Shown here: in pieces, positions 1 to 64,000 of the stretch
Position numbering within the stretch: position 1 is the stretch's first letter
Layout: the number at the start of each line of letters is the position of its first letter
From: Dehalococcoidia bacterium
Lineage (GTDB): Bacteria > Chloroflexota > Dehalococcoidia > Plut-88900
Direction of reading: 5' to 3'
DNA length: 64,000 nt
NCBI GenBank assembly: GCA_965207225.1
Contig: CBDBLV010000004.1
Location: 736,001-800,000, forward strand
The notes under the pieces: model-generated
What the model saw: only the letters and a program-made list of their open reading frames with translations
Told to the model about the DNA's origin: nothing
Databases searched by the model: none
Made by a program: the position numbers and the translations under genes

Positions 1-1260
1 CAGCGCCTCAAGGGTCAGATCGCTCGTCTCGATGGCCTCGTAGAGCCTATCGAGTCGCCTCCTCACGTCCGATAGCTCCGCCTCGACGACCTCCAGCCTG
101 CCGGATATCTCTCCGGCCATGGCGTCGACCTCCTCCGCCACCATCGTCACAAGCTCGGTGATAGTCTCCTCGTTGAGGATGCGCTCCCTGATCTTCTCGA
201 CGATGAAGTCCTCGACCTTCGGGGCGCTCAGGTAGCGGGCGCTGCATGTACCCGCACCTTCGGTGGATAGAGTGCCGCAGATGTAGTAGGCGAACTGGCC
301 GCTCTTGGCTCCCTGCGCGCGATAGGACTTGCCGCAGACACCGCACCTGAGCAGGCCGCTCAGGAGATACTTGCTCCCCACCCTGCCGGGCCTCTGCATC
401 TTCGGGGCGCGCTCGCTCATCGCCTGCTGCACGTCGTCGAACAGTTCCCTCGATACCAGCGCGGGCCACGCTCCCTCAACCCTCACCGGGTCGGCGGCTT
501 CTCCGGCCTTGCTGGTCTTGCCCCATACGGCGGTTCCCGTGTACGCCTCGTTTCTCAGAACATAGTGGAGCGTTCCCTTGTACCAGCGCTTGCCCCTGTT
601 CGTGATGCCTCGGTCGTTCAACTCCTTGCATATCTCCTTGAGTCCGCTGCCCCGCAGGGACTTCTCGAATATCTCCTTCACCACAGGAGCGGTGGCCGGG
701 TCAACCTCCAGCGTGGGTCGCTCCTTCGCCCTGTCCCGCACCTTGATCTTCCTGTACCCGAAGGGGGCGTTGGAGCCGAGGAAGAAGCCCCGTGACGCGG
801 CCTCCCTCATCCCCCGGACGACCTCCTGCGCCAGGTTTTCCGAGTAATACTCGTCCACGCTCTCGATGATGCCCTCGAGCAGCCTGCCGGTCGCGTTGTC
901 CTCGGCCTGCTCGGTGATGGACACCACGCGGATGCCCTTGCGCCGCAGCTGGGCCTTGAAGGCCACGGCGTGCTCGCGCTTGCGGGTGAAGCGGCTGAAT
1001 TTCCAGACGAGGATGACATCGAAGGGAGCCTTGGGCTTGGAGCCCTCCTCGATCATCTCCCTGAACTGCGGCCTGTCGGCGACGCGGCCGCTCTCGGCCT
1101 CGTCCACGTACTCGCGGGTCACGGAATAACCGTTGGCCTTGGCGTACTCCTTGAGCGCCCGTAGCTGGGCGGATACGGACAGGTCCACGTCCTGCCGGTC
1201 GCTGGACACCCTGGCGTACAGGGCCGCCGGCGTGAGCGGCTGCAGGTGCTTCTTCTTCAT
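1..1260 (-). CDS. Large serine recombinase (resolvase + recombinase + Zn-ribbon), 3' end outside the window
   Basis: Manual translation from ATG 1260 (AAGGAGG RBS): MKKKHLQPLTPAALYARVSSDRQD..ESGRVADRPQF..VWKFSRFTR..PFGY..YLLSGLLRCGVCG..YYICG; the frame stays open to position 1. Confidence 0.95.
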   Translation of the reverse strand, partial: MKKKHLQPLTPAALYARVSSDRQDVDLSVSAQLRALKEYAKANGYSVTREYVDEAESGRVADRPQFREMIEEGSKPKAPFDVILVWKFSRFTRKREHAVAFKAQLRRKGIRVVSITEQAEDNATGRLLEGIIESVDEYYSENLAQEVVRGMREAASRGFFLGSNAPFGYRKIKVRDRAKERPTLEVDPATAPVVKEIFEKSLRGSGLKEICKELNDRGITNRGKRWYKGTLHYVLRNEAYTGTAVWGKTSKAGEAADPVRVEGAWPALVSRELFDDVQQAMSERAPKMQRPGRVGSKYLLSGLLRCGVCGKSYRAQGAKSGQFAYYICGTLSTEGAGTCSARYLSAPKVEDFIVEKIRERILNEETITELVTMVAEEVDAMAGEISGRLEVVEAELSDVRRRLDRLYEAIETSDLTLEAL

Positions 1261-1322
1261 GCTGTCCTCCTTGCCAAAGTCATCCATCTCAGCGAGTCGT
1301 CGTTCATTACCAGCGTGAACTT

Positions 1323-2159
1323 CTACCCACTGGCGAGCGCAGGATCCCTGCTTGCTTGCTCAGCCTCAAGGACTTCCAAGATCGCGGATGCCTTGTACAT
1401 GTAAGAGATTCCCGAATGTGTATCTTTGCCGGCTGGCAAGTGGCCAGCGTTAATGCCTACAAGCTTCAGGTCGCGGAATCCAGGGAAGGAGATGCCCTTT
1501 CCTGGTTTAGGCCCTTTCTGGAGTGCAAACACAGGGCTGCCTGATGAACCACCGTACGAAAACGCTTCGTAGGCGATGCATTCACCTTGATATTTGGATG
1601 ATGGGTAGTAGTCGTATCTGGGATCGCTTGATATTGTACCCGTTCGGAGTATTGGACGTCGCTGATATTTGTCATGCCACTCTGGGAATCCAGGGAAGGC
1701 CACGAAATCACAGACACTAAACTCTGATTCAAAGTCCATCCTCGTTGCGAGTAGGTCTTGAGGGATCCAATAATCAATCCTTATGTCCGAAGATCCCTTA
1801 GTCGAAGCCACAGCCGGTTCAATCAGACACGCAATGTCATTCTTTGGGACGCTGGAGTAGCTGATCCGCGTGCGGTCGATAATCACTTGCAGATCAATGT
1901 CGATGCTGGGTAGGCCAGATGCGACGTCGGTACCCTTGCCAAGAACGCGCAACTGTTGAAGCGAGTATCCGGCATACTGCGGATCCGCAAATCCTAGGTC
2001 GAGGACGTGTCGGTTTGTTACAAGTGCGGGTCTCGAGTTATCGCTCTGTACCCAGAAACCCGTTCCGGCGCATCTAACCTTGTCACCTTTGCCGCTAATG
2101 AATGTACAGACAAGCTGGTATGCGGAATACAGAAATCTGTTGTCAAGACCGTGGAACAT
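1323..2159 (-). CDS. Trypsin-like (S1) serine protease, no obvious signal peptide
   Basis: GTGFWV, VTNRHV (His), NDIACL (Asp), GSSGSPVF (Ser), LVGIN motifs. Confidence 0.85.
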   Translation of the reverse strand: MFHGLDNRFLYSAYQLVCTFISGKGDKVRCAGTGFWVQSDNSRPALVTNRHVLDLGFADPQYAGYSLQQLRVLGKGTDVASGLPSIDIDLQVIIDRTRISYSSVPKNDIACLIEPAVASTKGSSDIRIDYWIPQDLLATRMDFESEFSVCDFVAFPGFPEWHDKYQRRPILRTGTISSDPRYDYYPSSKYQGECIAYEAFSYGGSSGSPVFALQKGPKPGKGISFPGFRDLKLVGINAGHLPAGKDTHSGISYMYKASAILEVLEAEQASRDPALASG

Positions 2160-2251
2160 GGTGCCTCCAAGTAAGGAATGCAGGCCACGCCATTCCCGAG
2201 CGGGGATGACCCGGCTTGGAGAGTAGTGTTTCAGCTATCGTGCAGTAGTAG

Positions 2252-2563
2252 CTATGAAACATCCTTATCCTCCCCCACATGGGAGAAGTTGGTGATGGCG
2301 ACCTCTCCCTCGGGAAACTCGGCCACGATCTTCAGCTTCCCGCCAACAGCCTCGATGTATGACCGCAGACTGGACACGTACACGTCGGCCCTATGCTCCA
2401 GCTTGGACACGGCGGGCTGGTTCACCTTCAACAGCTTCGCCATGTCACGCTGGGTCAGCGCCCGCGCCCGGCGAAGCTCGCGCAGCGGCGTTTCGGCGAT
2501 GCGCCGTCGGCGCTCCGGCGTGAAGTCCCTGGTCAGCTCGCTGACCGGGCGGCGTCCACTCAT
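2252..2563 (-). CDS. XRE-family HTH antitoxin (HigA-like)
   Basis: LRELRRARALTQRDMAKLLKVNQPAVSKLEHRADVYVSSLRSYIEAVGGKLKIVAEFPEG; ATGA overlap with an upstream toxin relic. Confidence 0.85.
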   Translation of the reverse strand: MSGRRPVSELTRDFTPERRRRIAETPLRELRRARALTQRDMAKLLKVNQPAVSKLEHRADVYVSSLRSYIEAVGGKLKIVAEFPEGEVAITNFSHVGEDKDVS

Positions 2564-2810
2564 TCGACCAGCCCCTCCTTGCTCAGTTCTTCCACATGCT
2601 CATCATAGCTGTCGTCGGCCACCGGAGTGTACTCCTAGGAATAACTGGTCTTGCCTGTCCTGTCTCCTCCGATGAGCAGGACTGACGTTCACCTGGGGTC
2701 GTGGTCCGCCAAGATCTTGACCTTGGCGGTCACTCCGCCCTGCCAGCCTTCCGAGACCTCCCGCCGCCGCTGCCCGAACTCGTCCGTGTTCCCGACCTTC
2801 CAGGGAACAT
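2560..2810 (-). pseudogene. Degraded RelE/HigB-like toxin
   Basis: WKVGNTDEF..DPR*TSVLLIGGDRTG..*EYTPVADDSYDEHVEEL matches the N- and C-termini of HigB-like toxins; the middle is deleted and there are two in-frame stops. Confidence 0.7.
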
Positions 2811-2814
2811 ATGT

Positions 2815-2844
2815 ATTATATTCCTATAACGGAATTAAATGCAA
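2815..2844 (-). promoter_or_regulatory. Sigma70-like promoter of the TA operon with a palindromic operator-like site
   Basis: Minus strand TTGCAT-18 nt-TATAAT just upstream of ATG 2810; TTCC-TATAAC-GGAA inverted repeat (2821-2834) lies in the spacer. Confidence 0.5.
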
Positions 2845-2925
2845 TGAAGGGAACTGATCTGAGGCCGTGGAACTCTCCCGATCCAGCATCTGCCTATGAA
2901 TCGAATGTTGTATTGACCGCGCCAC

Positions 2926-3483
2926 TCATCTGACGAATGCATAGGTTGGCTCCAGCGTGTCCGGGCTGCGCCATGCCCTCCCCAGCGGCCCCGCGTTCTC
3001 CAGCGCTTCCCTGGAAGAGACCCACAGGGGCAGCTTAACGCTCGCGCGTTCCATCTCCCTTCGGGCAACGCCGAGGAAGTTCGCCTCCGCAAGGGAGTAT
3101 TCGAACACGATCAGCGCCAGCGGGCGTTCCCCGTGGTCGTCCAGCGGACGGTTGGAGGAGTAGTAGCGCAGGTATGGGGCGAGGCGGGCGGCCATGGTGG
3201 AGGGGTTCAGCGCCCTGCGCTCCCATTCGAGGAAGAAGGGCTTGGACTGCCCATTGGCGCGCACCACACCGAAGGCGTCGGGGTGGATGGAGCGCAGGCT
3301 GCCCGCAAATCTGAAGTGCCGGGCGGCGTGATGCGGCGGGGACAGCTGCGAGACCGCGCAGTTTGGCGTCCCTTCCGCCTGCCGGGCCAGCGCCGCCATG
3401 AAGCGGTGCACCGCCCGCGTGTGGTCTATGGCACGGGCCAAATGAAGTAGTTCCACTGAATCCCCCGCGTGGCTCGGGCTCAA
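2926..3483 (-). pseudogene. Replication-relaxation family protein, C-terminal fragment
   Basis: DHTRAVHRF..IHPDAFGV..FFLEWERR..LAPYLRYY (PD-(D/E)XK-like core of the Replic_Relax family); no credible start or N-terminal HTH. Confidence 0.65.
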
Positions 3484-3597
3484 ATATAAACCTCTGGTTA
3501 TTATTCACGAGCCTACCTTAAGGGCGGACATAGCCTATGGTATGGGATGCTGACCAATGCGACACACTTTTCTGCCAAGTTACTTCAGTTCAGAACA

Positions 3598-5143
3598 CTA
3601 GCACTCTAGGCCCAGACCTGAATAAACGCACATATTGAAATCGAATATAGTCGTCGCCTCGTTTCCTCCACCATCTCGCGCGGTTATAGTGACACTGTGT
3701 TTGTGCAATCCGCGTCCAGGCCAAGGCAACTCGGTGACCGGGAAAGTCACCCACCCGCTAACGCTATCTATTTCAAATTTGCCGACCAGTATCCCTTCTG
3801 AGTGGTATTCAACTTCCTCAGGTGAGACTGAGTACTCTACCATGCCACCATCCGGATCCACTGCATTTACGGTGCCAAGATCCCAGACTACGAAGCATCT
3901 TGGGCTCCGCCTGTCGCAACGTGTATGGAATTCATAGAAGGGTCTCTCAAATCTGGGGGGTTCGTCCACATTGACCAAGTTGACAACTACCAATGCAGTA
4001 TCATCCATGACCTTGTCTATCTCGCCGTATCCATCCAGACGATGGGATTCTTCTACCATGAACTCCAGAACGGTTGGGCCGTTGTCATAGTCTTCACCCA
4101 CGCCATCATAGATTATCTCACCCGATCTCCCATTGACCTTGAATCTCCCCTCAAGATCGTCTGAGACCGAGTAAGATACGACATCATCGTTAGGGTCGGA
4201 CGCTTGCAGTTCTCCTAGCGCCACGTCAGTGGCGTTCTCAAGCAAATCAAAGTAGAAAATCTTAGTTGAGAATGTAGGTGGATGGTTATGCGGAGTTGGT
4301 GTAGGGGTAGGTGTTGGCATAGGTGTAGGGGTAGAAGTAGGGACGGGCGTGGGCGTCAGAGTAGGTGCCGGCGTGGGCGTTGCAACATCAAGATTGAAAA
4401 CCAAACTCTCCTTCAGTGAAGGCAGCCTGCGTTCCAGTTCAGATACGGAAACTGCGAACCCTATGCTGCTCACTGGCCTACCGGCATCGGTTTCCTCTAT
4501 TCTGAAACCGTTGACACCGATCATCTCACCATCGCTGTTGATGAGCGGACCTCCGCTGTTGCCAGGGTTAATGGCCGCATCCGTCTGTATCAACTCAACT
4601 CCGTTTGAAGTCCTGGTAGATGAGATGATTCCACGCGTGACGGTCAGGCTCGTACCGATACTTTCCGCAATTGGGAAGCCGAGTGCAAGCACCTCGTAAC
4701 CTACGCGCGCTCCATCAGGGCCTGCAACCGTGAGAGCATCAAACCGATCGTCACCCTCTATCTTCACGAGTGCCAGGTCTGCCGTTGCTTCCTGTTCTAG
4801 AACCCGCCCATCATAGCGGCGTCCATCCGCGAGCCAGACACTTACCACGCTCTCACCAACGACGATATGCTCGCTGGTTATGACCAAGCCGTCTGAATGG
4901 ACGATGGATCCCGAGCCACTGACACCATTTGTAGTGATCCGCACTACTCCGCCCTGAACCCTCTCAATGAGTTCCGCCAGTGACGCCTTTCCCTCATCCG
5001 ATGATTTGGATATCGTCCACGACTTCAACCGATGCAGACGTGTTTGTCTCCGATCCACACCCAGTGATAATGACTATGAGTATCACAACCATCAGCAGTA
5101 CTATGCTGCCAGCGATCGGAGAGGTAGATTTCATCTCAGTCAT
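3598..5143 (-). pseudogene. Lipoprotein HtrA-like serine protease with Pro/Thr linker and two cadherin-like domains; signal peptide out of frame
   Basis: ITSEHIV, ADLALVK, TDAAINPGNSGGPL; PT-rich linker; ASDPNDD and NVDEPPRF cadherin-like motifs. The signal/lipobox (IIITGC) is in ORF 4994-5209, frameshifted near 4995-5040. Confidence 0.75.
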
Positions 5144-5394
5144 TCCCCCTTCTGTCCGATTCTCAGAAACTCGCCGCCAGTATAAGTATCTATTCCAAGC
5201 CGGAAACATCGCAGATTATACACGATAGAATGTAAAATTGGCGTGAGAATTACGGCCAATTTGCATGAGTTTATTGTGATTTTAGCGTCAGGTCTGCCTC
5301 ATTTGCCCAGGCAGCGTCCAATCCGACTCCCCATTCAACGGTCTGTCATGCAACGCGGCCAAGGGTTCTCCGCAGCCACGTAGAGCGGTAAGGG

Positions 5395-5660
5395 ATGGGC
5401 CGGAACGACGTCCAAGAACGGGAGATGCTGGCCCTCAGGAAGGGCAAGGCCGACCTGGAGACGCTGATCGACACCTCTCCCATGGGCGTGGTGGTCTTCG
5501 ACGCCAGGTCGGGAGCGCCGGTCTCCGTCAACCGGAAGATGAAAAGGATCGTGGATGGTCTGCGCAATCGGGACCAGTCAACTGAGCGCCTCTTTGAGGC
5601 GCTGACCGTCTGCCGCGCCGACGGCAGGGAGGCCTCTCTGGAGGAGCTGTCCCCAGGCCC
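5395..5660 (+). pseudogene. PAS-domain fragment of a sensor kinase
   Basis: ADLETLIDTSPMGVVVFDARSGAPVSVNR..RADGREASLEE, then the similarity degenerates. Confidence 0.6.
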
Positions 5661-5934
5661 AGGCGCTGGGTGCGGGACTGACCTCGCGCAGGGCCAGGTC
5701 AGTGACGTCGACGGCTACCGTGTTGGCTCAGGCGGAATCGGCGCTCATGTCAGCGCTAACTCTGGACTGACCCGGCAGCGCCTCTGATCGCGCGCCCAGC
5801 CGTATGATCGGTGGGCGTTGGGGCCGGACGAACTGCACGACCCTGCGGCAGTGGTCCAAGCCTGGGTGAGTGAACCCGACCTCCTACTCCTCTCCTGGAC
5901 GGGCGATGCGGAGTTGTGATCTCCGGGTATATCA

Positions 5935-6221
5935 GTGAATGGACCGGTTCCGGCAAGAATTGTAGAAGTGCAAGTCAGCGAGTGGATGGCTCCAGCCACG
6001 TCACTGCCACACCGGAGCAAGTAGTCCCGAGGGGCCGTCGGAGCCGCCTCAGAGACCAGATGTGATGTATTACCCGTGTACAGGGATTTGCGACAGTTGT
6101 AGAAATGCAAGTCGGAGGCGATTTGAACCTGAAACGGCCCCCAACCGAAGGGGGTTGCCACATCGCGGCAAGAGATCCGGTGAATGGGCGGGTTCCGGCG
6201 AAGGTTGCAGAAATACAAGTC
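5935..6221. repeat. Three imperfect direct repeats TGYAGAARTRCAAGTC
   Basis: Copies at 5961-5976, 6098-6113 and 6206-6221; the first and third extend to ~42 bp (GTGAATGG..GGTTCCGGC..). Confidence 0.75.
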
Positions 6222-6229
6222 GGAAGACC

Positions 6230-6930
6230 GGGCTGTGGGTGCGGAGGGCGGCCACGTCTGAGCTACGTCCGAGCAGGCGATTCCGGGGCTGCGCGCAGAC
6301 CACTCAGAGGATCGGCCGTCTGGCGAGCCTTTGGCGGCGTAGCGCCCGTGTACAGACGATCTCCCAGGACGGCGAGTCGCGCCAAGGTCGAATTCGGAGC
6401 GCACGGGTCAGCCTGTCGCATCGGACCACGCAATGTCATTCCGGGGTTCCCACCACCCCTGCGGGACGGTCCCAGCCATGAGATGGGGAAGATGGAACAT
6501 GGACGGCGAAGGGCGGCGTATGGGACCGGGAGAAACCGGGAATCCGCGCTGGCGGGAACGTCGAAGGGCTGACGGCGTTGGATGGGACGATACTGGGTCT
6601 GGGCAATCCGGGCGCTCAACTCAGACATGGCGCGCGTGCCCGGGATCGCACAGAGGCCCCCCTCACAGGGTCAGCCGTCAAGAGGGCCTCTGGCGGCGCC
6701 CTACCCGTGTACAGGCGATCGATTGGAACGGCAAGTTGCATGTTGGGCGATTTCGTAGCTGAAAACGGGGTGAGTCGGCCAATCTGCCACATTGGAGCAA
6801 GCGATTCGATTCCGGGGCTCGTTCCACGGTGGCTGGACAGTCGCAGCTACGAAAGTGGACAAAGCGCCGGTGGCCTGACCGGGCGGGAGTGGACAGCCGC
6901 AGCTACGAAAGTGGACAAAGCGCCGGTGAG
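6230..6930 (+). repeat. Repeat family units A and B (~350 bp each)
   Basis: Core CCCGTGTACAG at 6345 and 6704; shared TTCCGGGG and GGAC..CAGC blocks; unit B ends in a 39-bp direct repeat (6834-6872 and 6890-6928). Confidence 0.75.
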
Positions 6931-7289
6931 GGCTGGGGACGCGCTGAGAACGGGGTTCGAGGCCGCAAATCCGGCCGCTCTGTCCCCGCGCTCGGCCTAC
7001 GCGGGCGGTCAGAGAGAAGCGCCGATACGGGACGCCGCAGGTCTGATGCGTCAGACTACAATCACCCAAGGCGACAATCGCCCCCTGAGGCTTGTAAGGA
7101 GAACCGGAATACATTGCAGAGTGCAATCTAGGTGAGAATCGTACCTCTCTGAAGGGGAATAAGGGGAGGCCCGAAGGGGATCCTGCAAGTGAATTAACTG
7201 CGGGTCCGTGTCGGATTTATTGTAGTGATTGTATTGCGCTTATTGTAGTTTCGGACGCCTGGCGGCTGACCGTGACGAGCCTGTCGCGA

Positions 7290-7465
7290 ATGGGTCTAAG
7301 CGTTCCGGCGACAGCACGAATGTCCGCCTGTCGGACGCCTCCTTGCTGGACCTGCTGGACGCCCTGGTCAATGACCGGGGCAGGGTCGGCGCGGCGGAGG
7401 CCCCGGGGGTGAACTGCCGCATGTTGGCGGCGCGCTGCGACTCCCGCCGCGTATCCCGGCGTAGT
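7290..7465 (+). pseudogene. Truncated paralog of the HTH/coiled-coil gene
   Basis: LLDLLDALVNDRGRVGAAEAPGVNCRML..DSRRVSRR aligns with LMALLRDMIEAEDRTKAAERLGVSYRTV..ESGRLTAR. Confidence 0.55.
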
Positions 7466-7591
7466 GGACCGCGGACGGTCTCCCGGGCGAGGATGCGCAG
7501 CCCGCGCTGGCGGGTCTCACGCGGCCCGTCTATGGATGCCTTCCGCTGGCCCTTCTCAGCCCGCTCCTCGCCGCGGCTCTCGACGCCAAGC

Positions 7592-7960
7592 GGATGGGAC
7601 TGCGCTGGGCCCGGCGGGTCTGTCTCTCAGCTTGGGCATGGGGCGCGAGCGGGATCGCCGACGCTCCCGGGCACGCGCAGAGGCCCCCCTCCCGAGGCCT
7701 GATATTTGGAGCGCCCGTTGTGGTGTACTACCCGTGTACAGGAGATCGATCGGAACGACAACTTGCGGGGAGAGCGATTTCGTAGCTGAAATCGGGGTGA
7801 ATGGGGCATCCCGCCACATCGGAGCAAGCGCTTCGTATCCGGGGCGGGTTCCACGGGAACCGGACAGCCGTAGCTTTGGAAATTGACAAACGTCAATCGC
7901 GGGCGGGACGCGAAAGTGGACAGCGGCAGCAGTGGAAATTGACAGACGTCAATCGGGAGA
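7592..7960 (+). repeat. Repeat family unit C
   Basis: CCCGTGTACAGGAGATCG at 7731; ends in two TTGACA(A/G)ACGTCAATCG repeats at 7883 and 7939; homologous to 6580-6930 and, inverted, to 53250-53614. Confidence 0.8.
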
Positions 7961-7965
7961 GCGAG

Positions 7966-8799
7966 ATGGCGAAAGAAGAGGAGTTCTACCCCGATTCCAG
8001 CCGGAGCCTGGAGAGTCTCCGGCTGGTGCGGCTCATGGCGCTGCTGCGGGACATGATCGAGGCCGAGGACAGGACGAAGGCGGCAGAGCGTCTGGGCGTC
8101 AGCTACCGGACCGTGTCCAGGGCCATCGAGTCTGGCAGGCTGACCGCGCGGATGAGCGCCGCGCTGGAGCGACACCTGCTGCTGGGGGGCGGCTCGGCAG
8201 CCGCGCGGCAGCGTGAGAGGGTAGAGGCTCTTACCGAGCGTGTGGCGTCGCTGGAGGAGAGGCTTGGGACTAGCCTCGAAGCGATTGAGAGCAGATGCGA
8301 GACGACCGGGGAGGAGCAAGCGAAGGCCATCCGGCAACTGGAGCGCCGGCTGGAGCGGCTGGAGTCGGCGAATGACGCGGGAGGAGCGTCGACAGATGCC
8401 GATCCGGACGAGAGACCAACGCCCGCGCCGCCGTGGAGGGAGTACCGCGAACTGGTGACTGAGGAGGCCGAACCCGGCGAGGAGGGTGTGTACGGCGAAG
8501 CCACGCCACTTATCGTGGAGTGGCGCAGGGCAACGGTCGAGCGCAAGCGGACCGCGGCGACTGGTACGGCGCTGGAGAGGGTCGAGGCGAGGATACGCGC
8601 GCTGGAGCTGGAGATAGAGCTGATCGACACCCACGAGCTGACTCTGCCGCCCGACACGTACCCCTGGGACCGGTCGGACCGGCGCGAGCAGCTCCGGCGC
8701 AGGAGGCGGTCTCTGGAGAACGCGCGCGTGGAGCGAAGCCGGGCGCTGCTGCGGCGGTGGCTGCGGCGCGTTCTGACCTTCGGACTGTGGAGGAAGTAG
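7966..8799 (+). CDS. Hypothetical protein with N-terminal HTH and long coiled coil
   Basis: AAERLGVSYRTVSRAIE HTH; heptad-rich middle; basic C-terminus WLRRVLTFGLWRK; closely similar inverted paralog at 52407-53267. Confidence 0.75.
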   Translation: MAKEEEFYPDSSRSLESLRLVRLMALLRDMIEAEDRTKAAERLGVSYRTVSRAIESGRLTARMSAALERHLLLGGGSAAARQRERVEALTERVASLEERLGTSLEAIESRCETTGEEQAKAIRQLERRLERLESANDAGGASTDADPDERPTPAPPWREYRELVTEEAEPGEEGVYGEATPLIVEWRRATVERKRTAATGTALERVEARIRALELEIELIDTHELTLPPDTYPWDRSDRREQLRRRRRSLENARVERSRALLRRWLRRVLTFGLWRK

Positions 8800-9882
8800 G
8801 GGCGGTTCCAGCGCCTGCCACATGGCCGCCACAAAGCTGCCACGTCGCAGCAAGCGATCTGGGGTCGAAGGGGCGATTCGACGTTTCTGGGCTTCCATTC
8901 GCCCGTCCGCTCGGGCCATAATCGACCCAGTTTCTGGCTTTTTCCAGTGTTTCATGCCGAGAAAACTGGAGGGTCAGTCCCTGACCCGGAGCGACCTGAT
9001 GGATCGAGCCCCGCTCTCCCGACGGAGTTCCACGAGGGACGAACGCTTCCCGCTGCGTGACGCGGTCTAGGGGTCGAGCTCCGCTCCTCCGACACCGCCT
9101 CGAAAGCAGGTACACGCTGGTTGAAGCGCAGGTAACGCTTCTCCCGGTTCTACATGCCTGCGGCATGGCTGTGAGTTGGTCGGACCGCGGCTTCCACACG
9201 CGCCCGTCTGCCACTCGCAGACCGGCCCCTCATGTCTTCCGCTGCGTTCCCGGGATGCGTTGCGCCCTTGGCGAGCCGCGCTCTTCATGCCCCGCCGTCC
9301 TGTGTTCAATTCGCAGGAGGCCGGTCGCACATCCCACTCAGTAGATTCCCGGAAGGTCCCCTCCCAACGATGTGACCCTGGGCCGAACTGCGTCTTGTTT
9401 CACCCCAATGTCCGATCTCGGCTTCTAGCAATGGGCGTCTTCGGAACGGCATGGGACTCACGGAAGTCAACGATGACGGCGGCGGCAACGGCAACACGAT
9501 GAGCTTCAGCAAGGAGGTCGCAACGACCATGGCGACATTGGCAACCGGAACTCGGACGACGGACACAACGGCGCGGCGCGGACGCAGCCTCGAATATCTG
9601 GTGGACAGGCTGATGGCCACGCGGCTGAGCGAGGAGACCCAGACGGCGTCTCCCACGACAACGCAGAGCTTGGCGCGCTCAGTCCACGACGCGCGGCGAC
9701 TCAGCCAGGCGAGGCTCTATACGTAGGCTTGGCCTCCCCACGCGGGGACGCTGGACCGGCCACTCGCCTCAACGGCAACAACAACACCCAAACAGACAGT
9801 CCCGGCCACCGGGACGTGGAACCACGCGGGACTGTCTCCGACACGGGGGCCGTCTCGCTTTTTCATTACAGGAGGAAGCGAT

Positions 9883-10750
9883 ATGACGGCTACCAACACT
9901 GCAACCACCAGGAGAGCGGAGACGGCGCTCAGGGCCGCAGCCAGGCGACGGGGGCTGACCATGGGAGAGCTGGCGGACAGGATGGGCGTGAACCCCAGCC
10001 ACCTGTCGAGCATCGCCACGGGGCGCAGGCCCTGGACCCCGGCGATGCGTGAGAAGGCGATGGATGCGCTGGGAGAGGTCCCCAGACAGGGCGTCGTCTA
10101 CCGGCAGGGGGGCGTGGTCGGCGCGGAGAGCAGCTACATCCGTGAGCGGGCACGGGAGATGGGCGGACCTTGCCGAGCGGGCGGGAGTGTCCTACGGCTA
10201 CATGATCCAGGTGTCCCGCGGCCACAGGACCATGGGAGTGAAGGTACAGGCGCGGGTCGAGTCGGCGCTGGAAGCCCCTGCGAAGGTCGCGCCCGAGCGG
10301 TGCGCCGACATGGACCGGCGCGCCGTGTGGGATCGGATGAACGCTCTCGGGGTCAGCCAGAACGAGGTCGCCCGTCGGGCCGGCGTCAGCTCAGGCCACC
10401 TCTCCCAGATCATGACCGGCCGGCGCAGTCCGTCACCTGGGGTACTGAAGAGGCTGCACGCGGCGCTCTTCCAGCCGACCCAGGCCGAAGAGCGAGTGAT
10501 GCCAGCCGAGCTGAAGGTGATGGGGTGGCGAATGGGCGACCGCCGGGGGATGGTGGTGCGCGGTGCGGGAGGACCCGGACGCGGGGACGGCGGCGGCGCC
10601 GTGCGTACCGGCGGCCGGGCGCCGGAGGGGGCCACTGTGGAGTACGCCTACCGCGCCGGGTACGACGGCCGGGGACGGGTGTCTGTGGAGCATGTGGTCG
10701 AGCGGGGCTGCTCCGCCATGCTGAAGCGGCCGGAGGCGGCTATCGCGTAA
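9883..10750 (+). pseudogene. Triple XRE-HTH regulator, frameshifted
   Basis: Three HTHs (TMGELADRMGV, LAERAGVSYGY, SQNEVARRAGVS); lacks 11 nt (ATGAGCATGCA) at ~10164 compared with the intact copy at 50426-51304. Confidence 0.85.
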
Positions 10751-11461
10751 CGCTCTTCGCGTGCGTCCTTCATCCTTCCGCCTGAGCGGAACTCAGGGAT
10801 CTCGCAGAAGGGGGATGACATCGTTGACTGAGCGATGTCATCTCTCTGGCTGCACATGTATGTCGCCCATTTTGCGTTTCTGGCGAGGCCGCTCCCTGTC
10901 GCCCAGGAATGTGTGCGGCCTTTTTTGCGTTTAAGGCCAAGTTAGACAGGAGATCCCTGGCTGCTGCGCAGGCAGATCAGACGAATGGGGCTGCGGCCTG
11001 GACGAGTAGGCATGGTCTAGGGTTACTGGGATGTCGACCGAAAACTGAAGGAGCGAACGATCCCCTTCTCGGGGTCCAACGTTCGTTGCTAACTCCGGAC
11101 GGTCATCTATGCGGCCATTCTTGCGTTTCAGGCGCTGCTCACCCTCCGCATGCGCGGGGCCGATCGTCAAACCGAACTATGATGAACAGGTAGTCGAAGT
11201 GTACGCCAAGCGCCATCTGAAAACGCCAGCGGGGTGTCCACCCGCCCAGCGTCGTGCAGCGCGGCCAGTATGCTGTAGTGAGCGCTTCCCACGGACGGGG
11301 CCGAGTCCAATGCATCCTGCATACGGCGTCCCAGGTCTAGGCTCTCTTTGATACATATGACATCTCCAGACATGATCGAGTAGGGTTACACTATGCTTGG
11401 CGAGTCCCTGGCATGCAGTACAAGTTGCCAGACTTACTTGAATATATGAAAGGTGGCAGCA

Positions 11462-12271
11462 ATGAAATCCGAGTTCTCAGAATTCTCATATGGCTTTGCG
11501 TTTACTGACGCGTTCGTTAGACGTAGGGGCAGTCTCACCACAGCTCCTGTGTTTCCGAACCTGAGGGACGAAGGGTCCAAGGGATGGGACGTGCGCCTGA
11601 ATCTTCCTGGAGCATCCTTTTTTCTGCAGTTCAAGCTCTCTGACCGTCTGACACGTCCAAACGCGACTTACTGGGCTGTTCATGGGGGAGAATACTCTCG
11701 AATTGACATTACACCGCTAGGCAGGTCGCCTCAGCACAACCTGCTAAAGGATCTGAACGACCGTGGCGAGGACAACGTGTTTTACGTCGCTCCGTTCTTC
11801 TACACGATGAGTGAATTCGATGACGCGTACATATCAAACACCATTTACGACCGTAGCCTCCTAGTCCCCGTAAGCAGACTTCGGCGCTTGACTGATTATG
11901 AAGATCACCACATTACTTTCGATGGGTCTAACGACTTTCGTTGGCACACGGACGAGGAAAATCTTCATGGCCAGCTAATTGAGGGTGACTTCTCCGCAGA
12001 ACGCTTGGACAGTCACCTTCTAGAACTATCTCGCCAAGGGTCATTTGAAACCGTAACCCGAGGTTACTTCATGAACCTCAGGGGTCTCTTAGAAGGTATT
12101 CTCGAGAGAGCGCCTGGTGTTGTACTCAAACGGTTTGAGGCCTCGGATACTGCAAATCGTGACACTGACGGTCCCTTTGGAGAAACAATGTCGGCCATCA
12201 AGTATTACCTGACGACCTACTTTGGACTTGAGATGTTCATGGTGTACCAAGAACTAGGGTCTCCGGAGTAA
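11462..12271 (+). CDS. Hypothetical protein, PD-(D/E)XK-like fold
   Basis: EFSYGF..PNLRDEGSKGWDV..FFLQFKLS nuclease-like motif; lower GC than the flanks. Confidence 0.55.
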   Translation: MKSEFSEFSYGFAFTDAFVRRRGSLTTAPVFPNLRDEGSKGWDVRLNLPGASFFLQFKLSDRLTRPNATYWAVHGGEYSRIDITPLGRSPQHNLLKDLNDRGEDNVFYVAPFFYTMSEFDDAYISNTIYDRSLLVPVSRLRRLTDYEDHHITFDGSNDFRWHTDEENLHGQLIEGDFSAERLDSHLLELSRQGSFETVTRGYFMNLRGLLEGILERAPGVVLKRFEASDTANRDTDGPFGETMSAIKYYLTTYFGLEMFMVYQELGSPE

Positions 12272-12342
12272 CTTGGCCCCAACAGCCCGAATGTATATGT
12301 GGCCAAGCGCATCCACATGGGCGCAACTGGGCTCGAATGGGT

Positions 12343-13185
12343 CTACAGTGTGGATGACCGAAAGTATCTGTTCCCCAGATAGTCCAGGTATCCCCGGTCG
12401 ACCTGTCCAAAGGCGCCCAGCCTTGCGTAGAGCTCCTGGTAGGACAATGCCTTGAACCCAAGCTCATGCCCCACCCTCTCTTCGAAGAGATCAACTTCAC
12501 TCCTGTGGGCCTCTGCCCGATCGCCTAGGTAGTCGTAGTACAGGTAGTGGAGGCTGAATCTATTGCCGAGTTGCGTAGCGAGACCAAGCGCGTGCTTGAG
12601 GAGTTGCCGCGGATCTAGGTACTCGAACCGTTGCCAATCGCCACGGCGTTCCTCTGCCCACAGCTCTTCAGCAAGGGCTTGGCAAGCGGGAAGGCCCTTC
12701 TCTGTCCACAGCTGGTGGGGTCCAGGGAAGTAGGCTGTCCTGAATTTTGACTTGCCTCGAGTCGAACGCTTCATGTGCTCTGTGAACTTGGCCTCGACGG
12801 CGATCACGAAGCCGCTGCTCTGCGTTACGGCCACATCAAGATGCGGCGGATTCCCAGGCAGGCCAGTGTCGAACTGAGCTTCGAAGTCAAGGGTTTCTCC
12901 ACCTACGTAATCTACCTCCAAGGCGACCATGAGGGGTCTCATGTCTCTGACAGTCCAGTAGTCGAAGAGGTTGGCGGTGAGCGCAGAGGATGAGTGAAGC
13001 GCTCTCATGCGGCCGCTCAATTCCTTACCGGCCCCTGCTTCAAATGCCCGCCGGGCGCGGGGAGTTAGTGGTTTCCATAAATTGTCCTCAACGCTCTCCA
13101 CGTAACCACGCGAGTCAAAGGCGATATCCTTCGACCTTGCCCAAGCCTTCTGAGCCTGCCTTATCTCTTCGTAGGAGTGTCCCAT
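12343..13185 (-). CDS. Putative restriction endonuclease-like protein (PGN_0703-like, PD-(D/E)XK)
   Basis: LHSSSALTANLF..DFEAQF..PPHLDV..AVEAKFTE..QLLKH motifs. Confidence 0.7.
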   Translation of the reverse strand: MGHSYEEIRQAQKAWARSKDIAFDSRGYVESVEDNLWKPLTPRARRAFEAGAGKELSGRMRALHSSSALTANLFDYWTVRDMRPLMVALEVDYVGGETLDFEAQFDTGLPGNPPHLDVAVTQSSGFVIAVEAKFTEHMKRSTRGKSKFRTAYFPGPHQLWTEKGLPACQALAEELWAEERRGDWQRFEYLDPRQLLKHALGLATQLGNRFSLHYLYYDYLGDRAEAHRSEVDLFEERVGHELGFKALSYQELYARLGAFGQVDRGYLDYLGNRYFRSSTL

Positions 13186-13880
13186 GCGTCTATCAGGCGC
13201 GTGTCTGCTACCGAGCCTCCCCTGAACCCATGCAAGGAAACGTTTCGACCATGAATCTAACAGAATTCGTGATCCTTATGCCGTATCATACTCTCTGCCA
13301 CCCGGATGAAGTGGATATTCCTATGTGGCCTAGTTACGGGACGGTGGTCTGGATCCACATGGGCCACCCACTATCGCGGGACACGGATTCCCTTGATAGC
13401 TGATCGTACACCTATCGGCTCATCTAAAATTAGTTTGCAGTGCGGGTAATATAGCATATGTCTCAAATGAGATTGGATTATCCACATTCAGATTCCATGT
13501 GGAGAATTCCCACATGGACGTACTTGTGGCTTTGGGACTGTTGCCTACTCTGGTTGAGGAACATGCTATTACAGGCTTCGGACTCCAGGAGGCGGACTGA
13601 GGCTGAGCTTGCGGCCCGGAAGTGCGCGCGGAGCGGTTGTCGTCGCTCTCGCCGTCAGGTGGACGCCTCAAAGCTCTAGTCCAGACTTGCGGGATATCGG
13701 CCTACCGTTAACTGCGCGATGACCGGACGGCCGACGACGAGGTTCATGATATCCTCGCGGCGGGACATCCGACTACGGACCGTCAGAACCCAAGCGCGTA
13801 TTTCGATGCCAGACGCGCCGGACTCTAAGCGTACGCCAACTTGGCGCTTGTGGCCGGGCCCGTCTGTCGAGGGATGGATT

Positions 13881-15367
13881 CTATTTTCCGGCTTCGTATT
13901 CGGAGAACGCCTGCCCGATGATCCTATCTATTCTGGGAAAGTCGTTTTCAGCGAAGTCATCTAACCATCCCATTATCTTGTCTCGCAAACGCTGAGGATC
14001 CGAAAAGTCGCCGACCTCAGTTATTGGACCTGCCCTGTAGAGACTTCTATACGATCTCAGTTCCCGATATGCGCGGTTGAAAAGGACCAAGTGTTGGCGG
14101 GTGGTCGCATATATCTTGCGCCGTATGGGTCCGTTTCCCGGGCCGAGCATCAAGACCAGATATGGATGCCCCAGCGTGTAATCAATTTCAAACAACAGCG
14201 CGGGCGAAGGTTCCCCGACCCTCCAAGCGCCTGCGGTTCCGGTTTTGAAGGAATCGAACTCGTCCCAACCATTGGAACTGAATCGGATATGATTCGGGGA
14301 CCTCCCCTCCTCTTTCCACAACGGACTTCGCGCGATTGCCTCTTGGAAGATTTGCTCCGTCTCAATTACGATGTTCGGTTTATTCTTGTAGATGAGTTCG
14401 ATGGCCTCATGATGCTCCAAGTAGATTTTGCGGGCTAGTTGCTGAGTTTCGGTGGATTCTGGCACGATACGCCTCCTCAATGCTGTGGCGTAGAATTGCA
14501 GAGCGGCGCGGGCTTCCTCACTGATTGGATCGCCCGGATTGGCGATGGTTCGTTCTACCAGTTCCAAGATGGCGGCATAGCCGACGGGAACCCAATGCGC
14601 TCGTTCCGTTTCCTCCTGAGACTGCCTTCCGGTCGGCGTCAGGAATACAAATTGTCTGGTGTAATCTGGGTACGCATCTTCCAAGACTCGACGATAGCTG
14701 GATAACTGGCGGTTGCCTTCTGGGGCTTGGATCTTGTTTTCGATGGCGCACAGGAATTTCGCGGTCGGATCCACGATGAGTATGTCTATACGGCGCTCTT
14801 CTCTACGCGCGTCGCTGGCCGACCAGTCGATGGCGTTGATTTCGCAGGCAGAGGCAACGGCGATTCCAAAGTCTTCCGCCCGCGCCGACACCTCTCGCAG
14901 GAAGTTCTTGAGGAAGTAAGCATCCGCCCGGTGGTCGCCGCTAGGGTGCAACAGCCATCTCAGAAAATTGGAGTGCGCCGCCTCCATTTGGCTGATTCCC
15001 AACGTTCCTAAGAAATCCAGCCTCGGTATCTCTGGTTTGGCCTCAGCCAGCAAATCCTCCAGTTGCGCCAAGTCGTTATCGTCGGCGAAATTCCGAAGGG
15101 ACCTCATCGCGTTCCGTTTCACTGCCGCCCCTTCGTCCGAGACCAGCCTCTCCAGCCGCGCTAGGTCAGGAACCAAGCGGTTCAAGCTCGCTGTTGTCCG
15201 TTCCCCTTCGTCCGAGACCAGCCTCTCCAGCCGCGTCAGGTCGGGAAGCAGGTGGTTCAGACTGGCTGTTGCCCGTTCCTCTTCATCCGCAACCAGCCTT
15301 CCAGTCGCGTCAACTCGGGAAGCAAGTGGTTCAAGCTCTCTGTTTCGCCATCATTGGATTGCAACAT
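13881..15367 (-). CDS. PD-(D/E)XK nuclease (PDDEXK_4-like) with N-terminal 25-aa tandem repeats; 1-nt frameshift in the first repeat
   Basis: EAAHSNFLRWLL..RREERRIDIL..IENKI..QLSSY..FVFLTPTGR; ATG 15367 has a GAGGAG RBS; frameshift near 15298. Confidence 0.75.
15129..15340 (-). repeat. Three 75-bp coding tandem repeats (SLNxLxPxLxRLERLVxDE)
   Basis: CTTCGTCCGAGACCAGCCTCTCCAGCCGCG at 15131 and 15206; a third, more diverged copy follows. Confidence 0.85.
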
Positions 15368-15513
15368 ATCACTCCTCTTTCGGAGGCTCTGGCTCTCCGT
15401 AGGGCGGTGGAGCATCTGGATATGGTCGATACAGGATCAATCGTAGCGGCGCCAAGTCCACCTCGCCGTTGCTCCCCGCCGGGTTCGAGGCTGGGCGAGG
15501 CCCACACGCCCAC

Positions 15514-18500
15514 TCAGCGTCCCTGATTGCCGAACTCTTGCAAGGTGGAGGTGGAGTCGCCGTCTATATCCGCCTTCATCGCGGGGTACTGCGCCGATGT
15601 CCCGAAGTCCCAGACCACAGCGTCCCAAGCGGAGTATATCCCGACGGCGGATGTAGGAGACTGCAACTCCGCCGTCGTCTTGCCAACGCCACCCGAACTC
15701 GCCGACAGCCCGCTGCTCCCGGTGTCCCAGTAGCTGGCGGATACCTGCGCGCGCCTGTGGCGCGAGCCGACCAGTCCTCCCGCTTGGCTGGAAGCCGTAA
15801 CGTCGCCCGTGGCGTAGCCGCTGGTGATTCTCCCCTCGTTGCGTCCCACCAATCCGCCCGCTTCACTCGATGCCGTAACGTCGCCCGTGGCGTAACCGTT
15901 CGTCATGATCGCATCGTTGCGACCGACGAGACCGCCGATCAGGGTGGCTCCCGACACGTCGCCCGTGGCGTAGCCGACCGTGAGGATCTCGTAGTTCCAT
16001 CCCACCAGGCCGCCCACGTAGTCGTCGCCGCTTACCTCCGCCGACGAGCAACCATTCTTGACGGCTCCGTCGTTCCTTCCGGTTATGCCGCCCACGTAGT
16101 CTCTGCCCGCCACGTCGCCGGAGACGCAGACGGAGGTCACACGCGAGTCGTTGTTGTACCCGACTAGGCCGCCCACCGCGTCTCTACCGGTCACGTCAAC
16201 TGACACCAGCCTGAGGTTTCTGACGGTACTCAGCCCCCCGGTATTGGCGAACAGGCCGACGCGGTCCGTGGAGTCTCTGTCTATGAACAGGTTGGAGAGC
16301 GAGCGCCCGTTGCCGTCGAAGATGGCTCGGAATTCGTTGGAAGAGTCTCCGATAGGGTCCCAGCCGCTGCCGTCGTTCCAGTAGTCGTCCTCGGAGTCCG
16401 CCGAGCCGTCGCCGTCGGTGTCGAAGTCCAGGTCTGCCGTCAACTCGTAGCCCTTGCACCCGGTGGAGGGACACCCCATGCCGTCTGACGCGCGCGGGAA
16501 CGCGACTGCGTGTGAGGCGTTCGTGGACGCCCCGTTTCCGTCTAGGTCCCACCTGACGGCGTCGAGCTGCGCCAGGCTTGACACTTCTATCAGTCCGTCG
16601 TCGTCAGCGTCGTAGTCCACGACGACGCTGAGTATCTCGATCTCCACCGTCGCGCTGTCCGTTCCGCTACGACCGTCGCTCGCTCCCACCGTCAGGGTGT
16701 AGGACGGCGTGGTCGCGTGGTCCAGCTCTCCCGCGACGCTGATGACGCCGGAGCTCTCGCCGATGGCGAACTTGCCGTCTCCGTTGCCCGCCGTGATCGA
16801 GTACGACAGCGCGTCAAGGTCTGCGGCGAATACCGTACCGACCTCGTACCCCGATGAAGCGTCTTCGGCGACGGAGAACGAGTACGCGGACTCAGAGAAC
16901 TCAGGGGCATGGTTGCAATGACCATCCCTCACCAATACGGACGACGGCTCGCCCCATTGGGCAGCGTAGCGAATCCCGTCGCCGTATGAGCGCACCCTGA
17001 ACTCGTAGGACGAAGCGCACCACAGGTCCTGCGAGGGCGCGTACCACTGATTGTCCTCTTCTGCGAACGGCGTGGTGTCAGTCCAGTCCTGAACGCCGGG
17101 AATGCGTGTCTGGAGGGCGTATTGGCTCGCGCCGGACACCGCGTTCCACGCTACCAAGTACCCGTTGCCCGCCCTCGACGAACGCAAGTTCGTGGGCGCG
17201 GGAGCGTAAGGCTCGCGTATCCGAACCATCAGCAGGTCGCCGTCCTCCCACGGCTGGGTTGTCGCCGACCAACTCAGGGCGTTGTTCGCGGCGTCCACCG
17301 TCGCGGCGGAGACGGCCAGCGACAGCGACACCGAGCCGTCCGTCTCGATGAAGTCCACGAAGTGGCCCGCGAGTCCGGTGTGCGGGCTGACCGTCATCTT
17401 CACCGCGCCGGACTCCCACTCTATGCGGCTGACGGTCGCCGCCGCGTCGTTGGCGTCGGTGAACGCGGCGGGTTTCAGAACTCCGTTCGTGGCGTCTGCT
17501 GCGACCGCCGCGCCATCCGCAACCGGGTCGAAGAAGAACTCGTGCAGGGAGCCGACGGGGGACGTCACGCTGACGAACAGCTCAATGGAGTTCCTCGCCC
17601 TGTCCGGAAGGTAACCGCAGGGGATGAACCTACTCGCCTGACGTTTTTTGTAGAAGGCGTACTCGCCGGCGGGCAGCGGACGCTTCGCTAATGTCACGCC
17701 GTTGCTGTGGGACGCGATCTCGAATAGTTCAGCGTCTCCGCCGCCGAGCCATACTCTACTGCCTTCCGCATGGGGGATCGCCTCTACAACGGTCCCGACG
17801 GGCATGCCTGACGCCAGGGAATGGTCATATCGCAGGTACGTACTCCCGCCACTCTCCTTCACGCCGTTCGCGAGAGTTTCGTCCCAGAAGCTCGCCCGGA
17901 TGCATTTGAGATGCCCCTCCACGCCCTCGCCGTCCCTGCGCCACTTCTCCATCCTCGCTGCCAGAGTCCGCATCTCAGCGACGCTAATCGTCTCGGGCTG
18001 CGTCGTCGCATCCAACAGGAAGCGCGCCTCGCCGGACGACGTCCCGGACGCGCCCGCAGACGCCGGCTCAGCCGACGGCAGCCACAATCCGTACTTGCTT
18101 TCTATCGTATAGGCGTATATGCGCCCGAAAGCGTATCGCTCGTCTCCGTCCGTCGAACCGGGCACCGGCTGCCGCGTCAGCATGATGATTGCTTCCCTGC
18201 CGTCCCAGCGCGTGTCGCGGTCGCGGGCCAGGGCTCTGGCGGCCTCCAGAGCAGCCTCCATGCTCGTATAAGGGTTCTCCATGTTGAATCTTCGCCACTC
18301 GAAAGGCTGGCCCCGAACCCCCGTCTCCATGACGCGTCTTATCTCTCCGACCCTCGATTCCACGGTTGCGACTGCGACCAGTTCGTCGCCGCCACCGCCT
18401 TTGAGGTACTCGAAAACCTCGAAGGTGAACTCCACCAGCCCTTGGTATATCTCCGTTCCGTCATCTCGCTCGCCGACGAACTCGGCCGACACCCCGGTAC

Positions 18501-18735
18501 TCTTCAGCTTTGCGCGCGCTATGACGGCGGCTTCGAACACCCGCTCATTCAACCCGGCGTCTCCTAATATGGGAGAAACGAAACTGCCAGATGACCGTCG
18601 TAGGGGCTCGACTGAATGATCGTTGTCCGCGCAGCCGGCTGCGAAGAGCGTCGTCAGCAATGCCAACGCGAGCGGCGTCAACGCGCTGGTCCATATCGAC
18701 AATGAGCGCCATGCTTGCGGTCTTCGCAGAATCAT
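15514..18735 (-). CDS. Surface lipoprotein A: family N-terminal domain + conserved module + FN3 + cadherin + GLUG repeats
   Basis: Lipobox LFAAGC; EYLKGGG and WDGREAI N-domain; SLHEFFFDPV..PWEDGDLLM module; APTNL..YEFRVRSY FN3; APEFSESAYSF..GELD cadherin; repeated VGGLVGxN GLUG motifs. Confidence 0.85.
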   Translation of the reverse strand: MILRRPQAWRSLSIWTSALTPLALALLTTLFAAGCADNDHSVEPLRRSSGSFVSPILGDAGLNERVFEAAVIARAKLKSTGVSAEFVGERDDGTEIYQGLVEFTFEVFEYLKGGGGDELVAVATVESRVGEIRRVMETGVRGQPFEWRRFNMENPYTSMEAALEAARALARDRDTRWDGREAIIMLTRQPVPGSTDGDERYAFGRIYAYTIESKYGLWLPSAEPASAGASGTSSGEARFLLDATTQPETISVAEMRTLAARMEKWRRDGEGVEGHLKCIRASFWDETLANGVKESGGSTYLRYDHSLASGMPVGTVVEAIPHAEGSRVWLGGGDAELFEIASHSNGVTLAKRPLPAGEYAFYKKRQASRFIPCGYLPDRARNSIELFVSVTSPVGSLHEFFFDPVADGAAVAADATNGVLKPAAFTDANDAAATVSRIEWESGAVKMTVSPHTGLAGHFVDFIETDGSVSLSLAVSAATVDAANNALSWSATTQPWEDGDLLMVRIREPYAPAPTNLRSSRAGNGYLVAWNAVSGASQYALQTRIPGVQDWTDTTPFAEEDNQWYAPSQDLWCASSYEFRVRSYGDGIRYAAQWGEPSSVLVRDGHCNHAPEFSESAYSFSVAEDASSGYEVGTVFAADLDALSYSITAGNGDGKFAIGESSGVISVAGELDHATTPSYTLTVGASDGRSGTDSATVEIEILSVVVDYDADDDGLIEVSSLAQLDAVRWDLDGNGASTNASHAVAFPRASDGMGCPSTGCKGYELTADLDFDTDGDGSADSEDDYWNDGSGWDPIGDSSNEFRAIFDGNGRSLSNLFIDRDSTDRVGLFANTGGLSTVRNLRLVSVDVTGRDAVGGLVGYNNDSRVTSVCVSGDVAGRDYVGGITGRNDGAVKNGCSSAEVSGDDYVGGLVGWNYEILTVGYATGDVSGATLIGGLVGRNDAIMTNGYATGDVTASSEAGGLVGRNEGRITSGYATGDVTASSQAGGLVGSRHRRAQVSASYWDTGSSGLSASSGGVGKTTAELQSPTSAVGIYSAWDAVVWDFGTSAQYPAMKADIDGDSTSTLQEFGNQGR

Positions 18736-18751
18736 CCCGTCCTCCGTACCT

Positions 18752-20971
18752 TTAGTGGGGACTGTGCCCCGCGTAGTTCGCTTCCATCGCCCTCTTGTCG
18801 TTGTCGGTCAGCCCCGGCTGCGCGGTGTTTTTCTGATACATCACGTCATCGGGTAAGTAGCCATGCCCCAGTCCGGCCGCGTGCCCGAACTCGTGTAGCA
18901 GAGTCTCGGGCCGGTAGTAGTAGTTCGCTTGCTGTGCCAAACTTTGATCTTCGGTCCACTGGGCTTCCACCAGTTCATATACACCCGGAAAGTTCTCCAC
19001 ATAGATGTGAACCGGGTTTATGACGATCATCGTCTGGTTTCCGATGTGGGAGTCGCCGAGTTCCCTGTCATCGGTGACGCAGGCCAAGGCTCCCAACCCG
19101 CCGCACCCGTCGATTCTCGGCGTCGGAGTGGACGGCGCGGCGGGTGTGGGTATGGGCGTCACCACGTCTATGGTTATGCGTCTGCCGTCCGTATTCGAGA
19201 CGCGACAGGCGCCGTCGTCGTCCCCGCAGAAGGAAACGCCCAGGGCAGCGGAGTTCCACTCGCTCGCCGCCGTCGCGATTGCCGCCGGAAAGTCGGGCGT
19301 GGGATAAGGATCGATTGGGACATGTACTGACGTCGGAGTGGGCGTGGCCGTCGGCGGCAAGTCGCCTATCCTGTACATGACGACGTTGTCGGCTTGATGC
19401 GACGCCTGTGGCATGACCACGCTGGCGTAGGTTCCCAAGTCGCGCGCGACGCCGCCGCTGTCGAATGCTCTCGCCATGATCTCCAGTTTCGAGCTTCCGT
19501 CTCCCAGTCCGCAGCGCTCGATGTAGAAGGCGTCGGTCGAAGCTTGCCACGGCGTCTGTGTGTAGGCGACGGGCGAGATCCGCCACAGACACATGTGCTG
19601 GTCGTGGCTCTTCGCCTGGATGCCCGTGGTCGACGGCGCGAGGATGGAGAACTGGTGCGAAGCCGCTTGCGCCTCCACGCCGAGATATACCGTAGCGGCC
19701 GCCATGATCTCGTCGTCGAACCTCTCCAGCGCAATGGCGGGTGAGTGAGCTTGACCGTAGATATGCGTGACCACGGGACTCGGCAGGGGGTGCGTCCTGA
19801 CGATGATCTGGTCGCCCCGCGAGTCGGCGAACTCGCCCTCGACCATGTAATTATTCCCGTCATTGGTTATCTCGGCGGTCACGCTGAATACGTAGTCCGA
19901 ATCCTCGACGAAGCCGTCCCGTCCCGCCACGGAGTGTACCGTGTGCGCTACGTCGGCGGGTGTGGCCGCGCTCAGCGCTGCGGATCCCAGGCAGTCTTGC
20001 CCAGGGAAACTGCAAAATGTACCTGAGGTTTGGTCCCATTCGAGGGTGAGTCTCGACAGGCTGTCCGGAGGGGAAGGACTCCATTACAGCTTCACGAAGA
20101 CGCTGTTAGTGCCAGGGATCACTTCTGAGATTGAGATGCTCGGCGGAACGGGCGTGTTAGTGGGAACAGGCGTGGGCGCGGGCGTGTTCGTAGGCGTCGG
20201 CCTGGGCGTTCTTGTAGGCCTGGGCGGATCGGGTGGGATGGGCGGTACTGGCGTGTATGTGGGCGTAGGCGGCGGCGAGAGCGGCATCCGCCACACTCCG
20301 CCCAACGCGGGGGAGCCGCAGTCCCGCAGCCCGGTGCGCCGACATGCCAGCAGACCGAGCTGGTACCAGTCGCCGCGCCGGATGTTCGTAAACTCGTGGT
20401 CCCCGTCTCCACTGGTAACGTCTTGGCTTCGATAGACCCTAGTGTCGGTGAATTTGCCGGTTCTGGATGCGTACAGGACGATGTTGTAGTGGAATCCGCG
20501 GCCAGGCGACGGCAGACGATACTCGACCTCGACGCTCCGGGCGGATTCGTCAACCGTGTGGGTCGGCGCGTTCAGCGACGGGAACGGAATCGGCGTGGGC
20601 GGATCATCGGGTGGTACAGGCGTATTGGTGGGCACAGGCGTGTTCGTGGGCGGCACCGGCGTATTGGTGGGCGGTACGGGCGTATTGGTGGGCACAGGCG
20701 TGTTCGTGGGCACAGGCGTGTTCGTGGGCACAGGCGTGTTCGTGGGCACAGGCGTGTTCGTGGGCACAGGCGTATTGGTGGGCGGCACCGGCGTGGGCGT
20801 ATGTGTGCAGTCCTCGAAGGGGTCTTCTTCATTGCACTCATGCTCTCCCTCGACCTGCCCGGATATGGGTTGTGAACCGGCCAACGCGACCAACAGGGCT
20901 ATCCCCAGCGCCAGGACGAACAAACCCGCCGCCGGCAGGAGTCTCGAGTGTGGTAGATTCATGCGCGCCAT
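18752..20971 (-). pseudogene. Secreted Pro/Thr-rich FN3-like protein with C-terminal matrixin-like zinc metallopeptidase, split by one in-frame TAA
   Basis: Signal peptide, (PTNTPV)n, HEFGHAAGLGH..DDVM metzincin motif. ORFs 20084-20971 and 18752-19930 are in the same frame, separated only by TAA 20084-20086. Confidence 0.85.
20615..20800 (-). repeat. 18/21-bp coding tandem repeats (PTNTPV / PPTNTPV)
   Basis: Repeated GTGTTCGTGGGCACAGGC / GTATTGGTGGGC units. Confidence 0.9.
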
Positions 20972-21137
20972 TATCGCCTCGTCACGTTTTCAGAGAATCT
21001 GGGTACAGGTACATATGTTGATCAAACGGCATAGGTAGGGCCTGATACACGGCATGATGGATCAGAGTTAGAGGCCGCCACGCCAATCGCGGCGTTTCGC
21101 GGAATACGATTCGACAATGGGTTGCTCCCTCCAAGTT

Positions 21138-21340
21138 TCATTCGCAAGACCGCCTACCGTAACACCGGGCGCATTGCGGAGGTTTCTCAAACCTTTCCCG
21201 GTTGTCGCCCACCAGACCGCCCGCTTCGCTAGAAGCCGTCACATCGCCAGCGGCGTAGCTATTCGTAACTCTCCTGTCCTTCCGACCGGCGAGGCCGCAG
21301 ACCAAGCTGTCGCCCGCCACATAGCCGACCCTCACGATCG
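21138..21340 (-). pseudogene. GLUG-repeat relic
   Basis: VTNSYAAGDVTASSEAGGLVG; mirrored by 41300-41494. Confidence 0.6.
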
Positions 21341-21688
21341 CGAAGTTTGGGCCGAATAGACCCGGCCACAGTCATGCCGGACGCCCAACCGACTCGGTCC
21401 ATAGTCGTATTCTCCACGGCAGTCGAACCGGTGCGTTCCGCGCGGTTCCAGGGTGGGAAGCGGCTTCTGCGATGCCCCAATCGCCCAAAACGCAGCAAGT
21501 GTACCCCAAGCTAGACGAAATGGGTGTAAGGTAGCCGTGAGAACATCGCCAAATATCCATGAATTCGACGTGAGTTTTGGATCGGAACCGCAATAGTTGC
21601 CTTGGCGCGCCCCGATCGGGCTTCCCTTTTGGCCGACTGCCATCGACTGGAGCACCAGGCGTTACGCAGACTAAGCGGAGAGGTAGCG

Positions 21689-22060
21689 ATGAACCACAGC
21701 GATGCGCGACACTTGAAGATACGAGCCCTCAGAGACCGGCTATCATGGATGAGCGAGGCCAGCCTGCGCATCGACGAGAGTCTGGACCACGACACGGTTC
21801 CGCAAGGAGTCTTGGACAGCGCGCGGTCGCTGAGCGGAGCCGGCAACGGGGCCTTCATCACGCTGGACGAATCCGGGAGATAGAGTGCTCACTGTCGTCC
21901 GGGCCAACCGCCGGATCCCTGAGGCTGCCGGACCCGCTGAGCCACGTAAGGTCGCACGGTCTTCCCGATCTTCGTCTGCCCGTGGAGGTCGGGCCCTCGT
22001 TGTCCCTTCTAGCGGCGCCGGTCTTCCAATTGGGAAAGCGAGCCTGCATCCAGTCTAGCG
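21689..22060 (+). pseudogene. GAF-containing sensor kinase N-terminal relic
   Basis: ALRDRLSWMSEASLRIDESLDHDTVPQGVLDSARSLSGA..SLLAAPVF; internal stop; inverted paralog at 40620-40986. Confidence 0.65.
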
Positions 22061-22094
22061 CGAGTGAGTGGTCTTCCAAGTGCGGATCCGCAGT

Positions 22095-22830
22095 CAGAAT
22101 CGTAGGTAGTCGCCATCCGTCTCCACATTTTCGTAGGGTAGGCCTTAGGAGCCTCCCTGCACATTCGACTGCTGGTTTTGCAGCGCGCCGTTCCACCTCT
22201 CGAGAAACTCTCGCCTCGCGCGATGACTCTCGCGTTCCCCGAAGTCCCACTCGCATCTCGTCGGCAAAGTCCAGCGCCGTCTCCCTACTCACTCCCATAC
22301 CTCTGAGAGCGTCGCGGAGTCCACCCTTTTCCACGACTCTTGCGCCTTGAGGTCAGCCTTCTCATGTAGTCATCGATGTGCCCTAGGGGAACATTCCAGT
22401 CTCGAAAGCGGAGCGTACAAGCTCCCCGGCCGAAAGCTCACTCTATACTCGGACTCTATGAACTCCCTGATCTCAGCGCCCGTCCTGAACTGTCCGCTCC
22501 CAACCTCCTCGGTCAGCTCCCTCTCCTGTTCGGCACTCAGAAAGCGGGGCTGACCAAGTCCCCGCATCCTGTGCGTCAGAACCTCCTTCACCCTCCGGCT
22601 CTGTACCAGGACACCCACCTCTGCGGCGTCCGTTAGTGGACTTCGACTACCGACGCCACCTTGCCCATTCGTCGTTCCGAACGCAGCAGCCACAGCGCGT
22701 GCAGTCGCGCGGAGCATGACGCCCTGTTCCGTTCCGACCCGGCATGCTGTCTTCAGAGCCACGGGGGTGTCCTTCGGGTCCCAGTCCACCCGAAATGGTC
22801 GACCAGTCATCTGACGCCCTCCAACTCCAT
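22095..22830 (-). mobile_element. IS630-family transposase relic
   Basis: RFLSAEQERELTEEVGSGQFRTGAEIREFIE HTH part; HEKAD..QESWK/GG junction; FADEMRVGLRG first DDE Asp; internally deleted. Confidence 0.7.
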
Positions 22831-22869
22831 GAGTTGGCATGAGCATAGACCAAATACTAGACTACTGAC

Positions 22870-23146
22870 AGACCCTTTGCGGCTGACTCACGATGAAATG
22901 GCATTAGCCGATACTGCCCAACTGGAACGCCTGTCAGTCCTTGCGAATGAGCGCATGCAAGACATCAGCATAAAGTCTGAACTGAAGAAGCAAGGACAGT
23001 TGACTATACAGCAGGCGTTCCCTCGGATGTCCAAGCCTATAATTGATAAAATAGATTGTGTGTTGGCAGAACATTATCGATTCACAGAGGATGGATTGGA
23101 CTTCGTAGTCAAATATGACATAAGATATAGGATGGACTGGCGGTGA
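22870..23146 (+). pseudogene. C-terminal fragment of a type IIG (Eco57I-like) restriction-modification enzyme
   Basis: SKPIIDKIDCVLAEHYRFTEDGLDFVVKYDIRYRMD is a typical C-terminus; the rest of the gene is missing next to the IS630 relic. Confidence 0.65.
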
Positions 23147-23179
23147 CAGGTCTGGTTATCCGTAGATGGAAGGAATCCA

Positions 23180-23812
23180 ATGAGTCGAGAATGGAAACGG
23201 AAAACCATTACAAACATTGTCCGTCTTGTCATAATGCTCATTCCAGGAGCCTGGATACTAAATGGTGCGACGTCACTTGATAATCATATCGTCACGATTC
23301 TGTGTGCAGCGGTTATCGGGGGGCTAGTCTTCGTTCCGGCGAAGAATTTGGCAGATGCGTTGTGGGAATGGGTTTTAGGCATAATGATACCTACGTTGTT
23401 ACAAGTGCCTCACCCAACGAAAAATAGTAAGTCTGATGCTCGTCGTCACAATAGACTCATGCAGACTATAGAGCAGACTACGTTCTGGCCTCTTCTGAAG
23501 AAGAATCTGAAAAATATAGCTACAGCATCAGCAAAAGGCACGCTAGCAATAATTGCACTTTTTGCAATTATCATACTAATGGGGTTGGCAATTACTTGTC
23601 TAGTATCAGTAATCAGTGACGCACCATCCTCTAACGTTTACTCTGAAATAAGTATACTAGGATTCACCATCGGCTTGGCGCTTATGGTAGTAACACTTTG
23701 GATTATATGTGCAATATTCCTTGCCGTAGTTCTGTCCGCACTGCGTGGTTCATCTACGATATGGGATCTACCTTACGTTAATGAGGACGATTTCGATGAC
23801 GCAGAGAAATAG
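23180..23812 (+). CDS. Hypothetical membrane protein (about 4 TM)
   Basis: Several hydrophobic segments; AT-richer than the window; GAAGGA RBS. Confidence 0.7.
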   Translation: MSREWKRKTITNIVRLVIMLIPGAWILNGATSLDNHIVTILCAAVIGGLVFVPAKNLADALWEWVLGIMIPTLLQVPHPTKNSKSDARRHNRLMQTIEQTTFWPLLKKNLKNIATASAKGTLAIIALFAIIILMGLAITCLVSVISDAPSSNVYSEISILGFTIGLALMVVTLWIICAIFLAVVLSALRGSSTIWDLPYVNEDDFDDAEK

Positions 23813-23944
23813 TCTCCAACCACCAATCCATGACGCCGGAGACAGTACTATAGCTTACCGCCTGCACGGTCGAGACTGTGGTCCAAGCCGGGCAGGCCGA
23901 GCCACCAATCCAATAGATAACCGCCGATAAAAGGAAAATATGAC

Positions 23945-24400
23945 ATGACCTTGTCTCAAGGTGAATTTGAAGACATACTCAACGATGACACCAAAAGGAT
24001 TTCGACAGACATCGACTGGAGTGATGATCAAGACCACTCTCCTGCCCAAGAGTTTAGGGCTGAAATAGAGTCAGCGTCTGGGCGTTCCATGTTTATCCGA
24101 GGTTGGTACAGCCCGATGAGCGGCAAGTTGTCTTTTGCGATGATACTTCGGGGCGAGGGAAGAATCTACGGACTGGATCTTGGCGCGGACCACCGGAATC
24201 GCAATGGCGTTCGCGTTGGCGAAAAACACAAGAACTGTTGGCGGGAGGGCTACCGGGACAAGTATGCCTACGTCCCGCCGGACATTACGGAACCTTGGGA
24301 ACGTCCCGTTGCGGTGTGGCGTCAGTTTTGCGCTGAGGCAAATTTGACACACTCTGGTACAATGCGGGAACCAGAAGTGCAGAGGGAGGCGCTTCTATGA
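23945..24400 (+). CDS. Hypothetical protein (DUF6978-like)
   Basis: AAGGA RBS; RIYGLDLGADHRN..EKHK..AY motif; ATGA overlap with the next gene. Confidence 0.65.
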   Translation: MTLSQGEFEDILNDDTKRISTDIDWSDDQDHSPAQEFRAEIESASGRSMFIRGWYSPMSGKLSFAMILRGEGRIYGLDLGADHRNRNGVRVGEKHKNCWREGYRDKYAYVPPDITEPWERPVAVWRQFCAEANLTHSGTMREPEVQREALL

Positions 24401-25209
24401 ATGCCGATAGCCTATGCACCACCATATCCGACTCGCTGCCCGCTTTGTTTGAGTGTTCACCCGCTCCTCAAGAGGGTGCGCGCGTTCGGACTCCCATGAT
24501 GTACCCGGACGGCGGCATCGTGGACGTATTCATCCTCGCACGTGGAGACGAATACATTGTCACGGATTTCGGAGAAGCCCTAGCTTGGCTCAGATTGCAG
24601 TCAACCTCCACCCGACGCAGCCGGAGGCAGCAGATTTTGGTTGAGGATGTGTGCCAGACGTTGGGGTTGGAGTTGTTCCGCGGTCAACTCGTACTGCGCG
24701 CCATCCGTGGAGACGCGCTGGCAGAAGCCGTAATTCGTATATCGCAAGCTGCGGTGCGCGTCTCCGATCTGTGGTTCACGCTGCGCAGCCGATCCGTCCA
24801 GACCACCGCAGACGAGGTGAATGAGTGGCTCCGTGAGAATGAGATACCTTTCGACACGGGAGTTCATCATTCGGGCAGATCCAACTCCGACTGGAATGTG
24901 GATTTTCTGACTCGCACCGACGAACGAACGACTCTTATGTTCCTGCTGAGCACGGGCGCGCGCGGGTCCGCTCGCCGAATTGCCGAACACGTCCTATCCG
25001 GCTTCGTGGACCTCAGCCATCTTAGGGAAGACCAGCCCCAGCTGGAATTCGTCTCACTGTTCGACGATACCTATGATGTGTGGAGAGAAGAGGAATTCGC
25101 TCTGGTCGAGAGTCATTCGCAAGTTGCGTTGTGGTCTCGCCCTGATCAACTCAAGCTGATACTCCGCCCAGATAATCGCCAAAGTACGCCCTCTGCGTCT
25201 TTGAGGTAA
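24397..25209 (+). CDS. DUF1828-domain protein with C-terminal PD-(D/E)XK-like region
   Basis: RTPMMYPDGGIVDVF..VTDFGEAL (DUF1828); GRSNSDWNVDF..SLFDD. Confidence 0.75.
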   Translation: MNADSLCTTISDSLPALFECSPAPQEGARVRTPMMYPDGGIVDVFILARGDEYIVTDFGEALAWLRLQSTSTRRSRRQQILVEDVCQTLGLELFRGQLVLRAIRGDALAEAVIRISQAAVRVSDLWFTLRSRSVQTTADEVNEWLRENEIPFDTGVHHSGRSNSDWNVDFLTRTDERTTLMFLLSTGARGSARRIAEHVLSGFVDLSHLREDQPQLEFVSLFDDTYDVWREEEFALVESHSQVALWSRPDQLKLILRPDNRQSTPSASLR

Positions 25210-25309
25210 ATCGCCCAACGTCTACTATTGGCACACCCGTTCGATATAGATGCTGTGTTCGCATGATATCCCTGCTCACAATCGAAATACCCCTGCCGAC
25301 AGCGGACAC

Positions 25310-25716
25310 CCCCGGGAAGACCTCGAAGAGTTTCTCAAGCCGTCCGGCTCGCTGGTTCGCAGGCCTGCGACGGGACTTCTGGCCGACCTCGGTCGCAAGA
25401 CCGCACCGGACATGGGCAGAGCGGTTGCAGACACGAACTCGCAGCGTCTGCAGGAGTTCCTGACCCGCGCGGCCTGGGATTCCCTGGAGATGGACCAGTT
25501 CAGGGTCCGGTGCATGATGGATCGGGCAAGCGTGGGGGAGCGAGTGCAGATCGTAGATGACACCGGCTTTGCGAAGAAGGGCAGCCGGTCGGTCGGAGTA
25601 GCGCGCCAGTGCTACGGAACGCTGGGTCGCATGGACAACTGCTAGGTACTGGTGACGACCCGCTACGTCGACAGGGTGTATGACTGGCAGGTCACGTCGA
25701 GGGTGTATCTTCCGAT
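25310..25716 (+). mobile_element. IS701-family transposase relic truncated by the IS6-like element
   Basis: GRKTA..QRLQEFLTRAAWD..IVDDTGFAKKGSRSVGVARQCYGTLGRMDNC*VLV; ends at the left TIR of the next element. Confidence 0.8.
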
Positions 25717-25753
25717 GGTTCCGTTGAGTATTAGGTGGCGGCACATTTTAGGG

Positions 25754-26725
25754 CTACCGGGCGACTGGCGCCGTTCGCCGCCTAGACTTCCGTTTCCGCT
25801 TTGAGGCTGGAAGGAATATTACATTGCGGGGCAGCGAAGGCTTAGGCTTCGCGCTTCTCGGCCTGGATACGCGCCCCTCGCGCTTCACGACGTCCGCCCA
25901 CTCGCTGAAAGGCGCATCCACGCCGGCCACTCTGGCCGGCGGCTTGTGGCCTAAGCTCTCATGCTCGCGGAACAGGTTGTAGGTCAGCGCCCAGCCATCG
26001 AGGTAGCGCTGGCCCGTGCGCCGGTTCTCAAGTCCCCTCAACGTCTTGATGCGCTGTCGGTAAGTGCCTTGCAGTCTCTCCGACAGGTTGTTGTTGGACA
26101 CGATTGACTTCATGCCCTTGGACTTGACGTGCCTCGCCTTGGGGAAGACCCGCTCTATCGCCTTGTCATACGACCATAGGCGGTCGGTCGCAATCTGCTT
26201 TGGCGGCTCGGTCGCCGCGTCCCTCGCCTTCTCCATGACCTTGACCGCGCTGGCGATTGTCCGGGTGGGCGACAGGTGGGACGCGAGGATGTAGCGCGTG
26301 TCGGCGTCCATGACGTTCCAGTTCCACATCTTCTCGCCGCCAACGTCCACCGCCATTTCGTCGGCCACCCACTTGCCGCTTGTGTGGGCTTTGTGGTCGG
26401 CCATGGCCTTGACCGCGGCGTCGGTGTAATCCCGAACCCAAGCGTAGATCGTGGCCTTGTCCGGCTCGCTCATATCGAAGGCGCTAGCCATGTTCTCGCC
26501 GATCTGCTTGTACGACATTCCGGAGTAGAACATCCTGATCGCCGCGCCTATGCGGTCAGCGGGCACTACGCGCCCATGGAGCGCCCCTGTATCGTTGAAG
26601 CGCTTGCCGCAAGGCTTGTTCTTGCACTTGTAGAGCTGCTTGCCGTTCTGCTTGCCGTACTTGATGACGCTCTCGGATTCGCAGTAAGGACAGTTGACGT
26701 TTACGGTCGTTGTGAACTTCGCCAT
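25754..26725 (-). CDS. IS6/IS1-like DDE transposase with N-terminal Zn ribbon
   Basis: CPYC..YKCKNKPCGKRF; WVADEM..VMDADTRY..ATDRLWSY..NNLSERLQGT. Confidence 0.9.
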   Translation of the reverse strand: MAKFTTTVNVNCPYCESESVIKYGKQNGKQLYKCKNKPCGKRFNDTGALHGRVVPADRIGAAIRMFYSGMSYKQIGENMASAFDMSEPDKATIYAWVRDYTDAAVKAMADHKAHTSGKWVADEMAVDVGGEKMWNWNVMDADTRYILASHLSPTRTIASAVKVMEKARDAATEPPKQIATDRLWSYDKAIERVFPKARHVKSKGMKSIVSNNNLSERLQGTYRQRIKTLRGLENRRTGQRYLDGWALTYNLFREHESLGHKPPARVAGVDAPFSEWADVVKREGRVSRPRSAKPKPSLPRNVIFLPASKRKRKSRRRTAPVAR

Positions 26726-26746
26726 GCTATCGCCTCCAACTTCATT

Positions 26747-28134
26747 CTACCCAAACCGCCCGGTCTCCTCATACCATTTCAGATCCCACGCGGAGTCGGC
26801 CATGCGGTTTTCTTGTATGCGCCGCAACCGCAGTTCCGCCAGCGTCAACTTGTTGCCCTTAGCGCCATTGCACGGAGAACACAGCAGCACGCGGTTGCGT
26901 ATATCATCCCGACCGCCCTTCGACTTCGGGACGCGGTGGTCAACCTCGAAGTACTCCTCATGATGCGGGACCCACCCGCAACCCTGACATTTCATCCCGT
27001 CAGCCATGATCAGCCTGGATCGCAGCTCGCGCGCCGTCAACCTCGGTTGTCTGCGCCGCGGGCTTACCAGAATCAGCTCGGGCGCTGCGGGCTCCCCATC
27101 GTCCGAACGGTTCGGCGCGCTGGTCTCGACTCGCACCGCCCTATCCCATGACTGTCTATCTTCGGGTAGTCTCGCTTCGCGTTGGAGACGGTCGCGCACC
27201 ACGGCCTCCGCCTCTTGATTGATGTCAACCGCTATCCACCTTCGACCTTGCCGCTCAGCTGCGATGCTGGTCGTCGCGCAACCGGCAAAGGGGTCGAGCA
27301 CAATGTCGCCTTCGTCACTGGACGCTTTGATGATGCGCTCATATAGCGCAAGCGGCTTCTGTGTGGGATAGCCGACCTTCTCCTTAGACGTGGGGGTTTG
27401 CTGAAACGACATAATATCCCCCCAAACATCCCCTACGGCCTTGCCGGCTTTCTCCACTACATCCAAGTATCTGCGCTTGCCCCGGCCATCAAAGTACCTC
27501 CGGCCATCCCCGTCTATCTTGTTGAAGCGACCAAGATACTTCTCGCTATGTGGCTGCCTAGGGCGATTCCATGCGAAAGAAGACGACTTGCTGTAATAGA
27601 GTATCGTATCGTGTCCGCGAATCCAGTTGCGCGCCTGCGTCTTAAAACCCGATAGCACGGCAATATCCCAAATGATTTCACGCCTGAACCGCTCGCGTCC
27701 GAACACAGCGTCAAGCATTGCCTTGACCCACGCGCCCGCCGTGTGGTCTATGTGCAGGTACAGACTCCCCGTTGATTTGAGTATGCGGTGCATCTCCAAG
27801 ACGCGAACGCCAAGCCAGCATAGATACGCGCCCATGTCTTCCCCCCCCCCCCCGCGTTCGCGGCCCTTATGACCGCATAGAGGTTCGGCTGGTCTTGGCG
27901 TATGCTATCTACCCATTCGGATTGGACGTCGCCCCAAGTCCACACGTCTTTGTAGGTGATTGCCTTGCCCTCGGCGTCCAAGCCTGCGGCGACGATGCCT
28001 TCGAACGCCTTCACGCCCTTGTTGAACGGCGGATCGGTCGCTATCAGGTCAATGCTCTCGGAATCGATGCCGCGCAACACGGGGAGGTTGTCGGCTACGA
28101 ACAGCGTGCGGTTGAATTCGCTGGCGTTCGTCAT
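26747..28134 (-). CDS. N6/N4 DNA methyltransferase (beta class) fused to a C-terminal HNH endonuclease; frameshifted at a G13 tract
   Basis: DLIATDPPFN (motif IV), YPTQKP, VLDPFAGCATT (motif I), CQGC..EVDHRVPKSKGG..NRVLLCSPCN (HNH). The two ORFs join at C13 27841-27853; G11 or G14 restores the frame. Confidence 0.85.
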
Positions 28135-28141
28135 TTGAGGG

Positions 28142-28402
28142 CTACCTCCCTGGTTCTGTCTCCCGGCGCTTCTCCACCACGTGCTCGACACCTTCGATCA
28201 CTTTTCCCAACATCCCTCTGGCCATCGTCCACCAGACGCGCCCGAGGCCGGGGGCATCGAAGTCCTCGGGCGATCCGTCCATGATGGAAGCCGCATCTCG
28301 CAGCAGCGCAAGAACCTTTTCGGGCCGATCCCCAAAGAACCCTTCCGCCGCTGTTCGGTCTTGTGCATCCCTCAGTCGTTGCGCAAAGTTGTCGTGTGCC
28401 AT
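28142..28402 (-). CDS. Small hypothetical protein (86 aa)
   Basis: GAGAGGAG RBS before ATG 28402; ends 7 nt upstream of the MTase start. Confidence 0.65.
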   Translation of the reverse strand: MAHDNFAQRLRDAQDRTAAEGFFGDRPEKVLALLRDAASIMDGSPEDFDAPGLGRVWWTMARGMLGKVIEGVEHVVEKRRETEPGR

Positions 28403-28418
28403 TGCTGCTCCTCTCAAT

Positions 28419-28445
28419 CCCCGCCGCCTCAAAGACGGCGGGGGC
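28419..28445. terminator. GC-rich hairpin between passenger genes
   Basis: CCCCGCCG-cctcaaaga-CGGCGGGG. Confidence 0.4.
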
Positions 28446-28457
28446 GCTAATAAGTGG

Positions 28458-28703
28458 CTATCGCACTACCTTCATGCGATGTTCCCTAACTGGCCTAGGG
28501 CGGCGCTCCAATCGCTTGTTCATGCGACGCTCCCAAGCCAATGCGTTCTTGCGAGTTACCGGCGGACCCTCGATGCGCATCTTGCCCGGCCTGCCGGCTC
28601 GCTCATGCTCGCCAGCTCTACGCTTCGGGTTGTTCGTGATTCCAAAATAGAAAATCCGATCCTTCACGCGCAGAGTGTATTTGTGCGTGTCTCGCTTAGC
28701 CAT
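28458..28703 (-). CDS. Minimal GIY-YIG-like nuclease (81 aa)
   Basis: HKYTL..FYFGITNNPKRRAGEH..ALAWERR; AAAGGAG RBS. Confidence 0.65.
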   Translation of the reverse strand: MAKRDTHKYTLRVKDRIFYFGITNNPKRRAGEHERAGRPGKMRIEGPPVTRKNALAWERRMNKRLERRPRPVREHRMKVVR

Positions 28704-28777
28704 AGCGACTCTCCTTTCGGTAGAGTCGCCAGAGACGAGTAACGGTCGAACCAACACGGTCGAGCCGCCCGTTGTGC

Positions 28778-28900
28778 TTGACACCCCAGAAGCCGCCAGA
28801 TAACCTAGCGGTGTTCGTCTTCTGTTGGGTGTCCTCGCCTCTGGCGCGGACTAAAAGTGAAACGCCCCGTCTGGTTAGCTTCCAAGCGGGGCGTTTTTGA
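28778..28900 (+). ncRNA. Candidate ~85-nt antisense RNA (promoter plus intrinsic terminator)
   Basis: TTGACA (28778) -17 nt- TAACCT (28801), then hairpin AAACGCCCCG..CGGGGCGTTTTT (28860-28898); no ORF fits within it. Confidence 0.45.
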
Positions 28901-29030
28901 TTTAATGCTGTTGGCCGTCTATACTGACGGCGTCTGGCGCCCGCATTGCGCTGGATACGAGGGTCTGGACAGTCTCGGGTTCAGGCCCTCACTTTTGTTC
29001 CCGCTCTCCCTTCATCGAAGCGGTGAGATT

Positions 29031-29059
29031 ACAATATCAGCACCGCCCAAAACTGTCAA
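29031..29059 (-). promoter_or_regulatory. Inward sigma70-like promoter abutting the right TIR
   Basis: Minus strand TTGACA (29059-29054) -17 nt- TATTGT (29036-29031). Confidence 0.55.
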
Positions 29060-29189
29060 CACCTAATACCCAACGGAACCGGTCAGAGAGAGGCGCGGCG
29101 GAGCAAGGCATCCCTGGTCGCCACGGGGCTGTGGCTGCCCTTTTGGATCTACGATTACGCTCCGTCCGCCGGATGGTCCCGGCGCTATT

Positions 29190-29515
29190 GCGGACCAGAG
29201 GGGTCGCAGCCGGGTCATCCCTAGTCCGTAAAAGGACGCGGCCGTCGTTCTCCACGTCGATGTCCAGGTTGCAACTGTCCATGAGAGCCATGCCCAGCAG
29301 TGGCGTGGCGTCTGCTTCGTCCGCCGACACATGCTTGGACTAGTTGTCCCGGAGAGCGGTGACGCCATACACATCGAAGTTGTCCTCGCTGCCTTTTGCC
29401 GATTCTGCCTGGATGCTACCGAGGTAGGCCAGTTCCAACTCCTCGACAAAGGACGAGAGTAGGGTCAGGAAGCCATTGAGGCCTGTTTCCACCACGGCTT
29501 CGATGTCCCGGTTGC
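29190..29515 (-). pseudogene. Clan AA (retropepsin-like) aspartic protease relic
   Basis: IEAVVETGLNGFLTL..FDVY..*..TPLLGMALM..DGRVLL; catalytic DTG degenerate, internal stop. Confidence 0.6.
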
Positions 29516-29672
29516 CCTAGAAGGTTACAGAAGAAGGGATATTAGGGCGGCATAGCGCGCGCTTCGGTCGCACAGGAGGGTCCATTCCGGCGATTTTCGG
29601 GCCGATACGGTCTCATCTGCAGTCCTGAGAGCCCCGACCGGAGTCTGAGTGGCACACCTCGACCACGGAGCG

Positions 29673-30761
29673 TTAGCTGAAGATGGGCGCTTTGGTCTCC
29701 CGCTCAGCGCTCAGCCTCGACATCCTCACCAGGTTGTACGCCGTAGCCACCAACTCCGCGCACAGTCCGGTCCGCTACAATCCAACGTACCTGCTCCGAC
29801 GGAACCCTCCCACTGTCTTCATCCACCCGAAGATAGACTCCACCCGCTTTCGGACCTTCTGACTTGACCTGTACGCCTCTTGGCGCGTGGTTCGTCCGTC
29901 TATCGCGGACCACCTCCTCTTCTGGGAAATATGCGGAGTGATGTTGATCTCTCTGCGCTCGGCCACGAAGTCCTTCACGTCATAGCCCCTGTCCGTTTCC
30001 ACGCTCAGCCGACGACTGCCGGGTATTGACATCAGCATGTCCAGCGCGGCGTGCCTCTCAGCCATGCCGTTGGCCTCGGTCAGCCGAAAGTCGCTGACCA
30101 GCCCATGTCTGTTGTCCATAAGAGCATGGGCCATGAACACCAGCTTCGCCTCCTCGCCCACACCCTTCCTCATCAGTCTCGCATCGGGATCTGTCACGCT
30201 CCGGTGGCTGGAGTTGCTCAGCTTCTCGCCCCGAAAATCTCCGCTCGCCCCTCTCCATCGCCCCCGGAGTCGTCGTCATCGCGTCTTCTGAAGCTTCTGA
30301 TGGAGGCTGCGGCCTCGATGAACGTACCGTCCACGCTGAAATGCTCATCCGACATCAGTCCACGACGGTCCGCCTTGTGCGCCACCTCCTCGAGCAGCTT
30401 CCTTCCCACCTTGTAATCGAGCAGTCTTCTCATGTTCTTGGTGAACACGGTCGCGTCGAAGCTCGGCTCCATCAGATCCATGTCGAGGAACCAGCGATGG
30501 AGCAAGTTGTAGTCGAGCTCCTGGCAGAACGCTCTTTCACCCCTGATCGAGTACAGCGTGAGCAGCAGCAGAGACCTCAGCAGACGCTCGGGAGGGACCG
30601 CCTCCGATACTGGAGTACATTCGCTCCCACTCGTCTGACATGCGGTCGAGGGCGTCGTCTGTGACACGATTGATGATCCTGAGAGGATGGACCGGAGGGA
30701 CTCGCTCGTCGAGGTTGACGAAGGCGAGCATGGTGGACTGTGGATTGCGCCGGCCTCTCAT
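29673..30761 (-). mobile_element. IS5-family transposase pseudogene
   Basis: VPPVHPLR..PPERLLRSLLL..YNLLHRWF..HFSVDGTFIEA..TDPDARL..RKRVESIFGWMKT..AYNLVRM; two frameshifts and one stop. Confidence 0.85.
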
Positions 30762-30914
30762 GGGTCGTTCTCCTGGACTGTTGGTCTGGTGAGGGCGTTG
30801 TATCCCGCCAACCTGGAAGCGTGACTTCAGCAGTCCTTTCGCTAGCCTACAAATTAATGTGCAAAGCTGGTAGACGCCAAGATTAGGAATCCTCAATCGG
30901 ATCACTGACCACCT

Positions 30915-33900
30915 TCACCCCTTGTACTCCAATCTATATGTCGCAGGATATAAAATCAGTCTTTTTTGTTTCCCCATTTCCACCAACAGGCTGGCACGAA
31001 TCGAGATCGGAGCACCATTCGCATCTATCAATACTAACGAATACAACTCTGGAGTTTGTAGACAGAGCTCCCAGATGTCCGCACCCAAATGTAATGGTTC
31101 TTGCTGGATACAATGTTCTTTGGGCCAGTAATACTGCAAGATGTCCCCTTGGGCGGATCTGAGTTCCCAAGGGAAAGCATTCCCTGAAGTTTTCCCCAAT
31201 GATCTCCCATCCGCATGACCATATTTGCCGGTTCCGTTCGACGCGAATCCCTTCGCTTGCGCGAAGCGTTCAATAAGACTCTGCCGAGGGGGGCTGGCAG
31301 ATCGCCGTGACACGGGAACTTGTGGTTCATTGGCGCCGTTGTCTTCGTCAGCTAGTGGCGCGGATTCACCTACTCGCATATCATCTAAAGCCAGACCATC
31401 TCGTGGTAGGCCAGCAACCGCGCCCTGTTCTTCTCCAGTATCAGGCTGCACCTTCTGGGTATTCGAGCGGTCTAGTTCCTCTTCATCTACCGGCGGCGCA
31501 AGTTTGAAGTTGTCTTCTAGATACTCGTGAACGAAGTCCGTGGACCTGTCGTAGCAGAGCTTGATGGCTTCGGTGATCGCCTGCAGATTGAAAGCCTTAG
31601 CAATCTCTTGAGGTACTAATCTGGCCATCTTCGCGGCAGAACTCTCTTGCACATAGAGACGGTTGTCACGCCACAGTACATCAATCGAACGTGGCGTGCC
31701 GACAGGGGTTCCGTCAATATATGGCTCAGATTTCAGCCCCCGGGCAACTTGCCACCTAGTCTGGGACAGCCGGTGAGCTTGTTCACGAACGCGCTCCATT
31801 TGATTGGGGTCGTCCAAAATAATCCGTTGCAGCCCCGCGCCAAGCGCGATGAGCCAATCCCTTCCCTGGGGATTTGGAAGCCCCGATTGTCCCTGAAATC
31901 GTTCCTCGATTGCTCCGGCTAGTGTTGGGAGGGTCGAGAATGGGTGGCTCTGACATATCTCAGAAGAAAGCGACTGGAAGTCTGCAGTCTTGCCCTTGAC
32001 TCCCGGGAATAGGTGGCTCCACGACGAGAGCGACTGCATTGTAAGAGAGTAGCTGAGACTTTCAACAGACACCCAGTTTCCCTCGAGGTTCAGCCAATGG
32101 GCAGTTTCACTCCAAATGCGGCCAGGATAAACTGGCATTACACGGCGGATGCGTCTGACTTGAGTAGCACTCAGTTTCCCGTTGGGAGGCAGCCCCTTCA
32201 ACCATTCTATCTCCATGTCTGGGGTCGGACGTTCCGGCACTCCTATCTTTCGCCACAACGATAGATCCCGCAATGAAGGATGGATTAGAGCGACTCCTGG
32301 CACACCCTCGCCATCAGAACTCAAGAAGACCTCATTCGAAGTCGCCCATTCATCCTGGTCGGTGAGAATCAATGGGTTATTGGCCAATGAGTTCTTGATC
32401 TCTTGGACCTCTGAGGTGGAACATCGGTCGAATAGCTGGTCGAGGGAATGGCACCACTTCTGTACTTCAGGAAGTAGAGGGGGATTGACACCAGCTAGTG
32501 CACGCAGCCGTTCCAGAATCCGCTCCGGTCCTGTCGGGGTGTCGCGGACCCCCAGCAATTTCAACAAGGGCCTCGTCGCCTCCGTATCCAAGTCTGCTCT
32601 AATGAAAGGTTCAATATCTCTAAGAGGTTCCGTCTCAGGAGTGCGCAGGAAAATTTCCGCCGGTTGGCGAGCTTGTCCCCAAATGTCCTCAAGGCAAGGC
32701 AGGCCCTGAAACCGAATAATCCACTCGGGTAAGAGTGGCTCCTGGGTCACATGACGAGAGTAGGTATTACCCAATTGAGACACTCGGGCTGAAGTCGCAC
32801 CTGACCAGTACGAAGGGGGTTGCTCCAGAATGTGAGTCATCAGCGTGGCCCAGAATCGGTCGTCATCCTTGGCTAAGGAATTCCAATACTTCCAGTGGAT
32901 GGCATCGAAATCCCAATCTGTGACCCTAAAGTTGTCGCGCTTGTAGTGAAAGTATGGTTTGCCATCGAATCCACGTCGCCCAAGGTCCTCTGTTAACCCG
33001 GACCGGCTCCAAACATTCCTCATGATTTGGCCTGGTGATACGAAAGTGCGGAGCCCACTGCCGGCTGACCGGACCCACTGTCGCCATTCGGCATCAGTGC
33101 ATGATTCAGAAGGTTGCATGTATGAGTCATGGAGAACGTTTTGCTTGTACCAGCTTTCATCTACAAACTGGTCTAAAGAGCCATCAGTGTCGGCAAATGT
33201 AGGGTTGCTGTCCGTTGAGCGAAGCTTAGCGTCTTGACTCACATACTTGAAGCTGCCGGGGACGTTAGCTTCGAGCTTTGCGGCTATGTGCGCAAGGCGA
33301 GCGCAGTCCTTAATCTTTAGACGACCTTGGGAAAAGAAGGCGTTGGTAACCTGGTTGAATATTTGATGTATGCTTGTAGCCTCGCCTAGTCTGAGCACCC
33401 GGAGCACACTTAAGGCCGAGCGCACCTGGTCCGCCCAAGCTTCGTCGGTGCTTGTGTCACCATTCCGCCATTTCTGTAATGTGCGGACCCAGTCTTCATC
33501 GAGCGCGAGTAGATGAGGAGCGAGAAACTCCCAGTCGGCGGGCTTTAGAGATCGACTCTCACCAAGCCGGACTACTTCACTGGCCGCGTAGAGTGATTCT
33601 TTTCCTTGGACCGGCACAATACGAATATTGCGGCGGTCGGGTCGAAAACTGGTTATTTCCACCGAGACGTAGTCCCACAAACCCAACAATCGCCGCCAGG
33701 ACGTGGGTCGGGGCAGGCGGTTGTTCTGCAGCGTCTCGATTACCTGGGGCTTGTCCAGAGTCTTGACATGATCCCGGTTGACCAATTTTGCCTGGTCTCG
33801 TTGGCTAACGTGCCGAGACAATATCGGCAGGCCGTCCGAACTGAAGCCTGTGGATACTTGGGAAGACGACCAGACGTCCAACAACGCGCCAGGCACTGCT

Positions 33901-35057
33901 AGGCAGTTGTTAGAGGGCTCAAGGGTATTGGTTTCGGTTATCAGAAACTCTGTTCCTTCAATCCTCACCTCAAAGCTCTCTTCGACGATGGAACCACAGC
34001 TCCCCTCGATAGTGCTGTCATTACGGTCAACATCTGGGAGCAGTCCGTATCCGGAACACCGTTCTTCTATTGGAAGAGACTTCCTACCTAGCCAGGCGAG
34101 CATTGCATCTGCTGCCAGTTCGCCGGTACGTTGCAACAGCCAACTATTGGTGGGAGACAATGCGGGGTCTTTGATCTTCATCCTAGCCGGGTCCTGGATG
34201 AAGGGAGCGTTGCAGGCAAACGGGAGTTGAGTCACCACCCCCGTGGGAAGGACAACAAAAAGTCGTCCTTCCATGCCCAGAACGATTTCGACTCTGCACG
34301 GAGGAAAAGTCGTGCTATCGTCTGTGGTCATGCGCTCATCTTTGATCTCATTCAGGGCGTCCTCGGGAAATTCTTCCTCAAGCGAGCGAACTAACAGGTA
34401 CTGATTCCCAGGTGTGTTCGACACCGACATCCACTCTGATCCCTCGACGGGGCCGTTCCCTTGCGACTCCCATCGAATTTCCCCCTCATCAAATCGGAGA
34501 CAGCGGATGCTATTGAAGAACAAGAGCGAAGCCGGGCTTTCACTCCATTCCTTGAGGTTCTTGACCAGCTCTTGTTGCACTCGTTGATTCTGGATGACCA
34601 CGCGGACTTCAGTACGGCCGTCGACCGTTCCAGAAGATTCAGTCCACACTGGCTCAGTAAACCTTTGCTTCTCAAAAGCGACTGAGAGTGTGGGAGTAAC
34701 CAGATGTACCTCGTTACCCAAGCTGAATGTGCTCTTGAAACCCACACCTCTGAATCCGATGGTATGCAAGGTACGCTTGTTGGAGAATCCAAATCTGCAC
34801 AGCGAAGCGAACTGCTCTTCGTTGAAGTCTTCCCCGTTGTGGGAAAAGATGAACTCACCATCGCTGATTTCAACGCTTGCGTCCGTTGCTCCGGCATCGT
34901 CCGCGTTCTGCAATAGCTCGGACACTACGTGGCGAGGACTTTGGACTTGGTTGAAGAGTTGCCGCCAAGGGCCGGCGAGTACGGGGTCTCTGTCAAGTTG
35001 ATCCCACAGCCTGGACGCATCACGCTGTATTCTCTTGAAGTATCCTGGTGGACGCAT
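30915..35057 (-). CDS. Large protein with N-terminal sacsin-like GHKL ATPase domain
   Basis: ELLQNADDAGAT, FSHNG, IGFRGVGFKSTF, FVVLPT..NAPF; TGATG overlap with the helicase stop codon. Confidence 0.85.
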   Translation of the reverse strand: MRPPGYFKRIQRDASRLWDQLDRDPVLAGPWRQLFNQVQSPRHVVSELLQNADDAGATDASVEISDGEFIFSHNGEDFNEEQFASLCRFGFSNKRTLHTIGFRGVGFKSTFSLGNEVHLVTPTLSVAFEKQRFTEPVWTESSGTVDGRTEVRVVIQNQRVQQELVKNLKEWSESPASLLFFNSIRCLRFDEGEIRWESQGNGPVEGSEWMSVSNTPGNQYLLVRSLEEEFPEDALNEIKDERMTTDDSTTFPPCRVEIVLGMEGRLFVVLPTGVVTQLPFACNAPFIQDPARMKIKDPALSPTNSWLLQRTGELAADAMLAWLGRKSLPIEERCSGYGLLPDVDRNDSTIEGSCGSIVEESFEVRIEGTEFLITETNTLEPSNNCLAVPGALLDVWSSSQVSTGFSSDGLPILSRHVSQRDQAKLVNRDHVKTLDKPQVIETLQNNRLPRPTSWRRLLGLWDYVSVEITSFRPDRRNIRIVPVQGKESLYAASEVVRLGESRSLKPADWEFLAPHLLALDEDWVRTLQKWRNGDTSTDEAWADQVRSALSVLRVLRLGEATSIHQIFNQVTNAFFSQGRLKIKDCARLAHIAAKLEANVPGSFKYVSQDAKLRSTDSNPTFADTDGSLDQFVDESWYKQNVLHDSYMQPSESCTDAEWRQWVRSAGSGLRTFVSPGQIMRNVWSRSGLTEDLGRRGFDGKPYFHYKRDNFRVTDWDFDAIHWKYWNSLAKDDDRFWATLMTHILEQPPSYWSGATSARVSQLGNTYSRHVTQEPLLPEWIIRFQGLPCLEDIWGQARQPAEIFLRTPETEPLRDIEPFIRADLDTEATRPLLKLLGVRDTPTGPERILERLRALAGVNPPLLPEVQKWCHSLDQLFDRCSTSEVQEIKNSLANNPLILTDQDEWATSNEVFLSSDGEGVPGVALIHPSLRDLSLWRKIGVPERPTPDMEIEWLKGLPPNGKLSATQVRRIRRVMPVYPGRIWSETAHWLNLEGNWVSVESLSYSLTMQSLSSWSHLFPGVKGKTADFQSLSSEICQSHPFSTLPTLAGAIEERFQGQSGLPNPQGRDWLIALGAGLQRIILDDPNQMERVREQAHRLSQTRWQVARGLKSEPYIDGTPVGTPRSIDVLWRDNRLYVQESSAAKMARLVPQEIAKAFNLQAITEAIKLCYDRSTDFVHEYLEDNFKLAPPVDEEELDRSNTQKVQPDTGEEQGAVAGLPRDGLALDDMRVGESAPLADEDNGANEPQVPVSRRSASPPRQSLIERFAQAKGFASNGTGKYGHADGRSLGKTSGNAFPWELRSAQGDILQYYWPKEHCIQQEPLHLGADIWELCLQTPELYSLVLIDANGAPISIRASLLVEMGKQKRLILYPATYRLEYKG

Positions 35058-38000
35058 CACGTCGGTTCCTCAGACCGGGCTAAGAGGCAGGCAAAGTTAT
35101 AGTTGACGCTGGTTACACCGAAGTCCGGCTCGCTGTTGAACGGCTCTCGCAGGTATCGGGTTCGGTGCTGGCCGTCAGGCAGGAATTCCACCATGGCCAG
35201 AATGAAATCTTCAGGCTTGTTCAAAGAGTAGAGAATCTCATTCCGCGTCACGGTAAGTGTATGCGCTCCGGCGGCTCGGCCTTTTACTTCGATGAACCGG
35301 AGCCTGCCTTCCCCTGGGACTCTGCTTTCAATATCGTATCCACGCTTCTCCGTTTCGTAGTCTACCGGCTCGAATCCAAGGCCTCTCTCAACTTCCATCA
35401 CAATCTTTCTGGCCCTAGCTGCTACCGCTTGTCGGTCCATCGCTCCCGTATCCGTGGACGCCGGTTTCCCAGCCATGTTGGAAAGTAAGCCCATCGGTAT
35501 GACTAGGACACTGCCAAGTATCACGGGCGGTAGAGGAGATAGCTGTCTTTCCAGACGCAACTCCTCAATGCGCTTCTGCATACGCTCCTGCAGCTCAAGC
35601 GAGCGTTTGCGGGCTTCGTCCGAGTTTAGCCTGGCATTGACCTCGCCGGCCTGTTCCTGGATCTTCAACTCGTCGGCGCGGTGGCCCCAATAGTTGATTT
35701 CTTTGGTTAGGCGCTCCTTGACGGCTGCCTCGGTCTTGTCGATGTGATCCAGTCTCTGGTCGCGGACTTCCTTCAAGTGTCCCGGCACAACGTAAGCGAT
35801 AGCGTAATTCTTGGCTGTGTCCTCCAAGTCCCCGGTTAGCCAGGCACATTCCGGTCTGGCGAGAATAGCCTCGACTTCAGGCTCATCCTCCGCTAAGGGA
35901 CGGTAATCAAGGTAAGGAGCATAGTGAGGATGTCTGGCACTGCCTTCAGAATCTAGTTCCACGTACAGCATGCGCTTGGAGATTATTCGGCGTTCGCCGG
36001 ACCTGTTCGTGGTAGCGTCCTGGATGGCGTGATCCAAGTAGAAGAGCACTCTTGGTTCCAGTCCCTGGTCGTTTTCGTCCACCAGGACTGCCCCCCGGCG
36101 CAACAAGTCTCGATTCCGTTCCAGTAAGAGGTCTGCTGTTTCATCGAGCAAAGGGTGGCCCGGACAAACGAACGCAGCTAATGGCTGGTCTTGGGGAGCC
36201 TTCAATGCTTTCTCGAAGACAATGCGCTCGTAGCGAGGAAGCACAGTTCTGTTCCGGTTGCGGATGGCTGCTGGCGTCTGGGCGACCCTGTACCGCCGAG
36301 GTTCACGTTCCCTGAGGGTGCCGCCCAGGTGCTGGAATGCCTCCAGGAAGAAGGACTCGATGTAATGGGGCTGTAACCGGCGAGCCTCGGCTCGTTCCAT
36401 TTGCTCGCGTACCCGGTGGACCCGGCTGGTATCCATTGCGTCATGCACCAGCGCCTTCTCTTCCCAAAGGTCCTTCAAGAAATCATGGTCGAACGCATTG
36501 TCGATTACTTGGGTAAGCTGCCCCCGCACTTCCGGCCGCTCCCCATACCTGATAGCCGCTATGAGCAGATCTCTCAGAGGCTTGCCCTCGAAATGGACCT
36601 TGCCAAGAACATCGAATACTTTGCCGCCCAGCGCATTGCGGGCTTCCTCAAGTTTCTCTAGTAGGCGCTGGTATACTGCCCCTTCGCGAGTTTCCTGCGC
36701 AACCAGATTCCAGAGACGGCAAACTTCGGTCTGACCTATACGGTGGATTCGTCCAAATCGCTGTTCGATTCTGTTTGGATTCCATGGCAAGTCATAGTTG
36801 ACCATGAGATGGGCTCGCTGCAGGTTGATTCCTTCCCCGGCGGCATCGGTGGCAAGCAATACCTGGACTTCCGGATCTAGGCTGAATGACTCTTGGGCCT
36901 TGGCGCGGTCTTCCCGTCTCATGCTGCCGTGAATACAAACTATCGCATCGCTTTGTCCTAACAGGTCGGCGATCCGGCCTTCCAGATATCTGAGCGTATC
37001 GCGGTGCTCAGTGAATATCACCAGCTTTTCGTTGGACATGGTGCGGTTGGCAAATAAGTTAGCCAACTCCTGCCATTTCTTGTCTCCTCCGCTTTGACGA
37101 ACCTCTAGTGCCAAAGCCTCCAATCGTCTCAACGTGGTAATCTCCGCCTTGAGTTCGGCGATAGTGCTGGCTGCGGTAGCCCGGTCCAGTAACTCTCCTT
37201 CAATGTCGTCAACTTCATCGTCAGGGGCGTCTTCAAGGTCTTCGATGTCCTCGTCTTCTATGACGGACGCTGATTTGTTGAGCGCACTCTCTACATCGCC
37301 ATCGCGCTGCAAGGCTTCAAGCTCTCGCATTGTGTTCTCTAGCCTCTCACGCCGACGCCGCAAAGACTGATATATGGCCTCCGGCGAAGAGGCTAAACGG
37401 CGTTGGAGGATGGTAAGCGCGAAACCCACGTTTCCGGCGCGTTTGTTATTTTGCAGGGACGCGGCCCGGTTGAACTCTTCACTTACATACTTGGTCACGT
37501 CGTCGTAGAGATTCTTTTCTCCGTCCGACAGCCGGTATGGCACGGTTTCTGCGATACGTTCCGGCAACAACGGAGTGTTGTCGAACTTGACCAGCTCCTC
37601 TTTCGTCGCACGGCGCATGAGGTCCGATACCTCTGTTGTATGGACGCCGTCCCGGAACCGTCCCTCAAAGCGATCGCTATTGAGCAGCGCCATGAATAGC
37701 TGAAAATCCGTCTCCTTTCCATTGTGTGGCGTGGCCGTCATCAGAAGGAAATGGCGTGTCAGGTTGGACAGGAAGCGCCCTAGCCGATAGCGTTTGGTGT
37801 AGCTAATCTCACCTCCGAAAAAGGTGGCTGACATTTTGTGGGCCTCATCACAGACAATCAAGTCCCACTGGCAGTCAGGGGCGCTCAGTTTGCCTTGGAC
37901 GTTGTCATCGCGGGCCAGCTTGTCCAGTCGACCTATCGCAAGATCGGTTTCCAGGAACCAGTTGCCTGTTCGCGCTGCGTCCAGCTTGTCATTGGTAAGG

Positions 38001-38542
38001 ATTTCGAATGGCAGGTTAAATCGCTGATGCAATTCGTCCTGCCATTGCTCGACCAGATTCCCCGGACAAACTACTAGACACCTTTGTAAGTCGCCACGAG
38101 CGATGAGCTCCTTGATTAGTAGCCCCGCCATAATCGTCTTACCCGCACCAGGGTCGTCCGCAAGCAGAAACCTTAGGGGCTGGCGCTCGAGCATTGCCTC
38201 GTAGACTGCTGTAATCTGATGAGGCAATGGCTCGACTTCTGAAGTGTGGACCGCTAGGACCGGGTCGAACAGGTGGGCCAACTTGATTCGATTAGCTTCG
38301 GAAACAAGGCGAAATAGCTTCCCGTCTCCGTCAAAGCTCCAAGGGCGCCCCTGCTTCACCACCTCAATTCGAGATTCTGAGTCTCGGAAGAGAACCTCTT
38401 CACCGAGTTGACCAGTATGAGTTCTGTAGGTAAGTGTAACGACGTCAGGCCCGTTCCACTGTACGCTGACCACTGTGACGAAAGAGTCGGGTCGGATACC
38501 ACGTATGGCAGTATCAGGTTTCAGGTCTTCAAGTTTGCTCAC
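35057..38542 (-). CDS. SNF2-family helicase with C-terminal DUF3883 nuclease-like domain (DrmD-like)
   Basis: LLADDPGAGKT, DEAHK, TATPH, TDAAGEGINLQ, YDLPWNPNRIEQRFGRIHRIGQ, GYDIES..FIEVKGR. Confidence 0.92.
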   Translation of the reverse strand: MSKLEDLKPDTAIRGIRPDSFVTVVSVQWNGPDVVTLTYRTHTGQLGEEVLFRDSESRIEVVKQGRPWSFDGDGKLFRLVSEANRIKLAHLFDPVLAVHTSEVEPLPHQITAVYEAMLERQPLRFLLADDPGAGKTIMAGLLIKELIARGDLQRCLVVCPGNLVEQWQDELHQRFNLPFEILTNDKLDAARTGNWFLETDLAIGRLDKLARDDNVQGKLSAPDCQWDLIVCDEAHKMSATFFGGEISYTKRYRLGRFLSNLTRHFLLMTATPHNGKETDFQLFMALLNSDRFEGRFRDGVHTTEVSDLMRRATKEELVKFDNTPLLPERIAETVPYRLSDGEKNLYDDVTKYVSEEFNRAASLQNNKRAGNVGFALTILQRRLASSPEAIYQSLRRRRERLENTMRELEALQRDGDVESALNKSASVIEDEDIEDLEDAPDDEVDDIEGELLDRATAASTIAELKAEITTLRRLEALALEVRQSGGDKKWQELANLFANRTMSNEKLVIFTEHRDTLRYLEGRIADLLGQSDAIVCIHGSMRREDRAKAQESFSLDPEVQVLLATDAAGEGINLQRAHLMVNYDLPWNPNRIEQRFGRIHRIGQTEVCRLWNLVAQETREGAVYQRLLEKLEEARNALGGKVFDVLGKVHFEGKPLRDLLIAAIRYGERPEVRGQLTQVIDNAFDHDFLKDLWEEKALVHDAMDTSRVHRVREQMERAEARRLQPHYIESFFLEAFQHLGGTLREREPRRYRVAQTPAAIRNRNRTVLPRYERIVFEKALKAPQDQPLAAFVCPGHPLLDETADLLLERNRDLLRRGAVLVDENDQGLEPRVLFYLDHAIQDATTNRSGERRIISKRMLYVELDSEGSARHPHYAPYLDYRPLAEDEPEVEAILARPECAWLTGDLEDTAKNYAIAYVVPGHLKEVRDQRLDHIDKTEAAVKERLTKEINYWGHRADELKIQEQAGEVNARLNSDEARKRSLELQERMQKRIEELRLERQLSPLPPVILGSVLVIPMGLLSNMAGKPASTDTGAMDRQAVAARARKIVMEVERGLGFEPVDYETEKRGYDIESRVPGEGRLRFIEVKGRAAGAHTLTVTRNEILYSLNKPEDFILAMVEFLPDGQHRTRYLREPFNSEPDFGVTSVNYNFACLLARSEEPT

Positions 38543-38979
38543 TTCGCAACTCCTACAAAGTCATAGCTTTTAAGTGGGAATTGTATCACATCCGCCTTTG
38601 CCCGCTCCAGCGTCAGATGTCCCAGATGTTCAGACGCTCGTCTGAGGGCCACGCCTATGGGGTCCCAGAATCCCCCGGGGTCTTCTTCGTACACCTGCCA
38701 GTACCCTACGAAATCGCCGTTCTCGGTGATCAGATCCGGGACGTTGCGCGTTCTGCCAATCTTGAGAGTGTCGGTCTCCGCGTCATAGTCCGACTTGCCC
38801 AGGGGAATGAAGGTGGAGGCGCCCAGAACTTCAAGCGCGGCTATATCGTGTCCGTCCTCGGTGGCGAGACAGATCACGATATAGGGATCATCCCCCTCCG
38901 GCAACGACGCGCAGATAGCCTCCGGGGTATCCGTCATGACGCTCAGAGCGTCAAATTCCCGTTCAAACGCAATCCGCAT
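38539..38979 (-). CDS. Hypothetical protein with two DUF2283-like repeats
   Basis: MRIAFEREFDALSV..ALEVLGAS and DYDAETDTLKIG..GVALRRAS; GTGA overlap with the helicase start. Confidence 0.55.
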   Translation of the reverse strand: MRIAFEREFDALSVMTDTPEAICASLPEGDDPYIVICLATEDGHDIAALEVLGASTFIPLGKSDYDAETDTLKIGRTRNVPDLITENGDFVGYWQVYEEDPGGFWDPIGVALRRASEHLGHLTLERAKADVIQFPLKSYDFVGVAK

Positions 38980-39449
38980 CTCTCACCTGCGCCTTCTGGC
39001 TTTGTGGTTCTTCATGTACCACCAGCCGTCCTTCGGTGGAGAACGTTGCTGCGGACTGACAGGCAAACACCTGTCCGACGATAGGCCAATCTGTTCCCGA
39101 TTATAACAGAGTAGGTATAAGATTAACGTGATTAGATACCCAGATCTTCATTAAATCAGCGTGAATTCTTCGGGAAGGCGTTGGATAGCGGATACAGAAA
39201 GGGAGAGAGGAGGGGAATAGAGGTAAGTGAACGTCTAGCTTCGTCTGGTCGCCAGCGGCAGGTTGGCTAGAAAGAGGTGCGGCTGAGCAAGGTCGCCCTG
39301 GGCCCTCAGGGGGCTGCGGCCATTCCTTGACCAACTCCGACGGCAAGGCGAGGGCATTGGAAGTTGGCCGGTAGGTGGCAATTGCGTCCAAATCTGTTTA
39401 ACCCGCTCTGCTGCAGACGATCCTGAGCCGTCCGGGACAGCGGTTGCTT

Positions 39450-39810
39450 GGAGGATGTTCATAGCGGATTGCGCCGGCGTACATTGGAAACAGTCGGAAG
39501 TCTTGTCATCCGTATGAATTTCGGCGTCGCGGTCCAGCGCAAGCGCAGTCATGTGGGCTTCCGTTACCAGCTTACCGGCCCGTCCCGCAGCCTCGAGACA
39601 TTGCGCCATCATGATCAAAGCGACCGGCGCCGGAATCCAGTTGAATGAAATGCGGGCGCTGAAACCATTCTTGGACAGTAGAGACGGCTTGACCACCTAG
39701 GCTTAGGGAGCGACTGCGGCTGGACTGGTTGCCGACCTGACGAACCCTACGGATACTGCAAACGGGATACCTACGGTCTCCTGGACGGGCGCAAGCTCTC
39801 TCTTTCCCTC
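39450..39810 (-). pseudogene. VapC/PIN toxin relic
   Basis: VGIPFAVSVGFVR..LEAAGRAGKLVTEAHMTALALDRDAEIHTDD; frameshifted. Confidence 0.6.
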
Positions 39811-40619
39811 GTCTCTCAGCGTCATGCGTCGCAGATCGGGGGCGCTTGGACTACGCTGGGAACGCCCAAAGATTCCTGTCTCAGGCAGCGCGGCGGCATG
39901 GGCGCTGAGGAACGGATCCTGGACGCCGTTGTCCGCGAGTTAGGCCCGCGCCCGGAGCGGGAACTGCGTGGGCCCCACATCGTCGAAGGGGATGAGGATG
40001 ACGGGAGTTGCGCCATAGTCGTCGGAGGGTTGCAGGCGGTTATGCAGTGGAGGTAGGGATTTATCCTAACGGGCGCTTGGCGCAGCGGTCCCACTCCAGA
40101 ACCAAAGGCAGTTGTTACTGTCCCAGCCAGACGACCCTGGCGGCGTCAGGAAGTATCGCTCGCGTCCTGCCTCATATCAGGAAGTATCGGGCCGTTCTGT
40201 GGGGAGACGTCAGTTCGGTGAGCGTCGCGTCGGGAAGTAACTTACAGCGCCTGGGCGCTCGATGGCTCAGGCGAACTGCCGGAACTCTGCGCCCCTCACA
40301 CTTGCCTTCCCATCCCACCGACGGACCAATAAGATTGACGAGGCCGCCACGTCACGCCTATCACTATGGGCAAGCGCGCGTATTCCATTGTCTGAGGGAA
40401 CAAACCTGCGGCCCTCGGCGTCCGGCAGATTCAGGGCGACGATCAGTATGGAATCGCTAGCTGTTCCCTGAGCGCGTACATCCGGCTCGTCTCGATTCCG
40501 AGCAGACTCGTGTCGGTTCGCTCCATCGGCCAGTACGCCAGCGCGCCCGGCGGCGCGTGGAACGAGCGCGAGCGGCGACCCGGACTGCGGCTCCGCACTT
40601 GGAACACACTCACGCGCGC

Positions 40620-40986
40620 TAGACCGGATGCTGACTCGCTTTCCCAAGTGGAAGACCGGCGCCGCCAGGAAGGACAACGAGGGTCCAACCTCCACGGGTG
40701 GGCGAAGATTGGGACGACCCTGTGACCTGACGTGGCTCAGCGTGTCCGGCAGCCTCCGAGATCCGGCGGTTAGCCCGGACGGCAGGAAGCGCTCCCTATC
40801 TCCTCGGAGTCGTACCAGTATGATGAAGGCTCCGGCGCCGGTCAGCGACCGCGCGCTGTCCAAGACCCCTTGCAGAACCGTGTCAAGGTCCAGGCCCTCG
40901 TTGATGCGCGGGCTGGCATCCCTCAGCCGGGACAGCCGGTCTCTGAGGGCTTGTATCTTCACGTCGCGCGCATCGCCTCGATTCAT
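40620..40986 (-). pseudogene. GAF-containing sensor kinase N-terminal relic (mirror of 21689-22060)
   Basis: IQALRDRLSRLRDASPRINEGLDLDTVLQGVLDSARSLTGA..SFLAAPVFH. Confidence 0.65.
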
Positions 40987-41490
40987 CGCTACCCCTCCGG
41001 TTGGTCTGCGGAACACGCGTCTCTCGGGTCAACGGCAAGCGGCCAGACGGAAAGCCCGATTGAGATGCGCAGGGGCAACCATAGCGGTTCCTACCCAAAA
41101 CTCACGGTAAACTCATGATAAATCGGCGATATTCTCACGGCAATCTTACACATATTCTGTTTAGTCTGCGGTACACTTGCCTCGTTTTGGGCGGTTGGGG
41201 CGTCGCGGAAGTCGCTTCCCACCCTGGAACCGCGAGGAACGCCCCGGTTCGACCGCTGTGGAGAATACGCCTGTGGAGAAAGTACGTGGGGCGGCCTGGT
41301 CGACTGCAGCTTCGAAAGCGTCTCCGCCAGTTACGCAGCTGGGCGACAGCTTGGTCGGTCGGAAGGACATGAGAACAACGAACGGCGACGAGACGGCTTC
41401 TCGCGAAGCGGGCGGTGCAGTGGGCGACATCCGAGGAAGAACTGAGAGAACCATGTTATCCGCTGGACATTCCCGTAGGCGGTCTTGTGA

Positions 41491-41850
41491 ATGAAACTTG
41501 GAGGGGCCAACCGATTGTCGAATCGCACCATTCGAAACGCCGCGATTGGCGTGCCGACCGCGGTGGTTACATTGACGGCGCTCCTGTCCGGCAGCACTTG
41601 GGCGCAGGACGCGTCCCCCGCCTCTCCATCGGGCAAGCTCGTCGTCGCACCGCTGTCGGTCCAGCGGGAACAGACGGCCTTGGAGATGGGCTTCCACGTC
41701 GAACCCGCCTATCTAGAAGTGAGGATTGAGCATCGCGAGCGCTTCACCCCAGAGGGAGAATGGCGCGACGACGCGGGAACCCCTTGGATGGCGCTAGGAG
41801 CAATCGCGCCGACTTGGGTCGCGCTGAACGCAACGCCCGCTCGGTCATAG
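41491..41850 (+). pseudogene. Signal-peptide-bearing protein fragment
   Basis: AVVTLTALLSGSTWAQD signal-like N-terminus; most of it is deleted in the left arm (~21075). Confidence 0.4.
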
Positions 41851-42012
41851 AGGACACGATTCGACGCGTCGTCGCAGACACCGGGAGCAAAACGCGGTGG
41901 GTGGGACGACATACGACTCTGATGGATTACACGGCGTGTCAGGCTCTACCCATGCCGTTGGATCAACATATGTATCTGTACCCAGATTCTCTGAGAATGT
42001 GACGAGGCGATT

Positions 42013-44368
42013 ATGGAGCGCATGAATCTAACAAACTCAAGACTCCTGCTGTTGGCAGGTTCGTTCGTCCTAGCGCTGGGGATAGCCCTGTTGATCGCGT
42101 TGTCCGGTTCACAACCCGTATCCGGGCAGGTCGAGGGAGAGCATGAGTGCAACGAAAAAGACCCTTCGCAGGACTGCACACATACGCCCACGCCCGTGCC
42201 TCCGCCACCGCCACCGCCTCCGCCTACCAATACGCCTGTGCCTCCGCCACCGCCGCCACCGCCGCCTACCAATACACCCGTGCCACCGCCTCCTCCACCT
42301 CCGCCGCCTACCAATACGCCCGTGCCACCGCCTCCTCCACCTCCGCCGCCTACCAATACGCCCGTGCCGCCCGATCCCCCAAGCGAACCCCAAGGTGAGC
42401 TTCGGTTCTCTAGACTACTCCGTGGGAGAGGGGAGCAACATCGCGGTGATCGTGAATCGGACTCAGAACACGTCCGGCAGTCTGAGCATTACCATCAGAG
42501 TCTCCCACGGATCGGCTGAGGACGGAGACTACACGGTTCCTGGACTGTCCAACGGCAGGCTGTCGCTGTCGTTCAGCGACGGCGACGATTCCGAGTCGTT
42601 CACGATCAGAACACACCATGATTCCGACTGCAACAACGAGACCGTGAACGTCAGGTTCGGAACCCTGCCCTCTGGAGTGGATGAAGGTTCGCATACCAGC
42701 GCGACGGTCACGATCAACGACGATGATGCGTGTCCGACTCCGCCCGGAAAGCCTCAAAACCTCACCTACACTCCCGCAAGGACGGAGGGCAGAGTCGTTC
42801 TCGACTGGGATGCCGCTTCCGGCGCCACTGGATACCAGGTGCGGCAGTGCGTGAGACGCCACAACAATCCCAATCGTTGCGACTACTCCACGGTTCAGAC
42901 TCTGGGAAGCGGGACGACCATAGCCACAGTGAGCGGACTTGCCACTGGCAGGCTTCATGACTTCAGAATTCGAGCCACCAAGGGATCGCTGAGCGCCGAT
43001 ACGGACACGATCACGGTCAATCTGAAGCCGGCGCCTCGGAATCTAACGGGCGCTTACGTGGCGGGGCAGCACCGGAAGCTAACGCTCACGTGGGACCCCG
43101 TGCCTAATCCCGACGTAGGCGACGACTTGGACGGCAACTACCACGTGGAACAACTCTTCCCGAACAATAATCCTCTTGACTCTGGTTGGAAGAGGCTGAC
43201 GGATACTCCCCGCGACGGAGTGACGATAGGCTCGATAGCCAGCGTCGGCGGCAAGCTCATGGTCGTAGTCAGCGGGCTGACTCCCGGAGAGTCGTACCAG
43301 CACAGGATAAAGGCCGAGAGCGTACAGGGAAAGTCGGTCGAGTCCAACGTCGTCACGACGACCGTTACGGACGAGTCTCCCACCGTTGCGCCGCCCACGC
43401 CGACGCTCAGCCTTCTGATAGGCAACAGGGGCATCCAACTCGATTGGACGGAGAATGTTCCAGGAGCGGATTCCTACCAGGTCAGCGCAACGCCGGACAG
43501 TCCTTCGCTGGCATTCACGCCTCTTCCATCCCACGCGGTTGTTGAGATACCCGGTAGCTTCTGGGTAGATGTCGGCAAGGGGAGCGGCGCTGTCCAGATA
43601 TTCGGATTGACGCCCGGAACACGGTATACGTTCTCCGTCAGGGGACACAACGGTTCGGGTGGCGGCCCCGCCGCAAGCGCGGAGCATGTGGCGCTTGAAC
43701 CAACTCACTGGTGGGGACACCAAGCCGATCATACCGTCGGTTACATCATCGGAAATATCACCGAGCCGCTTCTACAGGCCGCGATTCCTGATGCGGTCGC
43801 CGATTGGAACGGCAGGCTGAACTTCGGTCTGGAGATATGCGATGACTCGGACAGGGACTGTAACAGGCGGAATTCCGATAGGTTCATAGCCACTATCAAG
43901 ACGGTGGCTCCAAGTTCGCCCAGCGACAATATCACTGGGTGTGGACGGAGCGTGGCCTGCGTGAGTCCTACAGGCTCAACTATAGAATCGCCCGGCGGCG
44001 TCGGCAGGCATATGACGGACATGGATGTGATCTTCGAGGACCCGCCCTATGGGTGTACCAATGGCAATAATCGCTGTCGGGCTGCCGATCAAGTGACGTA
44101 TGAATGGACCAATGACCCGAACAAGAGCCACGTTGTCGTAGATCCGACAATTAGCTGGAGACATCTATACCTTCATGCTGGGCATTTGGCGCTCCACGAA
44201 TTGGGACACACGCTGGGGGCGCCGGACTTCTACAGCGATGTGATGACGGGACTCGATGGCGAGACTGCCATAATGAACCTTCAGTGGGATGCCAAGACGA
44301 TACAGGACGAGGACATCGCGCAGTTGGACGCGATCTACAGAACTCATTCGAGCCACTCTGCAAGGTAG
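42013..44368 (+). pseudogene. Secreted poly-Pro / Calx-beta-like / FN3 protein with C-terminal zinc metallopeptidase; 1-nt frameshift at ~42390
   Basis: N-terminus nearly identical to the gene starting at 20971; poly-Pro/TNTPV repeats; VSFGSLDYSVGEG..VTINDDD; FN3 repeats; GHQADHTVGY; HELGHTLGAPD..AIM. The frames join at a C4 run (42388-42391). Confidence 0.85.
42188..42372 (+). repeat. Coding poly-proline repeats (PPPPPPPPTNTPV)
   Basis: 39-bp period CCT/CCG/CCA runs followed by ACCAATAC. Confidence 0.9.
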
Positions 44369-44404
44369 CGTCCTGTGAGATGCCTGAAAGTGAGAATAGG
44401 GAAT

Positions 44405-46245
44405 ATGAGGTCACTAACGATTTTCGCCATGCTGTTGGCCTGCGCGCTGCTGTCCTGCTCCCCAACTACGCAACGGTCCGAGCCGAACGAGGGCCTAGTG
44501 GGCGCGCCACAGCGCACTGGCAACCCTCCAAGTCTGTCGGCACAGACCGGCAACCCCCCAGCCACTGGGACCACGGCATTTGCGTACTTCGGCGAAGAAT
44601 CCATCGAAGAGCGGATTGCAGGGAGAGACACTATCGTCAGGGCGCGCTTGGATACCACAACGGTTGAGGTTGCCACGTCGACGGTCGAGGGATGGAGTGA
44701 CTATTACTACGTCGCCCTGAGATTTCACCTAACGGTGAGCGAGTATCTAAAGGGAAGCGGCGCGAACAGCATCACCGCGTTCACGATTCAGGGCGATTAT
44801 GACACGCGGAAGGAAGCCGAGGACGCCATGCCGGACATCCTCGCAGGAAGAGTTACCACCTGGGATGATCGAGAAGCGTTCTTCTTCTTGACTGAAGATG
44901 ATCCAGAAGACACTTTCAGTGGATCGGTTCAGGGCGCTAACGACTATTTTCTGTCGGTTGGAGACTCGGAACAGGATATGTACAGCCTTCACAACAGACA
45001 CAGAAAATTGTGGCTTCCGTCTGCTGGAACGGCAGCCACAGGAGATGACCAAGAGTTTCTGCTTGCGGCGCCTCAGCAGGGTATAGACACTCCTACGATA
45101 ACCCTCGGAGAGTTGAAGAGCAGGATCGCCGCTGTCAATGCCGAATTGAACGGAGGCGATGGCTCGGAGGCTTATAAGAACTGCATCAGAACAAAGTATG
45201 CGCTTGAGCGTAATGATAGCTTCCGCGAATTAACGCAATCTAGGACGAACTACGAGCCGGTATGGGGAGGCGATGGCTTTGCATCCGGCCAGCCCGCCGG
45301 GACTGAGGTGTACAGGTACTTCCGTGAAGGTTTCGCCCAGCCTGCCGAAGACAAGTCAAAGTTATGGCTTGACGGTCGGGACGCGGACTTGTTTGCCGTC
45401 AAACTCAGCGATCTTCGGCCCGGCCCGGACTTTGACAGGGACGGTCAGTTTGACCTTTTTGAGTTCGACCAGAGCATCGTGTCTGTCCGTCCCATACCGG
45501 CGGGAACATATGAGTTCAATCATAACTACATGCCTTACGGGTTCCTTGCTTGTGATCACTCTTACTCGTTTGAGATGACGGCAAATGTCCTCACCCCCGA
45601 CGGCTCGTTGCACGAGTTCTTCTTCGATCCAGTCACGGACGGCGCGGCGGTTGCCGCCGACGCCACGAACGGCGTTCTGAAGCCCGCCGCGTTCACCGAC
45701 GCCAACGACTCGGCGGCGACCGTCAGCCGCATCGAGTGGGAGTCCGGCATGGTGAAGATGACGGTCAGCCCGCATACCGGACTCACAGGCCACTTCGTGG
45801 ACTTCATCGAACTGGACGGAACGGTGTCGCTGTCGCTGGCCGTATCCGCCGCGACGGTGGACGGCGCGAACGATACGCTGAGCTGGTCGGTGACAACCCA
45901 GCCTTGGGAGGACGGAGACCTGCTGATGGTTCGGATACGCGAGCCTTACGCTCCCGCGCCCACGGGTCTGCGTTCGTCGAGGGCGGGCAACGGGTACTTG
46001 ATCGCGTGGAACGCGGTGTCCGGCGCGAGCCAGTACGCGCTCCAGACACGCATTCCCGGCGTGCAGGACTGGACCGACACCACGCCGTTCGCCGAGGAGA
46101 ACAGGCAATGGTGTACGTACCCTCCCAGGATCTGTGGTGCGCGTTGTCATACGAGTTCAGGGTACGCTCGTACGGAGACGGGATTCGCTACGCGACCCAA
46201 TGGGGCGAGCCGTCGTCCGAGGTGGTCAGGGAGCGACAATGCTGA
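44405..46245 (+). CDS. Lipoprotein B (paralog of A), C-terminally frameshifted and truncated within/after FN3
   Basis: Lipobox ALLSC; SIEERI..EYLKGSG..WDDREA; the module + FN3 is near-identical to 16950-17550; frameshift at ~46110 (ORF 44375-46345 runs out of frame). Confidence 0.8.
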
Positions 46246-46341
46246 CGCGGGTGGACACAGGCGTCAGCGAGAAGACAATACCGAGTCACTGTATTCAGAG
46301 GCATTCAGACACACACAGCATCATTTCTTGGAGGCGAATCA

Positions 46342-46752
46342 ATGAGCGACGCAACCATCTGGGACAGATACGACATTGGCCGAAAAGTAGAAAGTCTATT
46401 GGCCGAGGTCGAATACTACAACCCGGACCATCACTTTGGCAGGCCCTCCGTAACGCCCTACCAACTCGCGATAATGTTCAAGGAGCGATTCCCGGCGGAC
46501 TTCAAGAGCATTGGCCTCCCGGTCGGAGGAGCGGGAACCGGCGAGAGAAGAAGTCTGGCTCAGTACCTCGCGGGTCAGATGGCTCGTAAGATGGCCAATG
46601 GAGAGTTGCCCAACATTGAAGGAGGATTCCTATCGAACACTCAACTTCGTAACTTATCTTTCGACGACAGCGACGGTACGGTCATCACGTCGTCGTCGAC
46701 AAATTCCCAATACGACGTATCGCTCTTTCGTTTGAGGTCAACCGACCATTGA
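46342..46752 (+). CDS. Hypothetical protein (136 aa)
   Basis: GGAGG RBS; HHFGRPSVTPYQLAI..VGGAGTG..SLAQYLA..IEGGFLSN; inserted inside the peptidase/lipoprotein cluster. Confidence 0.7.
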   Translation: MSDATIWDRYDIGRKVESLLAEVEYYNPDHHFGRPSVTPYQLAIMFKERFPADFKSIGLPVGGAGTGERRSLAQYLAGQMARKMANGELPNIEGGFLSNTQLRNLSFDDSDGTVITSSSTNSQYDVSLFRLRSTDH

Positions 46753-46799
46753 TCGAAAGTCTGTCGTTCACTTTGACTCAGAACGCAGTAGGGAGGCTA

Positions 46800-47538
46800 C
46801 AGCGCGCCGACGCCCGCCAACATCGGACACCAAGAAGACCACACCGCGGAGTACGAGGTGGTCTTCATGCCTGCTACGCCGCCGAATTTGCCCTCAGGCA
46901 TTCCGGATCCCGCCGTGGTCATTCCGGCGGCGATCGGACCTGTTGCGGAGGCTTGGAACACGGCGGCGGCGATAGTGGGCAAGAACCTGCAGATATGCGA
47001 GGTCCGCGCCTGCGGCGTCAGCAACCACGACATTGGAACCGTGACGGTCAAGACCGTCCCAGTGAACACAATGGCCGTACCCACCGACACCGATCACAAC
47101 CACGGCTGCGGCTCGATCGTGGCTTGCGTCAAACTAGGTGTTCCGACTTCTTCAGCGTTCTCCTCGGACGGTCCCGGCAACCATCTGAGGGACCTATGGC
47201 TGGTTATCGAGGAGCCAGCATGGGAGTGCCGGGGGGATACCGATCGGGCGACCGGCGATTGCATACCTGTAGAACACGCCAGGATCTACTGGACCGGCAA
47301 CTCAGGGTTGGATAGGAATGATGTTCCTGGAGTCCCTAATTCTTACCATCACTACATCGGCTCCATACTCATCCACGAGTTCGGACACACACTGGGCCTG
47401 CCCGACTTCAGCGCCGACCATACGCTTATGAACTTGCTTGCAGTAATGGATAACCCCCACAAAAACAAGACGATAACCGATGAGGACGTAGCGCAGCTGC
47501 GCGCGATCTATGCCGTCCACGACTCGTCCGGCCACTAA
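46800..47538 (+). pseudogene. Orphan C-terminal zinc metallopeptidase module
   Basis: GHQEDHTAEY..AWN..HGCGSIVACV..HEFGHTLGLPD..AVM..DEDVAQLRAIY; no signal peptide or N-terminal domains. Confidence 0.8.
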
Positions 47539-47560
47539 CCACAGTGGGGAGGTCTGAACC

Positions 47561-49237
47561 ATGATGAGCGCAAGAAGCGCCGCAGCGCGAATATCCGCCG
47601 TAATCCTATTGATCGCGGTGGCGGCAATGCTGCCGGGCTGCGGCCTCTTCGACGACGGGCAGAATCCCGAAGCAGCGACGTTGGTGGAGCCGACGCCGTC
47701 AGCGACAACTCCCGCCTCAGCGGAGCCGCAGCCACCCGCCGCCGGTCCCAGCTCGATCGAAGAGCGGAAGCCCAAAGTAGAGGCATCGGTAAAACCGCCG
47801 CCGACCACAACGTCCGCCTCGGTAGCGACAGCGTCACTCGCCTACGACGGCCCAAGTTCGCTGGAAGAGAGGATTCTCGCATCCCCGGTGATCGCCAAGG
47901 TGCGGCTTGACTCGGTTTCCTCGACCACGGAATCCGGTCCAACCGTCCAGGGCACGAAGTACATTTTGCTATTGGAGTTCAGTTTCAGCGTTCTCGAGTA
48001 TCTGAAAGGCAGCGGCAACAACGATATTGTGGCCGTCTGGAACTCAGATCAACTATTCGGCACACGCCAAGAGGCCGAGGCCGCGCTGCCCGCTATCGCC
48101 GCGGCGCGGGACGCCCAGTGGGACGACCACGAAGCTATCGTCTTCCTGAAACATTCCCAGACGTATCTTGCTAGCACGCAGCGGGCGGAACGATATTATC
48201 TGTCTGGGGTGGTGCTCGGCTCATTCGGCCTTGACGATAACTACAGCCTGGCCAGCCGATACAACAATCTGTGGCTGCCCGCCGAGGCGTCCGCTGACGC
48301 TACGTCCCAGCCGAGTGGAGACCAGCAGCGCTTTCTGATGTACACGCCGGTGGCCACGGGGACGGCTCGCACAATAACGCTCAGCGAGCTGAAGACGCGG
48401 ACCGCGGCGGTCGCCGCCAAGATCGACGCCAGCGACGGCTCCGAAGAGTACATGGAATGCGTCTCCCGCACATATTATTACGAGGGAATCAACAGCTACC
48501 GTATGGCGACGGAAGGCCGCGGCTATTACTATAGTACCCCCGACCACGAACTGGGATCGGGGCTAGCCGCCTCTGCCGCGGTATATGAGCAGAATCCAGT
48601 TTTCGGGGGCCTTCCCGACAAGCGAGGACTGATCTGGCTTGACGGAGGAGACGCAGACCTGTTCAGCGTAGAGTACGACGATGCGGTTCCCTACGACTTC
48701 TCTGGCGACGGCGTGAACGACACCATTCGATATGCCTATCGCGTGGTTGCGTCGCGACCGCTCCCAGCAGGGGTGTACAGATTCCACTTCAACAACCGGG
48801 AAGTTCACTTCGTTCCCTGCGACGGTTACACGATCCGCTACGAGTGGACGGTCACCGTCAACGCCCCCGTCGGCTCGCTGCACGAGTTCTTCTTCGACCC
48901 GGTCACCGACGGCGTGGCGGTCGCGGCCGACTCGACGCATGGAGTACTCTATCCCGCCGGGTTCACCGACGCCAACGGCGCCTTGGCGTCCATCAGCCGC
49001 ATAGAGTGGGAGTCCGGCACGGTGGCGATGTTCGTCGCTCCACACACCGGTCTCGCGGACCACTTCGTGGACTTCATCGAGCCGGACGGCTCGGTGTCGC
49101 TGTCGCTGTCCTTTTCCGCCGCGACGGTTGACGTCGCGACCGGCGCCCTGAGATGGGCGGTGGCGTCCCGGCCGTGGGAGGACGGCGATCTGCTGATGGC
49201 GCGCATCCGAGTCGCCCAGACGCGCCAGAATCATTGA
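47561..49237 (+). CDS. Lipoprotein C (paralog of A and B)
   Basis: GGGAGG RBS; lipobox MLPGC; SLEERI..EYLKGSG..WDDHEAI; SLHEFFFDPV..PWEDGDLLM module. Confidence 0.85.
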   Translation: MMSARSAAARISAVILLIAVAAMLPGCGLFDDGQNPEAATLVEPTPSATTPASAEPQPPAAGPSSIEERKPKVEASVKPPPTTTSASVATASLAYDGPSSLEERILASPVIAKVRLDSVSSTTESGPTVQGTKYILLLEFSFSVLEYLKGSGNNDIVAVWNSDQLFGTRQEAEAALPAIAAARDAQWDDHEAIVFLKHSQTYLASTQRAERYYLSGVVLGSFGLDDNYSLASRYNNLWLPAEASADATSQPSGDQQRFLMYTPVATGTARTITLSELKTRTAAVAAKIDASDGSEEYMECVSRTYYYEGINSYRMATEGRGYYYSTPDHELGSGLAASAAVYEQNPVFGGLPDKRGLIWLDGGDADLFSVEYDDAVPYDFSGDGVNDTIRYAYRVVASRPLPAGVYRFHFNNREVHFVPCDGYTIRYEWTVTVNAPVGSLHEFFFDPVTDGVAVAADSTHGVLYPAGFTDANGALASISRIEWESGTVAMFVAPHTGLADHFVDFIEPDGSVSLSLSFSAATVDVATGALRWAVASRPWEDGDLLMARIRVAQTRQNH

Positions 49238-49264
49238 GTCCAGGGCGAGGGCCGCCGGAGACTG

Positions 49265-49632
49265 GATTGTCTACGCCACCCGGTGGGGGGCGCCGTCGGA
49301 CGCGGCGGTCAGGGAAAGTGGATGCGACAGGGGCCCGGAGTTCCCAGAGTCCGCGCACCTGTTCATCGTTACAGAGTCCGCGTCGGCGGGGGCCGATGCG
49401 GGAACCGTCTCCGCCGCCGACCCGGACGCGACCGACTCGGTGGCATACTCGATCGCGGTTGGGAATGAGGGCAGCAAGTTCGCCATCCGCGAGAGCTCCG
49501 GCGGTCATCAGCGTCGCGGGCGAGCTGGACCAAGAGACCGCTTCCTCGTACACGCTGAGCGTGAAGGCGAGCGAGGGTCGTGGCGGCTCCGATACCGTCG
49601 CGGTGAACATCGCCGCGACGCGCGGACCGTGA
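49265..49632 (+). pseudogene. FN3-end + cadherin relic
   Basis: PEFPES..YSIAVGNEGSKFAI..VISVAGELDQETASSYTLSV; homologous to the cadherin domain of lipoprotein A. Confidence 0.7.
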
Positions 49633-50425
49633 GACCGGAACGAATCTGGATGGCCGTCTCGCAGGACCGCCGCGTCCGGAGCGGCCAGGCGCCAGGAGCC
49701 GCATCGAGAGGTCGGAGACGAATGGTCCGATGCGCCCATAGACGCAGCCCAAGCGAGGCGCGCCCAGGAAGCGGACCGGGATCGAACCTGGCCGGGTTCG
49801 GTATCGCGTCAACCGAGGAGGACAGCGCGACGCTCGTTTTGGACGTTGTGTAGGGAGCGGTAGTAGATTATCAGGTCGAACACAGGAAGGCTGGCACAGT
49901 CCGACCGACCGGTGGACCGCGTCGCCAGGCAAGGAGGGCGTTTCATTCGCACTCTGGAGCAGAACCGCTTCGATGAGATGGATGGGCCGGGATGCATAGA
50001 CCGGTTCGCCTGTAGGAGCCGGATAGCGAGGGTGAATCTGAAACGGACGCTCAGTTTGCTCGGCAAGCCCCGGCTCCGCCATCGATCGGAGACTCCAAAA
50101 GTATGTCGAAGCTGCTGGTCGGCAAAGACCCCGGGATGGACGGTATCGGGCGGTGCTTACAGACGCGTTGACGGTGAACATACCCACGCTCAGATGCCTC
50201 GAAGGGCTCAGGCATGCTGAGGACGCGCCAATCACCGAAGGTTAAACGCAAAAAGGGTCCGCATACACTCCCAGGCGACAGGGAGCGGCCTCGCCAGAAA
50301 CGCAAAAAGGGCGACATACATGAATAGCCAAGGGGACGACATCGCTCCGTCAGCGATGTCATCCCCTTTTGTCAGGCTCTTGGGTTCCGCGCAAGCGGAA
50401 GTCTGAACGACGTATGCGAAGAGCG

Positions 50426-51304
50426 CTACGCGATAGCCGCCTCCGGCCGCTTCAGCATGGCGGAGCAGCCGCGCTCGACGACATGCTCCACCGACACCCG
50501 TCCCCGGCTGTCGTACCCCGTTCGGAAGGCGTACTCCACCGTCGCCCCCTCAGGCGCCCGGCCACCGGTTCGCACGGCGCCTCCGCCGTCGCCGCGTCCG
50601 GGCCCGCCCGCGCCGCGCACGACCATGCCTCGGCGCTCGCCCATGCGCCAACCCATCACCTTCAACTCGACGGGAATGACTCGTTCCTCAGCCTGAGTCG
50701 GTTGGAAGAGCGCCGCGTGCAGCCTCTTCAATACACCCGGAGACGGACTGCGCCTGCCGGTCATGATCTGGGAGAGGTGGCCTGAGCTGACGCCGGCCCG
50801 CCGGGCGACCTCGTTCTGGCTGATCCCGAGAGCGTTCATCCGATCCCACACGGCGCGCCGATCCACGTCGGCGCATCGCGCGGGCGCGACCTTCGCCGGG
50901 GCCTCCAGCGCCGATTCGACCCGCGCCTGTACCTTCACGCCCATGCTCCTGTGACCGCGGGACACCTGGATCATGTAGCCGTAGGACACTCCCGCCCGCT
51001 CGGCCAGGTCCTGCATGCTCATGCCCATCTCCCGGGCCCGCTCCCTGATGTAGCTGCTCTCCGCGCCGACCACATCCCCCTGCCGGTAGACGACGCCCTG
51101 CGCAGGGACCTCTCCCAGCGCCTCCGTCGCCTTCTCCCGCATCGCCGGAGTCCAGGGCCTGCGCCCGGTGGCGATGCTCGACAGGTGACTGGGGTTCACG
51201 CCCATCCTGTCCGCCAGCTCTCCCATGGTCAGTCCCCGCCGCCTGGCTGCGGCCCTGAGCGCCGTCTCAGATCTCCTGGTGGTTGCAGTGTTGGTAGCCG
51301 TCAT
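50426..51304 (-). CDS. Triple XRE-HTH regulator (292 aa, intact)
   Basis: AAAGGAGG RBS; three HTH motifs plus a Gly-rich C-terminal domain. Confidence 0.85.
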   Translation of the reverse strand: MTATNTATTRRSETALRAAARRRGLTMGELADRMGVNPSHLSSIATGRRPWTPAMREKATEALGEVPAQGVVYRQGDVVGAESSYIRERAREMGMSMQDLAERAGVSYGYMIQVSRGHRSMGVKVQARVESALEAPAKVAPARCADVDRRAVWDRMNALGISQNEVARRAGVSSGHLSQIMTGRRSPSPGVLKRLHAALFQPTQAEERVIPVELKVMGWRMGERRGMVVRGAGGPGRGDGGGAVRTGGRAPEGATVEYAFRTGYDSRGRVSVEHVVERGCSAMLKRPEAAIA

Positions 51305-52406
51305 GTCGCTTCCTCCTTTAACGAAGAAGCGGGACGGCCCCCGTGTCGGAGACAGTCCCGCGTGGTTCCACGTCCCGGTGGCCGGGACTGTCTGTTTGGG
51401 TGTTGTTGTTGCCGTTGAGGCGAGTGGCCGGTCCGGCGTCCGTGCATGGGGAGGCCGTGTGCGGAGTGAACCTATGTATCGAGTCGCGGCTGGATGAGCC
51501 ACCGCTCCTCATGTACGCTCCGCGCCAAGCCAGGCGTCGCAATGGGAGCGGCCGTCTGGGACTCCTCGCTGAGCGGCGCGGCCATCAGACTATCCACCGG
51601 ATCTTCGGGTCTGCGTCGTAGCCAACCCATGTCCGTCGCCAGATCGCCTATTACTGCTGTTGCCGTGGTTGTAGCGCTCCTCCTTCCTGAAGCTCATAGC
51701 GTTGCCGTTGTCGATGATTTCGTCGCCGTTATCGTTGACTTCCGCGAGTCCCAGACCGTTCCGAAGACGCCCATCGCTCGAAGCCGGGAACGGACATCGG
51801 GGTGAAGGAAGACGCGGTTCGGCCCAGGTCACGCCGTGGGGAGGGGACCTACCGTGAAGCCGCTGAGTGGGGTGTGCGACCGGCCTCCCTGCGGATCGAA
51901 CACAGGACGGCGCGGTGTGAGAAGACGCAGTTCGCCCGGGGTGACAGACTTCCGGGGAAAGCCGCGAAGACGTGAGGTGGCCGGCCTGCGATTGGCAGAC
52001 CTTCGCGTGTGGGAGCCGCGGTCCGACCGACTCTCAGCCATACCGCAGGCGGGTGAAACCGGTAGAAGCGTTACCTGCGCTTCAACCAGCGTGTCCCGGA
52101 TTTCGATGCGGCGCCGGGGGAGCGGAGCTTGACCCCTAGACCGCGTCACGCAGCGGGAAGCGTTCGTCCCTTATGGAACTCCGTCGGGAGAGCGGGGCTC
52201 GATCCGTCAGGTCGCTCCGGGTCAGGGACTGACCCTCCAGTTTTCTCGGCGTGAAACACTGGAAAAAGCCAGAAACTGACTCGATTATCACCCGAACGGA
52301 TGCGCGATGGAAGCCCTGAATCGCCCCAATTCCCCTTTCGATCCCAGATCGCTTGCTGAGACGTGACAGCTTTGTGGCAACCATGTGGCAGGCGCTGGAA
52401 CCGCCC

Positions 52407-53267
52407 CTATTTCCTCCACAGTCCGAAGGTGAGAACGCGCCGTAGCCACCGCCTCAGCAGCGCCCATCTCCGGTCCACCCGCGCGTTCTCCAGCGACCGC
52501 CGCCTGCGCCGGAGCTGCTCGCGCCGGTCGGACCGGTCCCAGGGGTACGTGTCGGGCGGCAGCGTCAACTCGCGCGTGTCGATCAGCTGTATCTCCAGCT
52601 CCAGCGCGCGCATCCTGGCCTCGGCCCTCTCCAGCGCCGTACCAGTCTCCGCGCTCCGCTTGCGTTCGGCCGTCGCCCTGCGCCACTCGACGATCAGCGG
52701 CGTGGCTTCGCCGTACACTCGCTCCTCGCCCGGTTCTGCCTCCTCGGTCACCAGTTCGCGGTACTCCCTCCACGGCGGGGCGGGCGCGGGTCTGTCGTCC
52801 GGAGCGGCATCTGCCGGCGTTCCCTGAGTGTCCTTCGCGGACTCCAGCCGCTCCAGCCGGCGCTCCAGTTGTCGGATGGCCTTCGCTTGCTCCTCCCCCG
52901 TCGTCTCGCATCTACCCTCGATCGCTTCGAGGCGACTCCGGAACTCCTCCTCCAACAACGCCACGCGCTTGGTCAGGGCCTCTGCCCTCTCAGACTGCCG
53001 CGCGGCGGCCGAGCCACCCCCAAGCAGCAGGTGTCGCTCCAGCGCGGCGCTCATCCGCGCCGTCAGCCTGCCAGACTCGATGGCCCTGGACACGGTCCGG
53101 TAGCTGACGCCCAGACGCGCCGCCGCCTTCGCCCTGTCCCCGGCCTCGATCATATCCCGCAGCAGCGCCATGAGCCGCATGTCACCAAGGCTGTCCAGGC
53201 TCCGGCTGGAATCCGGGTACCACTCATCCCCGTCCGGTCCCGGAGCGTCCCTCGGCGCTTTGTCCAC
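52407..53267 (-). CDS. HTH/coiled-coil protein, inverted paralog of 7966-8799 (start uncertain)
   Basis: WYPDSSRSL..AAARLGVSYRTVSRAIE..WLRRVLTFGLWRK. Confidence 0.7.
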   Translation of the reverse strand: MDKAPRDAPGPDGDEWYPDSSRSLDSLGDMRLMALLRDMIEAGDRAKAAARLGVSYRTVSRAIESGRLTARMSAALERHLLLGGGSAAARQSERAEALTKRVALLEEEFRSRLEAIEGRCETTGEEQAKAIRQLERRLERLESAKDTQGTPADAAPDDRPAPAPPWREYRELVTEEAEPGEERVYGEATPLIVEWRRATAERKRSAETGTALERAEARMRALELEIQLIDTRELTLPPDTYPWDRSDRREQLRRRRRSLENARVDRRWALLRRWLRRVLTFGLWRK

Positions 53268-53614
53268 TTTCCTAGCTGGCACTGTCCACTCCCCATCGAA
53301 TCGCCCACCGGCGCTTTGTCCACTTTCGTAGCTGCGGCTGTCCTGTAGGGATGGAACGAGCCCCGGAATCGAATCGCTTGCTCTGATGTGGCAGGTTGCC
53401 CTATTCACCCCGGTTTCAGCTACGAAATCGCTCTCCCCGCAAGTTGTCGTTCCAATCGATCCCCTGTACACGGGTAGTACACCACAACGGGCGTTCCAAA
53501 TATCAGGCCTCGCGAGGGGGGCCTCTACGCGATCCCGGGCGCGTCCGCGATCCCCTCGCACGCGCCATGCCTGAGTCGAGAGACAGGTCCGCCGTGCCCG
53601 GCACAGCCCCATCC
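53250..53614 (-). repeat. Repeat family unit D
   Basis: Reverse TACCCGTGTACAGGGGATCG at ~53457-53476; GAAAGTGGACAAAGCGCCG twice with a 56-bp period. Confidence 0.8.
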
Positions 53615-53929
53615 AGCGCGACGCTCGGCAGACCCGATTCGTTCTTGGTCGCGAATGCTGTGCGGGGCGAGGGTCCTATCGTGTTCCCTGGGAGTTGGAG
53701 CCAGAACAACCATCTCGCTGATACACCGGAGGGCAGACGCCGAGACGCGACGACTCAGACGACCAGTGGTCGGCGTTGAGAGCCCTGTCGAGGAATGGGA
53801 TGAGAAGAGACAGGGATAGGAACATATGAACGAACCAACGGGCAACGGCCTGAATCGCTGGAGCTTGGCCCTAGGCCATCCGTAGAGGCTGACGATTGGG
53901 ACTAAGCGACTGATGGCCCGGATTCAGGG

Positions 53930-54250
53930 TCTCATCCAACGCCATTTCCATACCGAAGTCCGAGATTCATAAAGTGCAATTCCCAAAGCTGGCTCTGCAC
54001 ACTTCACGCCTGTTTCTCTGATTGCACGTTGTCAGTTTCCAAATCTGAGACTGTCTAGCAGGGGTGCAAGGATCCCCGGAATCGAAATGCTTGCTCCAGT
54101 GTAGGAGGATATCCCGTTCACTCCGACTTCGGCATGTATCCAACCTGCCGTCCCAGAAGATCGTCTGTACACAGGTGATACACCGCCGACGGCTCACCGG
54201 AAGACTGGTACAATGAGAGGAGTCTGCACTGGCCCGGGTACGCACAGTGT
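53930..54250 (-). repeat. Repeat family unit E (mirror of unit A)
   Basis: Reverse GGCGGTGTATCACCTGTGTACAGACGATCT..GGACGGC matches 6333-6372; also GGAGCAAGC..GATTCCGGGG. Confidence 0.7.
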
Positions 54251-54344
54251 GCCCCTCACGCACCTTGCGCTTTTGCTGGACAGCACGACGACCAAGGCGC
54301 ATCCGGGCGGACTGGCGTGCTGACAGAAAGGTCAATAATCCATA

Positions 54345-54767
54345 GGCAGGTCTCGTGGCGGGTTGACAACAAAGACCCGCATGGCGTCCTCATGTGAGCG
54401 TACACCGGTGATCTTTCCGTTGTATGGCGAACAGACTCACAACGCTCCCACAGGATTCAAGCTATTGGAACGGTGGGGACGATAGTGTGGGAGTCCGCAC
54501 ATAGCGAAGGACCGAGCCGTGCGACACATCAGTTGGCCTTGGGTCCGGGGCATTCAGTTGTTGTTCCCCCTCGCAGGAGTCGCCCGAAGTCGTGGGAGTA
54601 TGACTGGGAGTTGTACAGGAGGCCCAATGAGGTGGAGAGTCTGTTCGCAGAATGAAAGGCCTTCGTGGGATCTTCACTCGTTATGACAAGCATGAAGAGC
54701 TCTACATCGGATTCACCATCTTTGGACCCATCTGCGATGCGCTACGTAGTGTGAACCAAGCCTTAGT
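54345..54767 (+). mobile_element. IS5-family (IS427-like) transposase C-terminal relic
   Basis: GGLTTK..VVPPRRSR..WEYDWELYRRPNEVESLF..KGLRGIFTRYDK; frameshifted. Confidence 0.7.
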
Positions 54768-54797
54768 TCCAAGAGGCCTGATTGTCATCTCCTTCCC

Positions 54798-56234
54798 CTA
54801 CATAAAGAACCGGAACTGGTAGGGCGTGCGCCTTAGATTGGGCATCCGCTTGACCACGCGAGCGAGTACCTTGGCGTAGGACAGTGTAACGGGAAGGTCA
54901 TCGTATAGAGAGTCGTTGTTCCAATTCATTTTGGATAGTCCGAGTATAGCGAGGGCCGTCTCGTCCCATGAACCGTGTCCTGCGTGGCGGACCAAACGAA
55001 GTGGTCGAGGCGTACTCCTAGATCCTTTGAAGAAAGACCGTCCGTTGTTGCTGATACCATGCACATCGCCGTGAGTCCACAGCAACGCATCACGCGGCCC
55101 AAGGCCGACTAGAGTACCTCGTGTGACAGGGAACGGAGTGGGGCCCTCCTTGCGAGACATGCGTTGCCGATCGAAATTTACGCCGCGCCAGCCGACATCT
55201 TCGACGACCTGCACCAAGTCAACTGATTCGCAGAGATGGAACGCATCCATGCAGCCTTCTACTTCTTGCCACTTGAACTCGGTCGTCTTGTGGACTATTA
55301 CTCGACGGGGTGACCTTCCTGCATGGCGACGGCGGTACAGGTCCATCGACCGGGTCATCACCCGAAACATCTCGGTTTTTGATAGGAATGGGTTGCGCTG
55401 ACGGACCTCAAAGTCGTGCGTGTCGTAGGCGACGAACTCGATCCCAGCGCCCTCTGCGTCGAAAACCTGGCTACAGCACGTCACAAACCGGGAATTGCTC
55501 GAACTTTGCGGACGGATAGCATATGAAATCCCGATGTGAGCGGTCTCTGAATCTGTATCTGCCAATTTCCATGGTACTCCACCAGCCTTAGCGTAGAGCG
55601 CCAATCCAATACGCCACGCAACACTCGCTCTGCAGTTATAGGCCAGCGCCTTGTCTTCACGTATAATTTGAATCGGCATCCCTAGCGATGCCGTGGTAGC
55701 TTTCAGATGGTCATGAAGATCGAAGTCTTCGTCTGACTTTCCCTTGAAACCTATTTCACAACGTTTCGGGAGGTAGGCGAGGACGACGTCGAAGTCATTT
55801 CTTACAGCGTGTAGGCGCTGTATAGCCCGGACCAGACTTTCCGCTAGAACGACATGCGGTGTACTTGAACGACGCAGATCAGTGTCCAAGCCGTGATCGA
55901 GTTTGACATCGCAGTTACCACCCGCCAAGCTCAGCCGAAGTCTGAAGGCATTGCTAAATCCCGGCCAAGCCGGCAAGTAATCCCTCCGTTCAAGAGGATT
56001 GTGAGTGGAGTCTAATTCACTAATGAGGGCTTGTAGTCGCCCATGCTCTCCGCTCGGCACGATCGTTGCGATCCTAATAGGGTCAGGCACAAATCCGCTT
56101 GAAAATGGCCCGTGCCTCAACAGTCCTCTCAGGGGATGAGCTTCAGTGACCGAGGTTCCGTTCGGACGAAACAGCAGATTGGGCTCGGGTAGCCAGATGT
56201 GCGGAGCGATTTCCGGGGCTCTATTGCTCCTCAT
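54798..56234 (-). CDS. Short prokaryotic Argonaute (MID + catalytically inactive PIWI)
   Basis: HPLRGLLRHGPF; FDLHDHLKA..IQII..LYAKAGGVPWK (MID); AHIGISYA without the catalytic Asp; VIVHKTTEF; LSKMNWNN..LPVTL; C-terminal PYQFRFFM. Confidence 0.93.
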   Translation of the reverse strand: MRSNRAPEIAPHIWLPEPNLLFRPNGTSVTEAHPLRGLLRHGPFSSGFVPDPIRIATIVPSGEHGRLQALISELDSTHNPLERRDYLPAWPGFSNAFRLRLSLAGGNCDVKLDHGLDTDLRRSSTPHVVLAESLVRAIQRLHAVRNDFDVVLAYLPKRCEIGFKGKSDEDFDLHDHLKATTASLGMPIQIIREDKALAYNCRASVAWRIGLALYAKAGGVPWKLADTDSETAHIGISYAIRPQSSSNSRFVTCCSQVFDAEGAGIEFVAYDTHDFEVRQRNPFLSKTEMFRVMTRSMDLYRRRHAGRSPRRVIVHKTTEFKWQEVEGCMDAFHLCESVDLVQVVEDVGWRGVNFDRQRMSRKEGPTPFPVTRGTLVGLGPRDALLWTHGDVHGISNNGRSFFKGSRSTPRPLRLVRHAGHGSWDETALAILGLSKMNWNNDSLYDDLPVTLSYAKVLARVVKRMPNLRRTPYQFRFFM

Positions 56235-57973
56235 GCTCCCACTCTCCTTGAACCGGCGGTTCGTGAGGACAATCGGAACGCCGCGTCAATACCATCAGAT
56301 GTTCCAATCGCACGAAGTTCGTCGCCATTTTGAGAGAGATGCTTGGACCAGAAATCAATTATGTCGTTGAGTTTTATGTTGTATCTAGTGGCGGTTCGCT
56401 CGCGGGCGAAGTCAGATGCCGCAAACCGATTGGCGTCATCGATACCGTCGAAAACAATACGAGGCTCGAACAGCGTCCAGAGACGATCATTCGCCCAATC
56501 TAAACGGACACCAACGCCTTCACGCCAACGGAGTTGCGGAAGTCTTGGTACCGTTCCAGCAAGTGGCCCTACTATCTCTCTAAGGCGAGACCATTCCGCA
56601 TTCATCGGGTCACGTGGAGCAAGCAGGTCCGAGTGTCTCCGTCTGATCGCAGCCAAGCCACATTCCCTCTCCAGTGCACTTGTCTGGGCTTCACGTAATA
56701 GCCCTCGCTCTGTCGAATCATAGCGCTGCCGACGCTGGTCGAGGGCATAGATGTCGAAGCTCTCTACTCCAAACCGGTCGAAGGCAGTTTGGATGTCTGC
56801 GTCTGCTCCAAAGGCTAGTACACCATGCTGCGAGCGGACTGCAATTACGTTTACCCCAGCGTGCCTTACGGCCTCACGGACTTCAGCGGTACCGCCGATG
56901 TCGCAGGCTACGAGTCTGCAAACGCTGGGGGTCTTCTTCAATTCCAATGCGTTCAGACGGATTATTGGATGACCCATTCGCCCCCGTGGAATTGGTGCTG
57001 GACTCCAGACTTTCCGTGCTTGGGCAAACGTGTCCAACGCGGTTGTGTCCAGCCCACCAATCAAGCGAGTTAAATCCCGCATCACCTCATCGAAGTTATC
57101 GACTGACACGAGAGCCGCTTCTACCCCTGCATTCGGGGCGCGGTTCATAAGATGCGCAACGCGTGTCAACGGCGAATCGTCACCTCGATGTAACCAGAAT
57201 AGCCCCGCAGGGAATGTATTGGGTTCAGAAATAGCCAGTTCGATGGAGTCCATCACAGAATCATCACGACCGCTGTAACCAACTACCACGAGCCCATTCT
57301 GACGACAGGAATCCACCAACGCCTGCCTCATAGCCGAGTCCTGCTTTCTGAGTTCATCAGGTGTGTTCTTCAGCCTCCGAGAGCGGAAGTCACCGTGTAG
57401 CTTTACCTCCACAGGCCATCGCCCTTCCTGAATCGCCTCCAATGCACGACTGGAGGAATCCAGGTCGGCCGTCGTCAGATTGCCTGTACTGCCGAAGACC
57501 GTAGCGGAAGCGTCCGCCACCAACGCATCAAAATTGGTCGTCCACACGATTCGAGTCCGGTTCGCCTCCATAAGCGTCGCCAGCGCGATGTGGCCGTAGG
57601 AAGGTCTCGCGTCTGTTAACTTACCGTCCAGATAGGCCCTCCTGTCGGCCTCGGCAGGATAAACTTCCTCGAACAGCGCCGCATACTCGTCAGGGTCTCC
57701 CGGAGAAGGAAGCGTTCCCAGCGAATCAACATGGCTCTGGAGCCTATTGCGCACAATTGGATTGGACAGGTCGGCAACCTCATGGGGCGACACTCTACGC
57801 TGACTAACAAACAGTTGCTGTTTGAAATCCCAGATCATGTCTGCCGCAGTGGGTACGCCCGCCGCAGCCGACGCACCAGCGCCAAGGAGCCACATCAGAT
57901 TCTGAGCGCGCATGGAGAAGCGGCGCGCAAAGTCGTCGGCATCGATGTACGGCAGATTTGGTTGATGAATCAA
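56231..57973 (-). CDS. SIR2-APAZ NADase partner of short pAgo (SPARSA-type)
   Basis: LLGAGASAAAG, WTTNFD, KLHGDF, VVGYSGRDDSVM (SIR2); C-terminal PIIRLNAL..WREGV..RYN APAZ-like region; ATGA overlap with pAgo. Confidence 0.92.
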   Translation of the reverse strand: MIHQPNLPYIDADDFARRFSMRAQNLMWLLGAGASAAAGVPTAADMIWDFKQQLFVSQRRVSPHEVADLSNPIVRNRLQSHVDSLGTLPSPGDPDEYAALFEEVYPAEADRRAYLDGKLTDARPSYGHIALATLMEANRTRIVWTTNFDALVADASATVFGSTGNLTTADLDSSSRALEAIQEGRWPVEVKLHGDFRSRRLKNTPDELRKQDSAMRQALVDSCRQNGLVVVGYSGRDDSVMDSIELAISEPNTFPAGLFWLHRGDDSPLTRVAHLMNRAPNAGVEAALVSVDNFDEVMRDLTRLIGGLDTTALDTFAQARKVWSPAPIPRGRMGHPIIRLNALELKKTPSVCRLVACDIGGTAEVREAVRHAGVNVIAVRSQHGVLAFGADADIQTAFDRFGVESFDIYALDQRRQRYDSTERGLLREAQTSALERECGLAAIRRRHSDLLAPRDPMNAEWSRLREIVGPLAGTVPRLPQLRWREGVGVRLDWANDRLWTLFEPRIVFDGIDDANRFAASDFARERTATRYNIKLNDIIDFWSKHLSQNGDELRAIGTSDGIDAAFRLSSRTAGSRRVGA

Positions 57974-58062
57974 ATCACTATTCTTCTTTCAGGTACTGTG
58001 GTAACCTGCGCTCTTCGTCAGCGCTGGCGGCTCCATCCTAAGACTTATACAGGAGGATAACT

Positions 58063-61000
58063 TCAGCTCTCCTTCTCGTCAGCGTTGCGATGGGCGCTGA
58101 GGTACTGGTCGAAGAGATGATTCTTGATCACTTCGCCAAAGGGCGGGTCGTTTGTGATCCGCTTGTATAGGTCGAAATTCAAATCGACGATCTCTTGGAT
58201 GATCTCCTCGACCTTGTGGTCGAAGGCGATGCGTATGTTCTCCAACGTGTTGACCTTAGCGGCCGCGTCCAGCGCGACGTCTTCTTCAAGCCGTTTCATC
58301 ATCCGACCAAGCGTAACGCGGTGTTCGGGCCCGAGTTCGATGCCGAAGCGCTCGTTGAGGTCGGCTATGATGCGAGAAAGAGCTTCCAAATCTTCCGGAC
58401 TGCTTTCGCGTAGGTCCTTCGTCCCCACGGGATCGAGTGCGCCAGCCTTGCCTTTCCGATCCAGTACGACCTTCCCGCTTCCGGTCCGCTGGATACGATA
58501 GGACTCCATATCGATGTTGTGCTGAATCTCCCGGGGCAACTCCTCCCCGTCGTGGGGCAGCAGCCGACGTAGATGACGGGCAAAGGCGTAGAGTTTCTCT
58601 AGTCCGACATCCGAGAATGGGAGGACCTGAGCTAGGAAGGAGTACAGCCGCACGTAGTCGGAGAGTTCGCCCCGGAATTCATGACGCTCGTCCTCATGCA
58701 TCTCCTTGAAGCGTTGGACCACAGGGGCGAGGGCGGAATAGAGGCGGTCCTGGGCGGAGTTGGCTCCGAAATAGATCGCTGCGAAGTCTTTCACATCCGT
58801 CTCAGTGAAGACAGGGAACTCTGCCATGCGGCCCTGTTTCTCGTATAGTAGGTTGGGATCGGTCGCTTCCGACAGAATGGTCGTCTCGTAGTAAGGCTCA
58901 AAGGACGCCCTGATGTCGTCGGACTCGTTGGCGAAGTCGAGCACCATCGTGCTCTGCTTCTCAGGGTGCGTGCGGTTCAGCCGCGAAAGGGTCTGCACCG
59001 CATTCACTCCGCCGAGCTTCTTGTCGAGGTACATCGTGTGCAGTAACGGCTGATTGAAGCCGGTCTGGAACTTGTTGGCTACGATCAAGAACCGGTACTC
59101 GGGGAGTTCGAAGGTATTGGCGGTCTGCGCCTCTGAGATAGCATTCATCCCAGACTCAGTGTAGGACTGACCGCCGTCTTGAACCATCCCTGAGAAAGCG
59201 ACTAGCGCCTTGAAGGGGTTCCCCAACTCCGCCAGATACCTGTCCAGAGCCAGCTTGTAACGTACAGCGTGTAGGCGGGAACGGGTGACTATCATGGCTT
59301 TCGCCCTACCGCCAATCTCACTTTGGGCGTTGCCGACAAAGTGATCGACCATGACCCGCACCTTCTGGTCGATGGCGTGCGGATGGAGGTCCACGAAAGA
59401 TCTGAGCAGGTAGTCCGCCTTGTTCCTATCGTATCGCGGATCTTCTTCGATTTTCTTGATGAGCCGCCAATAGACCTTGTACGTAGTGTAGCTCTCCAGT
59501 ACGTCGCGGATGAATCCTTCCTCGATTGCCTGTCTCATACTGTAAAGATGGAAGGGCGCGAACGACCCGTCAGGCTGCTTGTTCCCGAAGAGCTCAAGTG
59601 TCTTGGACTTGGGCGTGGCGGTAAATGCAAAGGTCGATACGTTGGGGAGGTGCTTTCGCTTTTCCATCTCCGCCAGAACCAAGTTGTCGAGTTCTTCCTC
59701 CGGGGTCTGGGCTTCCGTCTCCTCCGACTCGGCCTCGTCGAGGGACGGGGCGGCGAGCACGGACTTTAGACCCTTCGTACTCTCGCCTGATTGGGAAGAG
59801 TGCGCTTCGTCGACGATCAGGGCAAAACGCCTGCCCGGAAGTTCCCCGATTTCTTCAGCGATCACGGGGAACTTCTGAAGTGTGGTGACAATTATGGTCT
59901 TGCCACCTTCCAGTGCCTGCTTCAACTGCCGAGAGGTCCTGTCTATGTTCTCCACGACGCCCAGAGTCTGCTCGAACTGGCGCATCGCGCTCTGAAGCTG
60001 GCGGTCGAGTACGCGCCGGTCAGTAATCACGACAATCGAGTCGAAGACGCGCCGGTCGCTGGCGTCGTGAAGGGTCGAAAGCTGATGGGCGAGCCACGCG
60101 ATGGTGAAGGTCTTGCCACTGCCCGCAGAGTGCTGTATCAGGTAACGCTGCCCCGCGCCCTGAAACCGCGCATCAGCCACCAACCTCCGAACGCAATCAA
60201 GCTGCTGGTAGCGCGGGAAGATGAGGAAGCGCCTACCATTCCTCCTTCCTTGATCGCCTTCCTCATGTACCTCATGGATGAACCGGCGTACCAGCTCAAG
60301 CACGCTTTCAGGCGCCCAAGTTTCCTCCCAGAGGTAGGATGTTGGGTAGCCGTTCTGGGTCGGCGAGACAGGCGGATTGCCGGCCCCTCCGAACTTGCCT
60401 CGGTTGAAGGGAAGGAAGCGCGTTTCAGGCCCAGCCAGTCTGGTAGTCACGTAGATGAGATCTGGGTCCACGGCGAAGTGGGCGAGGCAACGCCCAGGTG
60501 CAAGCAACGGTTCCCTCGGGTCGCGGTCGATCCTGTATTGGCGGATAGCGTCCACGACGGTCTGGCCCGTCAGTGGGTTCTTGAGCTCAGCGGTGAAGAT
60601 AGGGATGCCGTTTAGAAATAGCGCGAGGTCAAGGCTCCTGTTGCTCTTCTCGCTGTAGTGAAGCTGCCGGACAACCGAAAAGAGGTTCGCGGCGTGCAGA
60701 CGTTTGGTCTCCTCGTTCAACCCGCTGGCTGGCCGGAAAAATGCGAGTTGAAACTTGCATCCCATGTCCCGGATTCCTGTACGGAGCACATCGAGCGCGC
60801 CCCTGCGCCCGATCTCGGACGCTAGACGCTTTAGAAACCGCTCCTCGACCGCCGTTCCGTGATGCTCGGCAAGTCTCTTCCACTCACGCGGCTGGGTTGC
60901 TAGAACGAAGTCCAGCGCGTCACGTTGGATGAGGCAGAGGGTCTTGTCGTAATTCTCGGTGCTGCGTTTCGAGTATCCACCAGACGGCACATCTACGTAG

Positions 61001-61092
61001 GAATGTCGCTCCTCAGCGACCATGCCGTCACGCTGGAGCAAGGCCGCCACTATGGCGTCCTCAAACGCCCGCTCTGAAACGTCTGCGCTCAC
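58063..61092 (-). CDS. hsdR: Type I restriction enzyme R subunit
   Basis: LDLALFLNGIP..ELKNP nuclease motif; QHSAGSGKT, DEAHSSQ, FTATPK, KFQTGF, VQTLSRLNR. Confidence 0.95.
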   Translation of the reverse strand: MSADVSERAFEDAIVAALLQRDGMVAEERHSYVDVPSGGYSKRSTENYDKTLCLIQRDALDFVLATQPREWKRLAEHHGTAVEERFLKRLASEIGRRGALDVLRTGIRDMGCKFQLAFFRPASGLNEETKRLHAANLFSVVRQLHYSEKSNRSLDLALFLNGIPIFTAELKNPLTGQTVVDAIRQYRIDRDPREPLLAPGRCLAHFAVDPDLIYVTTRLAGPETRFLPFNRGKFGGAGNPPVSPTQNGYPTSYLWEETWAPESVLELVRRFIHEVHEEGDQGRRNGRRFLIFPRYQQLDCVRRLVADARFQGAGQRYLIQHSAGSGKTFTIAWLAHQLSTLHDASDRRVFDSIVVITDRRVLDRQLQSAMRQFEQTLGVVENIDRTSRQLKQALEGGKTIIVTTLQKFPVIAEEIGELPGRRFALIVDEAHSSQSGESTKGLKSVLAAPSLDEAESEETEAQTPEEELDNLVLAEMEKRKHLPNVSTFAFTATPKSKTLELFGNKQPDGSFAPFHLYSMRQAIEEGFIRDVLESYTTYKVYWRLIKKIEEDPRYDRNKADYLLRSFVDLHPHAIDQKVRVMVDHFVGNAQSEIGGRAKAMIVTRSRLHAVRYKLALDRYLAELGNPFKALVAFSGMVQDGGQSYTESGMNAISEAQTANTFELPEYRFLIVANKFQTGFNQPLLHTMYLDKKLGGVNAVQTLSRLNRTHPEKQSTMVLDFANESDDIRASFEPYYETTILSEATDPNLLYEKQGRMAEFPVFTETDVKDFAAIYFGANSAQDRLYSALAPVVQRFKEMHEDERHEFRGELSDYVRLYSFLAQVLPFSDVGLEKLYAFARHLRRLLPHDGEELPREIQHNIDMESYRIQRTGSGKVVLDRKGKAGALDPVGTKDLRESSPEDLEALSRIIADLNERFGIELGPEHRVTLGRMMKRLEEDVALDAAAKVNTLENIRIAFDHKVEEIIQEIVDLNFDLYKRITNDPPFGEVIKNHLFDQYLSAHRNADEKES

Positions 61093-62450
61093 GCTGTCTC
61101 CTCTCGAACGTCGATCCTACCAGTGACCACCGCCTCAATGAGGGCGGTACGAAGTTCCTCCAGATATTTGATCGCGTCTCTGACTCTCGCTATGGGCGCG
61201 TCGAGCTTTGCCGCCCCTCTGTCGAGATGGCAAACAATTGCTCGCTGTTCCAGCATTGGAGGCCTTGCCAAAACCAGATCTCCGATCTGCTCGAAGTTGA
61301 GAGCGTCTCGAGAGACACCATTCTCGTTGTTGAATATCTGGTCTTGCATTGAATATGATTCTATGGAGTAGGCCAAGAACGAGGGAGAATCTCGTCGCTG
61401 GTCTAGTCGAACGATGCACACGTGTTGGTTCACATTGGCAGTCGATGCATCTAGGTGGGCTGCACAGCATCGGCCTAGTGATGCACCTGTGATATTCAAA
61501 AGCACATCGTCTTCTTTAACTCGACTACGAGCCATCTCAGTGTCTGTCGCAGCATCAATGTAGACGACATCGTTGAGGCGCAGTCCTCCAAAATGCACAT
61601 TCTGGCTGCGAATCAACATAATCCCCTCATCTACATAGACTTCTGCACCGCCCTTAGGCGTCTTGCCGCTTCCTATCTTCTCAGCCAGATGCTTCATGCG
61701 CTTCACCTCCCAGTGCACAGGTATCTCACCCAGCCACTCAACGCCAGAGTCTTTCATAGGCACGTCGAGGTCGAGGCCCTTGGTGACGGCGCGGCTAATG
61801 AGGGCGGTGCGCTTCTCCTGAAGCAGCTCAATCAACCGCTGTTTCTTCACTATTAAGGAGTCGATCTTCGCCGTCTCCCTGTCGAGGAAGGCGACGATGG
61901 CGCGTTGCTCTGCTACAGGTGGGATAGGGTGTCTTAGATCCTCAATAAACGACTCCGGTACACGCTTTTGCCCTCCAGCACCGTACATTTCGGCTTCGCC
62001 GAGCTTGCGGAAGGATTTACTAAAGGTCAGGTAGAAGGCGAACCTATTGTCAAGCCCCGATCTACATCTCATCACGTGGAGTTCGGTCGTGCCAAAGGCG
62101 ATCCCATTTAGAAGTCCTTCCGCTAGGGAGCCCTTCCCATTTTCAAAACATGGAGTGATCTTCGCAACTAGGACGTCACCATCACTGAAGTAGGTATAGC
62201 CTTTAGTTACGTCGGCGAGTTCTCGTGACAGCGATAGATCCAAGCCGCCATATTCACCAATTGCCTTCATTGGAACAAAGGAAACTTCCATATCTGGGGC
62301 CAGTCTCCGTACCTCCGACACACTTGGATTTAGGTCGGCAGCATACTTCAACCTCAACACCTTCCAGTGTGTCGGAATCTCTCCCAGCCATCCGACGCCG
62401 GAGTCCCTGTAGGCCGGATAAGGTTTGTGTTCTGCAGTTAGAGTCGCCAT
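61089..62450 (-). CDS. hsdS: Type I restriction enzyme S subunit
   Basis: YPAYRDSGVGWLGEIPTHW, PPVAEQRAIVAFLDRETAKID, MKDSGVEWLGEIP, AVVTGRIDV. Confidence 0.95.
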   Translation of the reverse strand: MATLTAEHKPYPAYRDSGVGWLGEIPTHWKVLRLKYAADLNPSVSEVRRLAPDMEVSFVPMKAIGEYGGLDLSLSRELADVTKGYTYFSDGDVLVAKITPCFENGKGSLAEGLLNGIAFGTTELHVMRCRSGLDNRFAFYLTFSKSFRKLGEAEMYGAGGQKRVPESFIEDLRHPIPPVAEQRAIVAFLDRETAKIDSLIVKKQRLIELLQEKRTALISRAVTKGLDLDVPMKDSGVEWLGEIPVHWEVKRMKHLAEKIGSGKTPKGGAEVYVDEGIMLIRSQNVHFGGLRLNDVVYIDAATDTEMARSRVKEDDVLLNITGASLGRCCAAHLDASTANVNQHVCIVRLDQRRDSPSFLAYSIESYSMQDQIFNNENGVSRDALNFEQIGDLVLARPPMLEQRAIVCHLDRGAAKLDAPIARVRDAIKYLEELRTALIEAVVTGRIDVREETA

Positions 62451-62480
62451 CGCGCAATCAATTCCTGGAGGGGTGATGAA

Positions 62481-63059
62481 TCACAACAGAGATGTGAGTG
62501 CTGGGAGCACAGGTACAAGAATGGATATGTGATCCGCTGCGGCAGCTACGAAATCTCTGTAGGCTCTTGTGAAGTCGCCTGTGGCTCGACTACGTTCCAT
62601 ATCGTCTACTAATTCGAGCAGAACTTCAAGATCAGGTGAATCAGCTGCAAACTCACGTAGTAGGTCGCGAAGTTGTGAGAACAACTGCTCTGGCTGGCTA
62701 CTGATGGTGTTCTGCGATCGATCGCTCGAGTAGAGGTTCACTCTTGCCTGAGGGCTATGTGAAACTTGCAGGTTGACACTGCTCGGTTGAAGTTGGTGCT
62801 GTTGGACTCCTTCGCGCCGATAGTCAATCTCATAAAAGTCTCGAATTCCGCCGTTACCTTTCCACACTTGAAAGTCCGTGACCAGTAAGACTTCTCTCTG
62901 ACCGCTAGGCAACTCGCGCTCGATTCTATCGCCTATGGACAGAGGGATCGTGACGTCATTTATGAAGATTTGCCCTTTCTGGACGGATGCACGAACGTTC
63001 TCGTGCTTGCTTCCGTCCTCGTGCAGCACCGTGACGATGTCTTTCATCAGACTTCTCAT
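62481..63059 (-). CDS. Hypothetical protein (beta-rich N-domain, helical C-domain)
   Basis: GGGAGGA RBS before ATG 63059; lies between the TIR gene and hsdS on the same strand. Confidence 0.7.
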   Translation of the reverse strand: MRSLMKDIVTVLHEDGSKHENVRASVQKGQIFINDVTIPLSIGDRIERELPSGQREVLLVTDFQVWKGNGGIRDFYEIDYRREGVQQHQLQPSSVNLQVSHSPQARVNLYSSDRSQNTISSQPEQLFSQLRDLLREFAADSPDLEVLLELVDDMERSRATGDFTRAYRDFVAAAADHISILVPVLPALTSLL

Positions 63060-63084
63060 CTCAGTTCCTCCCGGGGATGGTGCG

Positions 63085-63654
63085 TTAGTCTGTCCAGCCT
63101 TCAGAGCATTTGCGCCGAGTCCAATTCCGGCCAAATGACCTTCTCGCATTATCCGGTGGAGCTCCCTGTCTACGGATGAATGCTCGATGGATCCACTCAG
63201 CAATCTGAGCCGGCGTCCATGGCTGTGGCCATCTATGAATTAGTGCATATGGATCGCTGCCCCGGCAGTTGTCTGCCAGCCTGGGAGGCATCAGTCGTGA
63301 GTTGTAGGTCCGTTTGCGGAAATCTGGATGGTTAGGGAGCAAGATACCGATGAGGCCGCATCTGGAGTTCTTCTTCGTCTTCCGTATGCTGGCGCCTATC
63401 TCCCAGTCCACATGCTTCCTCTGCCATGTGCAGGGACCGATTAGCACAATCGTGACTGACGCATCTCTGATGTACCCGTCGCGTATCTTCTGACGAATTG
63501 TGGTTGTCTTGAGTCCAGTGTCGTCGATGTTTCCTGTGTCAACTGATCTGTCAACTATGCGTTTTCCCATCATACGGACGAAGCACTCCTTGTATTCAAT
63601 GTCCTTCTCGTGAAAGCTAATGAACACCTTATGTATAGGCGTTTTGGCTGCCAT
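63085..63654 (-). CDS. TIR-like domain protein (ThsB / MTH538 / DUF1863-like)
   Basis: HKVFISFH..IRQKIR..ASVTIVLIGPCTWQRKHVDWEI (catalytic Glu)..GLIGILLP. Confidence 0.88.
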   Translation of the reverse strand: MAAKTPIHKVFISFHEKDIEYKECFVRMMGKRIVDRSVDTGNIDDTGLKTTTIRQKIRDGYIRDASVTIVLIGPCTWQRKHVDWEIGASIRKTKKNSRCGLIGILLPNHPDFRKRTYNSRLMPPRLADNCRGSDPYALIHRWPQPWTPAQIAEWIHRAFIRRQGAPPDNARRSFGRNWTRRKCSEGWTD

Positions 63655-63668
63655 GATTCTGCTCCCGA

Positions 63669-64000
63669 TTAAAAGACGAAGTGCCATGCCAGCAGGACGG
63701 TGACGGTGACCACGAGGTAAAAGGGCAGTACGGAAAAGGATCCAAATAGCACCTCGAATACTCCCTTGGTAATCGACCCTCTGGGGCTTATCTTAAAGAG
63801 ATCTGATGCGGATGCCCTCCCCCGGTGGACTTTGTCGACGAAATTGTCGTAGGACTCACGAAAGCCTCCCTCTAGTGCGAGGTGGTAAGCGTCGAGCACG
63901 AACAGCAGGAAGATGGGCGCCAGGGCTATTGTAGCGTGCTCCGCGTTTCCGGTCCTGGCTACTAGCACGAGAATGGCAGAGACCAAGGTTACACACCACA
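63669..64000 (-). CDS. Small multi-TM protein (5' end outside the window), putative TIR-associated effector
   Basis: WCVTLVSAILVLV..IALAPIFLLFVLDAYHLALEGGFRESY..SVLPFYLVV. Confidence 0.7.
   Translation of the reverse strand, partial: WCVTLVSAILVLVARTGNAEHATIALAPIFLLFVLDAYHLALEGGFRESYDNFVDKVHRGRASASDLFKISPRGSITKGVFEVLFGSFSVLPFYLVVTVTVLLAWHFVF

Follow-up and report, generated by a model that had tools for sequence, protein, structure and literature searches.

We describe a 3364-bp unit that is probably an IS6-family transporter insertion sequence (tIS), with a zinc-ribbon DDE transposase whose clade spans Dehalococcoidia and other Chloroflexota. It occupies positions 25717-29080 of the window, by which we mean the whole stretch of 64,000 nucleotides that was analysed. 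In textbooks, IS6 and IS26 stand for insertion sequences without cargo of their own, which mobilise other genes only as pairs. The unit in the window has three non-transposase genes inside its ends, the passengers by which ISfinder usage recognises a transporter IS, and its 3364 bp and four genes, compared with the 0.8-0.9 kb (1.2-1.7 kb in zinc-finger forms) of IS6 elements with a transposase only, make it a tIS.

The element is one of a whole IS6-like lineage with cargo, whereas the family reviews, as far as their accounts of the family go, hold one exception with one hypothetical passenger. In the closer subset, compact genes for defence or restriction-modification appear to make up most of the cargo. 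Elements of 2-6 kb with a single transposase would then be a route for defence genes into and between defence islands, in a host class that is poorly studied and largely uncultured.

The element and its transposase

The terminal inverted repeats at 25717-25737 (GGTTCCGTTGAGTATTAGGTG, the transposase-gene end) and 29060-29080 (reverse complement GGTTCCGTTGGGTATTAGGTG, the cargo end) are identical at 20 of 21 positions. In a repeat search the match between them lengthens to 32 nt (81%), and similarity with the other end reaches 25748. By our own estimate, the chance of meeting a 20/21 inverted pair within 5 kb somewhere in 64 kb is about 0.005. The full 21-mer, with up to 3 mismatches allowed, occurs only at the two element ends in the 4.03-Mb genome (reversed control: 0), and no third copy of its 14-nt core (up to 3 mismatches) is present inside the element. 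All four genes are on the minus strand, in the order GIY-YIG-like mini gene, orphan 86-aa ORF, methyltransferase-HNH fusion and transposase. The initial annotation, which had placed 21-bp repeats (20/21) around 3364 bp of co-oriented genes ending with the transposase, was right in this. From ribosome-binding sites and ATG codons the likely starts of the first three genes were revised to 28703, 28402 and 28135, respectively. Only 21 nt separate the methylase stop codon from the transposase ATG, and there is no repeat-like sequence within the element.

The transposase gene (25754..26725, minus strand) has an intact frame of 323 codons. Its product matches PF13610 (DDE_Tnp_IS240; 60.8 bits, cut-off 27) and the NCBIfam IS6 model NF033587 at 125 bits, which is exactly at the threshold of 125; the IS1/IS1595 zinc domain of NCBIfam is matched at 44 bits. 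A four-cysteine zinc ribbon (C12, C15, C34 and C39) is found at the N-terminus. From sequence patterns, the DDE core can be assigned to D122, D181 and E216, with 35 residues from D181 to E216 and R223 seven residues past the glutamate. Both aspartates are invariant in an alignment of 13 clade members, and 10 of 12 relatives have a glutamate in the E216 column. The sequence GGTTCCGTTG, present at both ends, agrees with the IS26-group consensus GGTTCTGTTGCAAA, as printed in PMC6807381, at 9 of its first 10 positions, G1, G2 and G7 among them, whereas positions 11-14 differ. The earlier description of the element as IS6-like thus holds by Pfam, by NCBIfam (at the cut-off) and by the terminal-repeat consensus. 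The nearest named matches among plasmid-borne proteins, IS6/ISCpe7 transposases, share about 28% identity with the window transposase (E 1e-22 to 1e-26). A metagenome scan with the transposase gave five loci, four of which share the N-terminal 109 residues alone, while the fifth is a weak match at 29%.

With the IS26/IS257 group the element has in common the IS240 Pfam domain of its DDE core, ends that start GGTTC.GTTG and, in its relatives, 8-bp duplications. IS26-type elements are however 0.8-0.9 kb long, have a single gene and no zinc ribbon, and mobilise cargo only in the form of pseudo-compound pairs or translocatable units; the window transposase is less than 30% identical to plasmid-borne IS6 transposases. 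The ISCpe7 elements of Clostridia (clade VII, or clade h) provide the best named matches and have a similar N-terminal zinc-finger extension and a transposase of about 340 aa, but these zinc-finger elements are 1.2-1.35 kb and have no cargo. Among the closest known elements, going by its published description, is ISDsp3 from Dehalococcoides sp. BAV1: it comes from the same host class, makes an 8-bp target duplication, encodes a transposase of about 320 aa and holds further coding DNA within the ends. In the ISfinder-based reviews, within their accounts of the family, ISDsp3 is the sole IS6-family member with a passenger gene (PMC7986276, PMC6807381). It is 1456 bp long with one hypothetical passenger and reportedly lacks an intact zinc finger, whereas the window element, at 3364 bp, has three passengers and keeps its four-cysteine motif intact. 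Only one of the long IS6-type elements described in PMC6807381 starts with GG, and Harmer and Hall argue that the long zinc-finger transposases may fall outside IS6/IS26 altogether.

Related elements and their cargo

Related loci were collected as a close set of 22 from Dehalococcoidia and Chloroflexota genomes and a distant set of 19 new loci; the lineage is present in 28 of the 301 Dehalococcoidia genomes searched. The initial annotation had proposed two checks, whether the repeat recurs in homologous elements and whether any of them has a closer end that excludes the passengers. Both were run and both favour the unit as drawn: the core GGTTCCGTT, with at most one mismatch, flanks the transposase gene at 16 of the 22 close loci, and a closer end was found neither in the relatives nor, as an internal repeat copy, in the window element. 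The paired ends of these 16 elements, which were matched by hand from script output like those of the other relatives, span 2148-9841 bp, and ten of the 16 units are bracketed as a whole by a perfect 8-bp direct repeat. One locus (L006) is a 9.8-kb array with several ends in the same direction. In the distant set 9 of 19 loci were resolved, at 1.8-3.4 kb, five with an 8-bp duplication and one with a 9-bp duplication. The shortest of the 25 resolved relatives is thus at least 1.8 kb, and none of the nine resolved distant elements is a bare IS, although some of the loci that stayed unresolved (6 of 22 close and 10 of 19 distant) could be bare elements whose ends have diverged.

All 25 resolved relatives carry cargo inside their ends, from 0.8 to 5 kb or more. 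Judged by the domain content of its ORFs, the cargo is defence-like in 11 of 17 elements, namely methylase-HNH in five, methylase-Mrr in three, and a type IIG-like enzyme with HNH, a methyl-directed nuclease (156 bits) and RmrA (343 bits) in one each; PDC-S13 (347 bits) was found in an element already counted. In one genome, two elements share a 1296-bp stretch at 96.5% identity that covers the end and the transposase gene; beyond it their cargo differs. To judge from these gene contents, the cargo is variable passenger DNA and not transposition machinery, and in the relatives it consists mostly of what look like compact defence genes. Co-descent of methylase and transposase was considered and rejected, since their identities are not positively correlated (Spearman -0.34, 21 pairs).

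Two other kinds of vehicle invite comparison. The transposon-like restriction-modification units of Furuta et al. 2010 (PMC2853133) also have such genes between terminal inverted repeats and an 8-bp duplication, but in that screen, as described, linked mobility genes were removed before the units were found, whereas the window element has its transposase on board and the family of the latter is identified. Tn7-like transposons, in the account of Benler et al. 2021 (PMC8649781), are likewise vehicles for diverse defence systems; they are large and have several transposition proteins, in contrast to the one transposase and 2-6 kb of the present lineage. In our literature searches, no account of Dehalococcoidia IS6-family elements that carry defence or restriction-modification genes came up. 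The elements would be natural and very small units of a transposase plus one defence gene, open to direct experiment, and the same can be said of methylase-HNH and methylase-Mrr as an enzyme class.

The window copy and its methylase gene

The largest passenger gene (26747..28135, minus strand) encodes a beta-class N6/N4 DNA methyltransferase (PF01555, 124 bits) with a C-terminal HNH nuclease (PF01844, 51.5 bits). The initial annotation had seen a methylase-HNH fusion within the element, and both domains are there, but they do not form one open frame: the gene is read in two frames, 28135-27748 and 27835-26747, which are split by 13 consecutive C at 27841..27853 (G on the coding strand), where homologues read ...AANTAGGEDMGAF... 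One extra base in the run, or two fewer, restores the frame. Intact, fused homologues of 449-504 aa occur at L005 and at P0002/P0003, and closer homologues of the window gene (59-73%) exist away from any transposase gene of this kind. The fusion would most likely be a self-contained modification-plus-nuclease enzyme, and at the level of domains the earlier proposal of a one-polypeptide restriction-modification enzyme seems a reasonable one, although the window copy is out of frame. PADLOC assigned it to MTase_II models only (159.6 bits) and not to REase_MTase_IIG. To our knowledge, known IIG enzymes belong to methylase and nuclease classes other than those of this fusion, and literature searches found no characterised methylase-HNH fusion enzyme.

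It is conceivable, although we find it rather doubtful, that the frameshift arose when the long homopolymer was sequenced or assembled wrongly, and that the gene is really intact. Undercounting by one base is common in runs of 13-14 identical bases, and the one extra base gives a frame that matches the homologues residue for residue. Against this, a 1321-bp contig (26710-28030) spanning the run has the identical 13 bases and no differences to the window in each of three runs, all from one sample that may have provided the assembly's own data and assembled into contigs, which drop rare variants.

The window copy has no target duplication around it: the left flank reads CTTCCGAT and the right flank GGTCAGAG. 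That this copy itself was inserted as a unit is therefore not seen directly. Immediately outside the left end lies a relic of an IS701-family (DDE_5) transposase gene (25250..25716, plus strand; PF13546, 70.4 bits) that aligns to residues 89-175 of an intact relative of about 500 aa, up to base 25717. In searches of the window with intact IS701 relatives, the gene did not resume on the right-hand side of the element; the IS701 protein of L006 is too distant and gave no match. Since the relic ends at the repeat and nothing of it follows on the right, the initial wording that the element cuts off an IS701 relic is correct. The missing duplication together with a relic cut in mid-gene suggests that a deletion or recombination came after insertion. 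The earlier suggestion that the missing duplication fits adjacent deletion or recombination is consistent with the truncated relic and with the 6 of 16 relatives that have no duplication. End and transposase searches also bear out the single copy claimed for the element, as far as the assembled genome is concerned.

These observations could be taken to mean that the element is dead: once mobile, it would now be an immobile, decaying piece of a defence island, its methylase-HNH gene a pseudogene and the frameshift a mark of decay and not a switch. The absence of a duplication, the truncated IS701 neighbour, the frameshift in all contigs seen, the single copy in the genome and the surrounding IS debris (the relic and IS5-like pieces at 29775-30667) all fit such a history. 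We nevertheless regard it as unlikely, given that the transposase frame is intact with every clade-invariant residue kept, that both ends are intact at 20/21, and that the sample contains more of the element than of its flanks. In contigs, not reads, from three runs of the one sample, which may be the assembly's own source, the identical element sequence has a depth of about 69-99 in comparison to 28-42 for the flanks, i.e. some 2-3 times, and the contigs with cargo are raised to the same depth as those with the transposase. In all three runs two contigs diverge exactly after 29080, where other sequences abut, so that the sample holds no fewer than two further junctions at the right-hand end. 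The raised depth and these junctions point to recent movement.

GIY-YIG and HNH are classic folds of homing nucleases. It could be imagined that the nucleases and the methylase are not passengers, and that they serve the spread of the element, by homing and cutting of unmethylated empty sites, or its maintenance, by addiction and killing of cells that lose it. Fusions of a methylase with an HNH or Mrr nuclease are present in 8 of 17 elements, and the fusion is the only sizeable cargo in L020 and L005. Such a role is very unlikely all the same, as 6 of the 17 close elements have neither nuclease nor methylase and three of those six (L010, L016 and L021) have clean 8-bp duplications, nearly identical transposase modules swap cargo, and in the relatives the GIY-YIG-like genes were not beside this transposase or its ends at any of the 11 loci inspected. 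That the repeat at 29060-29080 is the solo end of another copy or a chance match, and that the real element is a transposase gene that has lost its inner end next to trapped chromosomal DNA, we consider hardly credible: the window copy has no target duplication, and arrays and pseudo-compound structures are described as typical of IS6 (PMC7986276), as the array of L006 illustrates, but the methylase and transposase genes nearly adjoin without any internal repeat, the same arrangement recurs in homologous elements, where duplications bracket the complete unit, and cargo and transposase contigs share the same raised depth.

If the unit is a transporter IS, as we believe, its transposase would recognise the two GGTTCCGTTG... 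ends and mobilise the intervening DNA in one piece. On the model of IS26, movement would proceed through a replicative cointegrate followed by homologous resolution and leave an 8-bp target duplication. The four genes, from the GIY-YIG-like gene through the orphan ORF and methylase-HNH to the transposase, may form one operon that is read from a consensus-like promoter on the cargo side, and in the window the methylase-HNH gene would have been switched off by the loss of one base in the G-run. The copy would have arrived in a defence island and lost its target duplication by a neighbouring deletion or by recombination between copies, and the same event may have removed the rest of the IS701 relic.

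A bolder reading, which we offer tentatively and think improbable as a whole, is that the Dehalococcoidia IS6-like clade is a modular system for swapping cassettes. A conserved module of about 1.3 kb, made up of one end and the transposase gene, would swap one small defence cassette for another at a junction that stays fixed next to the transposase gene, and the tract of 13 or 14 G would be a reversible on/off switch of methylase-HNH that also tunes transposase output through polarity on the co-transcribed downstream gene. If the swapping of cassettes is true, the elements would be the smallest known autonomous shuttles of defence genes.

The small genes and the leader

The GIY-YIG-like gene and the orphan ORF are found only in the window element among the 17 elements. 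The former (28458..28703, minus strand, 81 aa) is preceded by an AAGGAG ribosome-binding site, and its product scores 18.7 bits with PF01541, which is under the cut-off of 22.6. Y10, G22, T24, R29, R30, E33, W58 and E59 are invariant across 14 homologues, the motif residues of the GIY-YIG superfamily among them. The AlphaFold2 model has a pLDDT of 80.8, and the top six Foldseek matches are all GIY-YIG domains of UvrC (probability 0.96-0.98, TM 0.55-0.60), albeit with E-values of only about 0.15-0.3. The C-terminal region of the longer homologues, which ends in a conserved N, is missing or replaced in the window protein. That the relatives' GIY-YIG-like genes are part of an element was rejected, since no transposase match or repeat core lies within about 1.5 kb at the 11 loci inspected. 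At L064, a locus with a GIY-YIG-like gene, there is one lone and unpaired match to the repeat core.

The orphan ORF (28142..28402, minus strand, 86 aa) has the ribosome-binding site GAGAGGAG and stops 6 nt ahead of the methylase ATG. It matched nothing in Pfam, NCBIfam or PADLOC; a database search for homologues returned the protein itself alone, and the best atlas score, 0.76, is below a meaningful level.

Two joints in contigs of runs X2-X4, 26739>28457 and 25796>28519, hint at variants without the methylase block or the transposase gene, and are leads only, since their shorter sides are just 30 and 53 nt. The pieces in run X1 are all short and mostly diverged. A 15-nt direct repeat (25744-25758 and 28132-28146, 14/15 identical) was considered as a capture scar and rejected, being compatible with chance (about 0.8 expected, by our own estimate).

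Directly adjoining the terminal repeat on the cargo side is an inward-facing, sigma-70-like promoter candidate (29031..29059, minus strand), recognised by its match to the consensus: TTGACA, a spacer of 17 nt and a TG-extended TATTGT. It agrees with the consensus at 10 of 12 positions, and a scan of 3.6 kb gave two such sites against 0.9 expected. The leader of about 320 nt between this site and the first gene shows no conservation with other elements at the DNA level, and Rfam gave nothing at E <=1 over 25000-30000. The leader contains a GC-rich hairpin with runs of T/A on both sides (28860..28896), which may have some function in it.

The element and its placement in the IS6 family

The 3364-bp element (25717-29080) is bounded by terminal inverted repeats at 25717-25737 and 29060-29080 that are identical at 20 of 21 positions, and a weaker likeness of the pair runs on to 32 nt. 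The 14-nt core of the repeat has no additional copy inside the element, and the 21-mer end, with up to three mismatches allowed, has no further site in the 4.03-Mb, five-contig genome beyond the element's two ends. All coding capacity between the repeats is on the minus strand, as a small GIY-YIG-like gene (28703-28458), an 86-aa ORF (28402-28142), a fusion of a beta-class N6/N4 DNA methyltransferase with an HNH nuclease (28135-26747) and a 323-aa transposase (26725-25754). Since the gaps between the genes are short (55, 6 and 21 nt), each of them has a Shine-Dalgarno-like sequence, and a consensus scan places an inward-facing promoter-like site on the minus strand next to the cargo-side repeat (29059-29031; TTGACA, 17 nt, TG-TATTGT), we infer that the four genes form one operon. 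On the plus strand, a promoter-like stretch (TTGACA...TAACCT) can be seen by eye about 60-80 nt before a GC-rich hairpin and T-run at 28860-28900. The region (28776-28900) could give a short RNA antisense to the operon leader; it is absent from the promoter-scan list and has no match in Rfam.

The transposase passes the Pfam model DDE_Tnp_IS240 (60.8 bits, cut-off 27) and scores 125 bits with NCBIfam IS6, which is exactly the cut-off. Its N-terminus is of the IS1/IS1595 zinc-binding type. Aligned with 12 members of the clade, the protein retains the four cysteines as well as D122, D181, R223 and E216, the last of these 35 residues beyond the second D; the gene looks functional. The nearest named proteins of the plasmid collection, at about 28% identity, are IS6-family/ISCpe7 transposases. 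The end GGTTCCGTTG agrees in 9 of its first 10 bases with GGTTCTGTTGCAAA, the consensus of Harmer and Hall for short IS26-type elements, and this includes the nearly universal G1, G2 and G7 (PMC6807381). The same authors doubt that the long zinc-finger forms belong to the family (PMC6807381), and we would place the element in the IS6 family in the ISfinder sense, as an outlying clade. A distant IS6-like transposase pseudogene, 35% identical and with two in-frame TAG codons, is found elsewhere in the genome (contig C5, 1466104-1466949). Two related loci have transposase ORFs with mutually alignable C-terminal extensions of about 200 aa (L009, 5980-7512, 510 aa; L011, 6001-7572, 523 aa), and in four metagenome contigs (L036-L039) the match is limited to residues 1-109, the zinc ribbon and helix-turn-helix part, at 67% identity, which might reflect truncated genes or a small protein in its own right.

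Related elements and their passenger genes

In a scan restricted to one genome per species, 22 loci with transposases 48-69% identical were found, titled Dehalococcoidia or Chloroflexota without exception. A 9-nt core of the repeat was searched in them, and matches flanking the transposase gene were paired. Paired ends were found in 16 of the 22, enclosing 2148-9841 bp; the loci left out are L007, L008, L019, L023, L025 and L026, two of which have a single end and two a broken transposase gene. Ten of the 16 pairs have identical 8-base direct repeats just outside (L005, L006, L009, L010, L016, L017, L020, L021, L022 and L024), where a chance match would be expected at 1/65,536 per locus, and the other six (L011-L015 and L018) have no duplication, as is the case for the window copy. 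In a class-wide search the transposase was found at E <=1e-40 in 28 of 301 genomes. Twenty of these places were taken, one of them the L020 site and the others 19 new loci at 33-45% identity, and de novo inverted-repeat detection resolved nine as elements of 1807-3375 bp, with the ends of the remaining ten not resolved. The duplications of these nine distant elements are of 8 bp in five cases (one has the ends GGTTCTGTTGCA) and of 9 bp in one, with imperfect repeats in two and none in one. A bare zinc-finger IS6 is about 1.2-1.3 kb long (table in PMC6807381), and all 25 resolved relatives are longer, so no closer end that would exclude the cargo is seen; the repeat itself recurs around homologous transposases. 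The initial annotation of a 3364-bp IS6 unit with cargo between its repeats is thus confirmed, and its interpretation is supported and can be extended to the relatives. In the largest unit, L006 (2372-12212, 9.8 kb), which is flanked by a perfect 8-bp duplication, a single end of the left type is combined with four of the right type (5860, 7425, 8459 and 12212). Besides an IS701 transposase, the unit holds methylase-Mrr and PaREP1-like genes and two transposase copies that differ from each other, the second of them frameshifted; it looks like an array from successive insertions beside an existing end.

ORFs of at least 70 aa from the 16 close elements were scanned with Pfam and PADLOC. The methyltransferase-HNH fusion is found in L005 (intact, 504 aa), L014 (as two ORFs), L020 and L022 (both frameshifted) as well as in the window, and a methyltransferase-Mrr in L006, L009 and L015. 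L017 carries an 828-aa HsdR-N and N6-methylase protein with a separate HNH gene and a weak AbiEi-like gene, L013 a methyl-directed restriction nuclease (156 bits), L024 the RosmerTA antitoxin-like RmrA (343 bits) plus a methylase-HNH remnant, and L022 also PDC-S13 (347 bits); DUF805 is present in L016 and L021, and unknown proteins in L010, L011, L012 and L018. Defence-like cargo is thus carried by 11 of the 17 elements, the window counted. The extra ORFs of the nine distant elements have no Pfam family, save for a sub-threshold zinc-ribbon match in L075, and are mutually unrelated with the exception of one genus.

The cargo is passenger DNA subject to turnover. Transposase and methylase identities show no positive correlation (Spearman -0.34; 21 pairs from seven elements), and the transposases of L014 and L015 are 77% identical while their methylases share 38% and the nuclease domains differ. 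L015 (5931-9350) and L016 (5931-8402), which share a genome, have 96.5% identity over 1296 bp, reaching from the end to the close of the transposase gene, where homology stops, and beyond this module the cargo is unrelated, methylase-Mrr in the one and DUF805 in the other. Closer homologues of the window methylase-HNH are found outside such elements, at 68-73% in the protein collection and at 59-70% in genome G102, where they are at 0.81 Mb and the transposase matches at 2.29 and 2.32 Mb. Among the 17 elements, the GIY-YIG-like gene and the 86-aa ORF are present in the window element only.

Furuta et al. (PMC2853133) have described restriction-modification units that are bounded by inverted repeats and 8-bp duplications, but these have no transposase whereas the window element carries its own, and defence cargo is well known from Tn7-like transposons (PMC8649781). 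We found no description of IS6-type elements with defence cargo, or of a characterised methylase-HNH fusion, in a literature search that most subscription journals, and ISfinder, fell outside. The window element is on this evidence best seen as an IS6-family transporter IS, with passenger genes between its ends, in a clade where cargo, often defence genes, would be the rule.

State and site of the window copy

The methyltransferase-HNH was initially annotated as a one-polypeptide enzyme, but its frame is shifted at a run of 13 C (27841-27853), where one base more or two less would mend it; over the break point, the intact homologues, 449-504 aa long, have AANTAGGEDMGAF. Each of three sequencing runs has a 1321-bp contig with the same 13-base run. 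As these runs are from one sample, maybe the assembly's own data, and were seen as contigs rather than reads, the frameshift is likely but not proven to be real.

Among the contigs of these three runs, pieces identical to the element have a depth of 69-99 versus 28-42 for flanking pieces, and in every run two contigs follow the element precisely up to 29080 and then pass into different sequence. The raised depth and the other junctions suggest further copies in the community, against a single copy in the assembled genome.

The initial annotation also proposed that the element cuts off an IS701-family relic. This holds, since the relic adjoining the left end stops exactly at the repeat, at about residue 175 of a protein of about 500 aa, and has no continuation to the right. 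No target duplication was found at this copy. Adjacent deletion by intramolecular transposition and recombination between two copies have both been described for IS6 elements (PMC7986276), and the truncated relic together with the missing duplication would fit either, as had been suggested for the missing duplication. The surroundings form a defence island that contains IS debris. To the left, a C-terminal fragment of a type IIG restriction-modification protein (22661-23146, 58.9 bits) is followed by the genes for PDC-M24A and PDC-M24B (23945-25209, 200 and 285 bits); to the right there are IS5-like pieces (29775-30667) and then, at 30915-35060, a TmtA-like (Tiamat) ATPase of 1381 aa (150 bits).

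The two small genes

The 86-aa ORF is an orphan, with no homologue besides itself in the database search. The assignment of the other small gene to GIY-YIG is only partly secured. The protein is below the Pfam cut-off and the Foldseek E-values are 0.15-0.3; the structure model is confident (pLDDT 80.8), its six best structural matches are UvrC GIY-YIG domains (probability 0.96-0.98), and invariant Y, G, RR, E(H) and WE positions are common to 14 homologues. The window protein, like the three relatives closest to it (63-65 aa), has no counterpart of the C-terminal segment that ends in a conserved Asn in longer homologues, and could represent a minimal or an inactive version. Genes of this kind are dispersed through the class (47 of 401 genomes at E <=0.01, a dozen at E <1e-8), and in the 11 loci inspected they are sited away from this transposase. 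A second mini gene, 55% identical, is found 750 kb off on the same contig (C4, 11654-11854). A related genome, G109, has three mini copies with equal scores, which suggests that these genes ride on some other repeat.
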